Virus record (IMG/VR): IMGVR_UViG_2737471861_000021
DNA: 27,857 bases
From: a virus
Taxonomy: Duplodnaviria > Heunggongvirae > Uroviricota > Caudoviricetes
Strand: one strand, 5' to 3'
Shown: piece after piece, positions 1 to 27,857 of the stretch
How positions within the stretch are numbered: position 1 is the first letter of the stretch
How the letters are laid out: each line of letters begins with the position of its first letter
The notes under the pieces: model-generated
The model's database searches: none
What the model saw: the letters and a program-made list of their open reading frames with translations, nothing else
Told to the model about the DNA's origin: nothing
Made by a program: the position numbers and the translations under genes

Positions 1-537
1 ATGACCACTATTACCAAAGAACGTATTGAATTGTTCATTAAAAATCCGCTTGAAAACGGGCTTACTCGTGGCGAACAAATGGAACTGGCACGAATTGCAC
101 TGGCATCACTGGGAGCAGAACCTGTAATCCAAACTTACAACTTGCCAGAATTAATCGAAGGCATGGAGGTTTCCATTGATGTAAGCACTTGTGATGCGGA
201 TTTAGGTAATCGCTATTTCGGTACCGTCACCGAGGCGTTAGAACTTGATACTGCCAAGAATGGTTACATCCTCCTGGTTCAGGACGCAGAGCCAAACTTC
301 GATATAAATGGCAACTCTCCGGTAACTCCGGATGGTTGGATAAGCTGTAGTGAGCGAATGCCAGATGATGGTCAGCACGTAATTATTTTATGTGATGGCG
401 CATTCGTTCTTTATGCGCAATATCGAGACGGAGAGTTTTTCGATATTGTCCGCAATGGTGATGAATTTTTCGAAACACAGAGTCGCAATGTAACCGACTG
501 GATGCGGCTACCGGAACCGCCGCAGGAGGTGAAGTGA
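1..537 (+). CDS. Phage early-region protein with a C-terminal DUF551-like domain (Eaa/Ead-like)
   Basis: 178-aa ORF starting at ATG 1. The C-terminal '[23 protein letters not shown]' pattern resembles DUF551 proteins of lambdoid prophage nin regions (recollection). Its stop overlaps the next start (TGATG). Confidence 0.55.
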
Positions 538-878
538 TGGACTATTCACAGTTAAGTGATTTTGAAATTAACAGAATGGTAGGAGACATAATTTTTAAAG
601 GCCTTTGGGCATGTAAACCGGAAACATCAGGGAATAACACCAACAAATGGTATTACGGAAATACTGATACAACTTTTGAGCCATTAAACCCTTTACCTGA
701 CTACTGCAATGATCCGAGCGCCTCATGGCCGATTATTGAGAAACACAGGATTTCTATCTTAGACCAGTTAACTGAATGGTGTGTGGATGCAAAAGACGTA
801 AGACCAATATTTGATACCAGACCTCTCCGAGCCGCCATGATTGTATTTCTCATGATGCAGGAAAATCAGAATGGCTAA
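537..878 (+). CDS. Hypothetical small phage protein (possibly DUF2591-like)
   Basis: ORF track 534..878; the ATG at 537 overlaps the upstream stop and is the likelier start. Translationally coupled within a three-gene string; family assignment is from memory only. Confidence 0.5.
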
Positions 879-1209
879 ATCAGCAGCAGAGCGCAAAGCC
901 GCTCAGAGAGCCAGACAAGCTGCATCTGGTGTGCGTAAGCTGGAAATTGTGCTTGATGCTCAGGAAATTGAAATGCTGGAGCGTAACTGTGCCACGCGTC
1001 GCCCCGGGCGTGCGCCTTACGAATTTGGTGAGTATATAGCGTTACTGATCCGCCAAGATGATGCACGCGTGCACGGGCGTATAAAATCGATCAGCAGAAA
1101 ACGTTGCGGTAAGTGCGGCGAGAGAGTTCCAGTTAATTCATGTCCGTGTAATGGTGACTCACAATGCTGGGTGACTAAAGGCTGGCATGAAACGAAATTA
1201 ATAGTGTGA
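871..1209 (+). CDS. Small basic Cys-rich (putative zinc-finger) protein; candidate regulator
   Basis: 112-aa ORF with a basic N-terminus ([15 protein letters not shown]) and a C-terminal Cys cluster ([21 protein letters not shown]). Last gene before the terminase operon; its stop codon lies inside palindrome copy 1. Confidence 0.5.
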
Positions 1210-1218
1210 CATGTCACG
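1205..1218. repeat. Palindrome TGTGACATGTCACG, copy 1 of 3
   Basis: Read directly from the sequence; overlaps the TGA stop of the 871..1209 gene. Other copies at 3506..3519 and 20739..20752. Confidence 0.7.
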
Positions 1219-1258
1219 AGTAGATTATGCATGATGAATTTGATGGGTTTTGAATACT

Positions 1259-1285
1259 GCCGCCAACTATGGCGGCTTTATTTTG
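1259..1285 (+). terminator. Rho-independent terminator-like hairpin upstream of terS
   Basis: GCCGCCAACTATGGCGGC stem-loop followed by TTTATTTTG. It lies inside the long N-terminal extension of track ORF 1250..1960, which argues that extension is not coding. Confidence 0.5.
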
Positions 1286-1291
1286 CATGGT

Positions 1292-1320
1292 ACTATTACC
1301 ACAACGGTAACTATTACCAC
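1292..1320. repeat. Two 11-bp direct repeats (ACTATTACCAC) spaced 18 bp apart, just upstream of the terS start
   Basis: ACTATTACCAC at 1292-1302 and 1310-1320, seen directly. They produce the odd 'TITTTVTITTVV' translation in the track ORF. Confidence 0.5.
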
Positions 1321-1327
1321 GGTGGTT

Positions 1328-1960
1328 ATGATGCCTGCTGAACCTAAAACCTATAAACGCAAATCAACGCAATTTAAGCCGCTCACAGCAATGCAGGAGG
1401 CTTATTGCCAGTCATACATCAAAACGCCTGAAAACCAGACTCAGGCAGCGATTAACGCAGGATTCTCCCCAAATACAGCGGCAGTTAAAGCCAGTGTCAT
1501 GATGCGCGATGAACGCATTCAAAAACGGATTGCCGAGTTGATGGAGGAGCGCAACAAGCGCCTGCGCGTCAGTGCTGATTATGTCCTGCTGCGCCTGGTG
1601 GAAATCGACCAGATGGACGTGCTGGATATCCTGAACGATGACGGCGGGATGAAGCCGATCGCTGAATGGCCGAAGGTCTGGCGTACCTCTCTCAGTGCTA
1701 TGGATATCGCTACCATCAAGACGACCCAGGCTTCTCTGCAAAAAGAGAATGGCGAGGCGGATCTCTCTGTTGAGGATGTCGAGCATATCCTGAAGAAGGT
1801 GAAATGGCCCGACAAGGTGAAAAACCTCGAGCTCATCGGTAAGCACGTCGACGTTAACGCGTTCAAAGAGCGCCTGGATGTTAATGTGAATGTGACAATT
1901 GCTGATCGCATAGCGGCAGCCAGGAAGCGACTCAAAGAACGTCAGGATGGTAATCAGTGA
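1328..1960 (+). CDS. Terminase small subunit (Terminase_2-like)
   Basis: Internal Met start chosen downstream of the terminator hairpin (track ORF 1250..1960). The 'KPLTAMQEAYCQSYIKTPENQTQAAINAGFSPNTAAVKA' region looks like small-terminase HTH proteins (recollection). Stop overlaps the large-terminase GTG start. Confidence 0.6.
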   Translation: MMPAEPKTYKRKSTQFKPLTAMQEAYCQSYIKTPENQTQAAINAGFSPNTAAVKASVMMRDERIQKRIAELMEERNKRLRVSADYVLLRLVEIDQMDVLDILNDDGGMKPIAEWPKVWRTSLSAMDIATIKTTQASLQKENGEADLSVEDVEHILKKVKWPDKVKNLELIGKHVDVNAFKERLDVNVNVTIADRIAAARKRLKERQDGNQ

Positions 1961-3432
1961 CAGATGCAGCGTTATCTCCTGAAGAGCAGTTAATCGAAGA
2001 TATTGCAGGGTTCACTCACGATCCGCTTGGCTATGCCCTCTATGCGTTCCCTTGGGGGGAAGAGGGGACTGAACTGGCACATGCTACCGGTCCACGTCAG
2101 TGGCAGGCCGATGCGTTCCGAGAGATACGTGATCACCTGCAGAATCCAGAGACGCGCTATCAGCCGCTTATGCTGGCACGCGCTTCTGGTCACGGTATTG
2201 GTAAATCCGCATTCATCTCAATGCTGATCAACTGGGGCATGTCCACTTGCGAGGATTGTAAGGTCGTGGTGACCGCCAACACCGACAACCAGCTACGAAC
2301 GAAGACCTGGCCGGAAATTATCAAGTGGTCGAACCTTGCCATCACGAAAGACTGGTTTACCTGTACCGCTACCGCGATGTACAGCAATGATCCTGGGCAC
2401 GACAAGCGGTGGCGAGCTGACGCAATCCCCTGGTCTGAGCACAACACTGAGGCATTCGCCGGACTACACAACGAGCGCAAACGCATCATCGTGGTATTCG
2501 ATGAAGCGTCGAACATTGCGGATCTGGTGTGGGAAGTTGCTGAGGGGGCGCTAACGGACGAAGACACTGAGATTATCTGGGTGGCGTTCGGAAACCCTAC
2601 ACGTAACACCGGGCGTTTCCGCGAATGTTTCCGCAAATATAAACACCGCTGGAAAACTGCGCAGATTGACAGCCGGACGGTGGAAGGCACCAACAAACAG
2701 CAGTTGCAGAAATGGGTTGATGACTACGGGGAAGACAGCGACTTCGTTAAAATCCGTGTGCGCGGCATATTCCCGGATGCATCTGAATTGCAGTTTATCC
2801 CTACCGGACTTACTGACGAGGCAATGAAACGGGTGGTCACCGCTGCGCAGGTGGCGCATGCTCCGGTGATAATCGGTGTTGACCCGGCATATTCAGGCGT
2901 TGATGACGCGGTGATATACCTGCGGCAGGGGCTACACAGTAAGGTGCTGTGGACTGGCAACAAGACTACCGACGATCTGATTATGGCGAAGCGTATCGCT
3001 GACTTTGAAGACCAGTATCAGGCTGACGCGGTGTTCATCGACTTCGGTTACGGAACAGGTTTGAAGTCAATCGGTGATGGCTGGGGACGTACATGGCAAC
3101 TTGTTCCGTTCGGCGGTGCGTCCACCGATCCCCAGATGCTCAACAAGCGCGGCGAGATGTTCAACTCATGCAAGACATGGCTGAGGCTGGGCGGCATGCT
3201 TGATGACCAGGAAACAGCGGACGACCTGTCGGCGGCAGAGTACAAAGTTCGAGTGGACGGTAAAATCGTTATCGAACCGAAGGAAGATATCAAGGAGCGG
3301 CTTGGGCGTTCTCCTGGTAAAGGCGATGCGCTATTGCTGACGTTTGCCTTCCCTGTGTCGAAGCGTCTGCGAATTCCAGGTCAGCAGAACCAGCAAGGCA
3401 AGGCCATTACAGATTACGATCCCTATGCTTAA
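1957..3432 (+). CDS. Terminase large subunit
   Basis: 491-aa ORF immediately after terS with a GTGA overlap. Size, position and an ATPase-like N-terminus followed by a nuclease-like C-terminus are typical of a large terminase. Confidence 0.8.
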   Translation: MTDAALSPEEQLIEDIAGFTHDPLGYALYAFPWGEEGTELAHATGPRQWQADAFREIRDHLQNPETRYQPLMLARASGHGIGKSAFISMLINWGMSTCEDCKVVVTANTDNQLRTKTWPEIIKWSNLAITKDWFTCTATAMYSNDPGHDKRWRADAIPWSEHNTEAFAGLHNERKRIIVVFDEASNIADLVWEVAEGALTDEDTEIIWVAFGNPTRNTGRFRECFRKYKHRWKTAQIDSRTVEGTNKQQLQKWVDDYGEDSDFVKIRVRGIFPDASELQFIPTGLTDEAMKRVVTAAQVAHAPVIIGVDPAYSGVDDAVIYLRQGLHSKVLWTGNKTTDDLIMAKRIADFEDQYQADAVFIDFGYGTGLKSIGDGWGRTWQLVPFGGASTDPQMLNKRGEMFNSCKTWLRLGGMLDDQETADDLSAAEYKVRVDGKIVIEPKEDIKERLGRSPGKGDALLLTFAFPVSKRLRIPGQQNQQGKAITDYDPYA

Positions 3433-3482
3433 TCCGCTGGTGGGGATAATGTCGTTGATATCCTCTGGTGAGGATAAAACAA

Positions 3483-3507
3483 AGCCAGCTCATAGGCTGG
3501 CTGTTTG
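3483..3507. terminator. Bidirectional terminator hairpin between convergent genes
   Basis: AGCCAGC-tcatag-GCTGGCT stem-loop flanked by an A-run upstream and GTTTG downstream. Sits between terL (+) and the convergent 123-aa gene (-). Confidence 0.5.
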
Positions 3508-3519
3508 TGACATGTCACG
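3506..3519. repeat. Palindrome TGTGACATGTCACG, copy 2 of 3
   Basis: Identical 14-mer to copy 1; 4 bp beyond the stop of the minus-strand 123-aa gene and abutting the terminator hairpin. Confidence 0.7.
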
Positions 3520-3522
3520 GTG

Positions 3523-3894
3523 TTATTGCTCGCTTAACTTCTGCTTCAGCAAGTAACCTTCAAGCATCCAGATTTTGTTTACAGCATTCTGCCGGGCAAT
3601 CTTCCGACCAATTTCTGCATCAAAGTTTTCCGGGCTTGCACAGGCGCTCTCTCCGGTGACGGTGAAGCCGTTGCGCAGCACCAGGACGCAGAACGTCAGC
3701 AGAGAAAGTGATTCGTGCGGCTGGTAGTTTACCTCTCCGCCAGTATGTTTCGCTTTTATGGATTTGCCAAAGGCACCATCTTCTGCTGTGAAATATGCCT
3801 CCTGAGCAATAATGCCTTCGATATGGTCTGGCGTAACGCGCGGTGCCGTTTTGCCTTTCTCAACGATTTCTTTTTCGATTTGCTGGTCGTTCAT
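3523..3894 (-). CDS. Conserved hypothetical phage protein, reverse-oriented cargo gene (possibly N4 gp49/Sf6 gp66-like)
   Basis: 123-aa ORF on the minus strand with a strong RBS (AAGGTGAG) before its ATG. Opposite orientation to all flanking structural genes. Family guess is recollection only. Confidence 0.55.
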   Translation of the reverse strand: MNDQQIEKEIVEKGKTAPRVTPDHIEGIIAQEAYFTAEDGAFGKSIKAKHTGGEVNYQPHESLSLLTFCVLVLRNGFTVTGESACASPENFDAEIGRKIARQNAVNKIWMLEGYLLKQKLSEQ

Positions 3895-3905
3895 AATCTC
3901 ACCTT

Positions 3906-3929
3906 AAAAAAATGCCCGGCGAACCGGGC
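3906..3929 (-). terminator. Hairpin plus U-tract (minus strand) directly abutting the RBS of the 123-aa gene
   Basis: Minus-strand GCCCGG-TTCG-CCGGGC followed by TTTTTTT; the T-run ends at the RBS. Could be a terminator, attenuator or processing site. Confidence 0.4.
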
Positions 3930-4002
3930 GAACTGGAAGCAATGAGTTATGCCTTCCGTGGCTGTACGGGTTTACAGCATGAAGTCATCGCAATGGCGTC
4001 CT

Positions 4003-4049
4003 GCTGTAAAAAGGGCGGTGATAGTCCTTCAAGGGAAACCATCACCGCC
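4003..4049 (-). terminator. Possible terminator hairpin downstream of the tRNA
   Basis: 9-bp stem GGCGGTGAT/ATCACCGCC with a large loop, followed on the minus strand by CTTTTTAC. About 45 nt 3' of the tRNA. Confidence 0.3.
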
Positions 4050-4092
4050 AAGCACCTGGAACTTCTGGCATCACGGTCCTTAGGCGTGATTC

Positions 4093-4169
4093 TGGCGTGG
4101 CATGCAGGATTCGAACCTGCGACCAACCGCTTAGAAGGCGGTTGCTCTGTCCAACTGAGCTAATGCCAC
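4093..4169 (-). tRNA. tRNA-Arg (anticodon UCU)
   Basis: Minus-strand 77-nt sequence GTGGCATTAGCTCAGTTGGACAGAGCAACCGCCTTCTAAGCGGTTGGTCGCAGGTTCGAATCCTGCATGCCACGCCA folded by hand into a cloverleaf: 7-bp acceptor stem, GCTC/GAGC D-stem, anticodon loop CUUCUAA (UCU), GCAGG-TTCGAAT-CCTGC T-arm, encoded CCA. Closely resembles E. coli argU as I recall it. Confidence 0.85.
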
Positions 4170-4596
4170 AACGCTGAGAGCACTTAGCCTGTTAAGGCAC
4201 CACACTTTGTCGCGGCTCCATAAATGCTCTCATCGTTGTACCCTCGTCTCTTCCGAGGCGTCACACCGAATCGCCGGGATGGTGAATCCCCGTGCGCGGA
4301 ATAAAACCGCTCGACTTGCACATTCCGGCTACCTGGTTCGTTTGCCCGAGCAAGGGAGGGTGCCCCTTAAACGTATCCAGACCGCTATCGGCGCATGTGC
4401 CATACGCCGTACTGCTCAAAATAAAAGCTCACTCCACCTGTTCAATTTAACGACAAGCCAGTCAGGTTAGTAACCGGAATGAACTCTTTGGTTACCTGAA
4501 AGGTAATAATTTGTGCGTTAAATGTCAACTATCTACGATAAATAAATCATATGTGGTTAAATTGGTAATAATTTAATTGCGTACGGAGTCATTGAT

Positions 4597-4803
4597 ATGT
4601 GCATGGGTAGCTCACCGTCAGTGCCTGCAACACCAGAAGTTCAGGCAGCACCACAGGAGCAGGATGCCGCCGTTGTTGATGCCCGCGACGAAGAAACTCG
4701 TCGCCGTCGCGCTGCTGCTGGTCGTAGTTCTACGCTGCTTACCGGTTCTCAGGGCGACACATCAACCGCTAATACCAGCGGTAAAACGCTGCTTGGTCAG
4801 TAA
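4597..4803 (+). CDS. Small protein encoded directly upstream of the portal gene (possible minor virion protein)
   Basis: 68-aa ORF with a GGAG RBS. N-terminus 'MCMGSSPS...' and an Ala/Arg-rich middle. The alternative-frame ORF 4577..4816 looks less protein-like. Confidence 0.4.
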   Translation: MCMGSSPSVPATPEVQAAPQEQDAAVVDARDEETRRRRAAAGRSSTLLTGSQGDTSTANTSGKTLLGQ

Positions 4804-4817
4804 CCGGAGTCATTGAA

Positions 4818-6497
4818 ATGGCTGAAACAACTAAAGAGCGATTGAACAAACAGTTCGCACAACTTGAAAGCGAGCGTCAGTCGTTCGAGCCGCACTGGCG
4901 CGAGTTGAGTGATTACATCAACCCGCGTGGTTCCCGCTTTCTGACTTCTGAGGTCAACCGTAACGATCGACGCAATACACGCATTATTGATTCGACCGGG
5001 ACTATGGCGGCGCGCACTCTCGCCAGCGGCATGATGTCAGGCATCACAAGCCCCGCGCGTCCGTGGTTTCGCCTGGCTACGCCAGATCCTGAAATGATGG
5101 ATTATGGCCCTGTTAAGTTGTGGCTTGAGGCGGTGCAGAACCGCATGAACGATATGTTCAATAAGTCGAATCTCTACCAGTCTCTTCCGCAGTTATACGG
5201 AAGCCTCGGCACATACAGCACTGGTGCAATGGCAGTGCTGGAGGATGACGAGGACATCATTCGTACAATGCCATTCCCGATAGGCAGTTACTACCTGGCT
5301 AACTCACCTCGTGGCAGTGTTGACACCTGTTTTCGCAAGTTCTCTATGACTGTTCGTCAGCTTGTTCAGGAGTTCGGGCTAAATAACGTCAGCGAATCCG
5401 TAAAAAGCATGTGGGAAAGCGGCACCTACGAGAAGTGGATCGAAGTGATGCATTCGGTTTACCCGAACATTGACCGCGATACATCGAAGCTGGATAGCAA
5501 GAACAAGCCATTCAAATCGGTTTATTACGAGGTTGGCGGCGATAACGACAAGTTGTTGCGTGAGTCCGGATTCGATGAGTTTCCAATTATGGCTCCGCGC
5601 TGGGAAGTTAACGGCGAAGATGTTTATGGATCATCATGCCCGGGTATGCTGGCGCTTGGACCTGTTAAGGCATTGCAGCTTCTCCAGAAGCGCAAGTCGC
5701 AGTTGATTGATAAAGCCACCAATCCGCCGATGGTTGCTCCGACTTCCCTCAAGAATCAGCGCGCCTCCCTTCTTCCTGGCGACATCACGTATATCGATCA
5801 GATTACTGGTCAGGATGGTTTCAGGCCTGCTTATCTGGTTAACCCCAGTACAGCAGATCTGGTGGCAGACATTCAGGACACTCGCCAAATCATTAACAGC
5901 GCCTACTTTGTCGATCTGTTCATGATGTTGCAGAACATCAATACCCGCTCGATGCCTGTTGAAGCGGTGATCGAAATGAAAGAAGAAAAACTTCTGATGT
6001 TGGGGCCGGTTCTGGAGCGTCTGAACGACGAATGTCTTAATCCTCTCATTGACCGCGCTTTCTCTATGATGGTGCGTAAAAACATGCTGCCGCCACCGCC
6101 TTACGCGATGGAAGGCATGCCCCTGAAGGTCGAATACATTTCCGTCATGGCTCAGGCGCAGAAGTCTATCGGCCTGTCCAGTCTGGCGTCCACGGTTAAC
6201 TTCATTGGTCAACTTGCGCAAGCGAAACCAGAAGCTCTCGACAAACTCAACGTTGATCAGGCGATCGATGCATTCGCTGATATGTCCGGAGTGTCTCCAA
6301 CCGTCATTGTTCCGCAGGAACAGGTTGAGCAGGCTCGCCAGCAACGGGCACAGCAACAACAGCAGCAACAAATGATGGCGATGGGGATGGCGGCGGCACA
6401 GGGTGCCAAGACGCTAAGTGAAGCTAAAACTTCGGATCCGAGTGTTTTGTCAGCTATGGCGAATGCAGTTAGTGGTCAGGGTGGGCAATCACAATGA
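4818..6497 (+). CDS. Portal / head-to-tail connector protein (T7 gp8-like)
   Basis: 559-aa ORF. The C-terminal 'QQQQQQQMMAMGMAAAQGA' tail and overall pattern resemble the T7-type connector (recollection). Positioned after terminase; stop overlaps the next start (ATGA). Confidence 0.85.
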   Translation: MAETTKERLNKQFAQLESERQSFEPHWRELSDYINPRGSRFLTSEVNRNDRRNTRIIDSTGTMAARTLASGMMSGITSPARPWFRLATPDPEMMDYGPVKLWLEAVQNRMNDMFNKSNLYQSLPQLYGSLGTYSTGAMAVLEDDEDIIRTMPFPIGSYYLANSPRGSVDTCFRKFSMTVRQLVQEFGLNNVSESVKSMWESGTYEKWIEVMHSVYPNIDRDTSKLDSKNKPFKSVYYEVGGDNDKLLRESGFDEFPIMAPRWEVNGEDVYGSSCPGMLALGPVKALQLLQKRKSQLIDKATNPPMVAPTSLKNQRASLLPGDITYIDQITGQDGFRPAYLVNPSTADLVADIQDTRQIINSAYFVDLFMMLQNINTRSMPVEAVIEMKEEKLLMLGPVLERLNDECLNPLIDRAFSMMVRKNMLPPPPYAMEGMPLKVEYISVMAQAQKSIGLSSLASTVNFIGQLAQAKPEALDKLNVDQAIDAFADMSGVSPTVIVPQEQVEQARQQRAQQQQQQQMMAMGMAAAQGAKTLSEAKTSDPSVLSAMANAVSGQGGQSQ

Positions 6498-6790
6498 CAG
6501 ATTACGAAGACGATCAACTGAAAGAAGAAAACGACCGTAAGCAACGTGACATGGCACAGCGTGAAATTGATGACATTCGCTTTGTCATGAGCAGTGAACA
6601 GGGGCGTCGAGTTGTCTGGTCGGTGCTGGAGAAAGGCCGTGTGTTTTCCGCTATCTCGCCGATGGACGCTATGGCAATGGCATTTAATGAGGGGCAACGC
6701 AATCTGGCGCTGGAACTGTTTCAGCGCGTTATGGCGCATTGCCCTGAACAGTATTTGAAGATGGCCAAAGAGGCCAGTGAACAGGAGTGA
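6494..6790 (+). CDS. Small head-assembly-associated protein, function unknown
   Basis: 98-aa acidic ORF translationally coupled to both portal and scaffold genes. Confidence 0.5.
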   Translation: MTDYEDDQLKEENDRKQRDMAQREIDDIRFVMSSEQGRRVVWSVLEKGRVFSAISPMDAMAMAFNEGQRNLALELFQRVMAHCPEQYLKMAKEASEQE

Positions 6791-6792
6791 TC

Positions 6793-7488
6793 ATGAATTT
6801 ATTTGAGCGTTTGCTGTATCGCCGTCTTTGCAATGAGCAACCAGTCGATGGTGGAGCAGCTCCGGCTGCGTCAGAACCGTCAGCGCCTGCAGGTGATAAC
6901 CCTGCTCCAGTTGGTGATCCATCACAACAGGAAGGTGATAAGCCACAACCTGTTGCTGATGGCGATAAACCTGCTGATGACAAAAAGCCTGAAAACGATA
7001 AGCAGGATGAAAAAAAGGACGGCGATAAACCAGAGGGTGCGCCTGAGAAGTACGAGTTTCAGGCTGCCGAAGGCGTAGAACTGGATACAGAAGCGTTGAA
7101 GGAATTCGAGCCGGTGGCGCGAGAACTTAACCTGACCAACGAGCAAGCGCAAAAGCTGGTTGATGCTTATCCGAAGATTCTGGCAGGTGTTCAGCAGCGC
7201 CAGGCAGAAGCCTGGCAGAAAACAACCGAGCAGTGGGCTGCGGATGTAAAAGCTGACAAAGAAATCGGTGGCGACAAGTTGATTTCTAACCTTAGCGCCG
7301 CACAGCGTGCGCTTGACCAGTTCGGGACACCTGAACTCAAAGAATATCTGAACACCACCGGGCTGGGTAATCACCCTGATCTGGTCAAAACGTTCGTGAA
7401 AATCGGAAAGGCGATGTCTGAAGATGGCATGGTCACCGGTGGTAATGAAGGCCAGCGTAGTGCGGCCGAAGTGCTCTATGGCAAATAA
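6793..7488 (+). CDS. Scaffolding protein (putative)
   Basis: ATG at 6793 with an AGGAG RBS (track ORF 6787..7488). Low-complexity Pro/Ala/Asp/Lys-rich N-terminal half, helical C-terminal half; sits between portal and major capsid. Confidence 0.55.
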   Translation: MNLFERLLYRRLCNEQPVDGGAAPAASEPSAPAGDNPAPVGDPSQQEGDKPQPVADGDKPADDKKPENDKQDEKKDGDKPEGAPEKYEFQAAEGVELDTEALKEFEPVARELNLTNEQAQKLVDAYPKILAGVQQRQAEAWQKTTEQWAADVKADKEIGGDKLISNLSAAQRALDQFGTPELKEYLNTTGLGNHPDLVKTFVKIGKAMSEDGMVTGGNEGQRSAAEVLYGK

Positions 7489-7496
7489 GAGAGGAA

Positions 7497-8489
7497 ATGA
7501 CAATGGCTGTTAAAGGCTTAACTGCGCTAACGCTGGCTGACTGGGGTAAGCGCGTCGATCCAAACGGGAAAGTCGATAAGATTATCGAGCTTCTCGGTCA
7601 AACTAACCCGATCCTTCAGGATATGCCTTTTGTCGAAGGGAACCTTCCTACCGGACACCGAACCACCATTCGTTCTGGTTTACCTTCAGCTACCTGGCGT
7701 TTGCTGAACTATGGCGTACAGCCAAGCAAATCAACCACAGTGCAGGTAACCGATTCCGTTGGCATGCTGGAAACCTATGCTGAAGTCGATAAGTCACTGG
7801 CTGATCTGAACGGTAATACCGCCGAATTCCGCCTGTCTGAAGACCGCGCATTTATTGAAGCGATGAATCAGCAGATGGCGCAGACACTGTTTTATGGTGA
7901 TTCCAGCGTTAACCCTCAGCAGTTTATGGGACTGTCCTCCCGCTATTCCAGCCTGTCTGCGGGTAATGCTCAGAACATCATTGATGCTGGTGGCACGGGT
8001 ACAGATAACACCTCAATCTGGTTAGTGGTGTGGGGCGAAAACACCGTGCATGGCATCTTCCCGAAAGGGCAGAAGGCTGGCATCCAGATGGAAGATAAAG
8101 GCCAGGTGACACTGGAAGATGCGAATGGCGGCAAGTACGAAGGCTACCGTACCCATTACAAATGGGACAACGGACTTGCTCTGCGTGACTGGCGTTATGT
8201 TGTTCGCATTGCAAACATCGATGTCAGCAATCTTTCAGAACCTTCCTCTGCCGCAAATATTGCGAAGTTGATGGTTAAAGCACTGCATCGCATTCCAAAT
8301 CGTGGCATGGGTCGCCCGGTGTTCTACATGAACCGCACTGTAGGCCAGGCTCTTGATCTGCAATCTCTGGAGAAAACATCTCTGGCGATCAGCGTAAAAG
8401 AGACAGAAGGCGAGTGGTGGACTTCATTCCGTGGTGTACCAATCCGTGAAACTGATGCGCTTCTGGAAACAGAAGCCCGCGTGGTGTAA
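7497..8489 (+). CDS. Major capsid protein
   Basis: 330-aa ORF with a strong RBS, following the scaffold gene and followed by a hairpin. Size and position match the major capsid protein of epsilon15-like or T7-like heads. Confidence 0.75.
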   Translation: MTMAVKGLTALTLADWGKRVDPNGKVDKIIELLGQTNPILQDMPFVEGNLPTGHRTTIRSGLPSATWRLLNYGVQPSKSTTVQVTDSVGMLETYAEVDKSLADLNGNTAEFRLSEDRAFIEAMNQQMAQTLFYGDSSVNPQQFMGLSSRYSSLSAGNAQNIIDAGGTGTDNTSIWLVVWGENTVHGIFPKGQKAGIQMEDKGQVTLEDANGGKYEGYRTHYKWDNGLALRDWRYVVRIANIDVSNLSEPSSAANIAKLMVKALHRIPNRGMGRPVFYMNRTVGQALDLQSLEKTSLAISVKETEGEWWTSFRGVPIRETDALLETEARVV

Positions 8490-8505
8490 CGCCTGTTATT
8501 AACCT

Positions 8506-8525
8506 GTGGGTCGTAACAGACCCAC
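8506..8525 (+). terminator. Stem-loop after the capsid gene (attenuator or stabiliser)
   Basis: GTGGGTC-gtaaca-GACCCAC hairpin about 17 bp after the capsid stop; no clear U-tract. Confidence 0.3.
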
Positions 8526-8540
8526 TAATGGAGAAAGAAG

Positions 8541-8978
8541 ATGATCACCGACAAACTGTTGATGTTCTCCGAAGCTCAGGCGGTTACGAATACCGCGGCT
8601 TCTACTGACGTAATCGATCTCGGTCCAATTGATGGAAACCGTCGCGATATCGGTGTGGGTTACCCGCTTGAGTTTTGGGTGCTGGTTAACGAAGCCGCCA
8701 CGGCAAGTGGTGAGGCAACTGTAAACATCCAGTTGCAGACGAGTGAGAATAACAGCTCATGGACCACTATTTATGATAGTGGCGCACTGGCAAAGACCGC
8801 CCTGGCAGCAGGTAAACGAGTTGTTTCTGCAAAGGTGCCTGCCGGTGTTCAGCGATATCTGCGTGTTAACTACTCCGTCGCAACTGGCCCACTAACGGCC
8901 GGCAAATTCACTGCGGGTATCAGTCTGGATGTTGATGCCAATACGCCGTACCCGATCCGCTCAAAAGTAACTGGTTAA
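8541..8978 (+). CDS. Virion structural protein (possible capsid decoration protein)
   Basis: 145-aa ORF with RBS GGAGAAAG. Position after the major capsid gene; composition suggests a beta-rich fold. Confidence 0.45.
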   Translation: MITDKLLMFSEAQAVTNTAASTDVIDLGPIDGNRRDIGVGYPLEFWVLVNEAATASGEATVNIQLQTSENNSSWTTIYDSGALAKTALAAGKRVVSAKVPAGVQRYLRVNYSVATGPLTAGKFTAGISLDVDANTPYPIRSKVTG

Positions 8979-8988
8979 GGTGATATCG

Positions 8989-9324
8989 ATGTCAGGTGAG
9001 AAACCAAGATACCGCGTTCTGCGCCTCTCTCATATCCATAACACTCTGTGGCCGGAGGGGGCAGAAATCGAATACGAAGGTGAGCCTGGTAGCGCACTGG
9101 AACCTGTTAACGATGCAGCCAGACAGGCAAAAGCAAAGGTAGCAGGAAAGGTGACTATGGCAGCAACCAGCACCAAAATCATCAACGATGTGTCAGATGA
9201 TGGTGAACTGGATAAGCTCCGTGAAGAGTACGAATTGCTCTTTAACGAGAAGCCACACCATAACGCCAAAGCCGAAACGCTCCGCGAGAAGATCGCAGAT
9301 AAGCGTAAAGAACTGGGCGTGTAA
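8989..9324 (+). CDS. Small virion-associated protein, function unknown
   Basis: ATG at 8989 with an AAGGTGA RBS (track ORF 8980..9324); charged and helical C-terminus. Confidence 0.45.
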   Translation: MSGEKPRYRVLRLSHIHNTLWPEGAEIEYEGEPGSALEPVNDAARQAKAKVAGKVTMAATSTKIINDVSDDGELDKLREEYELLFNEKPHHNAKAETLREKIADKRKELGV

Positions 9325-9340
9325 GCCTCGCGAATCAGAC

Positions 9341-9363
9341 AAGGGGCTTCGGCCCCTTTATTG
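9341..9363 (+). terminator. Intra-operon rho-independent terminator or attenuator
   Basis: AAGGGGC-TTCG-GCCCCTT stem with a tetraloop, followed by TATTG. Confidence 0.5.
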
Positions 9364-9374
9364 CAGGAGTGTAT

Positions 9375-9698
9375 ATGGAACTCGTAAACCTCAAAACCGG
9401 CACTGACAGCTACCAGGATGAGAGCGGAGAAACCAGAACTCGCGATGAATACCCGTGGGGGCTGTGCATCACTCTTAATAACGACACATTGAATAAGCTG
9501 AAGGCGCAACCTCAGGGCGTCGGAACAGAAGTGATGATAACTGCAAAGGCTGTTATTCGAGGCCTGTCTGCCAGAGAAACTGACGATGGTGTTAATCGCA
9601 GCGCCGATCTGCAGATCACTGATATGGCGATCGCTCCTGTTTCCGGGGATGTAGAAAAATCAGCGGCTGAAACTCTGTACGGTAACGGAGGTGAGTGA
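9375..9698 (+). CDS. Small structural-module protein, function unknown
   Basis: ATG at 9375 with an AGGAG RBS (track ORF 9369..9698); its stop overlaps the next gene's start. Confidence 0.45.
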   Translation: MELVNLKTGTDSYQDESGETRTRDEYPWGLCITLNNDTLNKLKAQPQGVGTEVMITAKAVIRGLSARETDDGVNRSADLQITDMAIAPVSGDVEKSAAETLYGNGGE

Positions 9699-10303
9699 TG
9701 GCCTCTGTAGTAGAGATCTGTAATCGTGCGCTGTCCAATATTGGCAATAGCCGCAGCATTAACAGCCTGAAGGAAGCCAGCAAGGAAGCGGGGGAATGTT
9801 CGCTGCACTTTGAGGCCTGCCGTGATGCTGTGCTTTCTGATTTTGACTGGAACTTTGCTACCAAACGCGTGGCGCTTGCAGATACGAGCAATCCACCGCC
9901 TGACTGGGAATATGCGTACCAGTACCCGTCAGATTGTCTGCGCATTACTGAAATTATGCTTCCTGGTGTACGCAATCCAACAGCAGCAATGCGCGTTCAG
10001 TACGAAGTTGGTGCAGACACCGACGGAACAGGAAAGTTGATCTACACAGACCAGCCGCAGGCATGGCTCAAGTATGTCTCTCGCGTTTCAGATGTGAACA
10101 TGTTTGATGCCATTTTTATGGAGGCGTTGGCCTGGCGTCTTGCGGCAGCCATTAACATGGCGCTGACTGGGGATGCGGATCTCGGTACATTTGCTCTCAA
10201 TATGTACAATCGCGTGATTCTTAGTGCTGGCTCGCATAGCCAGAATGAATCACAGGAACCACAGCCACCGGTTGACGAGTTTACCATTGCGAGGTTGTCC
10301 TGA
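9698..10303 (+). CDS. Tail adaptor / gatekeeper protein (T7 gp11-like)
   Basis: About 201 aa; N-terminal 'EICNRALSNIGNSRSINSL' resembles the gp11 N-terminus (recollection). Size and position just before the large nozzle-like gene fit. Confidence 0.5.
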   Translation: MASVVEICNRALSNIGNSRSINSLKEASKEAGECSLHFEACRDAVLSDFDWNFATKRVALADTSNPPPDWEYAYQYPSDCLRITEIMLPGVRNPTAAMRVQYEVGADTDGTGKLIYTDQPQAWLKYVSRVSDVNMFDAIFMEALAWRLAAAINMALTGDADLGTFALNMYNRVILSAGSHSQNESQEPQPPVDEFTIARLS

Positions 10304-12774
10304 TGGCTATCAGTTGGATCCAGCCCAGCTTTGCCGGTGGTGAGATTGGACCGTCGTTGTACGGTCGTATCGACATGGCGAAGTACCAGGTGGCATTGCG
10401 CAAGTGCGATAACTTTATCGTGCGGCAGTATGGCGGCGTTGAGAATCGACCTGGTACGCGTTTTGTCGGTGCCGCCAAATACCCAAATCGGAAATGCCGC
10501 CTGATCCCGTTCCAGTTCTCGACGGTTCAGACCTACGCTCTGGAGTTCGGACACCAGTACATGCGCGTTATCAAAGATGGTGCGTTGGTGCTGAACAGCA
10601 GCAATGTTATTTATGAAATTGCCACACCATATACTGAAGCCGATCTGTTCCGAATTAAATTCACGCAAAGCGCCGACGTGCTTACGCTGGTTCATCCGGC
10701 ATACCCGCCGAAAGAGTTGCGCCGCTATGCGCATGACAACTGGCAACTGGTTGATGTGGTAACGAAGAACGGGCCATTTGAAGATATCAATATTGACGAG
10801 TCAGTGACGGTTTATGCCAGCGCCAGCACCGGGACAATTACGTTAACGGCAAGCGCCTCTATTTTTGGCGCGGAGCAAGTAGGCAAATTGTTCTATCTGG
10901 AACAGCCTGCAGTGGATTTAGCACCGGTATGGGAAACCAGTAAGAGTACGTCGATTGGCGATATTCGCCGTGCAGACAGTAACTACTATCGCGCCGTTAC
11001 AGCAGGCAAAACAGGTACTTTGCGCCCTTCGCATACAGAAGGCACATCATGGGATGGCTGGGGCGGATCCGGTGATGATGATACTGGCATTGAGTGGGAG
11101 TATCTGCACAGTGGTTTTGGCATTGCCCGTATCACTGCTGCAAATGGCACTACTGCAACTGCCGAGGTAATTTCCTATATCCCTTCGCAGGTCGTTGGCG
11201 AGGATAATGCCAGCTATAAATGGGCTAAATATGCTTGGAACAGTGTTAATGGCTATCCTGGCACTGTTGTTTATTATCAACAACGTCTTTACTTCGCCGC
11301 ATCGACTGCGTTCCCTCAGACTATCTGGGCCAGCCGTACTGGGGATTATAAGGATTTTGGCAAAAGCAATCCTACGCAGGATGATGACAGAATTATCTAC
11401 ACCTATGCCGGGCGTCAGGTTAATGAGATCCGCCACCTGATTGATGTTGGTTCGCTGGTGGCGCTGACTTCCGGAGGTGAGTACGTCATCACCGGCGACC
11501 AGAACAAAGTATTAACCCCATCATCATTTGCATTCAGCTCTCAGGGATCAAATGGCTCGAGCAATGTCCCACCAATTGCCGTGGCGAATATTGCTCTGTT
11601 CGTCCAGGAGAAAGGCAGTGTTGTCCGTGATCTGGCCTACTCATTCGATGTTGACGGTTATCAGGGGAACGACCTTACTATCCTTGCCAATCATCTTTTT
11701 CAGAAGCACAGAATTGTTGACTGGTGCTTCTCGATTGTCCCTTACTCTAGTGCCTTCTGCATTCGTGATGACGGTAAATTACTGGTGATGACCTATTTGC
11801 GTGATCAGCAGGTTTTTGCATGGGCACCACAATCCAGTACCGGAAAATATGAAAGCACATGCAGTATCAGCGAAGGAAATGAAGATGCGGTGTATTTCGT
11901 CGTTAACCGAACCGTTAACGGGCAAACAGTGAGATACATCGAGAGACTGTCCAGCCGTTTATTTACCAGCGATGAAGATGCTTTCTTTGTTGATTCTGGC
12001 CTTAGCTATGATGGAAGAAATACGTCTGACAGAACGATGATCATCACTGGTGGTTCTGGTGAATGGGATTACCGCGCGGAATATACAATCAGTGTTTCTG
12101 GTGGTGCGTACTTCACCAGTAGTGATGTCGGTGCGCAACTACAGTTCCCTTATACCGGAACTGTTCCTGATACTGGCGATGAAGTGTCAAAAGAATTACG
12201 TTGCGACATTATTTCTGTAACCAGCAATACCGCTGTAGTGGTTCGTGCTAACAGGAACGTCCCGCCATCCCTCAGGAATGTGGCCACCACGAACTGGCAG
12301 ATGGCGCGCCGGACATTTGGAGGCCTGTCTCATCTTGAAGGCCAGACCGTAAACATTCTCTCTGATGCGAACGTGGAACCACAGAAAGTGGTTTCCGGAG
12401 GTGCCGTCACGCTGGAATCTCCGGGGGCTGTAGTGCACATCGGCCTGCCAATAACTGCTGAATTCGAAACACTGGATATCAACATTAACGGACAGGAAAC
12501 GCTGCTGGACAAAAAACAGGTGATCCCCTCCGTTACTCTGGTTGTGAATGCCAGTCGCGGCATCTGGGCGACTACGCCCGGCGGTAAATGGTACGAATAT
12601 CCACAGCGTGAATTCGAGTTCTACGATGATCCTGTTGATGATGCTACCGGAAAAGTAGAAGTGAAACTGGACAGTAACTGGGGCAAAAACGGACGTGTAA
12701 AAATCCGTCAGCTTGATCCGTTGCCGCTGTCTGTTCTTGCCGTTATTCCTCGCCTTACTGTTGGGGGATTCTGA
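10303..12774 (+). CDS. Tail tubular protein B / nozzle (T7 gp12-like)
   Basis: 823-aa ORF after the adaptor gene; size and order match a podovirus nozzle protein. Confidence 0.55.
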   Translation: MAISWIQPSFAGGEIGPSLYGRIDMAKYQVALRKCDNFIVRQYGGVENRPGTRFVGAAKYPNRKCRLIPFQFSTVQTYALEFGHQYMRVIKDGALVLNSSNVIYEIATPYTEADLFRIKFTQSADVLTLVHPAYPPKELRRYAHDNWQLVDVVTKNGPFEDINIDESVTVYASASTGTITLTASASIFGAEQVGKLFYLEQPAVDLAPVWETSKSTSIGDIRRADSNYYRAVTAGKTGTLRPSHTEGTSWDGWGGSGDDDTGIEWEYLHSGFGIARITAANGTTATAEVISYIPSQVVGEDNASYKWAKYAWNSVNGYPGTVVYYQQRLYFAASTAFPQTIWASRTGDYKDFGKSNPTQDDDRIIYTYAGRQVNEIRHLIDVGSLVALTSGGEYVITGDQNKVLTPSSFAFSSQGSNGSSNVPPIAVANIALFVQEKGSVVRDLAYSFDVDGYQGNDLTILANHLFQKHRIVDWCFSIVPYSSAFCIRDDGKLLVMTYLRDQQVFAWAPQSSTGKYESTCSISEGNEDAVYFVVNRTVNGQTVRYIERLSSRLFTSDEDAFFVDSGLSYDGRNTSDRTMIITGGSGEWDYRAEYTISVSGGAYFTSSDVGAQLQFPYTGTVPDTGDEVSKELRCDIISVTSNTAVVVRANRNVPPSLRNVATTNWQMARRTFGGLSHLEGQTVNILSDANVEPQKVVSGGAVTLESPGAVVHIGLPITAEFETLDININGQETLLDKKQVIPSVTLVVNASRGIWATTPGGKWYEYPQREFEFYDDPVDDATGKVEVKLDSNWGKNGRVKIRQLDPLPLSVLAVIPRLTVGGF

Positions 12775-13238
12775 TGATCGATGTTCAAATTATTCCCGCA
12801 ACCGAAGAGCATCTTCAGATGATTTTGCCGGATGTTCGTCAGGCTGATATTGACGAACTGTATGCGGTATCGCTGATGACTACCGAAGATGCGCTGCGTG
12901 TTGGTCTTCGCACTGCGACTATGGCCTGGTCAGGGTTCGCGAACGGAGAACTGGTAACCATGTTTGGTGTATCTCCGGCGTCAATGATCGGTGGCAATGG
13001 TACGCCCTGGCTGGTAGGAACCAGCCGTATTGAAAAATATCAGAAGACATTTCTTCGCCACTGCCGCCCTGTATTGCAGCAGATGCTGGCAGTTTATCCG
13101 CGCCTGGAAAACTACGTCGACGAGCGAAACCATGTTGCCAAAGCATGGCTGCACTGGCTTGGATTCAGGCTTGAAGAAGCCGCGCCTTATGGTGCTCTTG
13201 GTCTTAATTTCCACAGATTTCACATGGAGAGAAAATAA
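12774..13238 (+). CDS. Virion-associated protein, function unknown
   Basis: 154-aa ORF translationally coupled (TGATG) to the nozzle gene. Confidence 0.45.
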   Translation: MIDVQIIPATEEHLQMILPDVRQADIDELYAVSLMTTEDALRVGLRTATMAWSGFANGELVTMFGVSPASMIGGNGTPWLVGTSRIEKYQKTFLRHCRPVLQQMLAVYPRLENYVDERNHVAKAWLHWLGFRLEEAAPYGALGLNFHRFHMERK

Positions 13239-13777
13239 TGTGTAACCCAGCCATCGCTTTGGTTGCCGTCACAGTGGCATCCACAGCCGCGTCAATGTAC
13301 AGCCAGAGCAAGCAGGCAAAATACCAGTCAGCCATAGCTGATCGGAATGCTGAAATTGCTGAAGCTCAGGCACAGGATTCAATCAATCGTGGGAATATTG
13401 AAGCGGATCAGCGTCGTCGTGAAATGCGTCAACGCTCAGGCACTGCGGCGGCCACTATGGGGGCTACCGGTGCGGAATTAAGTAGCGGAACAGCTCTTGA
13501 CGTTTTTGCTGATAATGCTCAGTTCGGCACTCTTGATGCGTTAACGACAGTGAATAATGCTCAGCGTGAGGCATATGGGTATCAGGTTCAGGGAATGAAT
13601 GCTCAGGCACAGGGGGCTGCTGCTCAGTCGGCTGCTAAATCATCGATGACCAGCACTTTGTTAACGGCACCACTAAAAGCATACGGTGCATACCAGATGG
13701 GCGGAGGAACGTGGAGCCCATTCTCTCAGAAGGCTGCGCCGATTTCTGCTGCTGTTGGCACTCCAACCGGTCGATAA
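13238..13777 (+). CDS. Internal virion protein (gp14-like, putative)
   Basis: 179 aa with a hydrophobic N-terminal segment (AIALVAVTVASTAAS) and an Ala/Gln-rich remainder. Sits at the head of the run of large core genes. Confidence 0.45.
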   Translation: MCNPAIALVAVTVASTAASMYSQSKQAKYQSAIADRNAEIAEAQAQDSINRGNIEADQRRREMRQRSGTAAATMGATGAELSSGTALDVFADNAQFGTLDALTTVNNAQREAYGYQVQGMNAQAQGAAAQSAAKSSMTSTLLTAPLKAYGAYQMGGGTWSPFSQKAAPISAAVGTPTGR

Positions 13778-13789
13778 GGGGATAATAAG

Positions 13790-16303
13790 ATGCCAGTTGT
13801 ACCAACAACATCGGGCCGTCAGGTTCAGAGCAGGGGGATTTCGACGCAGGGATTCTCATCGTTTCAGACGCCAAATGTCGGTGATGTACTTGGCGATGTT
13901 GCAGAGCAATATGCAGGTATTATTGCGCAGGCAAAACAGCGTGCGAATGTTGCTATGGCTCAGGATGCTTCTCTTAGCTTAAGCCAGATAAGCAGCGATC
14001 TGCTGAATAACCCTGAAACAGGTTTGCTTAACCTGAAAGGGAAAAATGCTATTGGAAAAGGTCAGGAGTATACGCAGCAGTTTGATGCCCAGGTCGAGCA
14101 ACTGGCTATGTCGCTGCCGGATGAACAGGCTCGTAATGCTTTCATGCAGCAGGCGCAGCAGCAGCGCATTCAGTTCACTACGCAGGCCGGGCGGCACGAG
14201 ATAGGGCAAATAAATGCCTACGAAGAAGGCCAGTTTCAGGCGACGCTGCTGAACAATGGTAAAAATGCCGCAGCATTGTATGGCGACAACGCCGCATACG
14301 TATTGGCTAATAAGCAAACTTTCCAGCAAATTGAGGATTACGGCATTGCGCATGGCTGGAGCGACGAGCAAATCCAGGCCAAGAAAATCGAGTTTAAAGA
14401 GAAGGTTGCTGATGCAGCATTGTCCCAGTGGTCGGCAAACAATGCGACCGCATTCATCCAAAGTAATGGCGAGTTAAGTGATACTGCTGCTGGAGCTCGC
14501 CGTGCTGTAGCAGATAGTGATTCTTCCGAGCGTGCCCGTGGCATACGCAACAATAACCCAGGAAATCTCGAATACAGCAAAACCAATCCGTGGGTAGGCC
14601 AGACCGGTGATGATGGTCGATTTGCTAAATTCGAAACACCTGAACACGGGATTCGTGCATTAGGGCGGAACCTGATGTCGTATCAGAGGCAGGGTATTGA
14701 TACCGTCAGCGAGATAATTAATCGCTGGGCACCGCCTACTGATAAAAATGACACTATGTCGTATATCAAAGCAGTGTGCGAACAACTTGGCGTTTCTGCT
14801 GATGAGCCTCTCGATGCATCTAATCCTGATACCCTGAAGGCGCTTTGTGCAGCCATTATCCATCATGAGAACGGTAGCCAGCCATACAGTGATCAGCAGT
14901 TAACTGCTGGTGTCAGTGCAGCACTTGGTTTATCAACAATTCCAACCAACACCAAACGCTATACCGGTAATGCAGCATTCGATGCGGCATCTCCTGAGGC
15001 GCAGGCAAGTTTTATGCGACAGGCGGATCAACTGCGTCGGCAGCAGCAGGCTGAATATAAAACGATGATTGACAGCCAAGTTCGCGATGCGACATCTGCG
15101 TATATGCGTGGCGTTGAATTTCCTAACCCACCTGGTGAGGCTGATTTTATTGCAGCTTATGGAGTCAGAGAAGGAAACCTGCGATATACCGAGTTCAGAA
15201 ATACGCAAATCGCCGGACAGTATATAGGCTCTTTCCGCAACATGCCGACAAGCAGCATTACAGCATATGTTGAGCAATTACGCCCGGATACTGGTGAGAC
15301 AGGGGAGGGGTATGCGGCACGCGCAGCTCTTTATGACAACGTTGTTTCGGCTGCAAATCAGGTGATAAAGCAGCGGCAATCGGATCCTGTGCAGTTCTCT
15401 CTTGCCGCCGGACAGGCAAAGCCTATCGACATGAGCAATAAGGATAACTTTGGACAGAGCGTTGCCTTGCGTGCCGCTCAGGTCAGTGACCTTGCTAAGT
15501 CATATGGCACTCCACTGACGTTCTTTTCCAAAGACGAGGCCAATCAGATCGGTGTTTTCTTTCGTGATGCTCCAGTTTCCCAACAGGCAGCATATCTCGA
15601 TACCATCAGGCAGAGCACTGGTGGTGGGCAGGTGTATATGTCAGCACTACAGCAGATCAGTGCCAACGCTCCATCTGCTGCCGTTGCCGGGATACTGATG
15701 GATAAGCCAGGTGGTATTTTGGCAGAAAAAAACTGGTTTAATCCGGATGTTTCCGTGTCTCCTGAAACCGCTGCGCAGACAATTCTTGCTGGCGCGGCGG
15801 CTCGTAAAGGTACTGATGATGCGAAAGGTATTCCGATGCCTAAAGATGCTGATCTTCGCCTTGAGTTTTCTGACATGGTGAAGGATGCATTTGCTGGTGA
15901 CGCTCAGGGGGCATCAATGGCATACGAGATCGCAAAGGATTATTACGCTGGTGTGATGGCGAAAAAAGGCGTGGTATCAGGCGAAATTGACAATGATGTC
16001 TGGAAACAGGCTGTTAACGTAGCTACAGGTGGCGTGCATGACTATAACGGAATGGGGAATGTCCTTTTGCCGTGGGGAATGTCTGCGGAGCAATTCGATA
16101 AGCAGGTTAATCAGGCTTGGAATGAACAAGTTGTCGGCTCCGGGATAAAAACACCGCCTGGTCAGTATGGTTTGCAAAGTTACGGCGATAGTCAGTACCT
16201 GGTGAAACTTGGTACTGGTTATCTGCTGAAAGATGATGGTTCTCCCGTTGTTCTTAATCTGACACAGAAGCGTCAGAGATTCTCCGGAGATATTCCGCAA
16301 TGA
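13790..16303 (+). CDS. Internal core / ejection protein
   Basis: 837-aa ORF in the core-protein block. Carries a conserved-looking 'GIRNNNPGNLEYSKTNPWVGQ...GRFAKFETPEHGIRA' segment of unassigned function. Confidence 0.6.
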   Translation: MPVVPTTSGRQVQSRGISTQGFSSFQTPNVGDVLGDVAEQYAGIIAQAKQRANVAMAQDASLSLSQISSDLLNNPETGLLNLKGKNAIGKGQEYTQQFDAQVEQLAMSLPDEQARNAFMQQAQQQRIQFTTQAGRHEIGQINAYEEGQFQATLLNNGKNAAALYGDNAAYVLANKQTFQQIEDYGIAHGWSDEQIQAKKIEFKEKVADAALSQWSANNATAFIQSNGELSDTAAGARRAVADSDSSERARGIRNNNPGNLEYSKTNPWVGQTGDDGRFAKFETPEHGIRALGRNLMSYQRQGIDTVSEIINRWAPPTDKNDTMSYIKAVCEQLGVSADEPLDASNPDTLKALCAAIIHHENGSQPYSDQQLTAGVSAALGLSTIPTNTKRYTGNAAFDAASPEAQASFMRQADQLRRQQQAEYKTMIDSQVRDATSAYMRGVEFPNPPGEADFIAAYGVREGNLRYTEFRNTQIAGQYIGSFRNMPTSSITAYVEQLRPDTGETGEGYAARAALYDNVVSAANQVIKQRQSDPVQFSLAAGQAKPIDMSNKDNFGQSVALRAAQVSDLAKSYGTPLTFFSKDEANQIGVFFRDAPVSQQAAYLDTIRQSTGGGQVYMSALQQISANAPSAAVAGILMDKPGGILAEKNWFNPDVSVSPETAAQTILAGAAARKGTDDAKGIPMPKDADLRLEFSDMVKDAFAGDAQGASMAYEIAKDYYAGVMAKKGVVSGEIDNDVWKQAVNVATGGVHDYNGMGNVLLPWGMSAEQFDKQVNQAWNEQVVGSGIKTPPGQYGLQSYGDSQYLVKLGTGYLLKDDGSPVVLNLTQKRQRFSGDIPQ

Positions 16304-18102
16304 GTTACTTTGGCCTTAATCCAGTAAACCAGAATCAGCAGCTTGACGAAGCAGCATCAAATCCAGCTGGCTTTAACAGCGATGTTGGTTTTTTCGACAA
16401 TGCTGTAGGAGCGGCATTGTCTGGTTTGTACTCCGGGCTGGTGGCAAAGCCAGATCAGTTGCTATGGGCAGGGATGGATAAAATCGTATCCCCGATTGCT
16501 CAGTTTGTTAACGAAAACACCTCGCTCAATGACACTTCAGTTTCATACATTGCCGAGCAGAGAAAACTAGCAGAGCAGCAGGTTAAGCGGCTGACGCCTG
16601 ATGCCGCGACAACCGGAACCGCCGGGCAGGTCCTTTATGGGTTGTTCGATATGGGAGGGCAGGCTGTTGTCGGTACAACGCTCGGTGGTCCGGTCGGAGG
16701 TGCTGCGGCGGTAACTTCTCTACAGGGTTTTTCTGAGTTTGAACGGCTGACAGCACAGGGTGTTGATTTCAGGACGGCGCAGGAAGCGGGATTAGTGCAG
16801 GGTATTACTGCTGGTGCCGGAACACTGATCCCTATGAGCCTCGGGTTACGTGCTGGTGGTGCGCTGGCGGAAGGTGTGGCGGCCCAGCTTGCGCGGACGG
16901 GTGAAAGTTCAGTGCGACGCGCCGCAGCAACAGCAGTACGTGCAACGCCAGATATTGCCTATGCCGCAGGTACAAATATTGCGTTCGGTATGGCACAGCG
17001 TGGGCTTACTGCAAAAACGCTTCGTGATGGTGGCTATAGCGAAATGGCTAACCAGTATGATGTGTTGGATCGACAGGCAATTGCTATTGATGCTGTTCTT
17101 GGGGTGGCGTTTGGTGGTGTCGGCAGATTTATGAACTCTCGCGGCGAGTCTACAAGCGCACCAAATTTTTCACCAGTTGATGTTGATGCTGCACTGGCGG
17201 CGAATGCCGCTCATCATGCTGAAATTGATATTGCGCCCGGCGTGCCGATCAACGTGCTTTCGCGCAATTCTCACATTCAGGCTCTGCGAAAAGCTATGTC
17301 TGATGTTAGCCAGGGGAGACCTGTAGACGTTGCCAGCATTGTTGAGTCTGCATCTTTCAGTGAAATTCCTGGGCGCAAGAGTCTGCTGTCTCAGGCAGTT
17401 AATGAGGCTCTGTCATCTGTAGATGATGGAGTAACGGCGCGCGCTATAGAAAATCGGTTGCTTGAAGAACAGGCCGCGCAGCTTTTGCCGCGTGGCGATA
17501 GACAGGTTTACCAGTCTGAAATCGCTAATAGCCAACGAATTATTGAAAATCTCACTGAACAGCGCGCACAAATTCTTGCAGAAGAGCCAACCGGTAGCGG
17601 TAAAGCTTTGTCTCGTGCTCGATCAGATAAACAGGTCAGACTTCGCGATATTGACCAACGAATCCGGCAGGCACAAGAGCGCCTGGAATTTTCCCGTAAC
17701 GCGTTGGCACCGCATGAGCCTGGCGGTCAGTTTTTTGAAGCTCGAGCAGAACTGGCACGACGACAGCAGGCAGAAAGTGAACTTAATGCTCAGGCTGTTT
17801 CATTCTATAAAACAGCAGAGGTCAGGACGCCAGACGAAGTAGCTCCTTTTGAGCCCGGTAAGATATTGCAACAGACAGAACAAAAAATGATGGCAGATCC
17901 GGCAGGAGATATTGATCTGCGTATAGCTGAAGACTCGCTGCTTGAATCACCTGACATGATAATCACCGTGCTGGATGATGATGGTAATCCACAATCGCGC
18001 AGTGCGCGTGAAGTACTGGATGAAGCGAACAGGGAAAGTGAGCAGGCAATACAGGATTCCAGCCTGTTTGATGTCGCTGTGGCGTGTTTCTTGAGGGGTT
18101 AA
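16300..18102 (+). CDS. Internal core / ejection protein
   Basis: 600-aa ORF with an ATGA overlap to the upstream gene; Gly/Ala-rich with a predicted hydrophobic stretch. Confidence 0.6.
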   Translation: MSYFGLNPVNQNQQLDEAASNPAGFNSDVGFFDNAVGAALSGLYSGLVAKPDQLLWAGMDKIVSPIAQFVNENTSLNDTSVSYIAEQRKLAEQQVKRLTPDAATTGTAGQVLYGLFDMGGQAVVGTTLGGPVGGAAAVTSLQGFSEFERLTAQGVDFRTAQEAGLVQGITAGAGTLIPMSLGLRAGGALAEGVAAQLARTGESSVRRAAATAVRATPDIAYAAGTNIAFGMAQRGLTAKTLRDGGYSEMANQYDVLDRQAIAIDAVLGVAFGGVGRFMNSRGESTSAPNFSPVDVDAALAANAAHHAEIDIAPGVPINVLSRNSHIQALRKAMSDVSQGRPVDVASIVESASFSEIPGRKSLLSQAVNEALSSVDDGVTARAIENRLLEEQAAQLLPRGDRQVYQSEIANSQRIIENLTEQRAQILAEEPTGSGKALSRARSDKQVRLRDIDQRIRQAQERLEFSRNALAPHEPGGQFFEARAELARRQQAESELNAQAVSFYKTAEVRTPDEVAPFEPGKILQQTEQKMMADPAGDIDLRIAEDSLLESPDMIITVLDDDGNPQSRSAREVLDEANRESEQAIQDSSLFDVAVACFLRG

Positions 18103-18107
18103 ATTAA

Positions 18108-20582
18108 ATGAGACAGGAATGTATACAGGCGGTTCAGCAGGCGGCGCAGCGCATGTTAACGGCGCGAGAAATACAGAACATTGAAGACCGCATTTATCGA
18201 AATATGCGCTCCATTGCTCGTGATGACCCGATGTCGTGGCGACAACTTTCCGAATCAGATCGGCTATATCGAGCAGCACAATTGGCATCTGAAGAATTAC
18301 AGCGAGAAGCGGCATTAAAGAAACGTCGTGTGGCTCTCACTATAGCCGCGCGTCAGAGATTGGATAAATTTATCAATAGCTATCAAGGGGCTGATGGGAA
18401 ACTTGGCGCTCTTAACCGTACTATAGCTTTTAATGCAGACGGTAAATCTAATTTCCTCTCTGTTGAATCCAGAACAAAAGCCACCCGTGATTATGCATTG
18501 AGTCAATTGCAGGAGGCATTCGAAGCAGTTGATCCTCGCTTTTTTGGTCTGTTTGAAGATGAAGCGGGCGTACGTGACCTGGTATATGAAATGCGGGGGC
18601 AAAATACTGGCAATGCTAAAGCAAGAAAAGGTGCTAAGGCGTGGAGAGAAGTTACAGAGCTGCTGCGCCGCCGGTTTAATGATGCTGGTGGGGACATTGG
18701 CTATCTCGAAAACTGGGGGATCCCTCAACATCATTCTATGGAAAAGGTTGGGGCGGTATCAAAGGATAAGTGGGTTAACGATGTTATAGGTAAGCTGGAT
18801 CGCAAATATTATACCCGAGCCGATGGACAACTGATGAACGATGCCGAGTTGTCTGCATTTCTTGGAGAGGCTTATAACACGATCGCTACTGGTGGGCTGA
18901 ATAAGCTTACTGATACCGGAATGCGAATTTCCGGCGCACGTGCTAACCGTGGTAATGCATCACGACAGATACATTTCAAAGATGCTGATTCCTATCTCCA
19001 ATATCAACAACTTTATGGCGATCGCTCTCTATGGGAAATCATGGTCGGTCACCTGGAAGGTATCAGTAAAGATATTGCTCTGGTGGAAACATATGGTCCA
19101 AACCCCGATCATGTTTTCCGCTCCCTTCTTGATCAGGTTAAGGCAGAAACGGCAACAGCTAACCCGAGTAAAACCGGTAAAGTCGAGCGGCTGGCGAACA
19201 ACACAGAGAATCTGTACAACTTTATTTCCGGAAAGACACAGCCTGTAGCGAATCCGCACATCGCGCGATGGTCTGACAATATCCGCAACTGGCTGGTTGC
19301 CAGCAGACTCGGATCCGCGTTGCTGTCATCGTTCTCTGATCTTGGAACCATGTATCTGTCTGCGAAGGTGACCAACCTTCCGATGAACCAGTTATTCCGC
19401 AACCAGCTTGAAGCTATGGACCCAACGAACCGTACTGAGCTTGCGCGGGCGCGCCGCGCTGGTCTGGCGATGGAATCTCTACTTGGCAGCGTTAACCGCT
19501 GGGCGATGGATAATATGGGGCCGTCTGTGTCTCGTTGGGCTGCAACGGCGGTAATGCGTGCCAGTGGGCTTACAGCATGGTCAGATGCGCACAAGCGCGC
19601 CTATGGCGTAACCATGATGGGAAGCCTGGGAGAAGTAGTGTCACGGACACCAGACCTTCGTAGCCTCGATGACTCTGATTTTCGTATCCTGAAAAGCAAA
19701 GGGATTACTGACACAGACTGGAGCGTATGGAAGTTGGCGCAACAGGAGGACTGGGGGAACGGTAATAATACGATGCTGACACCGGAAAGCATTATGCGTA
19801 TCCCTGATTCAGCAGTTAAACATCTTGGTGAGCCTGAACGCGTGAAATTTGAGGCAATGCGTAAACTGCTCGGTGCCGTAACTGAAGAAGTTGATATGGC
19901 TGTTATTACACCGGGAGCACGTGAGCAACTGATAACCGGTTCTGGTATTCAGCGTGGAACATGGAAAGGTGAATTAACGAGAAGTGTTTTCCTGTTTAAA
20001 TCGTTCCCTATCTCGGTTGTTATGCGTCACTGGTCACGCGCTATGGGTATGCCGTCTGCTGGTGGGCGTGCGGCATATATTGCGACGTTTATTGCCAGTA
20101 CGACCATTCTTGGCGCTTTGTCGCAGCAACTTAACGACCTTGCGTCTGGTCGTAATCCTCGAGAGATGACAGGAGAAGATGCCGCAAAATTCTGGCTTGG
20201 TGCTCTACTGAAAGGTGGTGGCCTTGGCCTTTACGGTGATTTTTTGTTGTCAGATCACACGAGGTACGGAAGCGGTGCGCTGGCATCAATGCTTGGTCCG
20301 GTAGCCGGTCTGGTTGATGACGTAGTGAAGATAGCTCAGGGCATACCACTAAATGCTGTGGAAGGGAAGAACGAGCAGACTGGTGGTGATCTGGTGAAAC
20401 TTGGGAAAGGGCTGATGCCAGGTGCGAATCTCTGGTACTTGAAGGCAGCTCTTGATCACATGATCTTTAACCAGATGCAGGAGTATTTTTCACCAGGCTA
20501 TTTGCGTAAAATGGAGCAACGTTCGAAGAAAGAGTTTAACCAGACATACTGGTGGCGACCACAGGATGTCACTCCGCAATAA
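18108..20582 (+). CDS. Large internal core / ejection protein
   Basis: 824-aa ORF, last large gene of the core block, with hydrophobic segments near the C-terminus. Confidence 0.6.
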   Translation: MRQECIQAVQQAAQRMLTAREIQNIEDRIYRNMRSIARDDPMSWRQLSESDRLYRAAQLASEELQREAALKKRRVALTIAARQRLDKFINSYQGADGKLGALNRTIAFNADGKSNFLSVESRTKATRDYALSQLQEAFEAVDPRFFGLFEDEAGVRDLVYEMRGQNTGNAKARKGAKAWREVTELLRRRFNDAGGDIGYLENWGIPQHHSMEKVGAVSKDKWVNDVIGKLDRKYYTRADGQLMNDAELSAFLGEAYNTIATGGLNKLTDTGMRISGARANRGNASRQIHFKDADSYLQYQQLYGDRSLWEIMVGHLEGISKDIALVETYGPNPDHVFRSLLDQVKAETATANPSKTGKVERLANNTENLYNFISGKTQPVANPHIARWSDNIRNWLVASRLGSALLSSFSDLGTMYLSAKVTNLPMNQLFRNQLEAMDPTNRTELARARRAGLAMESLLGSVNRWAMDNMGPSVSRWAATAVMRASGLTAWSDAHKRAYGVTMMGSLGEVVSRTPDLRSLDDSDFRILKSKGITDTDWSVWKLAQQEDWGNGNNTMLTPESIMRIPDSAVKHLGEPERVKFEAMRKLLGAVTEEVDMAVITPGAREQLITGSGIQRGTWKGELTRSVFLFKSFPISVVMRHWSRAMGMPSAGGRAAYIATFIASTTILGALSQQLNDLASGRNPREMTGEDAAKFWLGALLKGGGLGLYGDFLLSDHTRYGSGALASMLGPVAGLVDDVVKIAQGIPLNAVEGKNEQTGGDLVKLGKGLMPGANLWYLKAALDHMIFNQMQEYFSPGYLRKMEQRSKKEFNQTYWWRPQDVTPQ

Positions 20583-20591
20583 GGATGAGAA

Positions 20592-20732
20592 ATGATTGCT
20601 TTTATTCTTGTTGTATTTGTGCTTGTTGCCCTTGGCGTTATGAATCGTAAATGTATCATTGAAGACGGTGAATTTGCTGTAGCAGTTGTTTTGATATTAT
20701 CTGGTGTAGCAGGGTACATAGGTTTGTCATAG
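20592..20732 (+). CDS. Small hydrophobic membrane protein (46 aa)
   Basis: Not in the ORF track (too short). ATG at 20592, nine nt after the upstream stop with an AAGGATGAG RBS. Translation MIAFILVVFVLVALGVMNRKCIIEDGEFAVAVVLILSGVAGYIGLS has two predicted TM segments. Confidence 0.4.
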   Translation: MIAFILVVFVLVALGVMNRKCIIEDGEFAVAVVLILSGVAGYIGLS

Positions 20733-20738
20733 CTTGAG

Positions 20739-20752
20739 TGTGACATGTCACA
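20739..20752. repeat. Palindrome TGTGACATGTCACA, copy 3 of 3 (perfect 14-bp palindrome)
   Basis: Seen directly; lies between the small membrane ORF stop and the GC hairpin. Confidence 0.7.
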
Positions 20753-20768
20753 GGCCGCTTTCGCGGCC
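20753..20768. terminator. GC-rich hairpin between convergent transcription units
   Basis: GGCCGC-TTTC-GCGGCC stem-loop between the + strand core operon and the minus-strand small gene; U-tract is weak. Confidence 0.35.
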
Positions 20769-20775
20769 CTTAAAT

Positions 20776-21033
20776 TTACCGGATTTGTTTTCGTAATTGT
20801 TCGGCACAATAGTCGAGATGTGTTTGCAGATCCTGCATAGACATCTGTGAGCTGGTGACGTAGTTAATCAGTGCAGTCAGTTCGGCAAGTGGGCCATCGA
20901 CATTAAATCCATCCTTATCGAGATCCCGGAGTAATTTCATCAAGTGCGATCCCTCCACCAGTGACCTGACGCCTCCCGGCGTGTGAATCCTTTCGGTAAA
21001 TCCGTCTTCCAGTGGATAGTGATACTGCTGCAT
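20776..21033 (-). CDS. Small SOS-regulated protein of unknown function (85 aa), reverse-oriented inside the tail module
   Basis: Internal ATG of track ORF 20776..21156 with a GGAGAA RBS. A LexA box lies 22-37 nt upstream of this start. Translation MQQYHYPLEDGFTERIHTPGGVRSLVEGSHLMKLLRDLDKDGFNVDGPLAELTALINYVTSSQMSMQDLQTHLDYCAEQLRKQIR. Confidence 0.5.
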   Translation of the reverse strand: MQQYHYPLEDGFTERIHTPGGVRSLVEGSHLMKLLRDLDKDGFNVDGPLAELTALINYVTSSQMSMQDLQTHLDYCAEQLRKQIR

Positions 21034-21054
21034 CTTATCTTCTCCATGCAATAA

Positions 21055-21070
21055 CTGTATATTTATACAG
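21055..21070 (-). promoter_or_regulatory. LexA (SOS) box
   Basis: CTGTATATTTATACAG is a perfect CTGT-N8-ACAG with an AT-rich spacer. The extended 20-mer AACTGTATATTTATACAGTA closely matches the E. coli consensus TACTGTATATATATACAGTA. It sits just upstream of the minus-strand small gene. Confidence 0.7.
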
Positions 21071-21228
21071 TAGCAAATAATTTGTTTGCTATCCAGCACG
21101 TTTTGCAAATTACCCGAAAGGTAATATCTATTCATATTCACAGTCTTTCTATCCATATGTGGTTTTTCAGGTAATAGAATAACCAGATATGCGGCGCAAC
21201 GGGTGCTGCGACTATCTGGAGATTTAAC

Positions 21229-23418
21229 ATGACGGTCTCAACCGAAGTTGACCACAACGAATACACAGGCAATGGCGTTACGACTTCATTCCCTTATACC
21301 TTTAGGGTTTTCAATGAATCTGATCTGGTAGTGCAGGTGGTTGACCTTGACGAAAATATCGCTGTACTGGCTCTTGATACTGATTACACTGTCACTGGGG
21401 CTGGAGGATATAACGGCGGTAATGTAATTCTGTCGAAGGCGTTAGCTAACGGTTACCAGATTTCTATATCACGAGAGCTCCCGGTTACGCAGGAAACTGA
21501 TTTGCGTAATCAGGGTAAGTTCTTTGCAGAAGTGCATGAGGATGCTTTTGATAAGCTAACGATGCTGATCCAGCAGGTTCGAAGTTGGTTCAGTTTGGCT
21601 CTGCGTAAGCCATCATTTGTTGCTAATTATTATGATGCCTTGAACAATTACATCCGCAATTTACGTGATCCTTCAAGACCTCAAGATGCAGCCACTAAAA
21701 ATTATGTTGATACACAGCTCAGTACTAGCCTCAGGTGCACATTGCGCGTTCAGGAGCAGATTCCGATACTTCCTGACGCTGCCTCCCGTGAAAACAAGAT
21801 GCTTGCTTTCGATAACAATGGTAACCCCATTGTTGTACTTCCTCCATCTGGCTCTGCTTCTGATGTATTGATCGAATTAGCTAAACCAGCAGGCGCAGGG
21901 ATGATTGGTACCAAATCAGGAGATACTGTTCAAGATACGTTGGATGAACTCAATCATAAATCAGGTTATGATAATTCTGATATTTCTTTGTATGGATATA
22001 TATATGGTAGTGGAGAGGACGCTAAGCCTTATGTTCTTGCAGCCATAGGTAAAACAGGGGTTGCGCATATCAGCGGTGATACCACATTATCAAGATTTGA
22101 CTGGCCCCAAGGTGCAAGGATTACCGGAAAAGCAACGATCACATACACAAGGCTACCAAACGTTCCATGTGAACTTGATAGTGAAATACCTGTAAACCAT
22201 TCACTAATGAAAGCTGTATATGTTCATGAGGTATTTGATATCTGCGATATGTTACAAATAAAAACAGCAGGATTTAATACTTTAATTCATTATGGTCAGG
22301 CATGGCGTGATGGTGGAGACATGGAAAAAGCATGTAACGCAGCGGAAGCAATAGGATTGCGTTTGATTTTGGGCGGGCCAATATACGGACAGACAGATAC
22401 GCCATCTTCAGAACTGGACGATAGAGATTGTGTTATAGGATATTATCTATTTGATGAACCTCAAAACCATTCTATATCGGCTTCTGCCCAGGCTACTAGA
22501 ATAAACGCGTTCAAGGCTTTCACTAAAAAGTCGCTATGTATAGCTGATAATGGCATCTTTGCTTTTGATTCACCTACTATTCCGTCAGGGTACGATGGTG
22601 TTGGCTACGATTACATATTCATTGACGCTTACGCATACGCTAATCGAGATTTCGCCACGAATAAAAGAGCGGCAGTGCTATGTTGGGCGGAAATGAAATA
22701 CAAATCCCCAAATTCTAAGCTGATCCCTTGCTTGGGTATGTTTAGCGAACCTTCTGAGTTTTCAGATAAGTCAAAGCAAATATCTTTTGCAAGGAAATTC
22801 TTTGGGATGGGGCCCGGTGATTATGCCGCCTTTGCTTGGGAGAGCAATCTTATTATTGGCACATTCAAAGACATAACTAATGATTCTGACTTTTATAATG
22901 AAGTTTTAAGTTATAATTGCATAACAGAACAAAAACCATACAAAACAGATGTTTATGTGTTTTACACAGATAGAATGGGTGGGGCTATGCAGTTGTACAA
23001 TGACAAGTACAGTTCTGCCGATGTCACACCATTCCAGACTATCAATGCTGGGAGCGCACAAGGTGAGCGTAACACCACATTCAAAAAGGGTGGTATCGCG
23101 GCAAGAAACACCGGAGGCGTGTTTGCTACGAGGATGAAGAACCACGGGTACGTGGCTGTTGAGCTGTATTATTTTAACGGTGCAGATACCGCAAATACTA
23201 CAGCATCAATAACAACTTGCATTGACGATTTTTACACAAACACCCCGCAGCTTACGTTCACGCTCTCAACTACACAAAACGCCTGGATAAACTCTGTGGA
23301 AACAACACCTAATCTCGGTGTTGGTATAAAGATTATCCCAAGCCAATCTTACCAATATAGGTGGAAATTCATATATGGTGGCATAGTTGATTGCTCATGG
23401 AGAGGTGATTCATTTTAA
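21229..23418 (+). CDS. Tailspike / receptor-binding protein
   Basis: 729-aa ORF with a GGAGA RBS. N-terminus 'MTVSTEVDHNEYTGNGVTTSFPYTFRVF...' matches what I recall of the epsilon15-family tailspike head-binding domain. The distal two-thirds is AT-rich and divergent. Confidence 0.8.
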   Translation: MTVSTEVDHNEYTGNGVTTSFPYTFRVFNESDLVVQVVDLDENIAVLALDTDYTVTGAGGYNGGNVILSKALANGYQISISRELPVTQETDLRNQGKFFAEVHEDAFDKLTMLIQQVRSWFSLALRKPSFVANYYDALNNYIRNLRDPSRPQDAATKNYVDTQLSTSLRCTLRVQEQIPILPDAASRENKMLAFDNNGNPIVVLPPSGSASDVLIELAKPAGAGMIGTKSGDTVQDTLDELNHKSGYDNSDISLYGYIYGSGEDAKPYVLAAIGKTGVAHISGDTTLSRFDWPQGARITGKATITYTRLPNVPCELDSEIPVNHSLMKAVYVHEVFDICDMLQIKTAGFNTLIHYGQAWRDGGDMEKACNAAEAIGLRLILGGPIYGQTDTPSSELDDRDCVIGYYLFDEPQNHSISASAQATRINAFKAFTKKSLCIADNGIFAFDSPTIPSGYDGVGYDYIFIDAYAYANRDFATNKRAAVLCWAEMKYKSPNSKLIPCLGMFSEPSEFSDKSKQISFARKFFGMGPGDYAAFAWESNLIIGTFKDITNDSDFYNEVLSYNCITEQKPYKTDVYVFYTDRMGGAMQLYNDKYSSADVTPFQTINAGSAQGERNTTFKKGGIAARNTGGVFATRMKNHGYVAVELYYFNGADTANTTASITTCIDDFYTNTPQLTFTLSTTQNAWINSVETTPNLGVGIKIIPSQSYQYRWKFIYGGIVDCSWRGDSF

Positions 23419-23466
23419 ATGAAAGCGCATTAATCACTACATCCTTCGTGATTAATGCGCTAAAAT

Positions 23467-24585
23467 TTATAATTTTATTCCTTTTCCGTACTTAATTAGT
23501 GGTCGTTCAATAAAAGAAAATGTAAGTGATGATAAAACACACAGTGCTACGAATAGAATTGTTATCATTGGGAGTGAGATATTTAGGTTGTTAATATCAT
23601 ATTTATCTTTAATAAAGGCAAATGAAGGATAGAAAACAACCCCTTGTAAAAGGTAAATGCTGTAAGAGCACTCCCCCAAACGAGTAAATCCCTTTATATT
23701 CAATATACCAAACAAGCTTGCGCCTTTAGCCACGCAAAGCATAAACACTGTGACTATTATCCACGGTCTAGTGCTGTTAAGTGATGGATTTAACAGTACG
23801 AATATAGTCACAGATGCTAACAGCATGAGGTCAGATGTTTTTTTTGATAATGAAATTCTGCATGATAACTCCTTAGATAGGATACCACAGGCGAAAGCAG
23901 AATAATACCAATATGATGCATCTGTAAATGATGGTAGAAAATACATACAAACAAACATAATACCAATTGAAGCTTCAAGTGGCTTGGAACGTAAAAAATA
24001 AATGATTGGTAAAGAGAAGTAGAATCCCCATTCCCACTTTATTGTCCATGTTACACCAGACAACACCAATACAGAATTATTGAATCCATTTATATTAGGT
24101 TTTATGTCAAATACACTTGCGTCAAACCATTTCAACAAATCATCCAAACTAATATTGTTGTGGTTTGTTGACATTAAAATAATATATGATACAGCAATGA
24201 ATGATGAAAGATATGTCATCGGTACGATTCTAAAAAATCTATCTTTATATAAGTTTATCCAGTCAATATTTTTTGATTTACGAATCTTTCCCCAGAAAAG
24301 AAAAGCTGTAATTGAAAAGAAAATCGCTACGCCAAATTTCCCTATTGAATAAATAAAATCAGAATGAGTAGTCCATTTATTTATTGTAAAATAATTAATA
24401 AAATAGTCTGAGTGATGGAACACAACCATGGATGCAAGAATATATCTTAGACCATCAAGATTCCGCTCCCTTGAGTAATCATGATCTTTCCCGTCTATGT
24501 AAGAAAAAACATTAGAGCTAAATAAAAGACCACATATAAAAATTGAACATCCAACCCACAAGTATATGATAACAGAGTCAGTCAT
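23467..24585 (-). CDS. Integral-membrane acyltransferase (acyltransferase family 3; O-antigen acetyltransferase-like)
   Basis: 372-aa polytopic membrane protein with 'LDGLRYILASMVVFHH' near the N-terminus and 'SYSIYLLQGVVFYP...FIERP' near the C-terminus, both typical of Acyltransferase_3 (Oac/OafA-like). Strongly AT-rich relative to the rest of the prophage. Confidence 0.75.
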   Translation of the reverse strand: MTDSVIIYLWVGCSIFICGLLFSSNVFSYIDGKDHDYSRERNLDGLRYILASMVVFHHSDYFINYFTINKWTTHSDFIYSIGKFGVAIFFSITAFLFWGKIRKSKNIDWINLYKDRFFRIVPMTYLSSFIAVSYIILMSTNHNNISLDDLLKWFDASVFDIKPNINGFNNSVLVLSGVTWTIKWEWGFYFSLPIIYFLRSKPLEASIGIMFVCMYFLPSFTDASYWYYSAFACGILSKELSCRISLSKKTSDLMLLASVTIFVLLNPSLNSTRPWIIVTVFMLCVAKGASLFGILNIKGFTRLGECSYSIYLLQGVVFYPSFAFIKDKYDINNLNISLPMITILFVALCVLSSLTFSFIERPLIKYGKGIKL

Positions 24586-24777
24586 TTTTAGTTTCCATAT
24601 TATATTCCAGTATTAGCTGCATGCAGAACCATTTTCCTATGGACGGCAGCATTGTATCACCCAGGGGGTAATTTCGGTAGGGGTATTCTTAGGTAATACA
24701 TATCCATATATGGTTTATTGTGTATGATGTACTCACCAACTAAGGGGGTTCTTTATGCACATTAAACGGTGGTCATA

Positions 24778-25182
24778 ATGGCGCAAATGTTAACCACGGA
24801 AACTATAAATCAGGGTCTTAGCATGAGCGCGCTGATGTCTGTGTTCGCTGGAGTACCGCCAGAGGTGGCTTTAGGAGCTTTGGCTGGGGCGGTAATTTTT
24901 GTTACCTCAGCGGTAGAGTATCACATCCGTCGCCGGGTGCTCCTGTCGATGCTCAGCTTTCTTTGCGGCCTTCTCTTTTACAAACCAGCAGCATCAATTC
25001 TTATCGGCATAGCCAGCCTGATCCCTACCATCACGCAGGACTCTTTTGAAAAAGGGATTGTTTTCTCTGCAGGCGCATTCGTGTCAGCAATTGTCGCTGT
25101 GCGTATTGGTATATGGCTCTATCACCGTTCCGATAATCCACGCGAGTTAATTCCGGGGAGAAAAGACGATGGTAACGTATGA
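24778..25182 (+). CDS. Holin-like membrane protein (class I-like, 3-4 TM)
   Basis: ATG at 24778 (track ORF 24769..25182). Several hydrophobic segments and a charged C-terminus; first gene of the lysis cassette. Confidence 0.5.
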   Translation: MAQMLTTETINQGLSMSALMSVFAGVPPEVALGALAGAVIFVTSAVEYHIRRRVLLSMLSFLCGLLFYKPAASILIGIASLIPTITQDSFEKGIVFSAGAFVSAIVAVRIGIWLYHRSDNPRELIPGRKDDGNV

Positions 25183-25477
25183 GTTTTTTTTGCTTATCAC
25201 CAATGCAGTTATTTGCACTGGCATAGCAATTCGCGTTGTCACATTCCGGCGTAACGGCTCTCAACACCGAAGGTGGGGAGGATGGCTTGCTTATTTCCTG
25301 ATTGTTGCTGCGGCCAGTATTCCTGTTCGTGTCGCCTATGCAATCTGGTTACGTACGCCAATGGCTGTGGATTTATCTGAGGTCATTATCAACGCTGTCA
25401 TGCTAACTGCGGTTATTAAAACGCGCGGTAACGTCGTTCAAATTTTCAAAGTATCGAGGTCTAAACATGGAGATTAA
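25169..25477 (+). CDS. Second small membrane protein of the lysis cassette (holin or antiholin-like)
   Basis: 102 aa with about three TM segments; overlaps the upstream gene and precedes the endolysin. Confidence 0.45.
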
Positions 25478-26096
25478 ACAATTCCAGCGAGCTGCTGGTA
25501 TCAGTGAGTCACTGGCCGCACGCTGGTTCTCGCATATAACTTCTGCGATGAAAGAGTTTGGTATCAGCAAACCAGAAGATCAGGCTATGTTTATTGCTCA
25601 GGTCGGGCATGAGTCTGGAGGCTTCACCCGGTTGCAGGAGAATTTCAACTACAGCGTCAGCGGACTGGCTAACTTTGTTCGGGCTGGGCGTCTCACTCAG
25701 GGACAGGCCAACGCATTGGGGCGACGCGCAGGCGAACCACCATTGCCACTTGAGCGCCAGCGCGCGATCGCAAATCTGGTATACAGCAAACGCATGGGGA
25801 ACAATGCCCCTGGTGATGGCTGGAATTACCGAGGGCGCGGACTTATCCAGATTACCGGTTTGAATAACTATCGTGATTGCGGAAACGGTCTGAAGGTTGA
25901 CCTGCTGGAGAGCCCTGAACTGCTGGCGCAGGACGAATATGCGGCTCGTAGCGCGGCGTGGTTCTTCGCCAGCAAAGGATGCATGAAGTATACCGGCGAT
26001 ATTGCACGTGTAACTCTGATTATCAATGGTGGCCGGAACGGCATCGACGACCGGCGAGCGCGGTACATCACTGCCAGTAAGGTGCTGGCGGTATGA
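25467..26096 (+). CDS. Endolysin, glycoside hydrolase family 19 (chitinase-like) type
   Basis: 209 aa. '[12 protein letters not shown]', '[12 protein letters not shown]' and '[12 protein letters not shown]' are GH19 endolysin signatures; from memory it is very close to the Salmonella phage SPN1S endolysin. Confidence 0.9.
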
Positions 26097-26590
26097 TCTG
26101 GGCATTCGTAAAAGCATACTGGAAACAGTTGCTTATCGTGGCAGTGCTTGCTGTTCTGGTCATATCAGGAGTGGTTGCCTGGAATATACACGGCAGTCGC
26201 CAGTACGATGCCGGGTATGCTCAGGCGAAGGAAGATCAGAAACAGGCTGATGATAAGTTAAGGTCACAGCGTGAGCAGGAGAAAACACAAATTGAACGTG
26301 AAGCACAATCCCGTATCGATGCGGCGCGTGCTGATGCTGAGTATGCTAATTCCGCTGCTGACAGCATGCGCGCCGAGCTTGACAAAACCAGGCGGCTCGC
26401 CGAACACTATACCGGATCTTTCCCCCCTGGCACGCCAGCCAGCAAGGTCATCGGTGTGCTCGCCGACATGCTTGAAGAAAGCAACCGAGTTTACAACGCA
26501 ACAGCAGCTGAGGCTGAAAAGTATCGTATCGCAGGGGAATTCTGCGAGCAGCAATACGATTCACTGAAGAAGCAAAAATCGTGGCACTGA
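26093..26590 (+). CDS. Rz: i-spanin (Rz-like)
   Basis: 165 aa with an N-terminal TM helix ([18 protein letters not shown]) and a charged coiled-coil-like periplasmic domain; directly follows the endolysin with an ATGA overlap. Confidence 0.7.
26319..26567 (+). CDS. Rz1: o-spanin lipoprotein (Rz1-like), embedded in the +1 frame of Rz
   Basis: Internal ATG of track ORF 26271..26567. Signal peptide [17 protein letters not shown] with an LTAC lipobox, followed by a Pro-rich mature region. Lies entirely within Rz in a different frame. Confidence 0.6.
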   Translation: MRRVLMLSMLIPLLTACAPSLTKPGGSPNTIPDLSPLARQPARSSVCSPTCLKKATEFTTQQQLRLKSIVSQGNSASSNTIH

Positions 26591-26716
26591 TTTCCGGTGA
26601 CGGTATATAAAACGGTACGGGAAAAGTTGAGGTTTGTAAAAGTGTTATCACTCAATTGGTTATGGTTGTCGTAAATAATTGAGTGGGAATGATTTTAATC
26701 CCTGCACTATGAATGA

Positions 26717-26749
26717 ACAAAACCCTCTGTTACTACAGAGGGTTTTTTA
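26717..26749. terminator. Strong bidirectional rho-independent terminator
   Basis: AAAA-CCCTCTGT-tact-ACAGAGGG-TTTTTT between the lysis operon (+) and the convergent envelope genes (-). A second hairpin, CTTCAAG-N9-CTTGAAG, lies at 26751-26773. Confidence 0.65.
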
Positions 26750-26786
26750 TCTTCAAGAATCATAGGCTTGAAGTTACTAACATCGA

Positions 26787-27326
26787 TTAATTAAACCAGC
26801 TGTCCGATTTGTTCTCTTCTGCTTTGCCCACGCTTTTCATCAGATCGCGACCGCCTTCAGTCATATTTCTGTTGGCGTCAGCTTCAGATTGCACCACATC
26901 GGTTTGCGCAGCTTTGTGCTTCAGTTCCTGATCGATAAATTCGTTTTCTCGCTTAACGCGGGCTTCTTCTTTTGCCAGCGCCAGTTTTTGTTTCTGAATC
27001 TCTAAGCTGCGTAGCTCATCTTCATAACTTTGATCGCGTTTTTTGTCCGCAGAGGCTTCGGCGTCCAGTTTATCCTGACGAGCTTTCTTATTTGCCGCTG
27101 CCGTTGCCGCTCTTTTGTTAGCGGCGGCCTGGGCATTTGCGCGACGTTGCTTCTCTTGCTGGATTTCCCTGTTGCGCTCCGCGACCCATTCGTCATGCTG
27201 CCTTTGCTCTTCATTTTTACCTTGCTGTTCAGCTTCTGCTACAGCAGAGAGTTGATCCTGCAATGATGAGGCGATAGCCGGATAGCTTAAGGAGGCCAAG
27301 ATGGCGCAAAGAAAAACTTTCTTCAT
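26787..27326 (-). CDS. Secreted/periplasmic coiled-coil protein, function unknown
   Basis: 179 aa with a signal peptide (MKKVFLCAILASLSYPAIASS) and a highly charged Ala/Lys/Glu/Gln-rich helical remainder; RBS present. Confidence 0.6.
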   Translation of the reverse strand: MKKVFLCAILASLSYPAIASSLQDQLSAVAEAEQQGKNEEQRQHDEWVAERNREIQQEKQRRANAQAAANKRAATAAANKKARQDKLDAEASADKKRDQSYEDELRSLEIQKQKLALAKEEARVKRENEFIDQELKHKAAQTDVVQSEADANRNMTEGGRDLMKSVGKAEENKSDSWFN

Positions 27327-27341
27327 GACTCCTCCTGATTA

Positions 27342-27857
27342 TTAGCTCTTTTCAGGACATTTAGTATTTGGCTGAATACGCGTTTCGTTATACGTTGTGG
27401 TAATAACAACGGCTAAACCTGTCGTAAACTGGCACTCTTTACCCACCTGGGTAGAGGTATACACTTTGGTGCCTTCCTTATATGTTAAAGAAACACCTTC
27501 CACTAAGGTTTTATCATTCACCATAGAACCCACTGCCGCGCCTACAGCTCCGCCGCCAACTGCCCCTGCCGTCGTTCCGGAATTGCTGCCAGAACCGACG
27601 TTGTGGCCGATAACACCGCCAGCGACTGCGCCAATAAGCGCGCCGAAGGCTTGTGCGTTCCGTTTATTTTGGGAGTTGTCTACGGCAACTTTTGCGGGAA
27701 GAATGGAAATAATATTAACGGTTTTAGTTTCTTGTTTGGTATTCAGTTGATCGGTTTGATAAACATCGGCGGCATGATCGTCAGCATTTGACTGGCATCC
27801 TGCCAGAGTGAATGACGCTAACATTGCCACAGGCAGAAGACATTTTTTAAATTTCAT
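27342..27857 (-). CDS. Outer-membrane lipoprotein with a glycine-zipper domain (YcfJ/SlyB/17-kDa-antigen-like)
   Basis: 171 aa. Signal peptide plus lipobox (LAGC) and a Gly-zipper segment 'GALIGAVAGGVIGHNVGSG...GGGAVGAAVGS' resembling YcfJ/SlyB-type lipoproteins (recollection). Its start codon is the last triplet of the window. Confidence 0.65.
   Translation of the reverse strand: MKFKKCLLPVAMLASFTLAGCQSNADDHAADVYQTDQLNTKQETKTVNIISILPAKVAVDNSQNKRNAQAFGALIGAVAGGVIGHNVGSGSNSGTTAGAVGGGAVGAAVGSMVNDKTLVEGVSLTYKEGTKVYTSTQVGKECQFTTGLAVVITTTYNETRIQPNTKCPEKS

What the first reader, a model, noticed from the sequence alone, without database searches (positions are those of the whole stretch)
21229..23418. 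Tailspike with a conserved head-binding N-terminus and an AT-rich, non-beta-helix-looking distal domain
The first 150-200 residues look like the conserved particle-binding module of epsilon15-family tailspikes. The remainder is compositionally distinct (AT-rich DNA) and lacks obvious beta-helix repeat periodicity. Segments such as 'VIGYYLFDEPQNH' and 'YDYIFIDAYAYANRD' hint at a TIM-barrel-like glycosidase or an esterase. This looks like a horizontally swapped receptor-binding/depolymerase domain defining an unknown host O-antigen or capsule specificity.
Basis: partly seen in the sequence, partly recalled or inferred. Interest (0 to 1): 0.55.

Follow-up and report, generated by a model that had tools for sequence, protein, structure and literature searches.

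The report
TIM-barrel tailspike of an O156-linked prophage
This is the host-recognition spike of a phiV10/epsilon15-like E. coli prophage: its outer half is predicted to be a sugar-cutting TIM barrel instead of the usual beta-helix, and this rare, uncharacterised module is traded between unrelated phages and occurs almost only in E. coli of O-antigen type O156.

Summary
The ORF (21229-23418, +, 729 aa) is real. It is the tailspike of a phiV10/epsilon15-like prophage inserted next to yfgI.

- **Anchor:** residues 1-161 are the conserved epsilon15-type anchor. Its DNA matches 510 of 5426 complete E. coli genomes.
- **Distal module:** the part from about residue 222 matches only 8 genomes. It has no Pfam, NCBIfam or PDB sequence match.
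- **Catalytic motif:** The canonical beta7 nucleophile is absent.
- **Swapping:** the module is joined to at least six different anchor types. It was replaced here together with the adjacent O-antigen acyltransferase.
- **Host type:** seven of the 8 carrier genomes are among the 11 that have O156 wzy.
- **Internal mosaic:** compared with the O156:H25 prophage, this copy differs only in two ~60%-identity patches inside the distal module.
- **GC claim:** only partly true, because the whole gene is AT-rich.

This is a rare, uncharacterised variant of a known kind of protein.

The parts
21229..23418 (+). Tailspike gene, 729 aa plus stop codon
   Evidence: ORF. It is identical to P0001. PHROG 1640 'tail protein' matches at E 1.6e-150 over residues 1-279. 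It sits in the same slot as the phiV10 tail fibre gene p25.
21229..21711 (+). Epsilon15/phiV10-type particle-binding anchor, residues 1-161
   Evidence: 88.8% DNA identity to phiV10 up to window 21711, where the homology stops. 82% identity to Salmonella phage VB_ST_E15. PDB 28lx tailspike Dpo31 matches residues 1-136 at E 4e-26. Matched in 510 of 5426 E. coli genomes.
21712..21891 (+). Second neck/linker module, residues 162-221
   Evidence: Shared with phage TL-2011b, which matches gene bases 1-660 at 88%. It matches residues 146-247 of the solved KN1 capsule depolymerase 9m4c. It is absent from phiV10.
21892..22005 (+). Junction and linker, residues 222-259. This is where the shared distal module begins.
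   Evidence: BLASTP alignments to homologues with P22-type or Tail_spike_N anchors start at query residue 216-222. pLDDT is low here, 46-57.
22006..22194 (+). Remnant of a beta-helix (pectate-lyase-like) N-terminal cap, residues 260-322
   Evidence: In the model this is one helix plus three strands. The family profile for this region matches the 'DFGAxGDGxTDDT' cap of beta-helix tailspikes and GH55 enzymes (5m5z, 6e0v, 5js4, 3gq7). PF12708 profile positions 2-64 match just upstream of the barrel in P0088.
22195..22998 (+). Predicted (beta/alpha)8 barrel, residues 323-590. The putative glycosidase domain.
22453..22461 (+). D409-E410-P411 motif after strand beta4. E410 is the proposed general acid/base.
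   Evidence: E410 is invariant and D409 is 99% conserved in 69 distant members. The motif aligns with N412-E413-P414 of E. coli beta-glucuronidase (hhalign, probability 67%).
22609..22632 (+). Strand beta6 motif D461...D466-A-Y468
   Evidence: D461 is invariant, Y468 is 99% conserved, and D466 is D or N in 64 of 69 members (D 52, N 12). The motif aligns with the 'FDVLCLNRY' segment of GUS, including its active-site Tyr.
22470..22975 (+). Recombinant patch 1, residues ~414-582: the second half of the barrel (the 'TIM_C' allele)
   Evidence: 53-62% DNA identity to the O156:H25 prophage of strain 13E0780, while the flanks are 98-100% identical. Discrete allele classes A, A', B and B' occur across homologues.
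23023..23415 (+). C-terminal beta-sandwich, residues 599-729. Putative sugar-binding and/or trimerisation domain.
   Evidence: All-beta in the model, pLDDT about 90. Foldseek co-aligns it with the CBM6 domain of GH5-CBM6 enzymes and with TNF/C1q-like jelly rolls.
23176..23300 (+). Recombinant patch 2, residues ~650-690, inside the beta-sandwich
   Evidence: 64% identity to the 13E0780 prophage over 23176-23275 and 82% over 23276-23375, between near-identical flanks (protein comparison).
23467..24585 (-). Convergent O-antigen acyltransferase gene (372 aa), part of the swapped specificity block
   Evidence: PF01757 at E 5.6e-23. PHROG 3333 'O-acetyltransferase'. It occupies the phiV10 oac slot but is unrelated to phiV10 Oac. 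It is 100% identical in DNA to five complete genomes and absent from the other 5421. GC is 0.321.

Best explanation
The gene encodes the tailspike of a temperate phiV10/epsilon15-like podovirus (Uetakevirus type).

Architecture: residues 1-161, plus a neck at 162-221, attach the spike to the tail. From about residue 222 a portable receptor module follows. It consists of a short remnant of a beta-helix cap, a (beta/alpha)8 barrel of the clan GH-A type, and a C-terminal beta-sandwich.

Proposed function: the barrel is an endoglycosidase that binds and cuts the host O-antigen. The most probable target is the O156 polysaccharide or a close variant of it. This lets the virion work its way down to the outer membrane, as beta-helix tailspikes do.

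Proposed catalysis: E410, in the invariant D-E-P motif after beta4, is the general acid/base. The second catalytic group is not the canonical beta7 glutamate. It is either another conserved carboxylate (E538 after beta8, D466 on beta6, D440 on beta5, or E507 in the beta7 loop) or the substrate's own acetamido group assisted by D409.

The neighbouring acyltransferase, acquired in the same block, would modify the lysogen's O-antigen to stop superinfection, as phiV10 Oac does.

Shown: gene, anchor homology, module boundaries, predicted fold, conserved motifs, mosaicism, association with O156.

Inferred: enzymatic activity, catalytic roles, substrate, trimer formation, the function of the acyltransferase.
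For: - **Context:** phiV10-like synteny and about 96% DNA identity over roughly 20 kb. The prophage ends next to yfgI/yfgH.
- **Sequence link to clan GH-A:** weak profile matches to GH2 GUS (E 0.005), GH157 and GH35. hhalign places DEP on the NEP motif of GUS.
- **Purifying selection on active-site-like positions:** E410 100%, D409 99%, Y468 99%, W537 91%, N350 88% in members only 19-30% identical overall.
- **Portability:** 55 clusters at 90% identity carry anchors PF09008, PF18668, PF03906 and PF27114. More distant members carry PF12571 and PF18454. The junction lies at residue 216-222.
- **Acyltransferase:** it lies in the phiV10 oac slot, which that record annotates as 'acetylates the host O-antigen; functions in superinfection immunity'. 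It co-occurs strictly with this tailspike.
Against: - There is no biochemical or structural experiment on any family member.
- The model is a monomer and I could not inspect its coordinates, so the active-site geometry is untested.
- The canonical clan GH-A nucleophile position aligns with Leu/Val. The enzyme may therefore be mechanistically unusual, or inactive.
- The alignment to GUS has only 67% probability.
- The serotype of this window's own host (GCA_000819015.1) is unknown. Its half-barrel allele (type A) is only 55-58% identical to the B allele and 75-78% identical to the A' alleles seen in the O156 lysogens.
- The lytic relatives PE3-1 and JSS1 are recorded as infecting 'E. coli O153'.
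- One carrier genome, OkiPb01688, has an O108 cluster.
Confidence: 0.68

Rival explanations
1. The barrel is a catalytically dead lectin. The spike binds the O-antigen without cutting it, as a tail fibre would.
For: The canonical beta7 nucleophile of clan GH-A is replaced by Leu/Val across the family. No CAZy-type Pfam family matches.
Against: D409-E410-P411, Y468 and W537 are invariant or nearly so in members that share only about 20% identity overall. That pattern is what conserved catalysis would produce. Several other carboxylates at strand C-termini are also conserved: D/E440, D/N466, E/D538. A distant structural relative, Acinetobacter phage Aci07, forms halos (PMC11058221).
Confidence: 0.12
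2. It is a polysaccharide lyase, as the PE3-1 homologue is annotated.
For: PE3-1 gp18 is labelled 'lyase' in GenBank and UniProt. The family keeps a pectate-lyase-like cap motif.
Against: The pectate-lyase similarity covers only the roughly 60-residue cap (profile positions 2-64 of 213). The body is a TIM barrel whose structural neighbours are hydrolases and transglycosidases. To my knowledge no polysaccharide lyase family has this fold. The label therefore looks like annotation carried over from the cap.
Confidence: 0.04
3. It is a carbohydrate esterase (deacetylase) spike like G7C gp63.1, as the first reader offered as an alternative.
For: Foldseek lists a two-domain acetyl-mannan esterase (6hh9) and a phage SGNH protein at E about 1e-6. 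An acyltransferase gene lies next door.
Confidence: 0.04
4. The substrate is a capsule or another surface glycan, or an O-antigen other than O156, rather than O156 itself.
For: The host serotype for this exact allele is unknown. PE3-1 and JSS1 hosts are recorded as O153. OkiPb01688 is O108. The half-barrel alleles are only about 55% identical to each other. Distant relatives in Acinetobacter phages are annotated as capsule depolymerases.
Against: Seven of 8 carrier genomes are O156, across two phage lineages and several strains. Both the A' and the B alleles occur in O156 hosts. This copy carries a 100% identical acyltransferase and 98-100% identical flanks compared with the O156:H25 prophage. 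OkiPb01688 carries the same prophage next to yfgI, with a 100% identical acyltransferase, but a different O-antigen cluster. That fits the O-cluster switching described for this lineage (PMC5359238).
Confidence: 0.12

Closest known systems
Tailspikes of epsilon15 (gp20) and phiV10 (p25), genus Uetakevirus
   Same: Same N-terminal anchor: 82-89% DNA identity over residues 1-161. Same genome slot, between the p24-like gene and the oac/holin genes. Same pairing with a convergent O-antigen acyltransferase.
   Different: Homology to phiV10 stops at residue 161. The distal part here is a predicted TIM barrel. A close epsilon15-type record annotates its own spike as a right-handed beta-helix protein. 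The acyltransferase is not an orthologue of phiV10 Oac.
Beta-helix endoglycosidase tailspikes (P22, Sf6, HK620, CBA120 TSPs, Klebsiella depolymerases such as K2-2)
   Same: Same role and modular plan: anchor, enzymatic receptor-binding body, C-terminal domain. The family retains the N-terminal cap motif of these beta-helices. Some copies even use the P22 head-binding anchor PF09008.
   Different: There are no beta-helix rungs after the cap. The catalytic body is a (beta/alpha)8 barrel. All eight solved Klebsiella depolymerases reviewed in PMC11652154, and K2-2 itself (PMC10936425), are beta-helices.
Clan GH-A glycoside hydrolases (GH164, GH42, GH2, GH5, GH35)
   Different: Sequence identity is 7-14%. 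No Pfam GH family matches. The motif is D-E-P rather than N-E-P. No acidic residue occupies the canonical beta7 nucleophile position. The barrel is fused to phage anchors and a beta-helix cap.
PE3-1 gp18 'lyase' and JSS1 (T7-like Kayfunavirus); Acinetobacter phage Aci07 gp45
   Same: PE3-1 and JSS1 carry the same distal module: 68% identity, TM-score 0.82, on a T7-type anchor. Aci07 gp45 has the same predicted fold at 18% identity (TM-score 0.76). It was noted bioinformatically as a SUPERFAMILY (trans)glycosidase domain in a halo-forming phage.
   Different: The anchors and the phage lifestyle (lytic) differ. PE3-1 has the B-type half-barrel allele, 94% identical to that of the O156:H25 prophage and 55% identical to this copy. 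None of these proteins has been characterised biochemically in the papers I could read.
TIM-barrel class in computational depolymerase surveys (DepoScope; Klebsiella prophage survey)
   Same: The fold class has been recognised in phage receptor-binding proteins: 10 of 984 hits (1.0%) in INPHARED phages (PMC11326577) and 7.5% in Klebsiella prophages (PMC12491483).
   Different: Those surveys give fold labels only. The class was left out of DepoScope training for lack of examples. No substrate, mechanism or family definition was given, and none concerns an E. coli O-antigen.

Membership tests
Epsilon15/phiV10-type (Uetakevirus) tailspike | N-terminal particle-binding domain homologous to epsilon15 gp20 / phiV10 p25 | tested here: met
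   88.8% DNA identity to phiV10 and 82% to an epsilon15-type phage over residues 1-161. PHROG 1640 at E 1.6e-150.
Epsilon15/phiV10-type (Uetakevirus) tailspike | Position in the genome: after the large virion protein genes and before oac, the holins and the endolysin | tested here: met
   Colinear with phiV10 p20-p30.
Epsilon15/phiV10-type (Uetakevirus) tailspike | Distal receptor-binding body homologous to that of epsilon15 or phiV10 | tested here: not met
   There is no DNA homology to phiV10 between window 21712 and 24654. The predicted fold is a TIM barrel.
Right-handed beta-helix (pectate-lyase-like) depolymerases | Stack of parallel beta-helix rungs forming the catalytic body | tested here: not met
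Right-handed beta-helix (pectate-lyase-like) depolymerases | N-terminal cap with the 'DFGAxGDGxTDDT' motif | tested here: inconclusive
   The motif is clear in the family profile and in distant members. In this protein it is degenerate ('DISLYGYIYGSGEDAKPYVLAAI') and Pfam PF12708 does not match.
Clan GH-A glycoside hydrolases | (beta/alpha)8 barrel catalytic domain | tested here: met
Clan GH-A glycoside hydrolases | General acid/base Glu at the end of beta4 in an N-E-P motif | tested here: inconclusive
   An invariant D-E-P follows beta4 and aligns with N412-E413-P414 of GUS. The alignment probability is 67%, and Asp replaces Asn.
Clan GH-A glycoside hydrolases | Nucleophile Glu at the end of beta7 | tested here: not met
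   GUS E504 aligns with L502. Positions 501-506 carry no Asp or Glu in any of the 46 close homologues. An acid at 507/508 in the following loop is common (45 of 46 close homologues; at most 36 of 69 distant members) but not universal.
Clan GH-A glycoside hydrolases | Significant sequence match to a curated GH family model | tested here: not met
   Pfam and NCBIfam find nothing on the distal part. Among 69 distant members there is one weak GH99 match (E 0.009). I could not run dbCAN.
SGNH / carbohydrate esterase tailspikes | SGNH or alpha/beta-hydrolase fold and motifs | tested here: not met
   There are no family matches. The structural matches to esterases are weak.
AT3 (Acyl_transf_3) O-antigen acyltransferases (neighbouring gene) | PF01757 integral-membrane acyltransferase domain | tested here: met
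   PF01757 at E 5.6e-23 over residues 42-351. PHROG 3333 'O-acetyltransferase' at E 2.8e-43. Its activity on O156 is not testable with these tools.

The most novel reading that the evidence does not exclude
The family is a new glycoside hydrolase family built on a GH-A-like barrel that has lost the beta7 nucleophile. It would work either through a different carboxylate pair or by substrate assistance: a D409-E410 pair plus Y468, as in the hexosaminidase-type enzymes.

In addition, the ~170-residue 'half-barrel' and the ~40-residue sandwich patches would be exchangeable specificity cassettes. They would let O156-targeting phages keep up with O-acetylation variants created by the acyltransferases of rival prophages. 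This would be an arms race fought by recombination inside an active site rather than by exchange of whole domains.
Probability: 0.2. Interest if true: 0.7.

Novelty: new variant of a known kind. Interest (0 to 1): 0.5.

Why it matters
The structural and mechanistic knowledge of tailspikes that I found rests on beta-helices. A TIM-barrel spike with an inferred substrate (E. coli O156, a serogroup of cattle STEC) would give that rare fold class its first testable enzyme-substrate pair. It could also define a new glycoside hydrolase family.

The locus also shows receptor specificity being rebuilt at three nested scales:
- the whole distal module together with its acyltransferase;
- the module moved between six or more anchor types;
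- sub-domain patches inside the catalytic barrel.

This matters for predicting host range from sequence and for engineering phages or depolymerases against STEC. It also shows that the 'lyase' label on the PE3-1 homologue probably comes from a 60-residue vestigial cap.

Tried and rejected
- **Family and sequence searches on the distal part:** Pfam, NCBIfam and PDB sequence searches found nothing.
- **Unavailable library:** afdb50 fold search was not on the machine.
- **False lead:** the Foldseek match to the Klebsiella K2-2 tailspike looked like a solved relative, but the paper shows a nine-rung beta-helix, and the TM-score of 0.23 marks the match as weak.
- **Collections:** a scan of GTDB species-representative genomes found no relative. 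IMG/VR gave only 6 loci.
- **Literature searches that found nothing:** PE3-1 with O153, TIM-barrel tailspikes, and the source assembly accession. The O156 structure paper (PMID 27177202) is not held, so I could not relate the O156 linkages to a cleavage site.
- **Promoter/terminator scan of 20500-24900:** nothing above chance.
- **The '38.4 kb phage' in PMC5359238:** I considered that this phage, listed as differing between O156:H25 and O182:H25 isolates, might be this prophage, but I could not establish it.
- **D461 as catalytic residue:** rejected. It lies at the N-terminal end of beta6 and aligns with a conserved structural Asp of GUS.
Full report
**What is there.** The window is the late region of a phiV10/epsilon15-like (Uetakevirus) prophage of E. 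coli.
- About 20 kb is roughly 96% identical to phiV10 and colinear with it.
- phiV10 homology ends at window 26694. The host genes yfgI and yfgH follow.
- The source is contig JWZJ01000023.1 of assembly GCA_000819015.1.
- The ORF at 21229-23418 (+) encodes 729 aa. It occupies the slot of the phiV10 tail fibre/tailspike gene p25.
- It is followed, in convergent orientation, by an Acyl_transf_3 gene (23467-24585) where phiV10 has oac. Two holins and a GH19 endolysin come next.

The conserved N-terminus is real.
- DNA homology to phiV10 runs to window 21711 (residue 161) at 88.8% and then stops until 24655.
- An epsilon15-type Salmonella phage matches gene bases 1-484 at 82%, and TL-2011b matches bases 1-660.
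- The solved tailspike Dpo31 (28lx) matches residues 1-136. The KN1 depolymerase (9m4c) matches residues 135-228.
- In 5426 complete E. coli genomes the 5' part matches in 510, but the part beyond gene base ~750 matches in only 8.

The composition claim is only partly right.

| Region | GC |
|---|---|
| Phage backbone | 0.507 (1.5-kb windows: sd 0.013) |
| Distal part, residues 222-729 | 0.411 |
| Anchor, residues 1-161 | 0.435 |
| Last 159 residues | 0.436 |
| Acyltransferase gene | 0.321 |

The gene as a whole is AT-rich. The step inside it is small.

**Fold of the distal part.** Pfam, NCBIfam and PDB sequence searches find nothing beyond residue ~280.

I built an alignment of 46 homologues and obtained an AlphaFold2 model of residues 205-729 with mean pLDDT 86.6 and pTM 0.83. 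In full-length numbering it shows:
- a poorly ordered linker (205-259);
- a helix and three strands (260-322);
- eight strand-helix units (beta1 328-332, beta2 351-354, beta3 378-381, beta4 402-406, beta5 435-440, beta6 462-467, beta7 497-503, beta8 532-535);
- an all-beta sandwich (599-729).

**The cap remnant and the 'lyase' label.** A profile of 69 more distant members matches the 'DFGAxGDGxTDDT' cap of beta-helix proteins in the ~60 residues before the barrel. Matches include GH55, Phi92 gp150, phiAB6, phi29 gp12 and Sf6. Pfam PF12708 matches 18 of the 69 members. In the one match I located, it covers only profile positions 2-64 of 213, just upstream of the barrel.

So the family looks like a beta-helix spike whose body was replaced by a barrel after the cap. 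This probably explains why the PE3-1 homologue is annotated 'lyase'.

**Conserved residues and mechanism.** Across members only 19-30% identical to the query, the following residues are conserved:

| Residue | Conservation |
|---|---|
| E410 | invariant |
| D461 | invariant |
| Q421 | invariant |
| G348 | invariant |
| D409 | 99% |
| Y468 | 99% |
| P411 | 96% |
| W537 | 91% |
| N350 | 88% |
| Y355 | 84% |
| K/R328 | conserved |
| D/E440 | conserved |
| D/N466 | conserved |
| E/D538 | conserved |

A profile comparison with E. coli beta-glucuronidase (GH2; probability 67%) gives three pairings:
- D409-E410-P411 aligns with N412-E413-P414, the acid/base motif.
- 'YDYIFIDAY' aligns with 'FDVLCLNRY', which contains the active-site Tyr.
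- The nucleophile E504 aligns with L502.

No close homologue has an acid at positions 501-506. I therefore propose E410 as the general acid/base and leave the second group open. Candidates are E538, D466, D440 and E507, or assistance by a substrate acetamido group with D409. The last is an inference from the D-E plus Tyr pattern of hexosaminidase-type enzymes, which I recall from general knowledge and did not test.

**Horizontal exchange at three scales.**

1. *Relative to phiV10.* The replaced block is 21712-24654, which is the distal spike plus the acyltransferase. That acyltransferase is not detectably related to phiV10 Oac by BLASTP.
2. *Between anchors.* The distal module from residue 216-222 onward is joined to several anchor types: P22 head-binding (PF09008), Tail_spike_N (PF18668), T7 tail fibre (PF03906), PF27114, tail-collar (PF12571), Mtd_N (PF18454) and the epsilon15 type. 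The module is rare:
   - 55 clusters at 90% identity;
   - 105 of the best 150 representatives at 50% identity;
   - 10 of 50,697 phage records;
   - 6 IMG/VR loci.
3. *Inside the module.* Against the prophage of STEC O156:H25 strain 13E0780, this window is 98-100% identical from 21676 to 25475. Two patches are the exception: 53-62% identity over 22470-22975 (residues ~414-582, the beta5-beta8 half of the barrel, starting right after DEPQ), and 64-82% over 23176-23375, lowest at 23176-23275 (residues ~650-690, in the sandwich). Across homologues the half-barrel falls into discrete alleles, which assort independently of the other blocks:
   - A: this copy, P0009, P0013;
   - A': P0016/H1 and P0019, 75-78% identical to A;
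   - B: 13E0780, PSJ-29, PE3-1, about 55% identical to A;
   - B': P0031.

- OkiPb01680, 01683 and 01700 and 13E0780 are published as O156:H25 (PMC12613899, PMC5427212).
- PSJ-29 carries the module on a P22-like prophage. Its O-antigen cluster is annotated with O156 wzx and wzy and a pyruvyl transferase. This fits the pyruvylated galactose of O156 (PMC7685785).
- O156 wzy occurs in only 11 of 5426 genomes. Seven of the eight carriers are among them. The hypergeometric P is 1e-19, or 2e-12 when the clone is counted once.
- The eighth carrier, OkiPb01688, has the same prophage but an O108 cluster. This fits the O-cluster switching described for this lineage (PMC5359238).
- Both A' (H1) and B alleles occur in O156 hosts.
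- The acyltransferase of this window is 100% identical in DNA to that of the four O156:H25 strains and OkiPb01688. It occurs in no other complete genome.

I therefore infer that this spike also targets O156 or a close variant of it. Two facts do not fit. PE3-1 and JSS1 are recorded on 'E. coli O153' although their half-barrel is 94% identical to that of the O156:H25 prophage. The serotype of the source strain is also unknown.

**Comparison with what is known.** TIM-barrel folds among phage depolymerases are known from computational surveys: 1.0% of hits in isolated phages, and 7.5% in Klebsiella prophages (PMC11326577, PMC12491483). A distant structural relative, Aci07 gp45, was flagged as a (trans)glycosidase domain in a halo-forming phage (PMC11058221). 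The eight solved Klebsiella depolymerases reviewed in PMC11652154 are all beta-helices, and Foldseek against the PDB found no solved phage spike with this fold.

The protein is a member of the epsilon15/phiV10 tailspike group by its anchor and genome position, but not by its distal body. It has the fold of clan GH-A but fails the nucleophile test and matches no curated GH model. I therefore describe it as working like a GH-A-type endoglycosidase without filing it in that clan.

**Verdict.** This is a rare, uncharacterised TIM-barrel variant of the tailspike depolymerase. It is linked by strong association to the O156 O-antigen, it was acquired together with an acyltransferase, and it is itself mosaic. 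Its activity, mechanism and exact substrate remain inferred.

Noticed in passing
window 23467-24585 (- strand): The Acyl_transf_3 gene is the most AT-rich stretch measured (GC 0.32). It sits in the phiV10 oac slot but is unrelated to phiV10 Oac. It is 100% identical in DNA in exactly five of 5426 complete E. coli genomes (four O156:H25 strains and their O108 relative) and always lies next to this tailspike.
   Followed up: partly
L017 3992-5779 (E. coli H1, NZ_CP010160.1): In the O156 strain H1, a P22-like prophage carries the same distal module (A' allele). It is followed by a different, convergent 595-aa acyltransferase. The pairing of tailspike and acyltransferase therefore recurs with non-homologous partners (28% identity over about 90 residues).
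   Followed up: partly
L016 (OkiPb01688, NZ_AP042535.1 2289627-2302573): This strain carries the same prophage, tailspike and acyltransferase as the O156:H25 strains, but its O-antigen cluster is annotated O108 (legionaminic/neuraminic-acid-type genes). That suggests an O-antigen cluster switch after lysogeny, which would leave the prophage mismatched to its host's surface.
   Followed up: partly
L001 (phage PE3-1 gp18, KJ748011.1 33473-35659): The T7-like phages PE3-1 and JSS1 are recorded as infecting E. coli O153. Their half-barrel allele is nevertheless 94% identical in protein to that of the O156:H25 prophage. Either the host typing, or the assumption that this region sets serogroup specificity, needs checking. 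The gp18 'lyase' label appears to come from the vestigial cap.
   Followed up: partly
window 26176-26675: The 3' half of the Rz-like spanin region is only 43-74% identical to the 13E0780 prophage, while both flanks are 96-100% identical. This is another small mosaic patch, in the lysis cassette just inside the prophage end.
   Followed up: no
window 26579-26787: phiV10 homology ends at 26694, just before yfgI (26787-27326, - strand). In phiV10 the integrase follows this point. The right attachment site therefore lies here, and the integrase must be at the other prophage end, outside the window.
   Followed up: partly
window 3000-27857: A megablast search of the phage collection listed 64 Synechococcus phage records among the 151 records matching this E. 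coli prophage segment. I did not find out which part matches or why.
   Followed up: no
window 20776-21156 (- strand): The mechanical 126-aa ORF is probably over-extended. The phiV10 p24 homologue and the gene call on the source contig are 85 aa (20776-21033). This leaves an intergenic region of about 195 bp upstream of the tailspike gene, in which no promoter-like site was found.
   Followed up: no

What the first reader, a model, noticed from the sequence alone, without database searches (positions are those of the whole stretch)
23467..24768. AT-rich O-antigen-type acyltransferase transcribed divergently from the lysis cassette (serotype-conversion candidate)
A family-3 acyltransferase directly downstream of the tailspike is the classic position for a lysogenic-conversion O-acetyltransferase, which alters the receptor and excludes superinfecting phage; phiV10 has such a gene as I recall. 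Its strongly AT-rich composition suggests recent acquisition from a low-GC donor. The 183-bp divergent intergenic region (24586-24768) probably holds its lysogen-expressed promoter.
Basis: partly seen in the sequence, partly recalled or inferred. Interest (0 to 1): 0.5.

Follow-up and report, generated by a model that had tools for sequence, protein, structure and literature searches.

The report
Prophage O-antigen acyltransferase beside tailspike
This is an intact membrane acyltransferase gene carried by an epsilon15/phiV10-like E. coli prophage in the slot where such phages keep the genes that alter the host's surface sugar, so it is an ordinary but uncharacterised new example of a well-known phage trick.

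Summary
Window 23467-24585 (- strand) is an intact 372-aa ORF that hits Pfam PF01757 (Acyl_transf_3) at E 5.6e-23. Its GC is 32% against about 50% for the phage backbone. It lies tail-to-tail with the tailspike gene and head-to-head with the holin gene.

The window is the right end of a Uetakevirus-type prophage next to E. coli yfgI. In this genus the same slot holds the proven O-acetyltransferase of phiV10 and the O-antigen polymerase and inhibitor genes of epsilon15.

The window gene is not the phiV10 orthologue (BLASTP not significant). It belongs to the OacB (Shigella phage Sf101) lineage at about 29% identity. It keeps the R-X10-H and RXXR motifs, and its model resembles the transmembrane acyl-CoA transferases HGSNAT and GWT1.

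Relatives in viral contigs sit immediately 3' of a tail gene in 33 of 33 classifiable cases.

Most likely it O-acetylates the O-antigen that the adjacent tailspike recognises, causing seroconversion and blocking superinfection. That function is inferred, not shown.

Two side claims are weak. AT-richness is a property of the whole gene class, so it does not show recent acquisition. The promoter is only a candidate, a conserved extended -10 at 24651-24659.

Verdict: new member of a known kind, modest interest.

The parts
23467..24585 (-). Acyltransferase-3 (AT3-only) gene, 372 aa, intact. Key residues are R47...H58 (R-X10-H), V86-A-I-F-F-S-I-T-A-F95 and R116-F-F-R119 (RXXR).
23424..23461 (.). 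Perfect 14-bp inverted repeat with a 10-nt loop between the converging tailspike and acyltransferase stop codons. It is a candidate bidirectional transcription terminator.
   Evidence: RNA fold -22.4 kcal/mol with z -7.5 on the + strand, and -23.0 kcal/mol with z -5.7 on the - strand. Inverted repeat I1. The Sf6 and epsilon15 records annotate a terminator at the same inter-gene position.
24586..24777 (.). Divergent intergenic region between the acyltransferase ATG and the holin ATG. 24586-24654 is specific to this cargo. 24655-24703 is shared with phiV10. From about 24701 onwards it is the Uetakevirus backbone block upstream of the holin.
   Evidence: Match boundaries to phiV10 and to empty-slot prophages. 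Alignment A3.
24651..24659 (-). Candidate extended -10 promoter element TGATACAAT for the acyltransferase, 65 nt upstream of the ATG and preceded by the conserved box GAAATTACCC.
   Evidence: Own scan. An element lies at the aligned position in phiV10 (TGATATTAT) and epsilon15 (TGGTAAAAT), and a -10-like TATATT in JML285 and C6. It is absent from three empty-slot prophages and from a prophage whose cargo is co-directional. Not validated; the -35 is poor.
24599..24604 (-). Perfect TATAAT hexamer only 13 nt from the ATG, with TCTGCA 17 nt upstream. It is an alternative, less likely promoter because it would give a nearly leaderless mRNA.
   Evidence: Sequence. Own scan.
21229..23418 (+). Tailspike, 729 aa. 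It has a Uetakevirus N-terminal adaptor and a C-terminal receptor-binding domain with a glycosidase-like TIM barrel and a beta-sandwich. It is the presumed functional partner whose receptor the acyltransferase would modify.
24778..25182 (+). First gene of the lysis cassette (Phage_holin_8), transcribed divergently from the acyltransferase.
   Evidence: Pfam PF16931 at E 1.3e-12. PHROG 198. RefSeq homologues are annotated as 134 aa.
23942..23957 (-). Two adjacent tetranucleotide duplications in the coding strand, (TGTT)2 and (TGTA)2. Other E. coli isolates carry a -4 or a +4 frameshift allele here.
   Evidence: The -4 allele P0076 is listed in 62 blocks of the collection.
23838..23845 (-). A8 run in the coding strand (codons 247-249). 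The frameshifted allele P0082 diverges from the intact protein just after this run; a slip here is inferred from the protein sequence and was not checked at the DNA level.

Best explanation
The gene encodes a stand-alone (AT3-only) integral-membrane acyltransferase carried as lysogenic-conversion cargo by a Uetakevirus (epsilon15/phiV10-like) prophage integrated next to yfgI in E. coli.

Proposed mechanism:
- The gene is transcribed leftward from its own promoter in the divergent intergenic region, independently of the rightward late and lysis genes, so it can be made in the lysogen.
- The protein sits in the inner membrane and takes an acyl group, most likely acetyl from cytoplasmic acetyl-CoA, at the conserved R47/H58 and R116/R119 sites.
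- It passes the group across the membrane and esterifies a sugar hydroxyl of the O-antigen repeat unit on the periplasmic side, before the O-antigen is ligated to lipid A-core.
- The acetylated O-antigen is no longer bound or cleaved by the glycosidase-type tailspike encoded immediately upstream. The lysogen then changes serological character and resists superinfection by the same and related phages.

Shown here: the gene is intact, it belongs to the family, its motifs and fold are as expected, it occupies the conversion slot, and relatives are linked to tail genes.

Inferred: expression in the lysogen, the acetyl donor, O-antigen as the acceptor, the sugar and position modified, and exclusion.
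For: 1. Family. Pfam PF01757 at 81.9 bits against a cut-off of 31 and the PHROG O-acetyltransferase family at E 2.8e-43. There is no SGNH domain.

2. Motifs named as essential in the AT3 review PMC9558356 are present and conserved across alignments A1 and A2.
   - R47-X10-H58.
   - R116-X-X-R119.
   - The V-x-x-F-F-x-I-T-A-F box, whose Thr is shared with the characterised OacB.

4. Slot. The Uetakevirus slot between the tail fibre (+) and the holin (+) holds conversion genes on the - strand.
   - phiV10 holds oac there. Its expression modifies the O157 antigen and abolishes phiV10 plaques (PMC11854483).
   - epsilon15 holds the O-antigen polymerase and the alpha-polymerase inhibitor there.
   - Other E. 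coli prophages at yfgI hold 329-aa and 655-aa acyltransferases there.
   - Many relatives have the slot empty, so the gene is optional cargo.

5. Closest characterised homologue. It is Sf101 OacB at 29% identity over 348 residues, E 3.6e-36. OacB is also convergent with a tail protein gene.

6. Linkage to receptor-binding genes across phage types.
   - The 51% and 46% homologues are convergent with siphovirus-type tailspikes.
   - A 41% homologue lies next to a myovirus tail-fibre assembly gene.
   - Among 80 viral contigs with relatives, 33 have a recognisable tail gene, and in all 33 the acyltransferase lies directly 3' of it: 28 convergent and 5 co-directional.

7. Alternative cargo behind the same receptor-binding domain. 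Tailspikes with 82-90% identical receptor-binding domains in P22-like prophages are followed in the same position by a gtrABC-type glucosylation cassette or by an AT3-SGNH acyltransferase. Both are O-antigen modifiers.

8. Own transcription unit. A strong hairpin lies downstream. A positionally conserved extended -10 lies upstream.
Against: - No experiment or expression data exist for this protein, and no paper mentions it.
- The acceptor glycan is unknown. I could not determine the O serogroup of the source strain, and I found no record of O-acetyl groups in the O156 antigen of the strains that carry the identical gene.
- The identical acyltransferase occurs with three diverged tailspike alleles of 729, 732 and 734 aa. 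Part of the receptor-binding domain is only 53-64% identical at the nucleotide level. Strict one-to-one matching of enzyme and tailspike is therefore not shown.
- Several frameshifted alleles circulate, and one is widespread. The function is therefore dispensable in at least some lineages.
- The canonical S-G of the FFxISG box is T-A here.
- The consensus scan found no sigma-70 promoter.
- Outside Enterobacteriaceae, family members at 41% identity or less have no consistent neighbours. Family membership alone therefore does not fix the substrate.
Confidence: 0.7

Rival explanations
1. The enzyme is active but acylates a different envelope glycan, such as a capsule (K antigen), enterobacterial common antigen, colanic acid or peptidoglycan. 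The tailspike would then target that glycan, or the two genes would not be functionally coupled.
For: - AT3 proteins modify many different glycans (review PMC9558356).
- Wider family members have no consistent genomic context.
- The tailspike specificity is unknown. Uetakevirus prophages at the same site can carry capsule-specific tailspikes such as endosialidase.
- The identical enzyme is paired with three tailspike alleles.
Against: - Every characterised phage AT3 in this position acts on O-antigen: Sf6 Oac, Sf101 OacB and phiV10 Oac.
- Related receptor-binding domains are paired with gtrABC-type cassettes. From general knowledge, the Gtr system modifies O-antigen.
- At least four of the five complete genomes with the gene are typed by an O antigen, O156:H25.
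Confidence: 0.12
2. The gene is silent or functionally decaying cargo. It would be an AT-rich moron that is not expressed in lysogens, or that no longer matches the host's O-antigen, and so has no phenotype in this strain.
For: - At least four independent disrupted alleles exist in E. coli, including a 4-nt deletion listed in 62 blocks of the collection.
- No consensus promoter was found.
- The tailspike next to an identical gene has been partly replaced by recombination, so the pair may be mismatched.
Against: - In this window the ORF is intact and all family-invariant residues are kept.
- The intact protein is by far the commonest form: 224 contigs for the exact sequence against 34 for the commonest truncated one.
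- The nucleotide sequence is about 100% conserved across strains from Germany and Japan.
- A positionally conserved -10 element and a terminator flank the gene.
Confidence: 0.1
3. The enzyme does modify the O-antigen, but its selected role is benefit to the host (antigenic variation, serum or immune evasion, gut colonisation) or defence against unrelated phages. Exclusion of its own phage type would not be the point. Alternatively it transfers an acyl group other than acetyl.
For: - O-antigen acetylation affects immunogenicity and virulence in other systems.
- The gene is found in persistent bovine STEC O156:H25 lineages.
- Some AT3 proteins transfer succinyl or longer acyl groups.
Against: - The tight and repeated linkage to receptor-binding genes in three phage morphotypes is best explained by coupling to the phage's own receptor.
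- phiV10 Oac has been shown to block phiV10 itself.
- These roles are not mutually exclusive with the main explanation.
Confidence: 0.08

Closest known systems
phiV10 Oac (YP_512280.1), O-acetyltransferase of Escherichia phage phiV10 (Uetakevirus)
   Same: It occupies the same genus backbone, slot and orientation: tail fibre (+), oac (-), holin (+). It is AT3-only with similar AT-richness (30.9% GC). It shares about 50 bp of upstream sequence, including the candidate extended -10. Its function is proven: it modifies the O157 antigen and blocks phiV10 infection.
   Different: It is not an orthologue. It has 338 aa against 372 aa, and pairwise BLASTP is not significant. The host antigen differs, and the tail fibre receptor-binding domains are unrelated.
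OacB of Shigella phage Sf101 (Lederbergvirus, P22-like)
   Same: It is the closest characterised homologue, at 29% identity over 348 residues with E 3.6e-36. It has the same extended N-terminus and the FFxIT variant of the conserved box. It is convergent with a tail protein gene and AT-rich.
   Different: Identity is only about 29%. The phage backbone differs, and the gene lies next to the integrase rather than the lysis genes. According to the AT3 review, its acceptor is a rhamnose residue of the S. flexneri O-antigen, which need not be present in this host.
epsilon15 serotype-conversion module (O-antigen polymerase gp21 and alpha-polymerase inhibitor gp22)
   Same: It has the same slot, strand and genus. 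The cargo is AT-rich (31.9% GC), with a terminator between it and the tail fibre and an extended -10 at the aligned position.
   Different: The biochemistry differs: it changes the polymerisation linkage and inhibits host enzymes rather than adding an acyl group.
Sf6 Oac (OacA), the best-studied AT3-only O-antigen acetylase
   Same: It is AT3-only, convergent with the tailspike, and has an annotated terminator and promoter around it. The RXXR motif shown to be essential in Oac is present here.
   Different: Pairwise similarity is not significant (E 4.5). It has 333 aa and lacks the N-terminal extra helix.
AT3-SGNH fused acyltransferases (OafA/OafB type)
   Different: The window protein has no SGNH domain, so it must complete the transfer alone or with an unknown partner.
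HGSNAT and GWT1 (eukaryotic transmembrane acyl-CoA transferases with solved structures)
   Different: Identity is only 11%. There was no sequence-level hit to any PDB chain, and the Foldseek match was not significant. The acceptors and biology differ.

Membership tests
Acyltransferase-3 (Pfam PF01757, AT3) | Profile match above the curated gathering score | tested here: met
   81.9 bits against a cut-off of 31, E 5.6e-23, covering 321 of 326 profile positions.
Acyltransferase-3 (Pfam PF01757, AT3) | R/K-X10-H motif in the first core transmembrane helix (review PMC9558356) | tested here: met
   R47 and H58 are exactly 10 residues apart. Both are invariant in A1 (11 sequences, including Oac, OacB and phiV10 Oac) and in A2 (25 sequences). 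They lie in model helix 41-68.
Acyltransferase-3 (Pfam PF01757, AT3) | [quoted passage not shown] | tested here: met
   R116-F-F-R119. R116 is invariant in both alignments. R119 is invariant in A2 and nearly invariant in A1.
Acyltransferase-3 (Pfam PF01757, AT3) | V-X-X-F-F-X-(I/V/L)-S-G-(F/W/Y) box | tested here: inconclusive
   The sequence is V86-A-I-F-F-S-I-T93-A94-F95, so S is replaced by T and G by A. The T is shared with the experimentally active OacB (FFMITGY), and T-A is shared with the nearest homologues. It is a clade variant whose functional effect is untested.
Acyltransferase-3 (Pfam PF01757, AT3) | Polytopic all-helical membrane fold of the transmembrane acyl-CoA transferase type | tested here: met
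   [not shown]
Acyltransferase-3 (Pfam PF01757, AT3) | Acyl-CoA-dependent O-acylation activity | not testable with these tools
   Requires biochemistry or LPS analysis.
Phage-encoded serotype-converting O-antigen acetyltransferases (Oac/OacB/phiV10 Oac type) | AT3-only architecture encoded by a temperate phage | tested here: met
   AT3 is the single Pfam domain and there is no SGNH domain. The gene lies in a Uetakevirus-like prophage at yfgI, with an exact copy in IMG/VR and in several E. coli genomes.
Phage-encoded serotype-converting O-antigen acetyltransferases (Oac/OacB/phiV10 Oac type) | Located directly 3' of the tailspike or tail fibre gene as a separate transcription unit | tested here: met
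   It is convergent with the tailspike, with 48 bp and a hairpin between the stops. Sf6, Sf101, phiV10 and epsilon15 have the same layout. All 33 classifiable viral relatives have it too.
Phage-encoded serotype-converting O-antigen acetyltransferases (Oac/OacB/phiV10 Oac type) | Significant sequence similarity to an experimentally characterised member | tested here: met
   OacB: 29% identity, E 3.6e-36, and tblastn E 5e-29. Similarity is not significant to phiV10 Oac or Sf6 Oac.
Phage-encoded serotype-converting O-antigen acetyltransferases (Oac/OacB/phiV10 Oac type) | Adds O-acetyl to the host O-antigen and changes serotype | not testable with these tools
   No data exist for this protein. 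I could not retrieve the acetylation status of the O156 antigen.
Phage-encoded serotype-converting O-antigen acetyltransferases (Oac/OacB/phiV10 Oac type) | Expression in the lysogen blocks adsorption of the cognate phage | not testable with these tools
   Shown for phiV10 Oac only.
AT3-SGNH fused O-antigen/peptidoglycan acetyltransferases (OafA, OafB, OatA) | C-terminal periplasmic SGNH domain fused to the AT3 domain | tested here: not met
   The protein ends at residue 372, right after the AT3 domain, and has no SGNH hit. The 595-aa AT3-SGNH gene next to a related tailspike provides the contrast.

The most novel reading that the evidence does not exclude
The slot behind the Uetakevirus tailspike may be a plug-in site. 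It would have a conserved leftward promoter segment (the GAAATTACC box plus an extended -10) and a terminator, behind which unrelated O-antigen-modifying genes are exchanged: at least three AT3 lineages, an AT3-SGNH gene and a polymerase.

In this lineage the acyltransferase has stayed 100% identical while the receptor-binding part of the adjacent tailspike has been replaced by recombination at least twice. The acyltransferase has also been switched off repeatedly by small frameshifts at short repeats.

That pattern would fit an ongoing arms race. Tailspikes would diversify to cope with, or escape, the acetylation installed by their own kind of prophage, and lysogens would toggle the modification.
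Probability: 0.15. Interest if true: 0.5.

Novelty: new member of a known kind. Interest (0 to 1): 0.3.

Why it matters
If the function is confirmed, this would be an uncharacterised O-antigen acetylase that alters the surface antigen of bovine Shiga-toxin-producing E. coli. The identical gene is in O156:H25 strains from Germany and Japan.

This is relevant to serotyping, to phage-based detection or therapy (lysogens would resist related phages), and to understanding how O-antigen sub-variants arise outside the O-antigen gene cluster.

It also adds a fourth or fifth cargo type to the conversion slot of epsilon15/phiV10-like phages. It links an OacB-like enzyme to a tailspike with a glycosidase-like TIM-barrel domain rather than the right-handed beta-helix that, to my knowledge, most tailspikes have.

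It does not challenge current concepts.

Tried and rejected
- NCBIfam gave no hit for either the acyltransferase or the tailspike.
- Rfam found nothing above gathering score in 23300-25000. The weak hits are just the terminator hairpin.
- The sigma-70 and terminator consensus scan found no - strand promoter in the intergenic region and missed the hairpin because of its 10-nt loop.
- I tried to learn whether the O156 antigen is O-acetylated.
  - The E. coli O-antigen review mentions only a pyruvylated galactose, and its supplements are not held.
  - Another paper gives two linkages only.
- I could not determine the O serogroup of the source assembly GCA_000819015.1 with these tools.
- A literature search on phage PE3-1, which has a 69% related tailspike domain, did not yield its host antigen.
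- A census of the neighbours of 60 family members in other bacterial species showed no consistent context. It therefore does not help to assign the substrate.
- A 13-nt direct repeat brackets the cargo (23367-23379 and 24702-24714). It is about what chance predicts, so I do not interpret it as an insertion scar.
- I rejected the idea that the gene is the phiV10 oac orthologue.
- I rejected the idea that low GC dates the acquisition.
Full report
**1. What is in the sequence**

- Window 23467-24585 on the - strand is an ATG-initiated ORF of 372 codons. With the base composition of this stretch, the chance that 372 codons stay open is about 1e-12.
- The protein matches Pfam PF01757 (Acyl_transf_3) over nearly the whole profile (E 5.6e-23, 81.9 bits against a cut-off of 31) and has no other domain.
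- It also matches the PHROG family annotated as O-acetyltransferase (E 2.8e-43).
- Its GC content is 32.1% (GC1 32%, GC2 35%, GC3 29%). The structural genes of the window have about 50% and the lysis genes 45-55%.
The one caveat is the holin start. Identical homologues are annotated from the in-frame ATG at 24778 rather than the GTG at 24769, which makes the intergenic region 192 bp rather than 183 bp.

**2. Context**

- The window is the right-hand part of a prophage of the epsilon15/phiV10 type (genus Uetakevirus).
  - The 824-aa virion protein, the N-terminal 240 residues of the tail fibre, the two holins, the GH19 endolysin and the Rz spanin are all shared with phiV10 and epsilon15.
  - From about 26580 the sequence is E. 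coli chromosome (yfgI, yfgH).
- Window 16229-27857 is 100% identical to contig JWZJ01000023.1 of E. coli assembly GCA_000819015.1, which is probably the source.
- About 9% of complete E. coli genomes (491 of 5426) carry this type of lysis cassette. All twelve prophages whose flanks I inspected lie at the same chromosomal site next to yfgI.
- Only 5 of 5426 complete genomes carry this acyltransferase. All five are bovine Shiga-toxin-producing strains. At least four are serotype O156:H25, from Germany and Japan.

**3. The slot**

In Uetakeviruses the interval between the tail fibre gene (+) and the holin gene (+) is the place for serotype-conversion cargo on the - strand.
- phiV10 has oac there. 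The record annotates it as acetylating the O-antigen and giving superinfection immunity. Published work states that expressing it modifies the O157 antigen and abolishes phiV10 plaques (PMC11854483).
- epsilon15 has the O-antigen polymerase and the alpha-polymerase inhibitor there.
- One relative carries a 46% identical acyltransferase in the same slot but co-directional with the tailspike and followed by its own terminator.
- Of six further prophages sampled, five have nothing in the slot and one has a small unknown gene.
- The gene is therefore optional cargo in a recognised conversion slot. P22-like phages Sf6 and Sf101 show the same tail-to-tail arrangement of tailspike and O-acetyltransferase.

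**4. Which acyltransferase it is**

- It is not the phiV10 gene. The two proteins give no significant BLASTP alignment. The same is true for Sf6 Oac and for the 329-aa type.
- The closest characterised relative is OacB of Shigella phage Sf101, at 29% identity over 348 residues (E 3.6e-36 pairwise, 5e-29 by tblastn).
- The exact protein is common in E. coli (224 contigs). The nearest different sequences are only 46-51% identical.
- The motifs that the AT3 review (PMC9558356) lists as essential are present.
  - R47-X10-H58 and R116-X-X-R119 are conserved in alignments with characterised and uncharacterised relatives.
  - The FFxISG box reads FFSITA. The Thr is shared with active OacB and the Ala with the nearest homologues, so I treat it as a clade variant rather than a defect.
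- An AlphaFold model built on 25 sequences is confident (pLDDT 89.3, pTM 0.88) and all-helical.
- No PDB chain matches by sequence, and Foldseek is not significant.

**5. Link to the receptor-binding protein**

- The association with tail genes goes well beyond this prophage.
  - The 51% and 46% homologues lie convergent with tailspikes of siphovirus-type prophages.
  - A 41% homologue in another Escherichia species lies next to a myovirus tail-fibre assembly gene.
  - Among 80 viral contigs encoding relatives, my small marker set recognised a tail gene next to the acyltransferase in 33. In all 33 the acyltransferase is immediately 3' of it: 28 convergent and 5 co-directional.
- The C-terminal 490 residues of the window's tailspike also occur fused to P22-type and PF18668-type N-termini.
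- In P22-like prophages with an 82-90% identical domain, the gene directly behind it is a gtrABC-like glucosylation cassette or an AT3-SGNH acyltransferase. These are alternative O-antigen modifiers in the same relative position.
- This is the best indirect evidence that the acceptor is the O-antigen recognised by this tailspike family.
- Family members from other bacterial species (41% identity or less) have no consistent neighbours.

**6. Transcription signals**

- Between the two stop codons lies a perfect 14-bp hairpin (23424-23461; -22.4 kcal/mol with z -7.5 on one strand, and -23.0 kcal/mol with z -5.7 on the other). The Sf6 and epsilon15 records annotate a terminator at the same position.
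- Upstream, the consensus scan finds no sigma-70 promoter on the - strand.
- My own relaxed scan finds two candidates.
  - A perfect TATAAT lies 13 nt from the ATG. This is too close for the weak GGAA ribosome-binding site to be transcribed.
  - An extended -10, TGATACAAT (24659 to 24651), lies 65 nt upstream.
- The second candidate is positionally conserved.
  - phiV10 has TGATATTAT and epsilon15 has TGGTAAAAT at the aligned position, each behind a shared GAAATTACC box.
  - JML285 and C6 have a -10-like TATATT there.
  - Three of the four empty-slot prophages tested, and the prophage with co-directional cargo, have no such element. The fourth (SF-468, with a 306-bp spacer) has two motif matches elsewhere in the spacer that I take to be chance.
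Expression in the lysogen is not shown.

**7. Composition**

Low GC is shared by every gene of this functional class that I measured.
  - phiV10 oac is at 30.9%, Sf101 oacB at 33.7%, and the epsilon15 polymerase gene at 31.9%.
  - The 41-51% identical homologues in enterobacterial prophages and chromosomes are at 33-38%.
  - Each of these genes is 10-18 points below its surroundings.
- The bias is seen at all three codon positions.
- It is therefore a long-standing property of these membrane-protein cargo genes. It does not date the acquisition, and no donor can be named.

**8. Features that complicate a simple story**

- The acyltransferase and the first lysis genes are about 100% identical between the window, the O156:H25 prophage and a third prophage type. 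The tailspikes differ (729, 734 and 732 aa).
  - Blocks at roughly 22250-22960 are only 53-64% identical at the nucleotide level, and blocks at 23160-23360 are 63-86% identical.
  - Recombination has therefore replaced part of the receptor-binding domain next to an unchanged acyltransferase.
  - Whether the three alleles see the same glycan is unknown.
- The 90% cluster of this protein contains several disrupted alleles.
  - A 4-nt deletion at a (TGTT)2 repeat is listed in 62 blocks of the collection.
  - A 4-nt insertion lies at the adjacent (TGTA)2 repeat.
  - One allele diverges from the intact protein just after an A8 run, which suggests a slip there; I did not check this at the DNA level.
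  - One allele is split near codon 100.
- The gene is intact in the window. These alleles show that the function can be lost, or perhaps toggled.

**9. Conclusion**

- The best-supported explanation (confidence about 0.7) is that this is a lysogenic-conversion O-antigen O-acyltransferase of the OacB lineage.
- It would be expressed from its own leftward promoter and would acetylate the O-antigen recognised by the adjacent glycosidase-type tailspike. That would change the serotype and exclude superinfecting phages.
- Family membership, motif integrity, fold, slot and linkage to tail genes are shown here. The donor, the acceptor, expression and exclusion are inferred from characterised relatives.
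- The rival explanations are another glycan acceptor (0.12), silent or decaying cargo (0.10), and a role other than self-exclusion or a different acyl group (0.08).
- It is a new member of a known kind, and interest is modest.

Noticed in passing
[not shown]
   Followed up: partly
window 23942-23957 and 23838-23845 (inside the acyltransferase gene): Other E. coli isolates carry frameshifted alleles at or near short repeats. These are -4 nt at (TGTT)2 (allele P0076, listed in 62 blocks of the collection), +4 nt at the adjacent (TGTA)2, an allele that diverges just after the A8 run, and a split near codon 100. This could be clonal decay or on/off switching.
   Followed up: partly
window 22250-23360 compared with L002, L097 and L003: The identical acyltransferase and lysis genes are joined to three tailspike alleles (729, 732 and 734 aa). 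These differ in blocks of 53-64% nucleotide identity, which indicates recombination breakpoints inside the tailspike gene.
   Followed up: partly
window 24704-24780: An almost invariant Uetakevirus block lies upstream of the holin. It contains the palindrome CCATATATGG (24704-24713) and a strong Shine-Dalgarno sequence AAGGGGG. A 7-codon mini-ORF follows (ATG 24755, MHIKRWS, TAA 24776-24778), and its stop overlaps the holin ATG at 24778. The epsilon15 record annotates this stretch as an RNase III processing site.
   Followed up: no
window 23367-23379 and 24702-24714: A 13-nt direct repeat (ATTCATATATGGT and ATCCATATATGGT, 12 of 13 matching) brackets the terminator, acyltransferase and promoter cargo. 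About one such repeat is expected by chance in this stretch, and the left copy lies in tailspike coding sequence.
   Followed up: no
window 26093-26590: The 3' half of the Rz spanin gene is only 38-57% identical to the allele in the otherwise near-identical O156:H25 prophage. The gene encodes 165 aa here against 160 aa there. It contains an embedded +1-frame ORF (26271-26567) with a lipobox (LLTAC), so this is a different Rz/Rz1 allele.
   Followed up: no
L008 8156-10066 (metagenome contig with the 51% homologue): The tailspike convergent with the closest non-identical homologue carries a SASA (sialate O-acetylesterase-like) domain. An esterase-type tailspike is thus paired with an acetyltransferase.
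   Followed up: no
L011 7001-8137 (E. coli prophage at yfgI): A 46% identical acyltransferase sits in the same slot but on the same strand as the tailspike. It is followed by its own hairpin terminator, and the candidate leftward extended -10 is absent. The divergent orientation is therefore not obligatory.
   Followed up: partly
window 20776-21156 (- strand): The listed ORF is 126 aa, but homologues are annotated as 85 aa (similar to epsilon15 gp19; PHROG 450, residues 42-126). The longer ORF start is probably not the real one.
   Followed up: no

Follow-up and report, generated by a model that had tools for sequence, protein, structure and literature searches.

An embedded two-component spanin as the very probable final lysis function of an epsilon15/phiV10-like prophage at the guaA locus of Escherichia coli

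Introduction

The 27,857-nucleotide stretch of DNA analysed here (hereafter the window) carries a lysis cassette whose last gene contains a second open reading frame, and the locus raises the question of whether the two frames together encode a spanin and where the inner one begins. The initial annotation had read positions 26093–26590 as an i-spanin gene (Rz) with a lipoprotein gene of the o-spanin type (Rz1) nested in its +1 frame. Here we surveyed the profile matches, the lipoprotein signal, the conservation and the genomic context of the pair. We conclude with high confidence that 26093–26590 on the + strand is an embedded two-component spanin and that it is the final lysis-cassette function of a prophage of the epsilon15/phiV10 type (Uetakevirus), integrated in E. 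coli at the guaA 3′ end. The arrangement had rightly been called well known: it is found in the annotations of phiV10 and epsilon15 and was curated by Kongari et al. 2018 (PMC6139136). The pair is already catalogued, it brings nothing new for spanin biology, and the only correction made here is that of the Rz1 start codon.

Methods

Profile searches of the translated products were done with Pfam, NCBIfam and PHROG models, and the lipoprotein signal of Rz1 was judged by the PROSITE PS00013 rule. Conservation was analysed in a set of 66 distinct relatives with Rz identities of 33–100%. A contig scan with exact peptide patterns, over species-representative genomes in which copies are few, gave four loci, with two distant relatives at 49% and 33% Rz identity. 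The junction between phage and host was located by a three-way alignment of the window, the attP side of phiV10 and an empty guaA-yfgI site of E. coli. Open frames expected by chance were counted in synonymous-codon shuffles of Rz.

Results

The outer gene and the nested frame

The features of the pair are as follows.

26093–26590, + strand: Rz-type i-spanin, 165 aa (PF10721 DUF2514, phrog_312, hydropathy, AF2 model)
26292–26567, + strand: Rz1-type o-spanin gene, precursor of 91 aa from TTG, in the +1 frame of Rz (phrog_11621, conserved start)
26292–26366, + strand: Rz1 signal peptide, 25 aa, lipobox L-T-A|C (PROSITE PS00013)
26367–26564, + strand: mature Rz1 lipoprotein, 66 aa (alignment of 66 relatives)

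Rz runs from ATG 26093 to a stop codon at 26588–26590, and its product matches PF10721 (DUF2514; E=1.1e-23, 84.5 bits, cutoff 26) and the PHROG profile phrog_312 'Rz-like spanin' (E=9.4e-54), while a PDB sequence search with Rz gave no match at E<=1. The protein has a single N-terminal hydrophobic segment at about residues 4–35 (Kyte-Doolittle maximum 2.63) with a transmembrane domain at about residues 12–30, and an AF2 single-sequence model (mean pLDDT 84) has helices at residues 2–106 and 115–160 joined by the Gly/Pro linker GSFPPGTP at 107–114. Summer et al. 2007 and Kongari et al. 2018 describe an i-spanin in these terms, as a protein with one transmembrane domain at its N-terminus and then a periplasmic domain that is mostly helical. 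The one periplasmic cysteine of Rz, C151, is kept in 66/66 relatives.

The +1 frame of Rz is free of stops from 26262 to the TGA at 26565–26567, a run of 101 codons, and the nested reading frame lies wholly within Rz, with the final base of its stop (26567) 23 nt before the final base of the Rz stop (26590). The gene order also agrees with that of a spanin pair: 26292–26567 is contained in 26093–26590 in the +1 frame, and the pair comes next after a GH19 endolysin gene and two genes of holin families. The initial annotation was right in the coordinates and frame of the pair, in assigning the outer gene to the i-spanins (both profile matches bear this out) and in the length of 82 aa that it counted from ATG 26319.

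The Rz1 lipoprotein

The nested product matches phrog_11621 'Rz-like spanin' over the whole profile (E=3.6e-25). No Pfam or NCBIfam model matches Rz1, and NCBIfam searches with Rz, Rz1 and both membrane proteins of the cassette gave sub-threshold noise only. The signal passes PS00013 and its positional rules from either of two possible starts: in the 91-aa precursor the Cys is at position 26 and a K at position 4, and from ATG 26319 a signal of 16 aa precedes the lipobox Cys. The acylated Cys is encoded by 26367–26369 and is followed at +2 by Ala, which is compatible with outer-membrane sorting; the relatives have A, S, R or T at +2, and D in no case. The h-region of the signal contains a Pro.

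All seven Pro of the mature protein fall in residues 1–31 of 66, which makes its first half Pro-rich. The core S..RQP....C.PTC is conserved and the last ~18 residues are variable. At least one periplasmic cysteine is expected in a spanin pair, where it would serve intermolecular disulfides; here there are C151 of Rz and the two of the Rz1 motif C.PTC, which are kept in 65–66 of the 66 relatives. The earlier description of the nested product as a lipoprotein with a lipobox and a Pro-rich mature region is borne out by the PS00013 rule, the PHROG match and the placing of the prolines.

Conservation among relatives

A nested frame that was not conserved in relatives had been named beforehand as grounds for giving up the reading; we found the +1 frame open, the lipobox present and the embedding complete in 66/66 distinct relatives. 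The signal peptidase II lipobox expected of an o-spanin is LLTAC in 57 of them, LLAAC in three and another variant in six, and C1, RQP and C.PTC of the mature protein are invariant in the alignment of the 66.

The synonymous sites of Rz carry a further record of the inner gene. The mean minor-codon frequency in Rz drops from 0.148 upstream to 0.031 over the Rz1 signal and core and is 0.255 in the tail, so that synonymous variation in Rz is about five-fold lower exactly where the signal and core of Rz1 are encoded. Polymorphic columns make up 51% over the signal and core vs 78%, with a Fisher P=0.003 that is approximate because the relatives share phylogeny. The wobble entropy of Rz is 0.22 over mature Rz1 residues 1–35 vs 0.65 over the C-terminal part, and the last ~18 Rz1 codons show no sign of constraint in Rz synonymous-site variation.

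The start codon of Rz1

Translation of Rz1 starts most likely at TTG 26292, which is 27 bases before ATG 26319 and would give a precursor of 91 aa. One further feature is needed here.

26277–26281, + strand: AGGAG Shine-Dalgarno-like motif within Rz codons 62–63, present in 65/66 relatives

The motif lies 10 nt upstream of TTG 26292, and the wobble entropy of Rz is 0.00 at codons 62–63. Position 26292 is TTG in 62 of the relatives and ATG in three, a start codon being retained in 65/66; it is ATG in phiV10 and epsilon15. It is unlikely that the precursor is instead the 82-aa product of ATG 26319, an in-frame internal Met codon. In its favour, ATG initiates more strongly than TTG, the shorter signal peptide is of textbook lipoprotein type and passes PS00013, and 56/66 relatives have this codon. 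However, it is replaced in the other 10/66 by ACC, AGT, ACG, ATT, AAG or ATA, which are not start codons, and no Shine-Dalgarno-like sequence stands upstream of it, whereas the TTG or ATG at 26292 follows the conserved AGGAG, corresponds to the ATG start of phiV10, epsilon15 and the curated list, and falls within a stretch in which the Rz wobble positions are frozen already from codon 62. Of the 82-aa lipoprotein gene proposed initially, the reading frame and the lipobox stand and the start most likely gives way to TTG 26292. It may be that translation begins at both codons; mature Rz1 is the same from either.

The lysis cassette upstream

Three genes precede the pair.

24778–25182, + strand: first membrane protein, 134 aa, 3–4 hydrophobic segments, Phage_holin_8, candidate holin or antiholin (PF16931, phrog_198, hydropathy)
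25169–25477, + strand: second membrane protein, 102 aa, three hydrophobic segments, Phage_holin_3_7 (PF05449, phrog_217, hydropathy)
25467–26096, + strand: soluble GH19 endolysin, 209 aa (PDB 4OK7, PF00182, phrog_181)

The product of the first gene matches PF16931 (E=1.2e-12) and phrog_198 'holin' (E=1.3e-40), and its homologue in phiV10 and epsilon15 is annotated as 'membrane protein, three TMDs'. The second gene overlaps the first by 14 nt; its product matches PF05449 (E=6.7e-27) and phrog_217 'holin' (E=5e-35), and its homologue is the annotated holin of both phages. The endolysin aligns over residues 1–208 with the SPN1S endolysin (PDB 4OK7, E=4e-117) and has no hydrophobic 19-mer window, so no N-terminal SAR segment, and its stop overlaps the Rz start (ATGA). 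The initial annotation was thus right to place the spanins behind a GH19 endolysin and two distinct membrane proteins. The further claim of a complete three-step lysis system holds as far as gene content and intact reading frames go, by which the system appears complete.

The Phage_holin_8 and Phage_holin_3_7 genes belong to unrelated families and may form a heterotypic holin/antiholin pair; a lambda-like dual-start motif with positive charge is visible in neither. The literature searched on both holin families, on DUF2514 and on the lysis genes of SPN1S and phiV10 yielded genome reports and the Kongari survey only, and no experimental work was found in it. The conserved non-ATG start of Rz1 in the E. 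coli subgroup, TTG, could tune the ratio of o-spanin to i-spanin. That both ideas hold together, a TTG start with a long Shine-Dalgarno spacer setting the ratio and the two upstream families acting as a heterotypic pair, is a tentative possibility. Neither, if true, would alter the identity of the spanin pair.

Prophage context

The window covers the right arm of a Uetakevirus prophage, inserted at the guaA 3′ end, and the border of the prophage with the host lies just downstream of Rz.

26669–26685, + strand: prophage right junction, attR core ATTGAGTGGGAATGATT, last codons of host guaA (three-way alignment)
26719–26746, + strand: intrinsic-terminator-like hairpin, the host guaA terminator (12-bp stem, then a T run)

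In the three-way alignment phage DNA lies to the left of attR and host DNA to the right, and genomes with an empty site match the window solely from 26678 onward. The terminator hairpin is in host-derived sequence and now stands 130 nt downstream of Rz.

It is very improbable that the spanin genes are inactive relics of a defective prophage and that the strain has no three-step lysis. The window spans only part of the prophage and many E. coli prophages are cryptic, but all five lysis reading frames are intact with translationally coupled junctions, and the structural genes upstream are long intact frames with strong PHROG matches. Moreover, an IMG/VR contig of ~43 kb encodes a protein 100% identical to Rz, and records submitted under the names Escherichia phage Phi05_2388 B and Phi05_1999 B match the cassette at 96.6% DNA identity.

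Chance occurrence of the nested frame

The length of the Rz1 frame was dropped as evidence because an equally long +1 run, of at least 101 codons, is found in 16–20% of the synonymous-codon shuffles of Rz (P ~0.16–0.20). The lipoprotein signal is far more restrictive: with both alternative frames considered, a PS00013-type lipoprotein frame whose mature part reached 30 aa or more occurred in 240 of 50,000 shuffles (0.5%), and the six frames of the whole 27.9-kb window hold only three such frames, one of which is the genuine host lipoprotein YfgH. A PS00013 match on the minus strand, with its Cys at 12494, is antisense to a tail gene and was judged to be a chance one.

That Rz, a DUF2514 membrane protein, is the sole gene and the nested frame an untranslated accident is hardly credible: the amino-acid composition of Rz seldom yields +1 stops, RefSeq/PGAP does not call the frame and Pfam and NCBIfam have no model for it, but against this stand the rarity of the signal in the shuffles, the PHROG o-spanin match, the retention of frame, lipobox, RQP/C.PTC core, Shine-Dalgarno motif and start in 65–66 of the 66 relatives, even at Rz identities as low as 33%, and the depression of Rz synonymous variation, which relaxes downstream of the Rz1 core.

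Comparison with known spanins

The spanins of phiV10, epsilon15 and TL-2011b are placed by Kongari et al. 2018 in the 'Bcep176' embedded family, with the o-spanin in the +1 frame, its start offset by 199 nt, and lengths of 91 aa for the precursor and 66 aa for the mature protein (PMC6139136, supplementary tables). The pair described here agrees with this family in each part: Rz matches PF10721 and phrog_312 and the cassette aligns with those of the three phages, Rz1 matches phrog_11621 and has the S..RQP....C.PTC core common to phiV10 and epsilon15, and the architecture is the same (26292 − 26093 = 199 nt, +1 frame, 91/66 aa). The phage genus, the cassette order (membrane protein, holin, GH19 endolysin, Rz with nested Rz1), the C.PTC and RQP motifs and the single Rz Cys are also shared, and the nested homologues are annotated in phiV10 (PhiV10p30/p30a) and epsilon15 (p06/p07). 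The differences lie in the length of Rz, which is 165 aa here, as in its subgroup, vs 160 aa, in the Rz1 start, which is TTG vs ATG, and in the lipobox, which is LLTA|C vs LAG|C. The cassette is 87.5% identical in DNA to that of phiV10 and 80.9% to that of epsilon15; closer copies exist, and across the spanin/host junction a RefSeq E. coli chromosome shows 99.3% DNA identity.

With lambda Rz/Rz1, the experimentally characterised prototype, the pair shares the position of Rz1 wholly within Rz in the +1 frame with a start at ~0.4 L, the N-terminal transmembrane domain and two linked periplasmic helices of Rz, the signal peptidase II lipobox, the lack of Asp at +2, the Pro-rich mature region, the periplasmic cysteines and the place as last gene pair of the cassette. 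It differs in having a mature Rz1 of 66 aa vs 40 aa, two extra Rz1 Cys vs one and one periplasmic Rz Cys vs two (lambda figures from PMC6139136), and a GH19 endolysin where lambda has the transglycosylase R. Neither protein matches the lambda families PF03245 (Rz) and PF06085 (Rz1), even at E<=10. In architecture, and presumably in function too, the pair is analogous to lambda Rz/Rz1, but by sequence it stands outside the lambda families.

A tblastn search with Rz1 found nested frames of 40–55% identity in Nonagvirus/JenP1/9g-type and Klebsiella siphophages, where the overlying genes bear the annotation i-spanin/o-spanin or 'Rz-like spanin'; these phages differ in morphotype and lysis-cassette context. 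The o-spanin family therefore reaches beyond the genus Uetakevirus.

Proposed mechanism

Since no experiment on the DUF2514/phrog_11621 spanin family was found in the literature searched, the mechanism is carried over from the spanins of lambda, T7, P2 and T4. Two-component spanins as defined by Summer et al. 2007 and Kongari et al. 2018 need both genes to disrupt the outer membrane, knockouts having a spherical-cell phenotype. Rz would be a type II inner-membrane protein with a transmembrane helix at its N-terminus and a periplasmic part made of two long helices on either side of the Gly/Pro linker. Rz1 would be made from the +1 frame within Rz, its translation most likely beginning at TTG 26292 after the conserved AGGAG. 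After export it would receive its lipid at Cys26, and signal peptidase II would remove the signal peptide. By analogy with lambda Rz/Rz1, the C-terminal regions of the two proteins would bind to each other across the periplasm, and disulfides formed by C151 of Rz and by the C.PTC cysteines of Rz1 may stabilise homodimers. As in lambda, the holin would first let the soluble GH19 endolysin destroy the murein; with the murein gone, the spanin complexes could fuse the outer membrane to the inner one and so finish lysis.

Annotation value

The spanin locus is carried next to yfgI by ~530 of 5,426 complete E. coli genomes. At the 99.3%-identical E. coli locus, the one example checked, RefSeq/PGAP names Rz a 'DUF2514 family protein' and omits the nested Rz1, in keeping with the early remark that automated annotation easily misses such a gene. 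The value of the present data is practical, and the conserved TTG/ATG start, the lipobox and the C.PTC core together give a simple rule for correct annotation of Rz1. In some phage records Rz is called an 'endopeptidase', and the Tyrion record over-extends Rz1.

Nested reading frames and lysis cassette

The i-spanin gene Rz (165 aa) was located at 26093-26590 on the plus strand by ORF listing and direct reading, and its start ATG shares bases with the stop codon of the gene before it (ATGA). No stop interrupts the +1 frame of Rz between 26262 and the TGA at 26565-26567, and four candidate starts for the o-spanin lipoprotein gene Rz1 were listed in it, all reading into one same lipobox signal and mature sequence.

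26271, plus strand, +1 frame of Rz: GTG, 98 aa
26292, plus strand, +1 frame of Rz: TTG, 91 aa
26298, plus strand, +1 frame of Rz: GTG, 89 aa
26319, plus strand, +1 frame of Rz: ATG, 82 aa (start chosen in the initial annotation)

The outer ORF runs 23 nt beyond the end of the nested one, which is therefore fully embedded, and the Rz1 offset of 199 nt (66 x 3 + 1) places it in the +1 frame; the coordinates and frame first described for this lipoprotein ORF wholly inside the i-spanin gene were correct as written.

Proteins of the lysis cassette and their best family or structure matches
24778-25182: membrane protein, 134 aa; PF16931 Phage_holin_8, phrog_198
25169-25477: membrane protein, 102 aa; PF05449 Phage_holin_3_7, phrog_217
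25467-26096: endolysin, 209 aa; SPN1S GH19 endolysin 4OK7, E=4e-117
26093-26590, plus strand: Rz, 165 aa; PF10721 (DUF2514) E=1.1e-23, phrog_312 'Rz-like spanin' E=9.4e-54
26292-26567: Rz1, 91 aa; phrog_11621 'Rz-like spanin' E=3.6e-25

Searches of Pfam and NCBIfam with Rz1 matched no family. Rz has one strong hydrophobic segment close to its N terminus, and its AlphaFold2 model (single-sequence, mean pLDDT 84) has helices at 2-106 and 115-160 joined by the linker GSFPPGTP, a predicted TMD-helix-linker-helix layout as in lambda Rz. Each membrane-protein gene overlaps its downstream neighbour. A hydrophobic N-terminal segment was looked for in the endolysin and was absent, so this enzyme is expected to be soluble and to require a hole-forming holin. 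The 102-aa protein is the holin in reference annotations, PGAP and PHROGs name both membrane proteins holins, and experimental papers on these two holin-family proteins were not found in the literature searched; the sequence does not single out the holin, and the earlier caution that the holin/antiholin assignment is not trivial was justified. Judged by gene content, all three steps (holin, endolysin and spanin) are predicted to be present and intact, and on this basis the proposal of a complete three-step lysis system holds.

Chance expectation for the +1 frame

The +1 frame stayed open for 101 codons or more in 16% of 20,000 trials when the synonymous codons of Rz were shuffled and in 20% when they were resampled from the codon usage of the window, so the open frame alone is not beyond chance. 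The lipoprotein signal was scanned with the PROSITE PS00013 rule (lipobox pattern, Cys at 15-35, K/R among the first seven residues), with a start codon and a mature part of 30 residues or more also required. Only 240 of 50,000 shuffles of Rz produced such a signal in one or other alternative frame, and its presence in the nested frame is more than chance. Over the whole 27.9-kb window, read in six frames, the rule was satisfied three times, once by the genuine host lipoprotein YfgH. The sole other non-annotated ORF passing it runs antisense to a tail gene of 823 aa (10303-12774); it is read from the minus strand, has its Cys codon at 12494 and is most likely a chance match.

Conservation of Rz1 among relatives

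The relatives came from IMG/VR (80 loci), bacterial genomes (4 loci) and reference phages (3); with the copy of the window these gave 66 distinct Rz nucleotide sequences, whose protein identity ranges between 100% and 33%. All 66 have an open, fully embedded +1 frame with a lipobox (LLTAC in 57, LLAAC in 3, various xxxGC/xxGAC in 6), and the refuting observation named at the outset, a nested frame not conserved in relatives, is clearly not seen. None of the 66 has Asp at mature position +2, the mature protein has 66 aa in 63 of them, the Rz1 motifs S..RQP and C.PTC are invariant, and exactly one periplasmic Cys is retained in Rz.

The wobble position of Rz coincides with codon position 2 of Rz1; its entropy in the codon alignment was 0.67 before the overlap, 0.27 over the Rz1 signal peptide, 0.22 over mature residues 1-35 and 0.65 over the remaining C-terminal part. 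When synonymous counts were limited to codon columns with the Rz amino acid kept, mean minor-codon frequency fell from 0.148 ahead of the overlap to 0.031 in Rz codons 67-140 and rose to 0.255 in codons 141-159, with 78%, 51% and 93% of columns polymorphic, respectively (Fisher P = 0.003 for pre-overlap versus core and 0.005 for tail versus core, both approximate because the sequences are related). The low synonymous variation over the Rz1 core points to purifying selection on the second reading frame, and the alignment shows a putative functional core made of the signal peptide and about 49 mature residues. The Rz1 tail at 26514-26567 (last ~18 codons, Rz codons 141-159) is highly variable in sequence. 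Synonymous variation of Rz is not suppressed there, yet the stop position is kept in 63/66 relatives, which could reflect constraint on Rz rather than on Rz1.

Start codon of Rz1

The codon aligned to 26292 is TTG in 62 of the 66 sequences, while phiV10, epsilon15 and a Kluyvera prophage (3 in all) have ATG. The remaining one, the 33%-identity relative, has TAG at that codon, with a GAGGAG of its own and an ATG 9 nt further on. The AGGAG at 26277-26281 is kept in 65/66 relatives, and the Rz wobble is frozen from codon 62 (the SD position) through codons 67-70. The Rz1 products in the phiV10 and epsilon15 records are annotated as 91 aa, and the o-spanins of epsilon15, phiV10 and TL-2011b are described as embedded in the +1 frame, with a 91-aa precursor, a 66-aa periplasmic part and a start 199 nt into the i-spanin gene (PMC6139136, including supplementary tables), the same offset as that of TTG 26292. 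On the conserved TTG/ATG, the AGGAG, the frozen wobble and the 91-aa reference products, 26292-26567 was taken as the Rz1 gene. The nested lipoprotein of the initial annotation stands and its 82-aa length probably does not, as 10/66 relatives have a non-start codon in place of ATG 26319; the mature lipoprotein is the same whichever start is used. The observation is confirmed and its interpretation supported, with the start codon refined.

Known families and public records

The pair belongs to the 'Bcep176' embedded two-component spanin family of Kongari et al. 2018 (PMC6139136), where epsilon15, phiV10, TL-2011b and SPN1S stand under both i-spanin and o-spanin and with which all its architectural numbers agree. 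The arrangement is well known, as said at the outset, and nothing in this pair is new; the allele is the TTG-start, 165-aa-Rz, LLTA|C variant common in E. coli prophages. Against the lambda families PF03245 and PF06085 no match was obtained at E<=10; lambda Rz/Rz1 would share the way of working, but the pair lies outside their sequence families. Rz1 homologues of 40-55% identity also occur inside annotated i-spanin genes of unrelated siphophages.

Neither Pfam nor NCBIfam has a model for this o-spanin family. The gene is easily missed by automated annotation, as had been anticipated: the 99.3%-identical RefSeq/PGAP locus (NZ_CM132283.1, 2694-3191) shows only a 'DUF2514 family protein' for Rz and leaves out the nested o-spanin. 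Several GenBank phage records give Rz the name 'endopeptidase' or lack Rz1, and the o-spanin CDS in the Tyrion RefSeq record (2946-3365) is over-extended to 139 aa.

A nested lipobox o-spanin is typical of phages with Gram-negative hosts. A 33%-identical Rz with such an o-spanin was seen at 2501-2971 of QFQR01000010.1, from a MAG labelled Leifsonia xyli; this contig, binned as an actinobacterium, is probably mis-binned.

Proposed lysis mechanism

Both reading frames and their conservation are directly supported, as are the membrane-anchor signals and the place in the cassette, and from the lambda Rz/Rz1 work summarised in PMC6139136 we infer the following steps. Rz would insert into the inner membrane, and Rz1 would be lipid-modified at Cys26, lose its signal peptide to signal peptidase II and reach the outer membrane through Lol transport. 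Both proteins may then associate by their C-terminal parts through the murein meshwork, with homodimers locked by Dsb-dependent disulfides for which Rz C151 and the C.PTC cysteines of Rz1 are candidates. Once the holin has triggered and the GH19 endolysin has degraded the murein, the complexes would fuse both membranes. No experimental test of a 'Bcep176'-family spanin was found in the literature searched.

Prophage and host context

Megablast against phage records assigned the cassette to the genus Uetakevirus, with 96.6% identity to Escherichia phage Phi05_2388 B, 90.7% to PAS61, 87.5% to phiV10, 80.9% to epsilon15 and ~80% to Tyrion; the remaining window genes include terminase, portal/adaptor, major head, tail and tailspike. 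From 26678 on (guaA 3' end, yfgI, yfgH) the window matches essentially every complete E. coli genome. The phage part is present at >=80% coverage in 530 of 5,426 such genomes, and about 530 of them carry a related prophage at the guaA site. Three-way alignment placed the prophage-host junction at ~26669-26685, with the att core ATTGAGTGGGAATGATT being the last guaA codons, so the spanin pair is the last coding feature of the prophage right arm; the host guaA terminator (26719-26746) comes after it.

26787-27326, minus strand: host yfgI, beyond the junction
27342-27857, minus strand: host yfgH, glycine-zipper lipoprotein
23467-24585, minus strand: O-antigen-type acyltransferase, membrane protein, 372 aa; Acyl_transf_3, PF01757 E=5.6e-23
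4093-4169, minus strand: tRNA-Arg (anticodon TCT); Rfam tRNA 73 bits

The acyltransferase gene lies in opposite orientation, with the tailspike gene on one side and the lysis cassette on the other, in the slot of the phiV10 O-antigen acetyltransferase and the epsilon15 serotype-conversion genes, and is probably a serotype-converting or superinfection-exclusion gene. The tRNA-Arg sits in an ORF-poor gap of ~1.4 kb (3433-4817) between the terminase large subunit and portal/adaptor genes, which otherwise holds only a 123-aa ORF at 3523-3894 (minus strand; phrog_322, unknown function), and the stretch looks like a moron-type insertion supplying a rare-codon tRNA.

Follow-up and report, generated by a model that had tools for sequence, protein, structure and literature searches.

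The closest described counterparts of the locus considered here are the bacteriophages phiV10, epsilon15 and ZX5, for which the 17-bp sequence ATTGAGTGGGAATGATT has been published as the attP/attB core (PMC9782041). Phages phiV10 and ZX5 are classed in the genus Uetakevirus. In the free genomes of phiV10 and epsilon15, the genes Rz/Rz1 are followed by attP, a terminator and the integrase gene, and no cargo gene was found between Rz/Rz1 and the integrase gene in either of them. On the chromosome of E. coli K-12, the gene order around the attachment site is guaB-guaA-yfgI-yfgH-yfgG-pdeF. A different arrangement is represented by phage lambda, in which bor, a lipoprotein gene expressed in the lysogen, is located after Rz.

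The chromosomal genes yfgH and yfgI have been discussed in several reports. According to a 2025 preprint, deletion of yfgH sensitises cells to detergent and EDTA, and YfgH is required under depletion of outer-membrane biogenesis; an outer-membrane stabilising role under envelope stress is reported, and the protein is also predicted to form SlyB-like rings. On nalidixic acid, a yfgI mutant survived at 7% of the wild-type level, and its survival on two other antibiotics was close to normal (PMC3536626). In a study of the SdiA regulon, yfgHI was regarded as a single operon with srgIL of S. Typhi as its ortholog, and orthologs were stated to be present in S. Typhi and absent from S. Typhimurium (PMC11619404).

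The window, i.e., the whole stretch of DNA that was analysed, is 27,857 nucleotides long (IMG/VR virus record IMGVR_UViG_2737471861_000021). The interval near its right end is almost certainly the right junction (attR) of a phiV10/epsilon15-type (Uetakevirus) prophage, beyond which the host chromosome begins. The junction, the att core, yfgI and yfgH are all already known, and the site is of a kind already described. Positions 1-25000 of the window are about 97% identical to phiV10, vB_EcoP_ZX5, PAS61 and the O157 typing phages 9 and 10, and the structural genes show this level of nucleotide identity (~97%) to those of uetakeviruses. The core, the attP arm on the Rz side and the order of the lysis cassette are likewise the same as in the prophages of phiV10, epsilon15 and ZX5 at guaA. 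Compared with phiV10, Rz consists of 165 amino acids instead of 160, and neither the acyltransferase nor the C-terminal portion of the tailspike next to it is related in sequence to its counterpart. The features of the junction are presented in Table 1. The spanin, the two minus-strand open reading frames, the hairpin and the inverted repeats described in a first-pass annotation of the sequence are all present, with small corrections of coordinates and attribution.

Table 1. Features at the right junction of the prophage and in the adjacent host DNA (positions refer to the whole window)
Feature	Position	Strand	Basis or content
Rz-like i-spanin (DUF2514), last protein-coding gene of the prophage	26093-26590	+	Pfam PF10721, 84.5 bits
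Embedded Rz1-like o-spanin, +1 frame, lipobox LLTAC	ATG 26319, end 26567	+	ORF listing, sequence reading
Phage-derived attR arm (= attP arm beside Rz)	26591-26677		attP match
First inverted repeat, CACTCAATT(N19)AATTGAGTG	26649-26657 / 26677-26685		Sequence reading
17-bp att core ATTGAGTGGGAATGATT, prophage-host boundary	26678-26694	+	Last four codons of guaA, stop, 2 nt
guaA/yfgI intergenic Rho-independent terminator hairpin, host, common to both convergent genes	26719-26746		Terminator scan
Second inverted repeat, CTTCAAG(N9)CTTGAAG	26751-26757 / 26767-26773		Host intergenic, between terminator and yfgI stop
yfgI, host gene, DUF5384 exported all-helical protein, 179 aa	26787-27326	-	Pfam PF17358
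yfgH, host gene, SlyB-like glycine-zipper outer-membrane lipoprotein, 171 aa	27342-27857	-	PF05433, lipobox

The phage side of the junction ends with the lysis genes. Rz is colinear with gp30 of phiV10 and gp26 of epsilon15, both of which carry an annotated embedded Rz1 at the equivalent position, and 5' of Rz there are a GH19-type endolysin gene and two holin-like genes. The attR arm that follows matches the attP arm of phiV10, epsilon15, Tyrion and PAT1, with no match to attB of K-12. Within this arm, the block CCGGTGACGGTATATAAAACGGTA at about 26604-26627 is conserved throughout a seven-sequence alignment except in one member; the six that have it are attR of the window, the four attP sites and an attR-like Klebsiella prophage record; attB of K-12 lacks it. 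A part of this block, GTGACGGTAT, is annotated in the epsilon15 record as a predicted integrase-binding site. The contact bases of the integrase and of IHF are putative.

The boundary itself is marked by the core, which is present once in the window. It reads ATT GAG TGG GAA TGA plus TT, encoding I-E-W-E, with the TGA stop at 26690-26692, and it is exactly the published attP/attB sequence. In a four-way alignment, the core is identical in attR of the window, attB of K-12, attP of phiV10 and attL of a related lysogen, and the flanks are exchanged cleanly between them. Both the four-way and the seven-way alignment reveal a left flank colinear with the attP arm of the free phages and a right flank colinear with the empty attB. 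The first-pass annotation had offered a host flank as one of two readings, placing the boundary near 26600-26780 in that case; this reading holds, and the right boundary of the prophage is now fixed to the base.

Comparison with complete E. coli genomes leads to the same position from both sides. When positions 24600-27857 were used as a query, the genomes fell into two classes. In 531 of them, the lysis cassette is present as well, in one piece with the rest, and in nearly all remaining genomes, including K-12, the match begins at query base 2079, corresponding to position 26678 of the window, with guaA beneath its start. The match of the free phage genomes (phiV10, ZX5) to the window stops at 26694, past which they continue with attP and int. 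A comparison with prophage-free strains had been proposed earlier for locating the att sites; empty-site genomes align from 26678 and phage genomes up to 26694. A 341-nt K-12 probe spanning attB demonstrated an uninterrupted guaA-yfgI junction in 4463 of the 5426 complete E. coli genomes. In the remaining genomes, the probe match is broken at the core or only partial; therefore, about 18% of E. coli genomes carry an insert at this site.

The opposite end of such a prophage can be seen only in a related lysogen, strain 18AR0366, which is 95.8% identical to the window over the junction region, as the window itself contains neither attL nor the integrase gene. The gene order in this strain is guaB-guaA-int...Rz-yfgI-yfgH-yfgG-pdeF, with guaA, attL and int at the left junction. 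There, guaA gains the phage-borne hairpin AACCCTCTGTTTTTACAGAGGGTTTTT, which closely resembles the host hairpin AACCCTCTGTTACTACAGAGGGTTTTTT, nearly to identity.

These features fit a simple integration scheme. A P4-type tyrosine integrase would have recombined the 17-bp attP core with its exact counterpart in the 3' end of guaA. The lysis cassette (two holin-like genes, the GH19 endolysin gene and Rz/Rz1) and about 87 bp of the attP arm now abut the core, and from the core rightward the DNA is chromosomal, consisting of a 15-nt guaA tail, the guaA/yfgI terminator and the convergent host genes yfgI and yfgH. At the other end of the prophage, guaA would be kept intact, as its last codons are restored by phage DNA, which also brings a terminator hairpin of its own. 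Nothing that was found contradicts this explanation of the interval as attR followed by host flank, and with the caveats stated here it can be held with near certainty.

Another way of reading the genes beyond Rz/Rz1 is that they are borne by the prophage, inside the phage genome, as a bor-like moron expressed in the lysogen. Indeed, a minus-strand lipoprotein gene near the end of a lysis cassette is what is found in lambda, so the position of the pair is analogous to that of bor. Its orientation opposes the late operon, both genes are listed in the RefSeq phage record TL-2011b, and P7-type phage-plasmids have paralogs. Nevertheless, the 17-bp core separates Rz from yfgI and yfgH, and both genes lie to its right. 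The segment 26600-27857 occurs in 5422 of the 5426 complete E. coli genomes and is always chromosomal (megablast). The first-pass annotation had named beforehand the observation that would decide against lysogenic-conversion cargo, namely both genes at the same locus in prophage-free strains, and this is what the genomes contain: in K-12 and the rest of the 4463 genomes with an empty att site, guaA directly abuts yfgI. Its analogy with lambda also fails in the free phages, since Tyrion and PAT1, like phiV10 and epsilon15, run from Rz through attP to int without such genes.

Sequence similarity to Bor speaks in the same direction. In a Pfam scan (E <= 0.001), no bor-related family was found; YfgI matched only DUF5384, and YfgH matched only glycine-zipper families and TraT, so that neither protein shows similarity to Bor/Iss at this threshold. 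In contrast to lambda bor, yfgH is thus located outside the prophage boundary, lacks similarity to the bor family in Pfam and is absent from the free phage genomes. In the TL-2011b record, yfgG and a pdeF-like stretch are present too; therefore, the deposited record includes host flank. The exact matches to yfgI and yfgH in the phage collection come from this record and were rejected as a sign of phage carriage. It is virtually certain that yfgI and yfgH are ordinary E. coli chromosomal genes, with prophage cargo excluded, and a phage-borne bor-like pair at this locus is exceedingly improbable.

The intergenic region between the core and yfgI belongs to the host as well. The hairpin listed in Table 1 comprises 12 pairs and folds at -20.1 kcal/mol on the plus strand (z = -6.3) and -21.1 kcal/mol on the minus strand (z = -5.2), and no equally good fold was obtained from any of 200 shuffles. 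Its U-tract consists of six U on the plus strand and only UUUUGUU on the minus strand. A strong bidirectional terminator directly after Rz/Rz1 had been proposed, and the strong fold on both strands agrees with it. The hairpin is the host guaA/yfgI one and no part of the lysis cassette; it lies about 130 nt past the Rz stop, beyond the att core and in host DNA, and it is identical in the empty site of K-12. After integration, the terminator still serves yfgI, and it may now also stop phage late transcripts leaving Rz from reading antisense into yfgI.

The two inverted repeats had been pointed out as lying in the region of a possible boundary. The left arm of the first is within the phage arm, and its right arm overlaps the att core, so for this repeat the association with the boundary is correct. 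Folded as RNA, it reaches -21.1 kcal/mol (z = -4.6). The repeat is present in attP of phiV10; in epsilon15 and PAT1, conservation of its left arm is partial, whereas the right arm is invariant because it is guaA sequence. A drifting left arm combined with a right arm fixed by guaA provides no covariation support for a conserved recombinase site, and the repeat is a putative integrase or IHF site. The second repeat is located in the host intergenic region and is no part of the lysis cassette. It is also found in K-12, with two spacer bases different, and its 7-base arms are at chance level. Other elements were sought in this region with little result: at the gathering threshold, Rfam gave nothing in 26600-27857, a phage tRNA-Arg being the only match, and a scan of 26400-27857 for sigma-70 promoters yielded two sites against 1.6 expected from shuffled sequence.

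The identities of the two host genes are clear from several comparisons. Among the best-matching genomes listed, RefSeq annotates the segment as yfgI (DUF5384) and yfgH (outer-membrane lipoprotein). YfgI of the window is identical to K-12 YfgI (b2506) in all 179 amino acids, and YfgH differs from its K-12 counterpart by one substitution, A to V. The near-identical proteins, the intergenic terminator and the spacing are all shared with the yfgH-yfgI locus (b2505-b2506) by guaA in K-12, and only the neighbour is different: the prophage has come to lie between guaA and yfgI and moves guaA away by roughly 40 kb. A gap of 15 nt separates the two genes, which have the same orientation and therefore probably form one operon. 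A caveat is that the GC3 values of yfgH (0.41) and yfgI (0.48) are below that of guaA (0.60). A search of NCBIfam with seven proteins gave nothing above the cutoffs.

YfgI belongs to DUF5384 with a score of 208.2 bits against a cutoff of 25, in agreement with its orthology to b2506. The protein has an N-terminal signal-like segment, and a single-sequence AlphaFold2 model consists of one continuous helix at residues 16-178, with a mean pLDDT of 88; no relatives of YfgI were found in a sequence search of the PDB. It had been called a secreted coiled-coil protein, and while the signal-like segment and the helix bear out this description in part, the coiled coil itself is only presumptive. The other protein had been called a glycine-zipper outer-membrane lipoprotein, and this agrees with its lipobox LAGC at residues 18-21, with Gln at +2, and with its match to the SlyB-like glycine-zipper 2TM family (PF05433; 34 bits against a cutoff of 24.2). 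Assignment of YfgH to TraT (PF05818) was rejected, as the score of 27.3 bits is below the cutoff of 31 and the match to PDB 9e2v (E = 0.006) reflects distant resemblance only. The window does end on an in-frame ATG of the lipoprotein gene, as was reported earlier, but the RefSeq start of yfgH is a GTG one codon upstream, just outside the window.

YfgH aligns with SlyB over nearly its full length (PDB 7ojf, residues 8-163, E = 1.4e-10), and the two proteins have the lipobox and the glycine-zipper 2TM domain in common. A difference between them lies in the suppressors described in the 2025 preprint, which are clsA mutations for the yfgH deletion and Mla suppressors for slyB.

Beyond this locus, the two genes were found together in many genomes. 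A search for YfgI with one genome per species gave 28 loci, and in every full-length locus a YfgH homolog is encoded immediately upstream on the same strand. In Escherichia species, the pair is located beside guaA and yfgG. It has unrelated surroundings in Xenorhabdus, Pantoea, Pseudomonas duriflava and Haemophilus haemolyticus, some of which contain transposase- or recombinase-like open reading frames. Across genera, the C-terminal half of YfgI is strongly conserved and the N-terminal half is a variable helix rich in Ala, Glu, Lys and Gln. Several low-identity loci assigned to E. coli/Shigella (L021, L024 and L032) were rejected as paralogs, since they consist of fragmented, frameshift-like matches to guaA, yfgI and yfgH, and they were treated as poor assemblies.

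A diverged pair, upf50.5/upf50.0, is carried by P7 and the related P1-type phage-plasmids SJ46 and RCS47, with protein identities of 68% and 47.5%. In P7, it is located between the immI region (c4-icd-ant) and the late promoter LPsit, and a promoter scan upstream of the pair stayed at chance level. As in the window, a YfgH-like lipoprotein gene is followed by a gene for a DUF5384 protein; unlike the copy in the window, this is a genuinely element-borne, diverged paralog. About 186 plasmids of E. coli and Salmonella have a diverged copy (<60% identity), and most matching plasmids are predicted to be non-mobilizable. Among the matches listed, these plasmids are about 83-146 kb in size, with YfgI about 47.5-49% identical. 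An identity of about 47.5%, as in P7, suggests from sequence that the carriers may be P1/P7-type phage-plasmids. In view of the paralogs on such elements, the gene family is not exclusively chromosomal. The element-borne envelope pair that had been envisaged thus does exist elsewhere, in the form of a paralog, but the locus in the window is not an example of it.

This distribution also bears on the origin of the host genes. The pair could be resident in the host now and yet descend from a mobile cassette that entered the Escherichia/Citrobacter lineage in the distant past, perhaps via guaA as a hot spot, and then became fixed. Its constant adjacency amid unrelated neighbourhoods in four genera, the diverged copies on plasmids, the stated presence of orthologs in S. 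Typhi and their absence from S. Typhimurium (PMC11619404), a GC3 below that of guaA and the frequency of inserts at the junction would all be consistent with such a history. Set against it is the empty site, where neither an att remnant nor an integrase flanks the pair. Moreover, the synteny guaA-yfgI-yfgH-yfgG is kept in E. coli, E. ruysiae, E. whittamii, E. albertii and an unclassified Enterobacteriaceae genome, and both Citrobacter loci retain yfgI-yfgH-yfgG; in one of them, guaA lies past an integrase remnant, and in the other it was not found within the fetched flank. The GC3 argument is weakened by the fact that low values are typical of weakly expressed genes as well. An ancient acquisition of this kind is considered unlikely, and the preferred view remains that of ordinary chromosomal genes next to attR.

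The main value of these results lies in correct annotation. With the right boundary of the prophage at 26678-26694, two core host genes are struck from the candidate lysogenic-conversion factors, and the terminator and the second inverted repeat are reassigned to the host. Automated searches for phage cargo may be misled at this point by the host flank in TL-2011b and by RefSeq phage records in which a YfgH-like lipoprotein is named 'DNA methyltransferase'.

The sole item of research value is the co-occurrence of the two genes as a cassette. It can be proposed, as a tentative idea that is clearly less likely to be right than wrong, that yfgH-yfgI is one horizontally mobile envelope module, in which YfgI, with its predicted helix of about 160 residues, would be an obligate periplasmic partner of the YfgH outer-membrane ring, and of which upf50.5/upf50.0 would be the true element-borne, envelope-modifying version. 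In the 2025 preprint on YfgH, the term yfgH occurs 198 times and yfgI 0 times. The joint occurrence of yfgH and yfgI in different genera and on phage-plasmids suggests a functional partnership that this preprint does not address.

The tailspike of the window and phiV10 gp25 are 80% identical over the first 227 amino acids, whereas the rest of the two proteins is unrelated. The 372-residue Acyl_transf_3 protein encoded next to it bears no meaningful resemblance to the phiV10 O-acetyltransferase Oac. Compared with phiV10, the tailspike is replaced in its receptor-binding part, and the neighbouring acyltransferase, which might modify O-antigen, is replaced as well. The two holin-family genes overlap and follow each other directly, preceding a GH19 endolysin gene, and this order is the same in the window, phiV10 and epsilon15.

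Phage features of the window and of the related attachment regions
Feature	Location	Strand	Remark
tRNA-Arg, anticodon TCT, phage-borne	window 4093-4169	-	annotated in related phages and lysogen as well
Tailspike gene	window 21229-23418	+	N-terminal match to phiV10 gp25
Acyl_transf_3 protein gene, 372 aa	window 23467-24585	-	next to tailspike gene
Phage_holin_8 gene	window 24769-25182	+	
Phage_holin_3_7 gene	window 25169-25477	+	
Phage-borne terminator hairpin	phiV10 attP (L003) 2248-2280; attL of a related lysogen (L004) about 6950-6985		

At the integration site, a near-copy of the host guaA terminator hairpin (window 26719-26746) is carried in the phage attP region, about 45 bp past the core. 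After integration, guaA therefore still ends in its usual final codons, with an equivalent terminator behind them. This arrangement suggests that the attP region descended from some guaA 3' region. The uninterrupted guaA-yfgI junction is missing in 963 of the 5426 complete E. coli genomes (about 18%), while a lysis cassette resembling that of the window adjoins yfgI in only 531 genomes of this species, and thus the site seems to be used by further elements too. In Citrobacter sp. ANG330, a remnant of a phiV10-type integrase, just 50 residues long, lies between yfgI and guaA (L015, 6949-7098).

On the host side, each full-length locus (L005-L032, one genome per species; e.g. L016, L023, L027 and L030) encodes a YfgH homolog immediately before its YfgI homolog, both genes lying on one strand and separated by a short gap. 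The pair has unrelated surroundings in Xenorhabdus, Pantoea, Pseudomonas duriflava and Haemophilus haemolyticus. yfgH and yfgI form a conserved two-gene cassette. A 2025 preprint on YfgH does not mention yfgI. AlphaFold2 predicts YfgI (window 26787-27326) as one helix spanning residues 16-178 (pLDDT 88). Conservation across distant genera is high in its C-terminal half, DKKRDQSYEDELR...RENEFIDQELK...TDVIQSEADANRN (about residues 93-179), and the N-terminal half is a low-complexity helix that varies.

Fragments 98-100% identical to E. coli YfgI were also found in Fredinandcohnia humi (L018, 274 bp) and Brevibacterium sp. (L025, 336 bp). Both are tiny contigs of low coverage from Gram-positive assemblies, and they almost certainly represent contamination.

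Some phage records contain related genes. The RefSeq 'complete phage genome' of TL-2011b (NC_019445.1) includes host yfgI, yfgH, yfgG and a pdeF-like stretch past attR (41360-44784); its prophage ends are set too far out, into the chromosome. The YfgH-like glycine-zipper lipoprotein is named 'DNA methyltransferase' in this record (F365_gp55), in NC_050152.1 (upf50.5), NC_031129.1 and NC_042128.1, which appears to be a propagated misannotation.

Phage P7 (NC_050152.1, 3476-4540) carries a diverged yfgH-yfgI-like pair, upf50.5/upf50.0, with 68% and 47.5% amino acid identity to YfgH and YfgI, respectively. The pair is flanked on one side by the late promoter LPsit and on the other by the immI region (c4-icd-ant), which includes the C1 operator Op(c4). 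Such a pair also occurs in SJ46 and RCS47 and on about 186 plasmids, which are probably P1/P7-type phage-plasmids as well. The upf50.5/upf50.0 genes of P1/P7-type phage-plasmids are a truly element-borne form of the yfgH-yfgI cassette.
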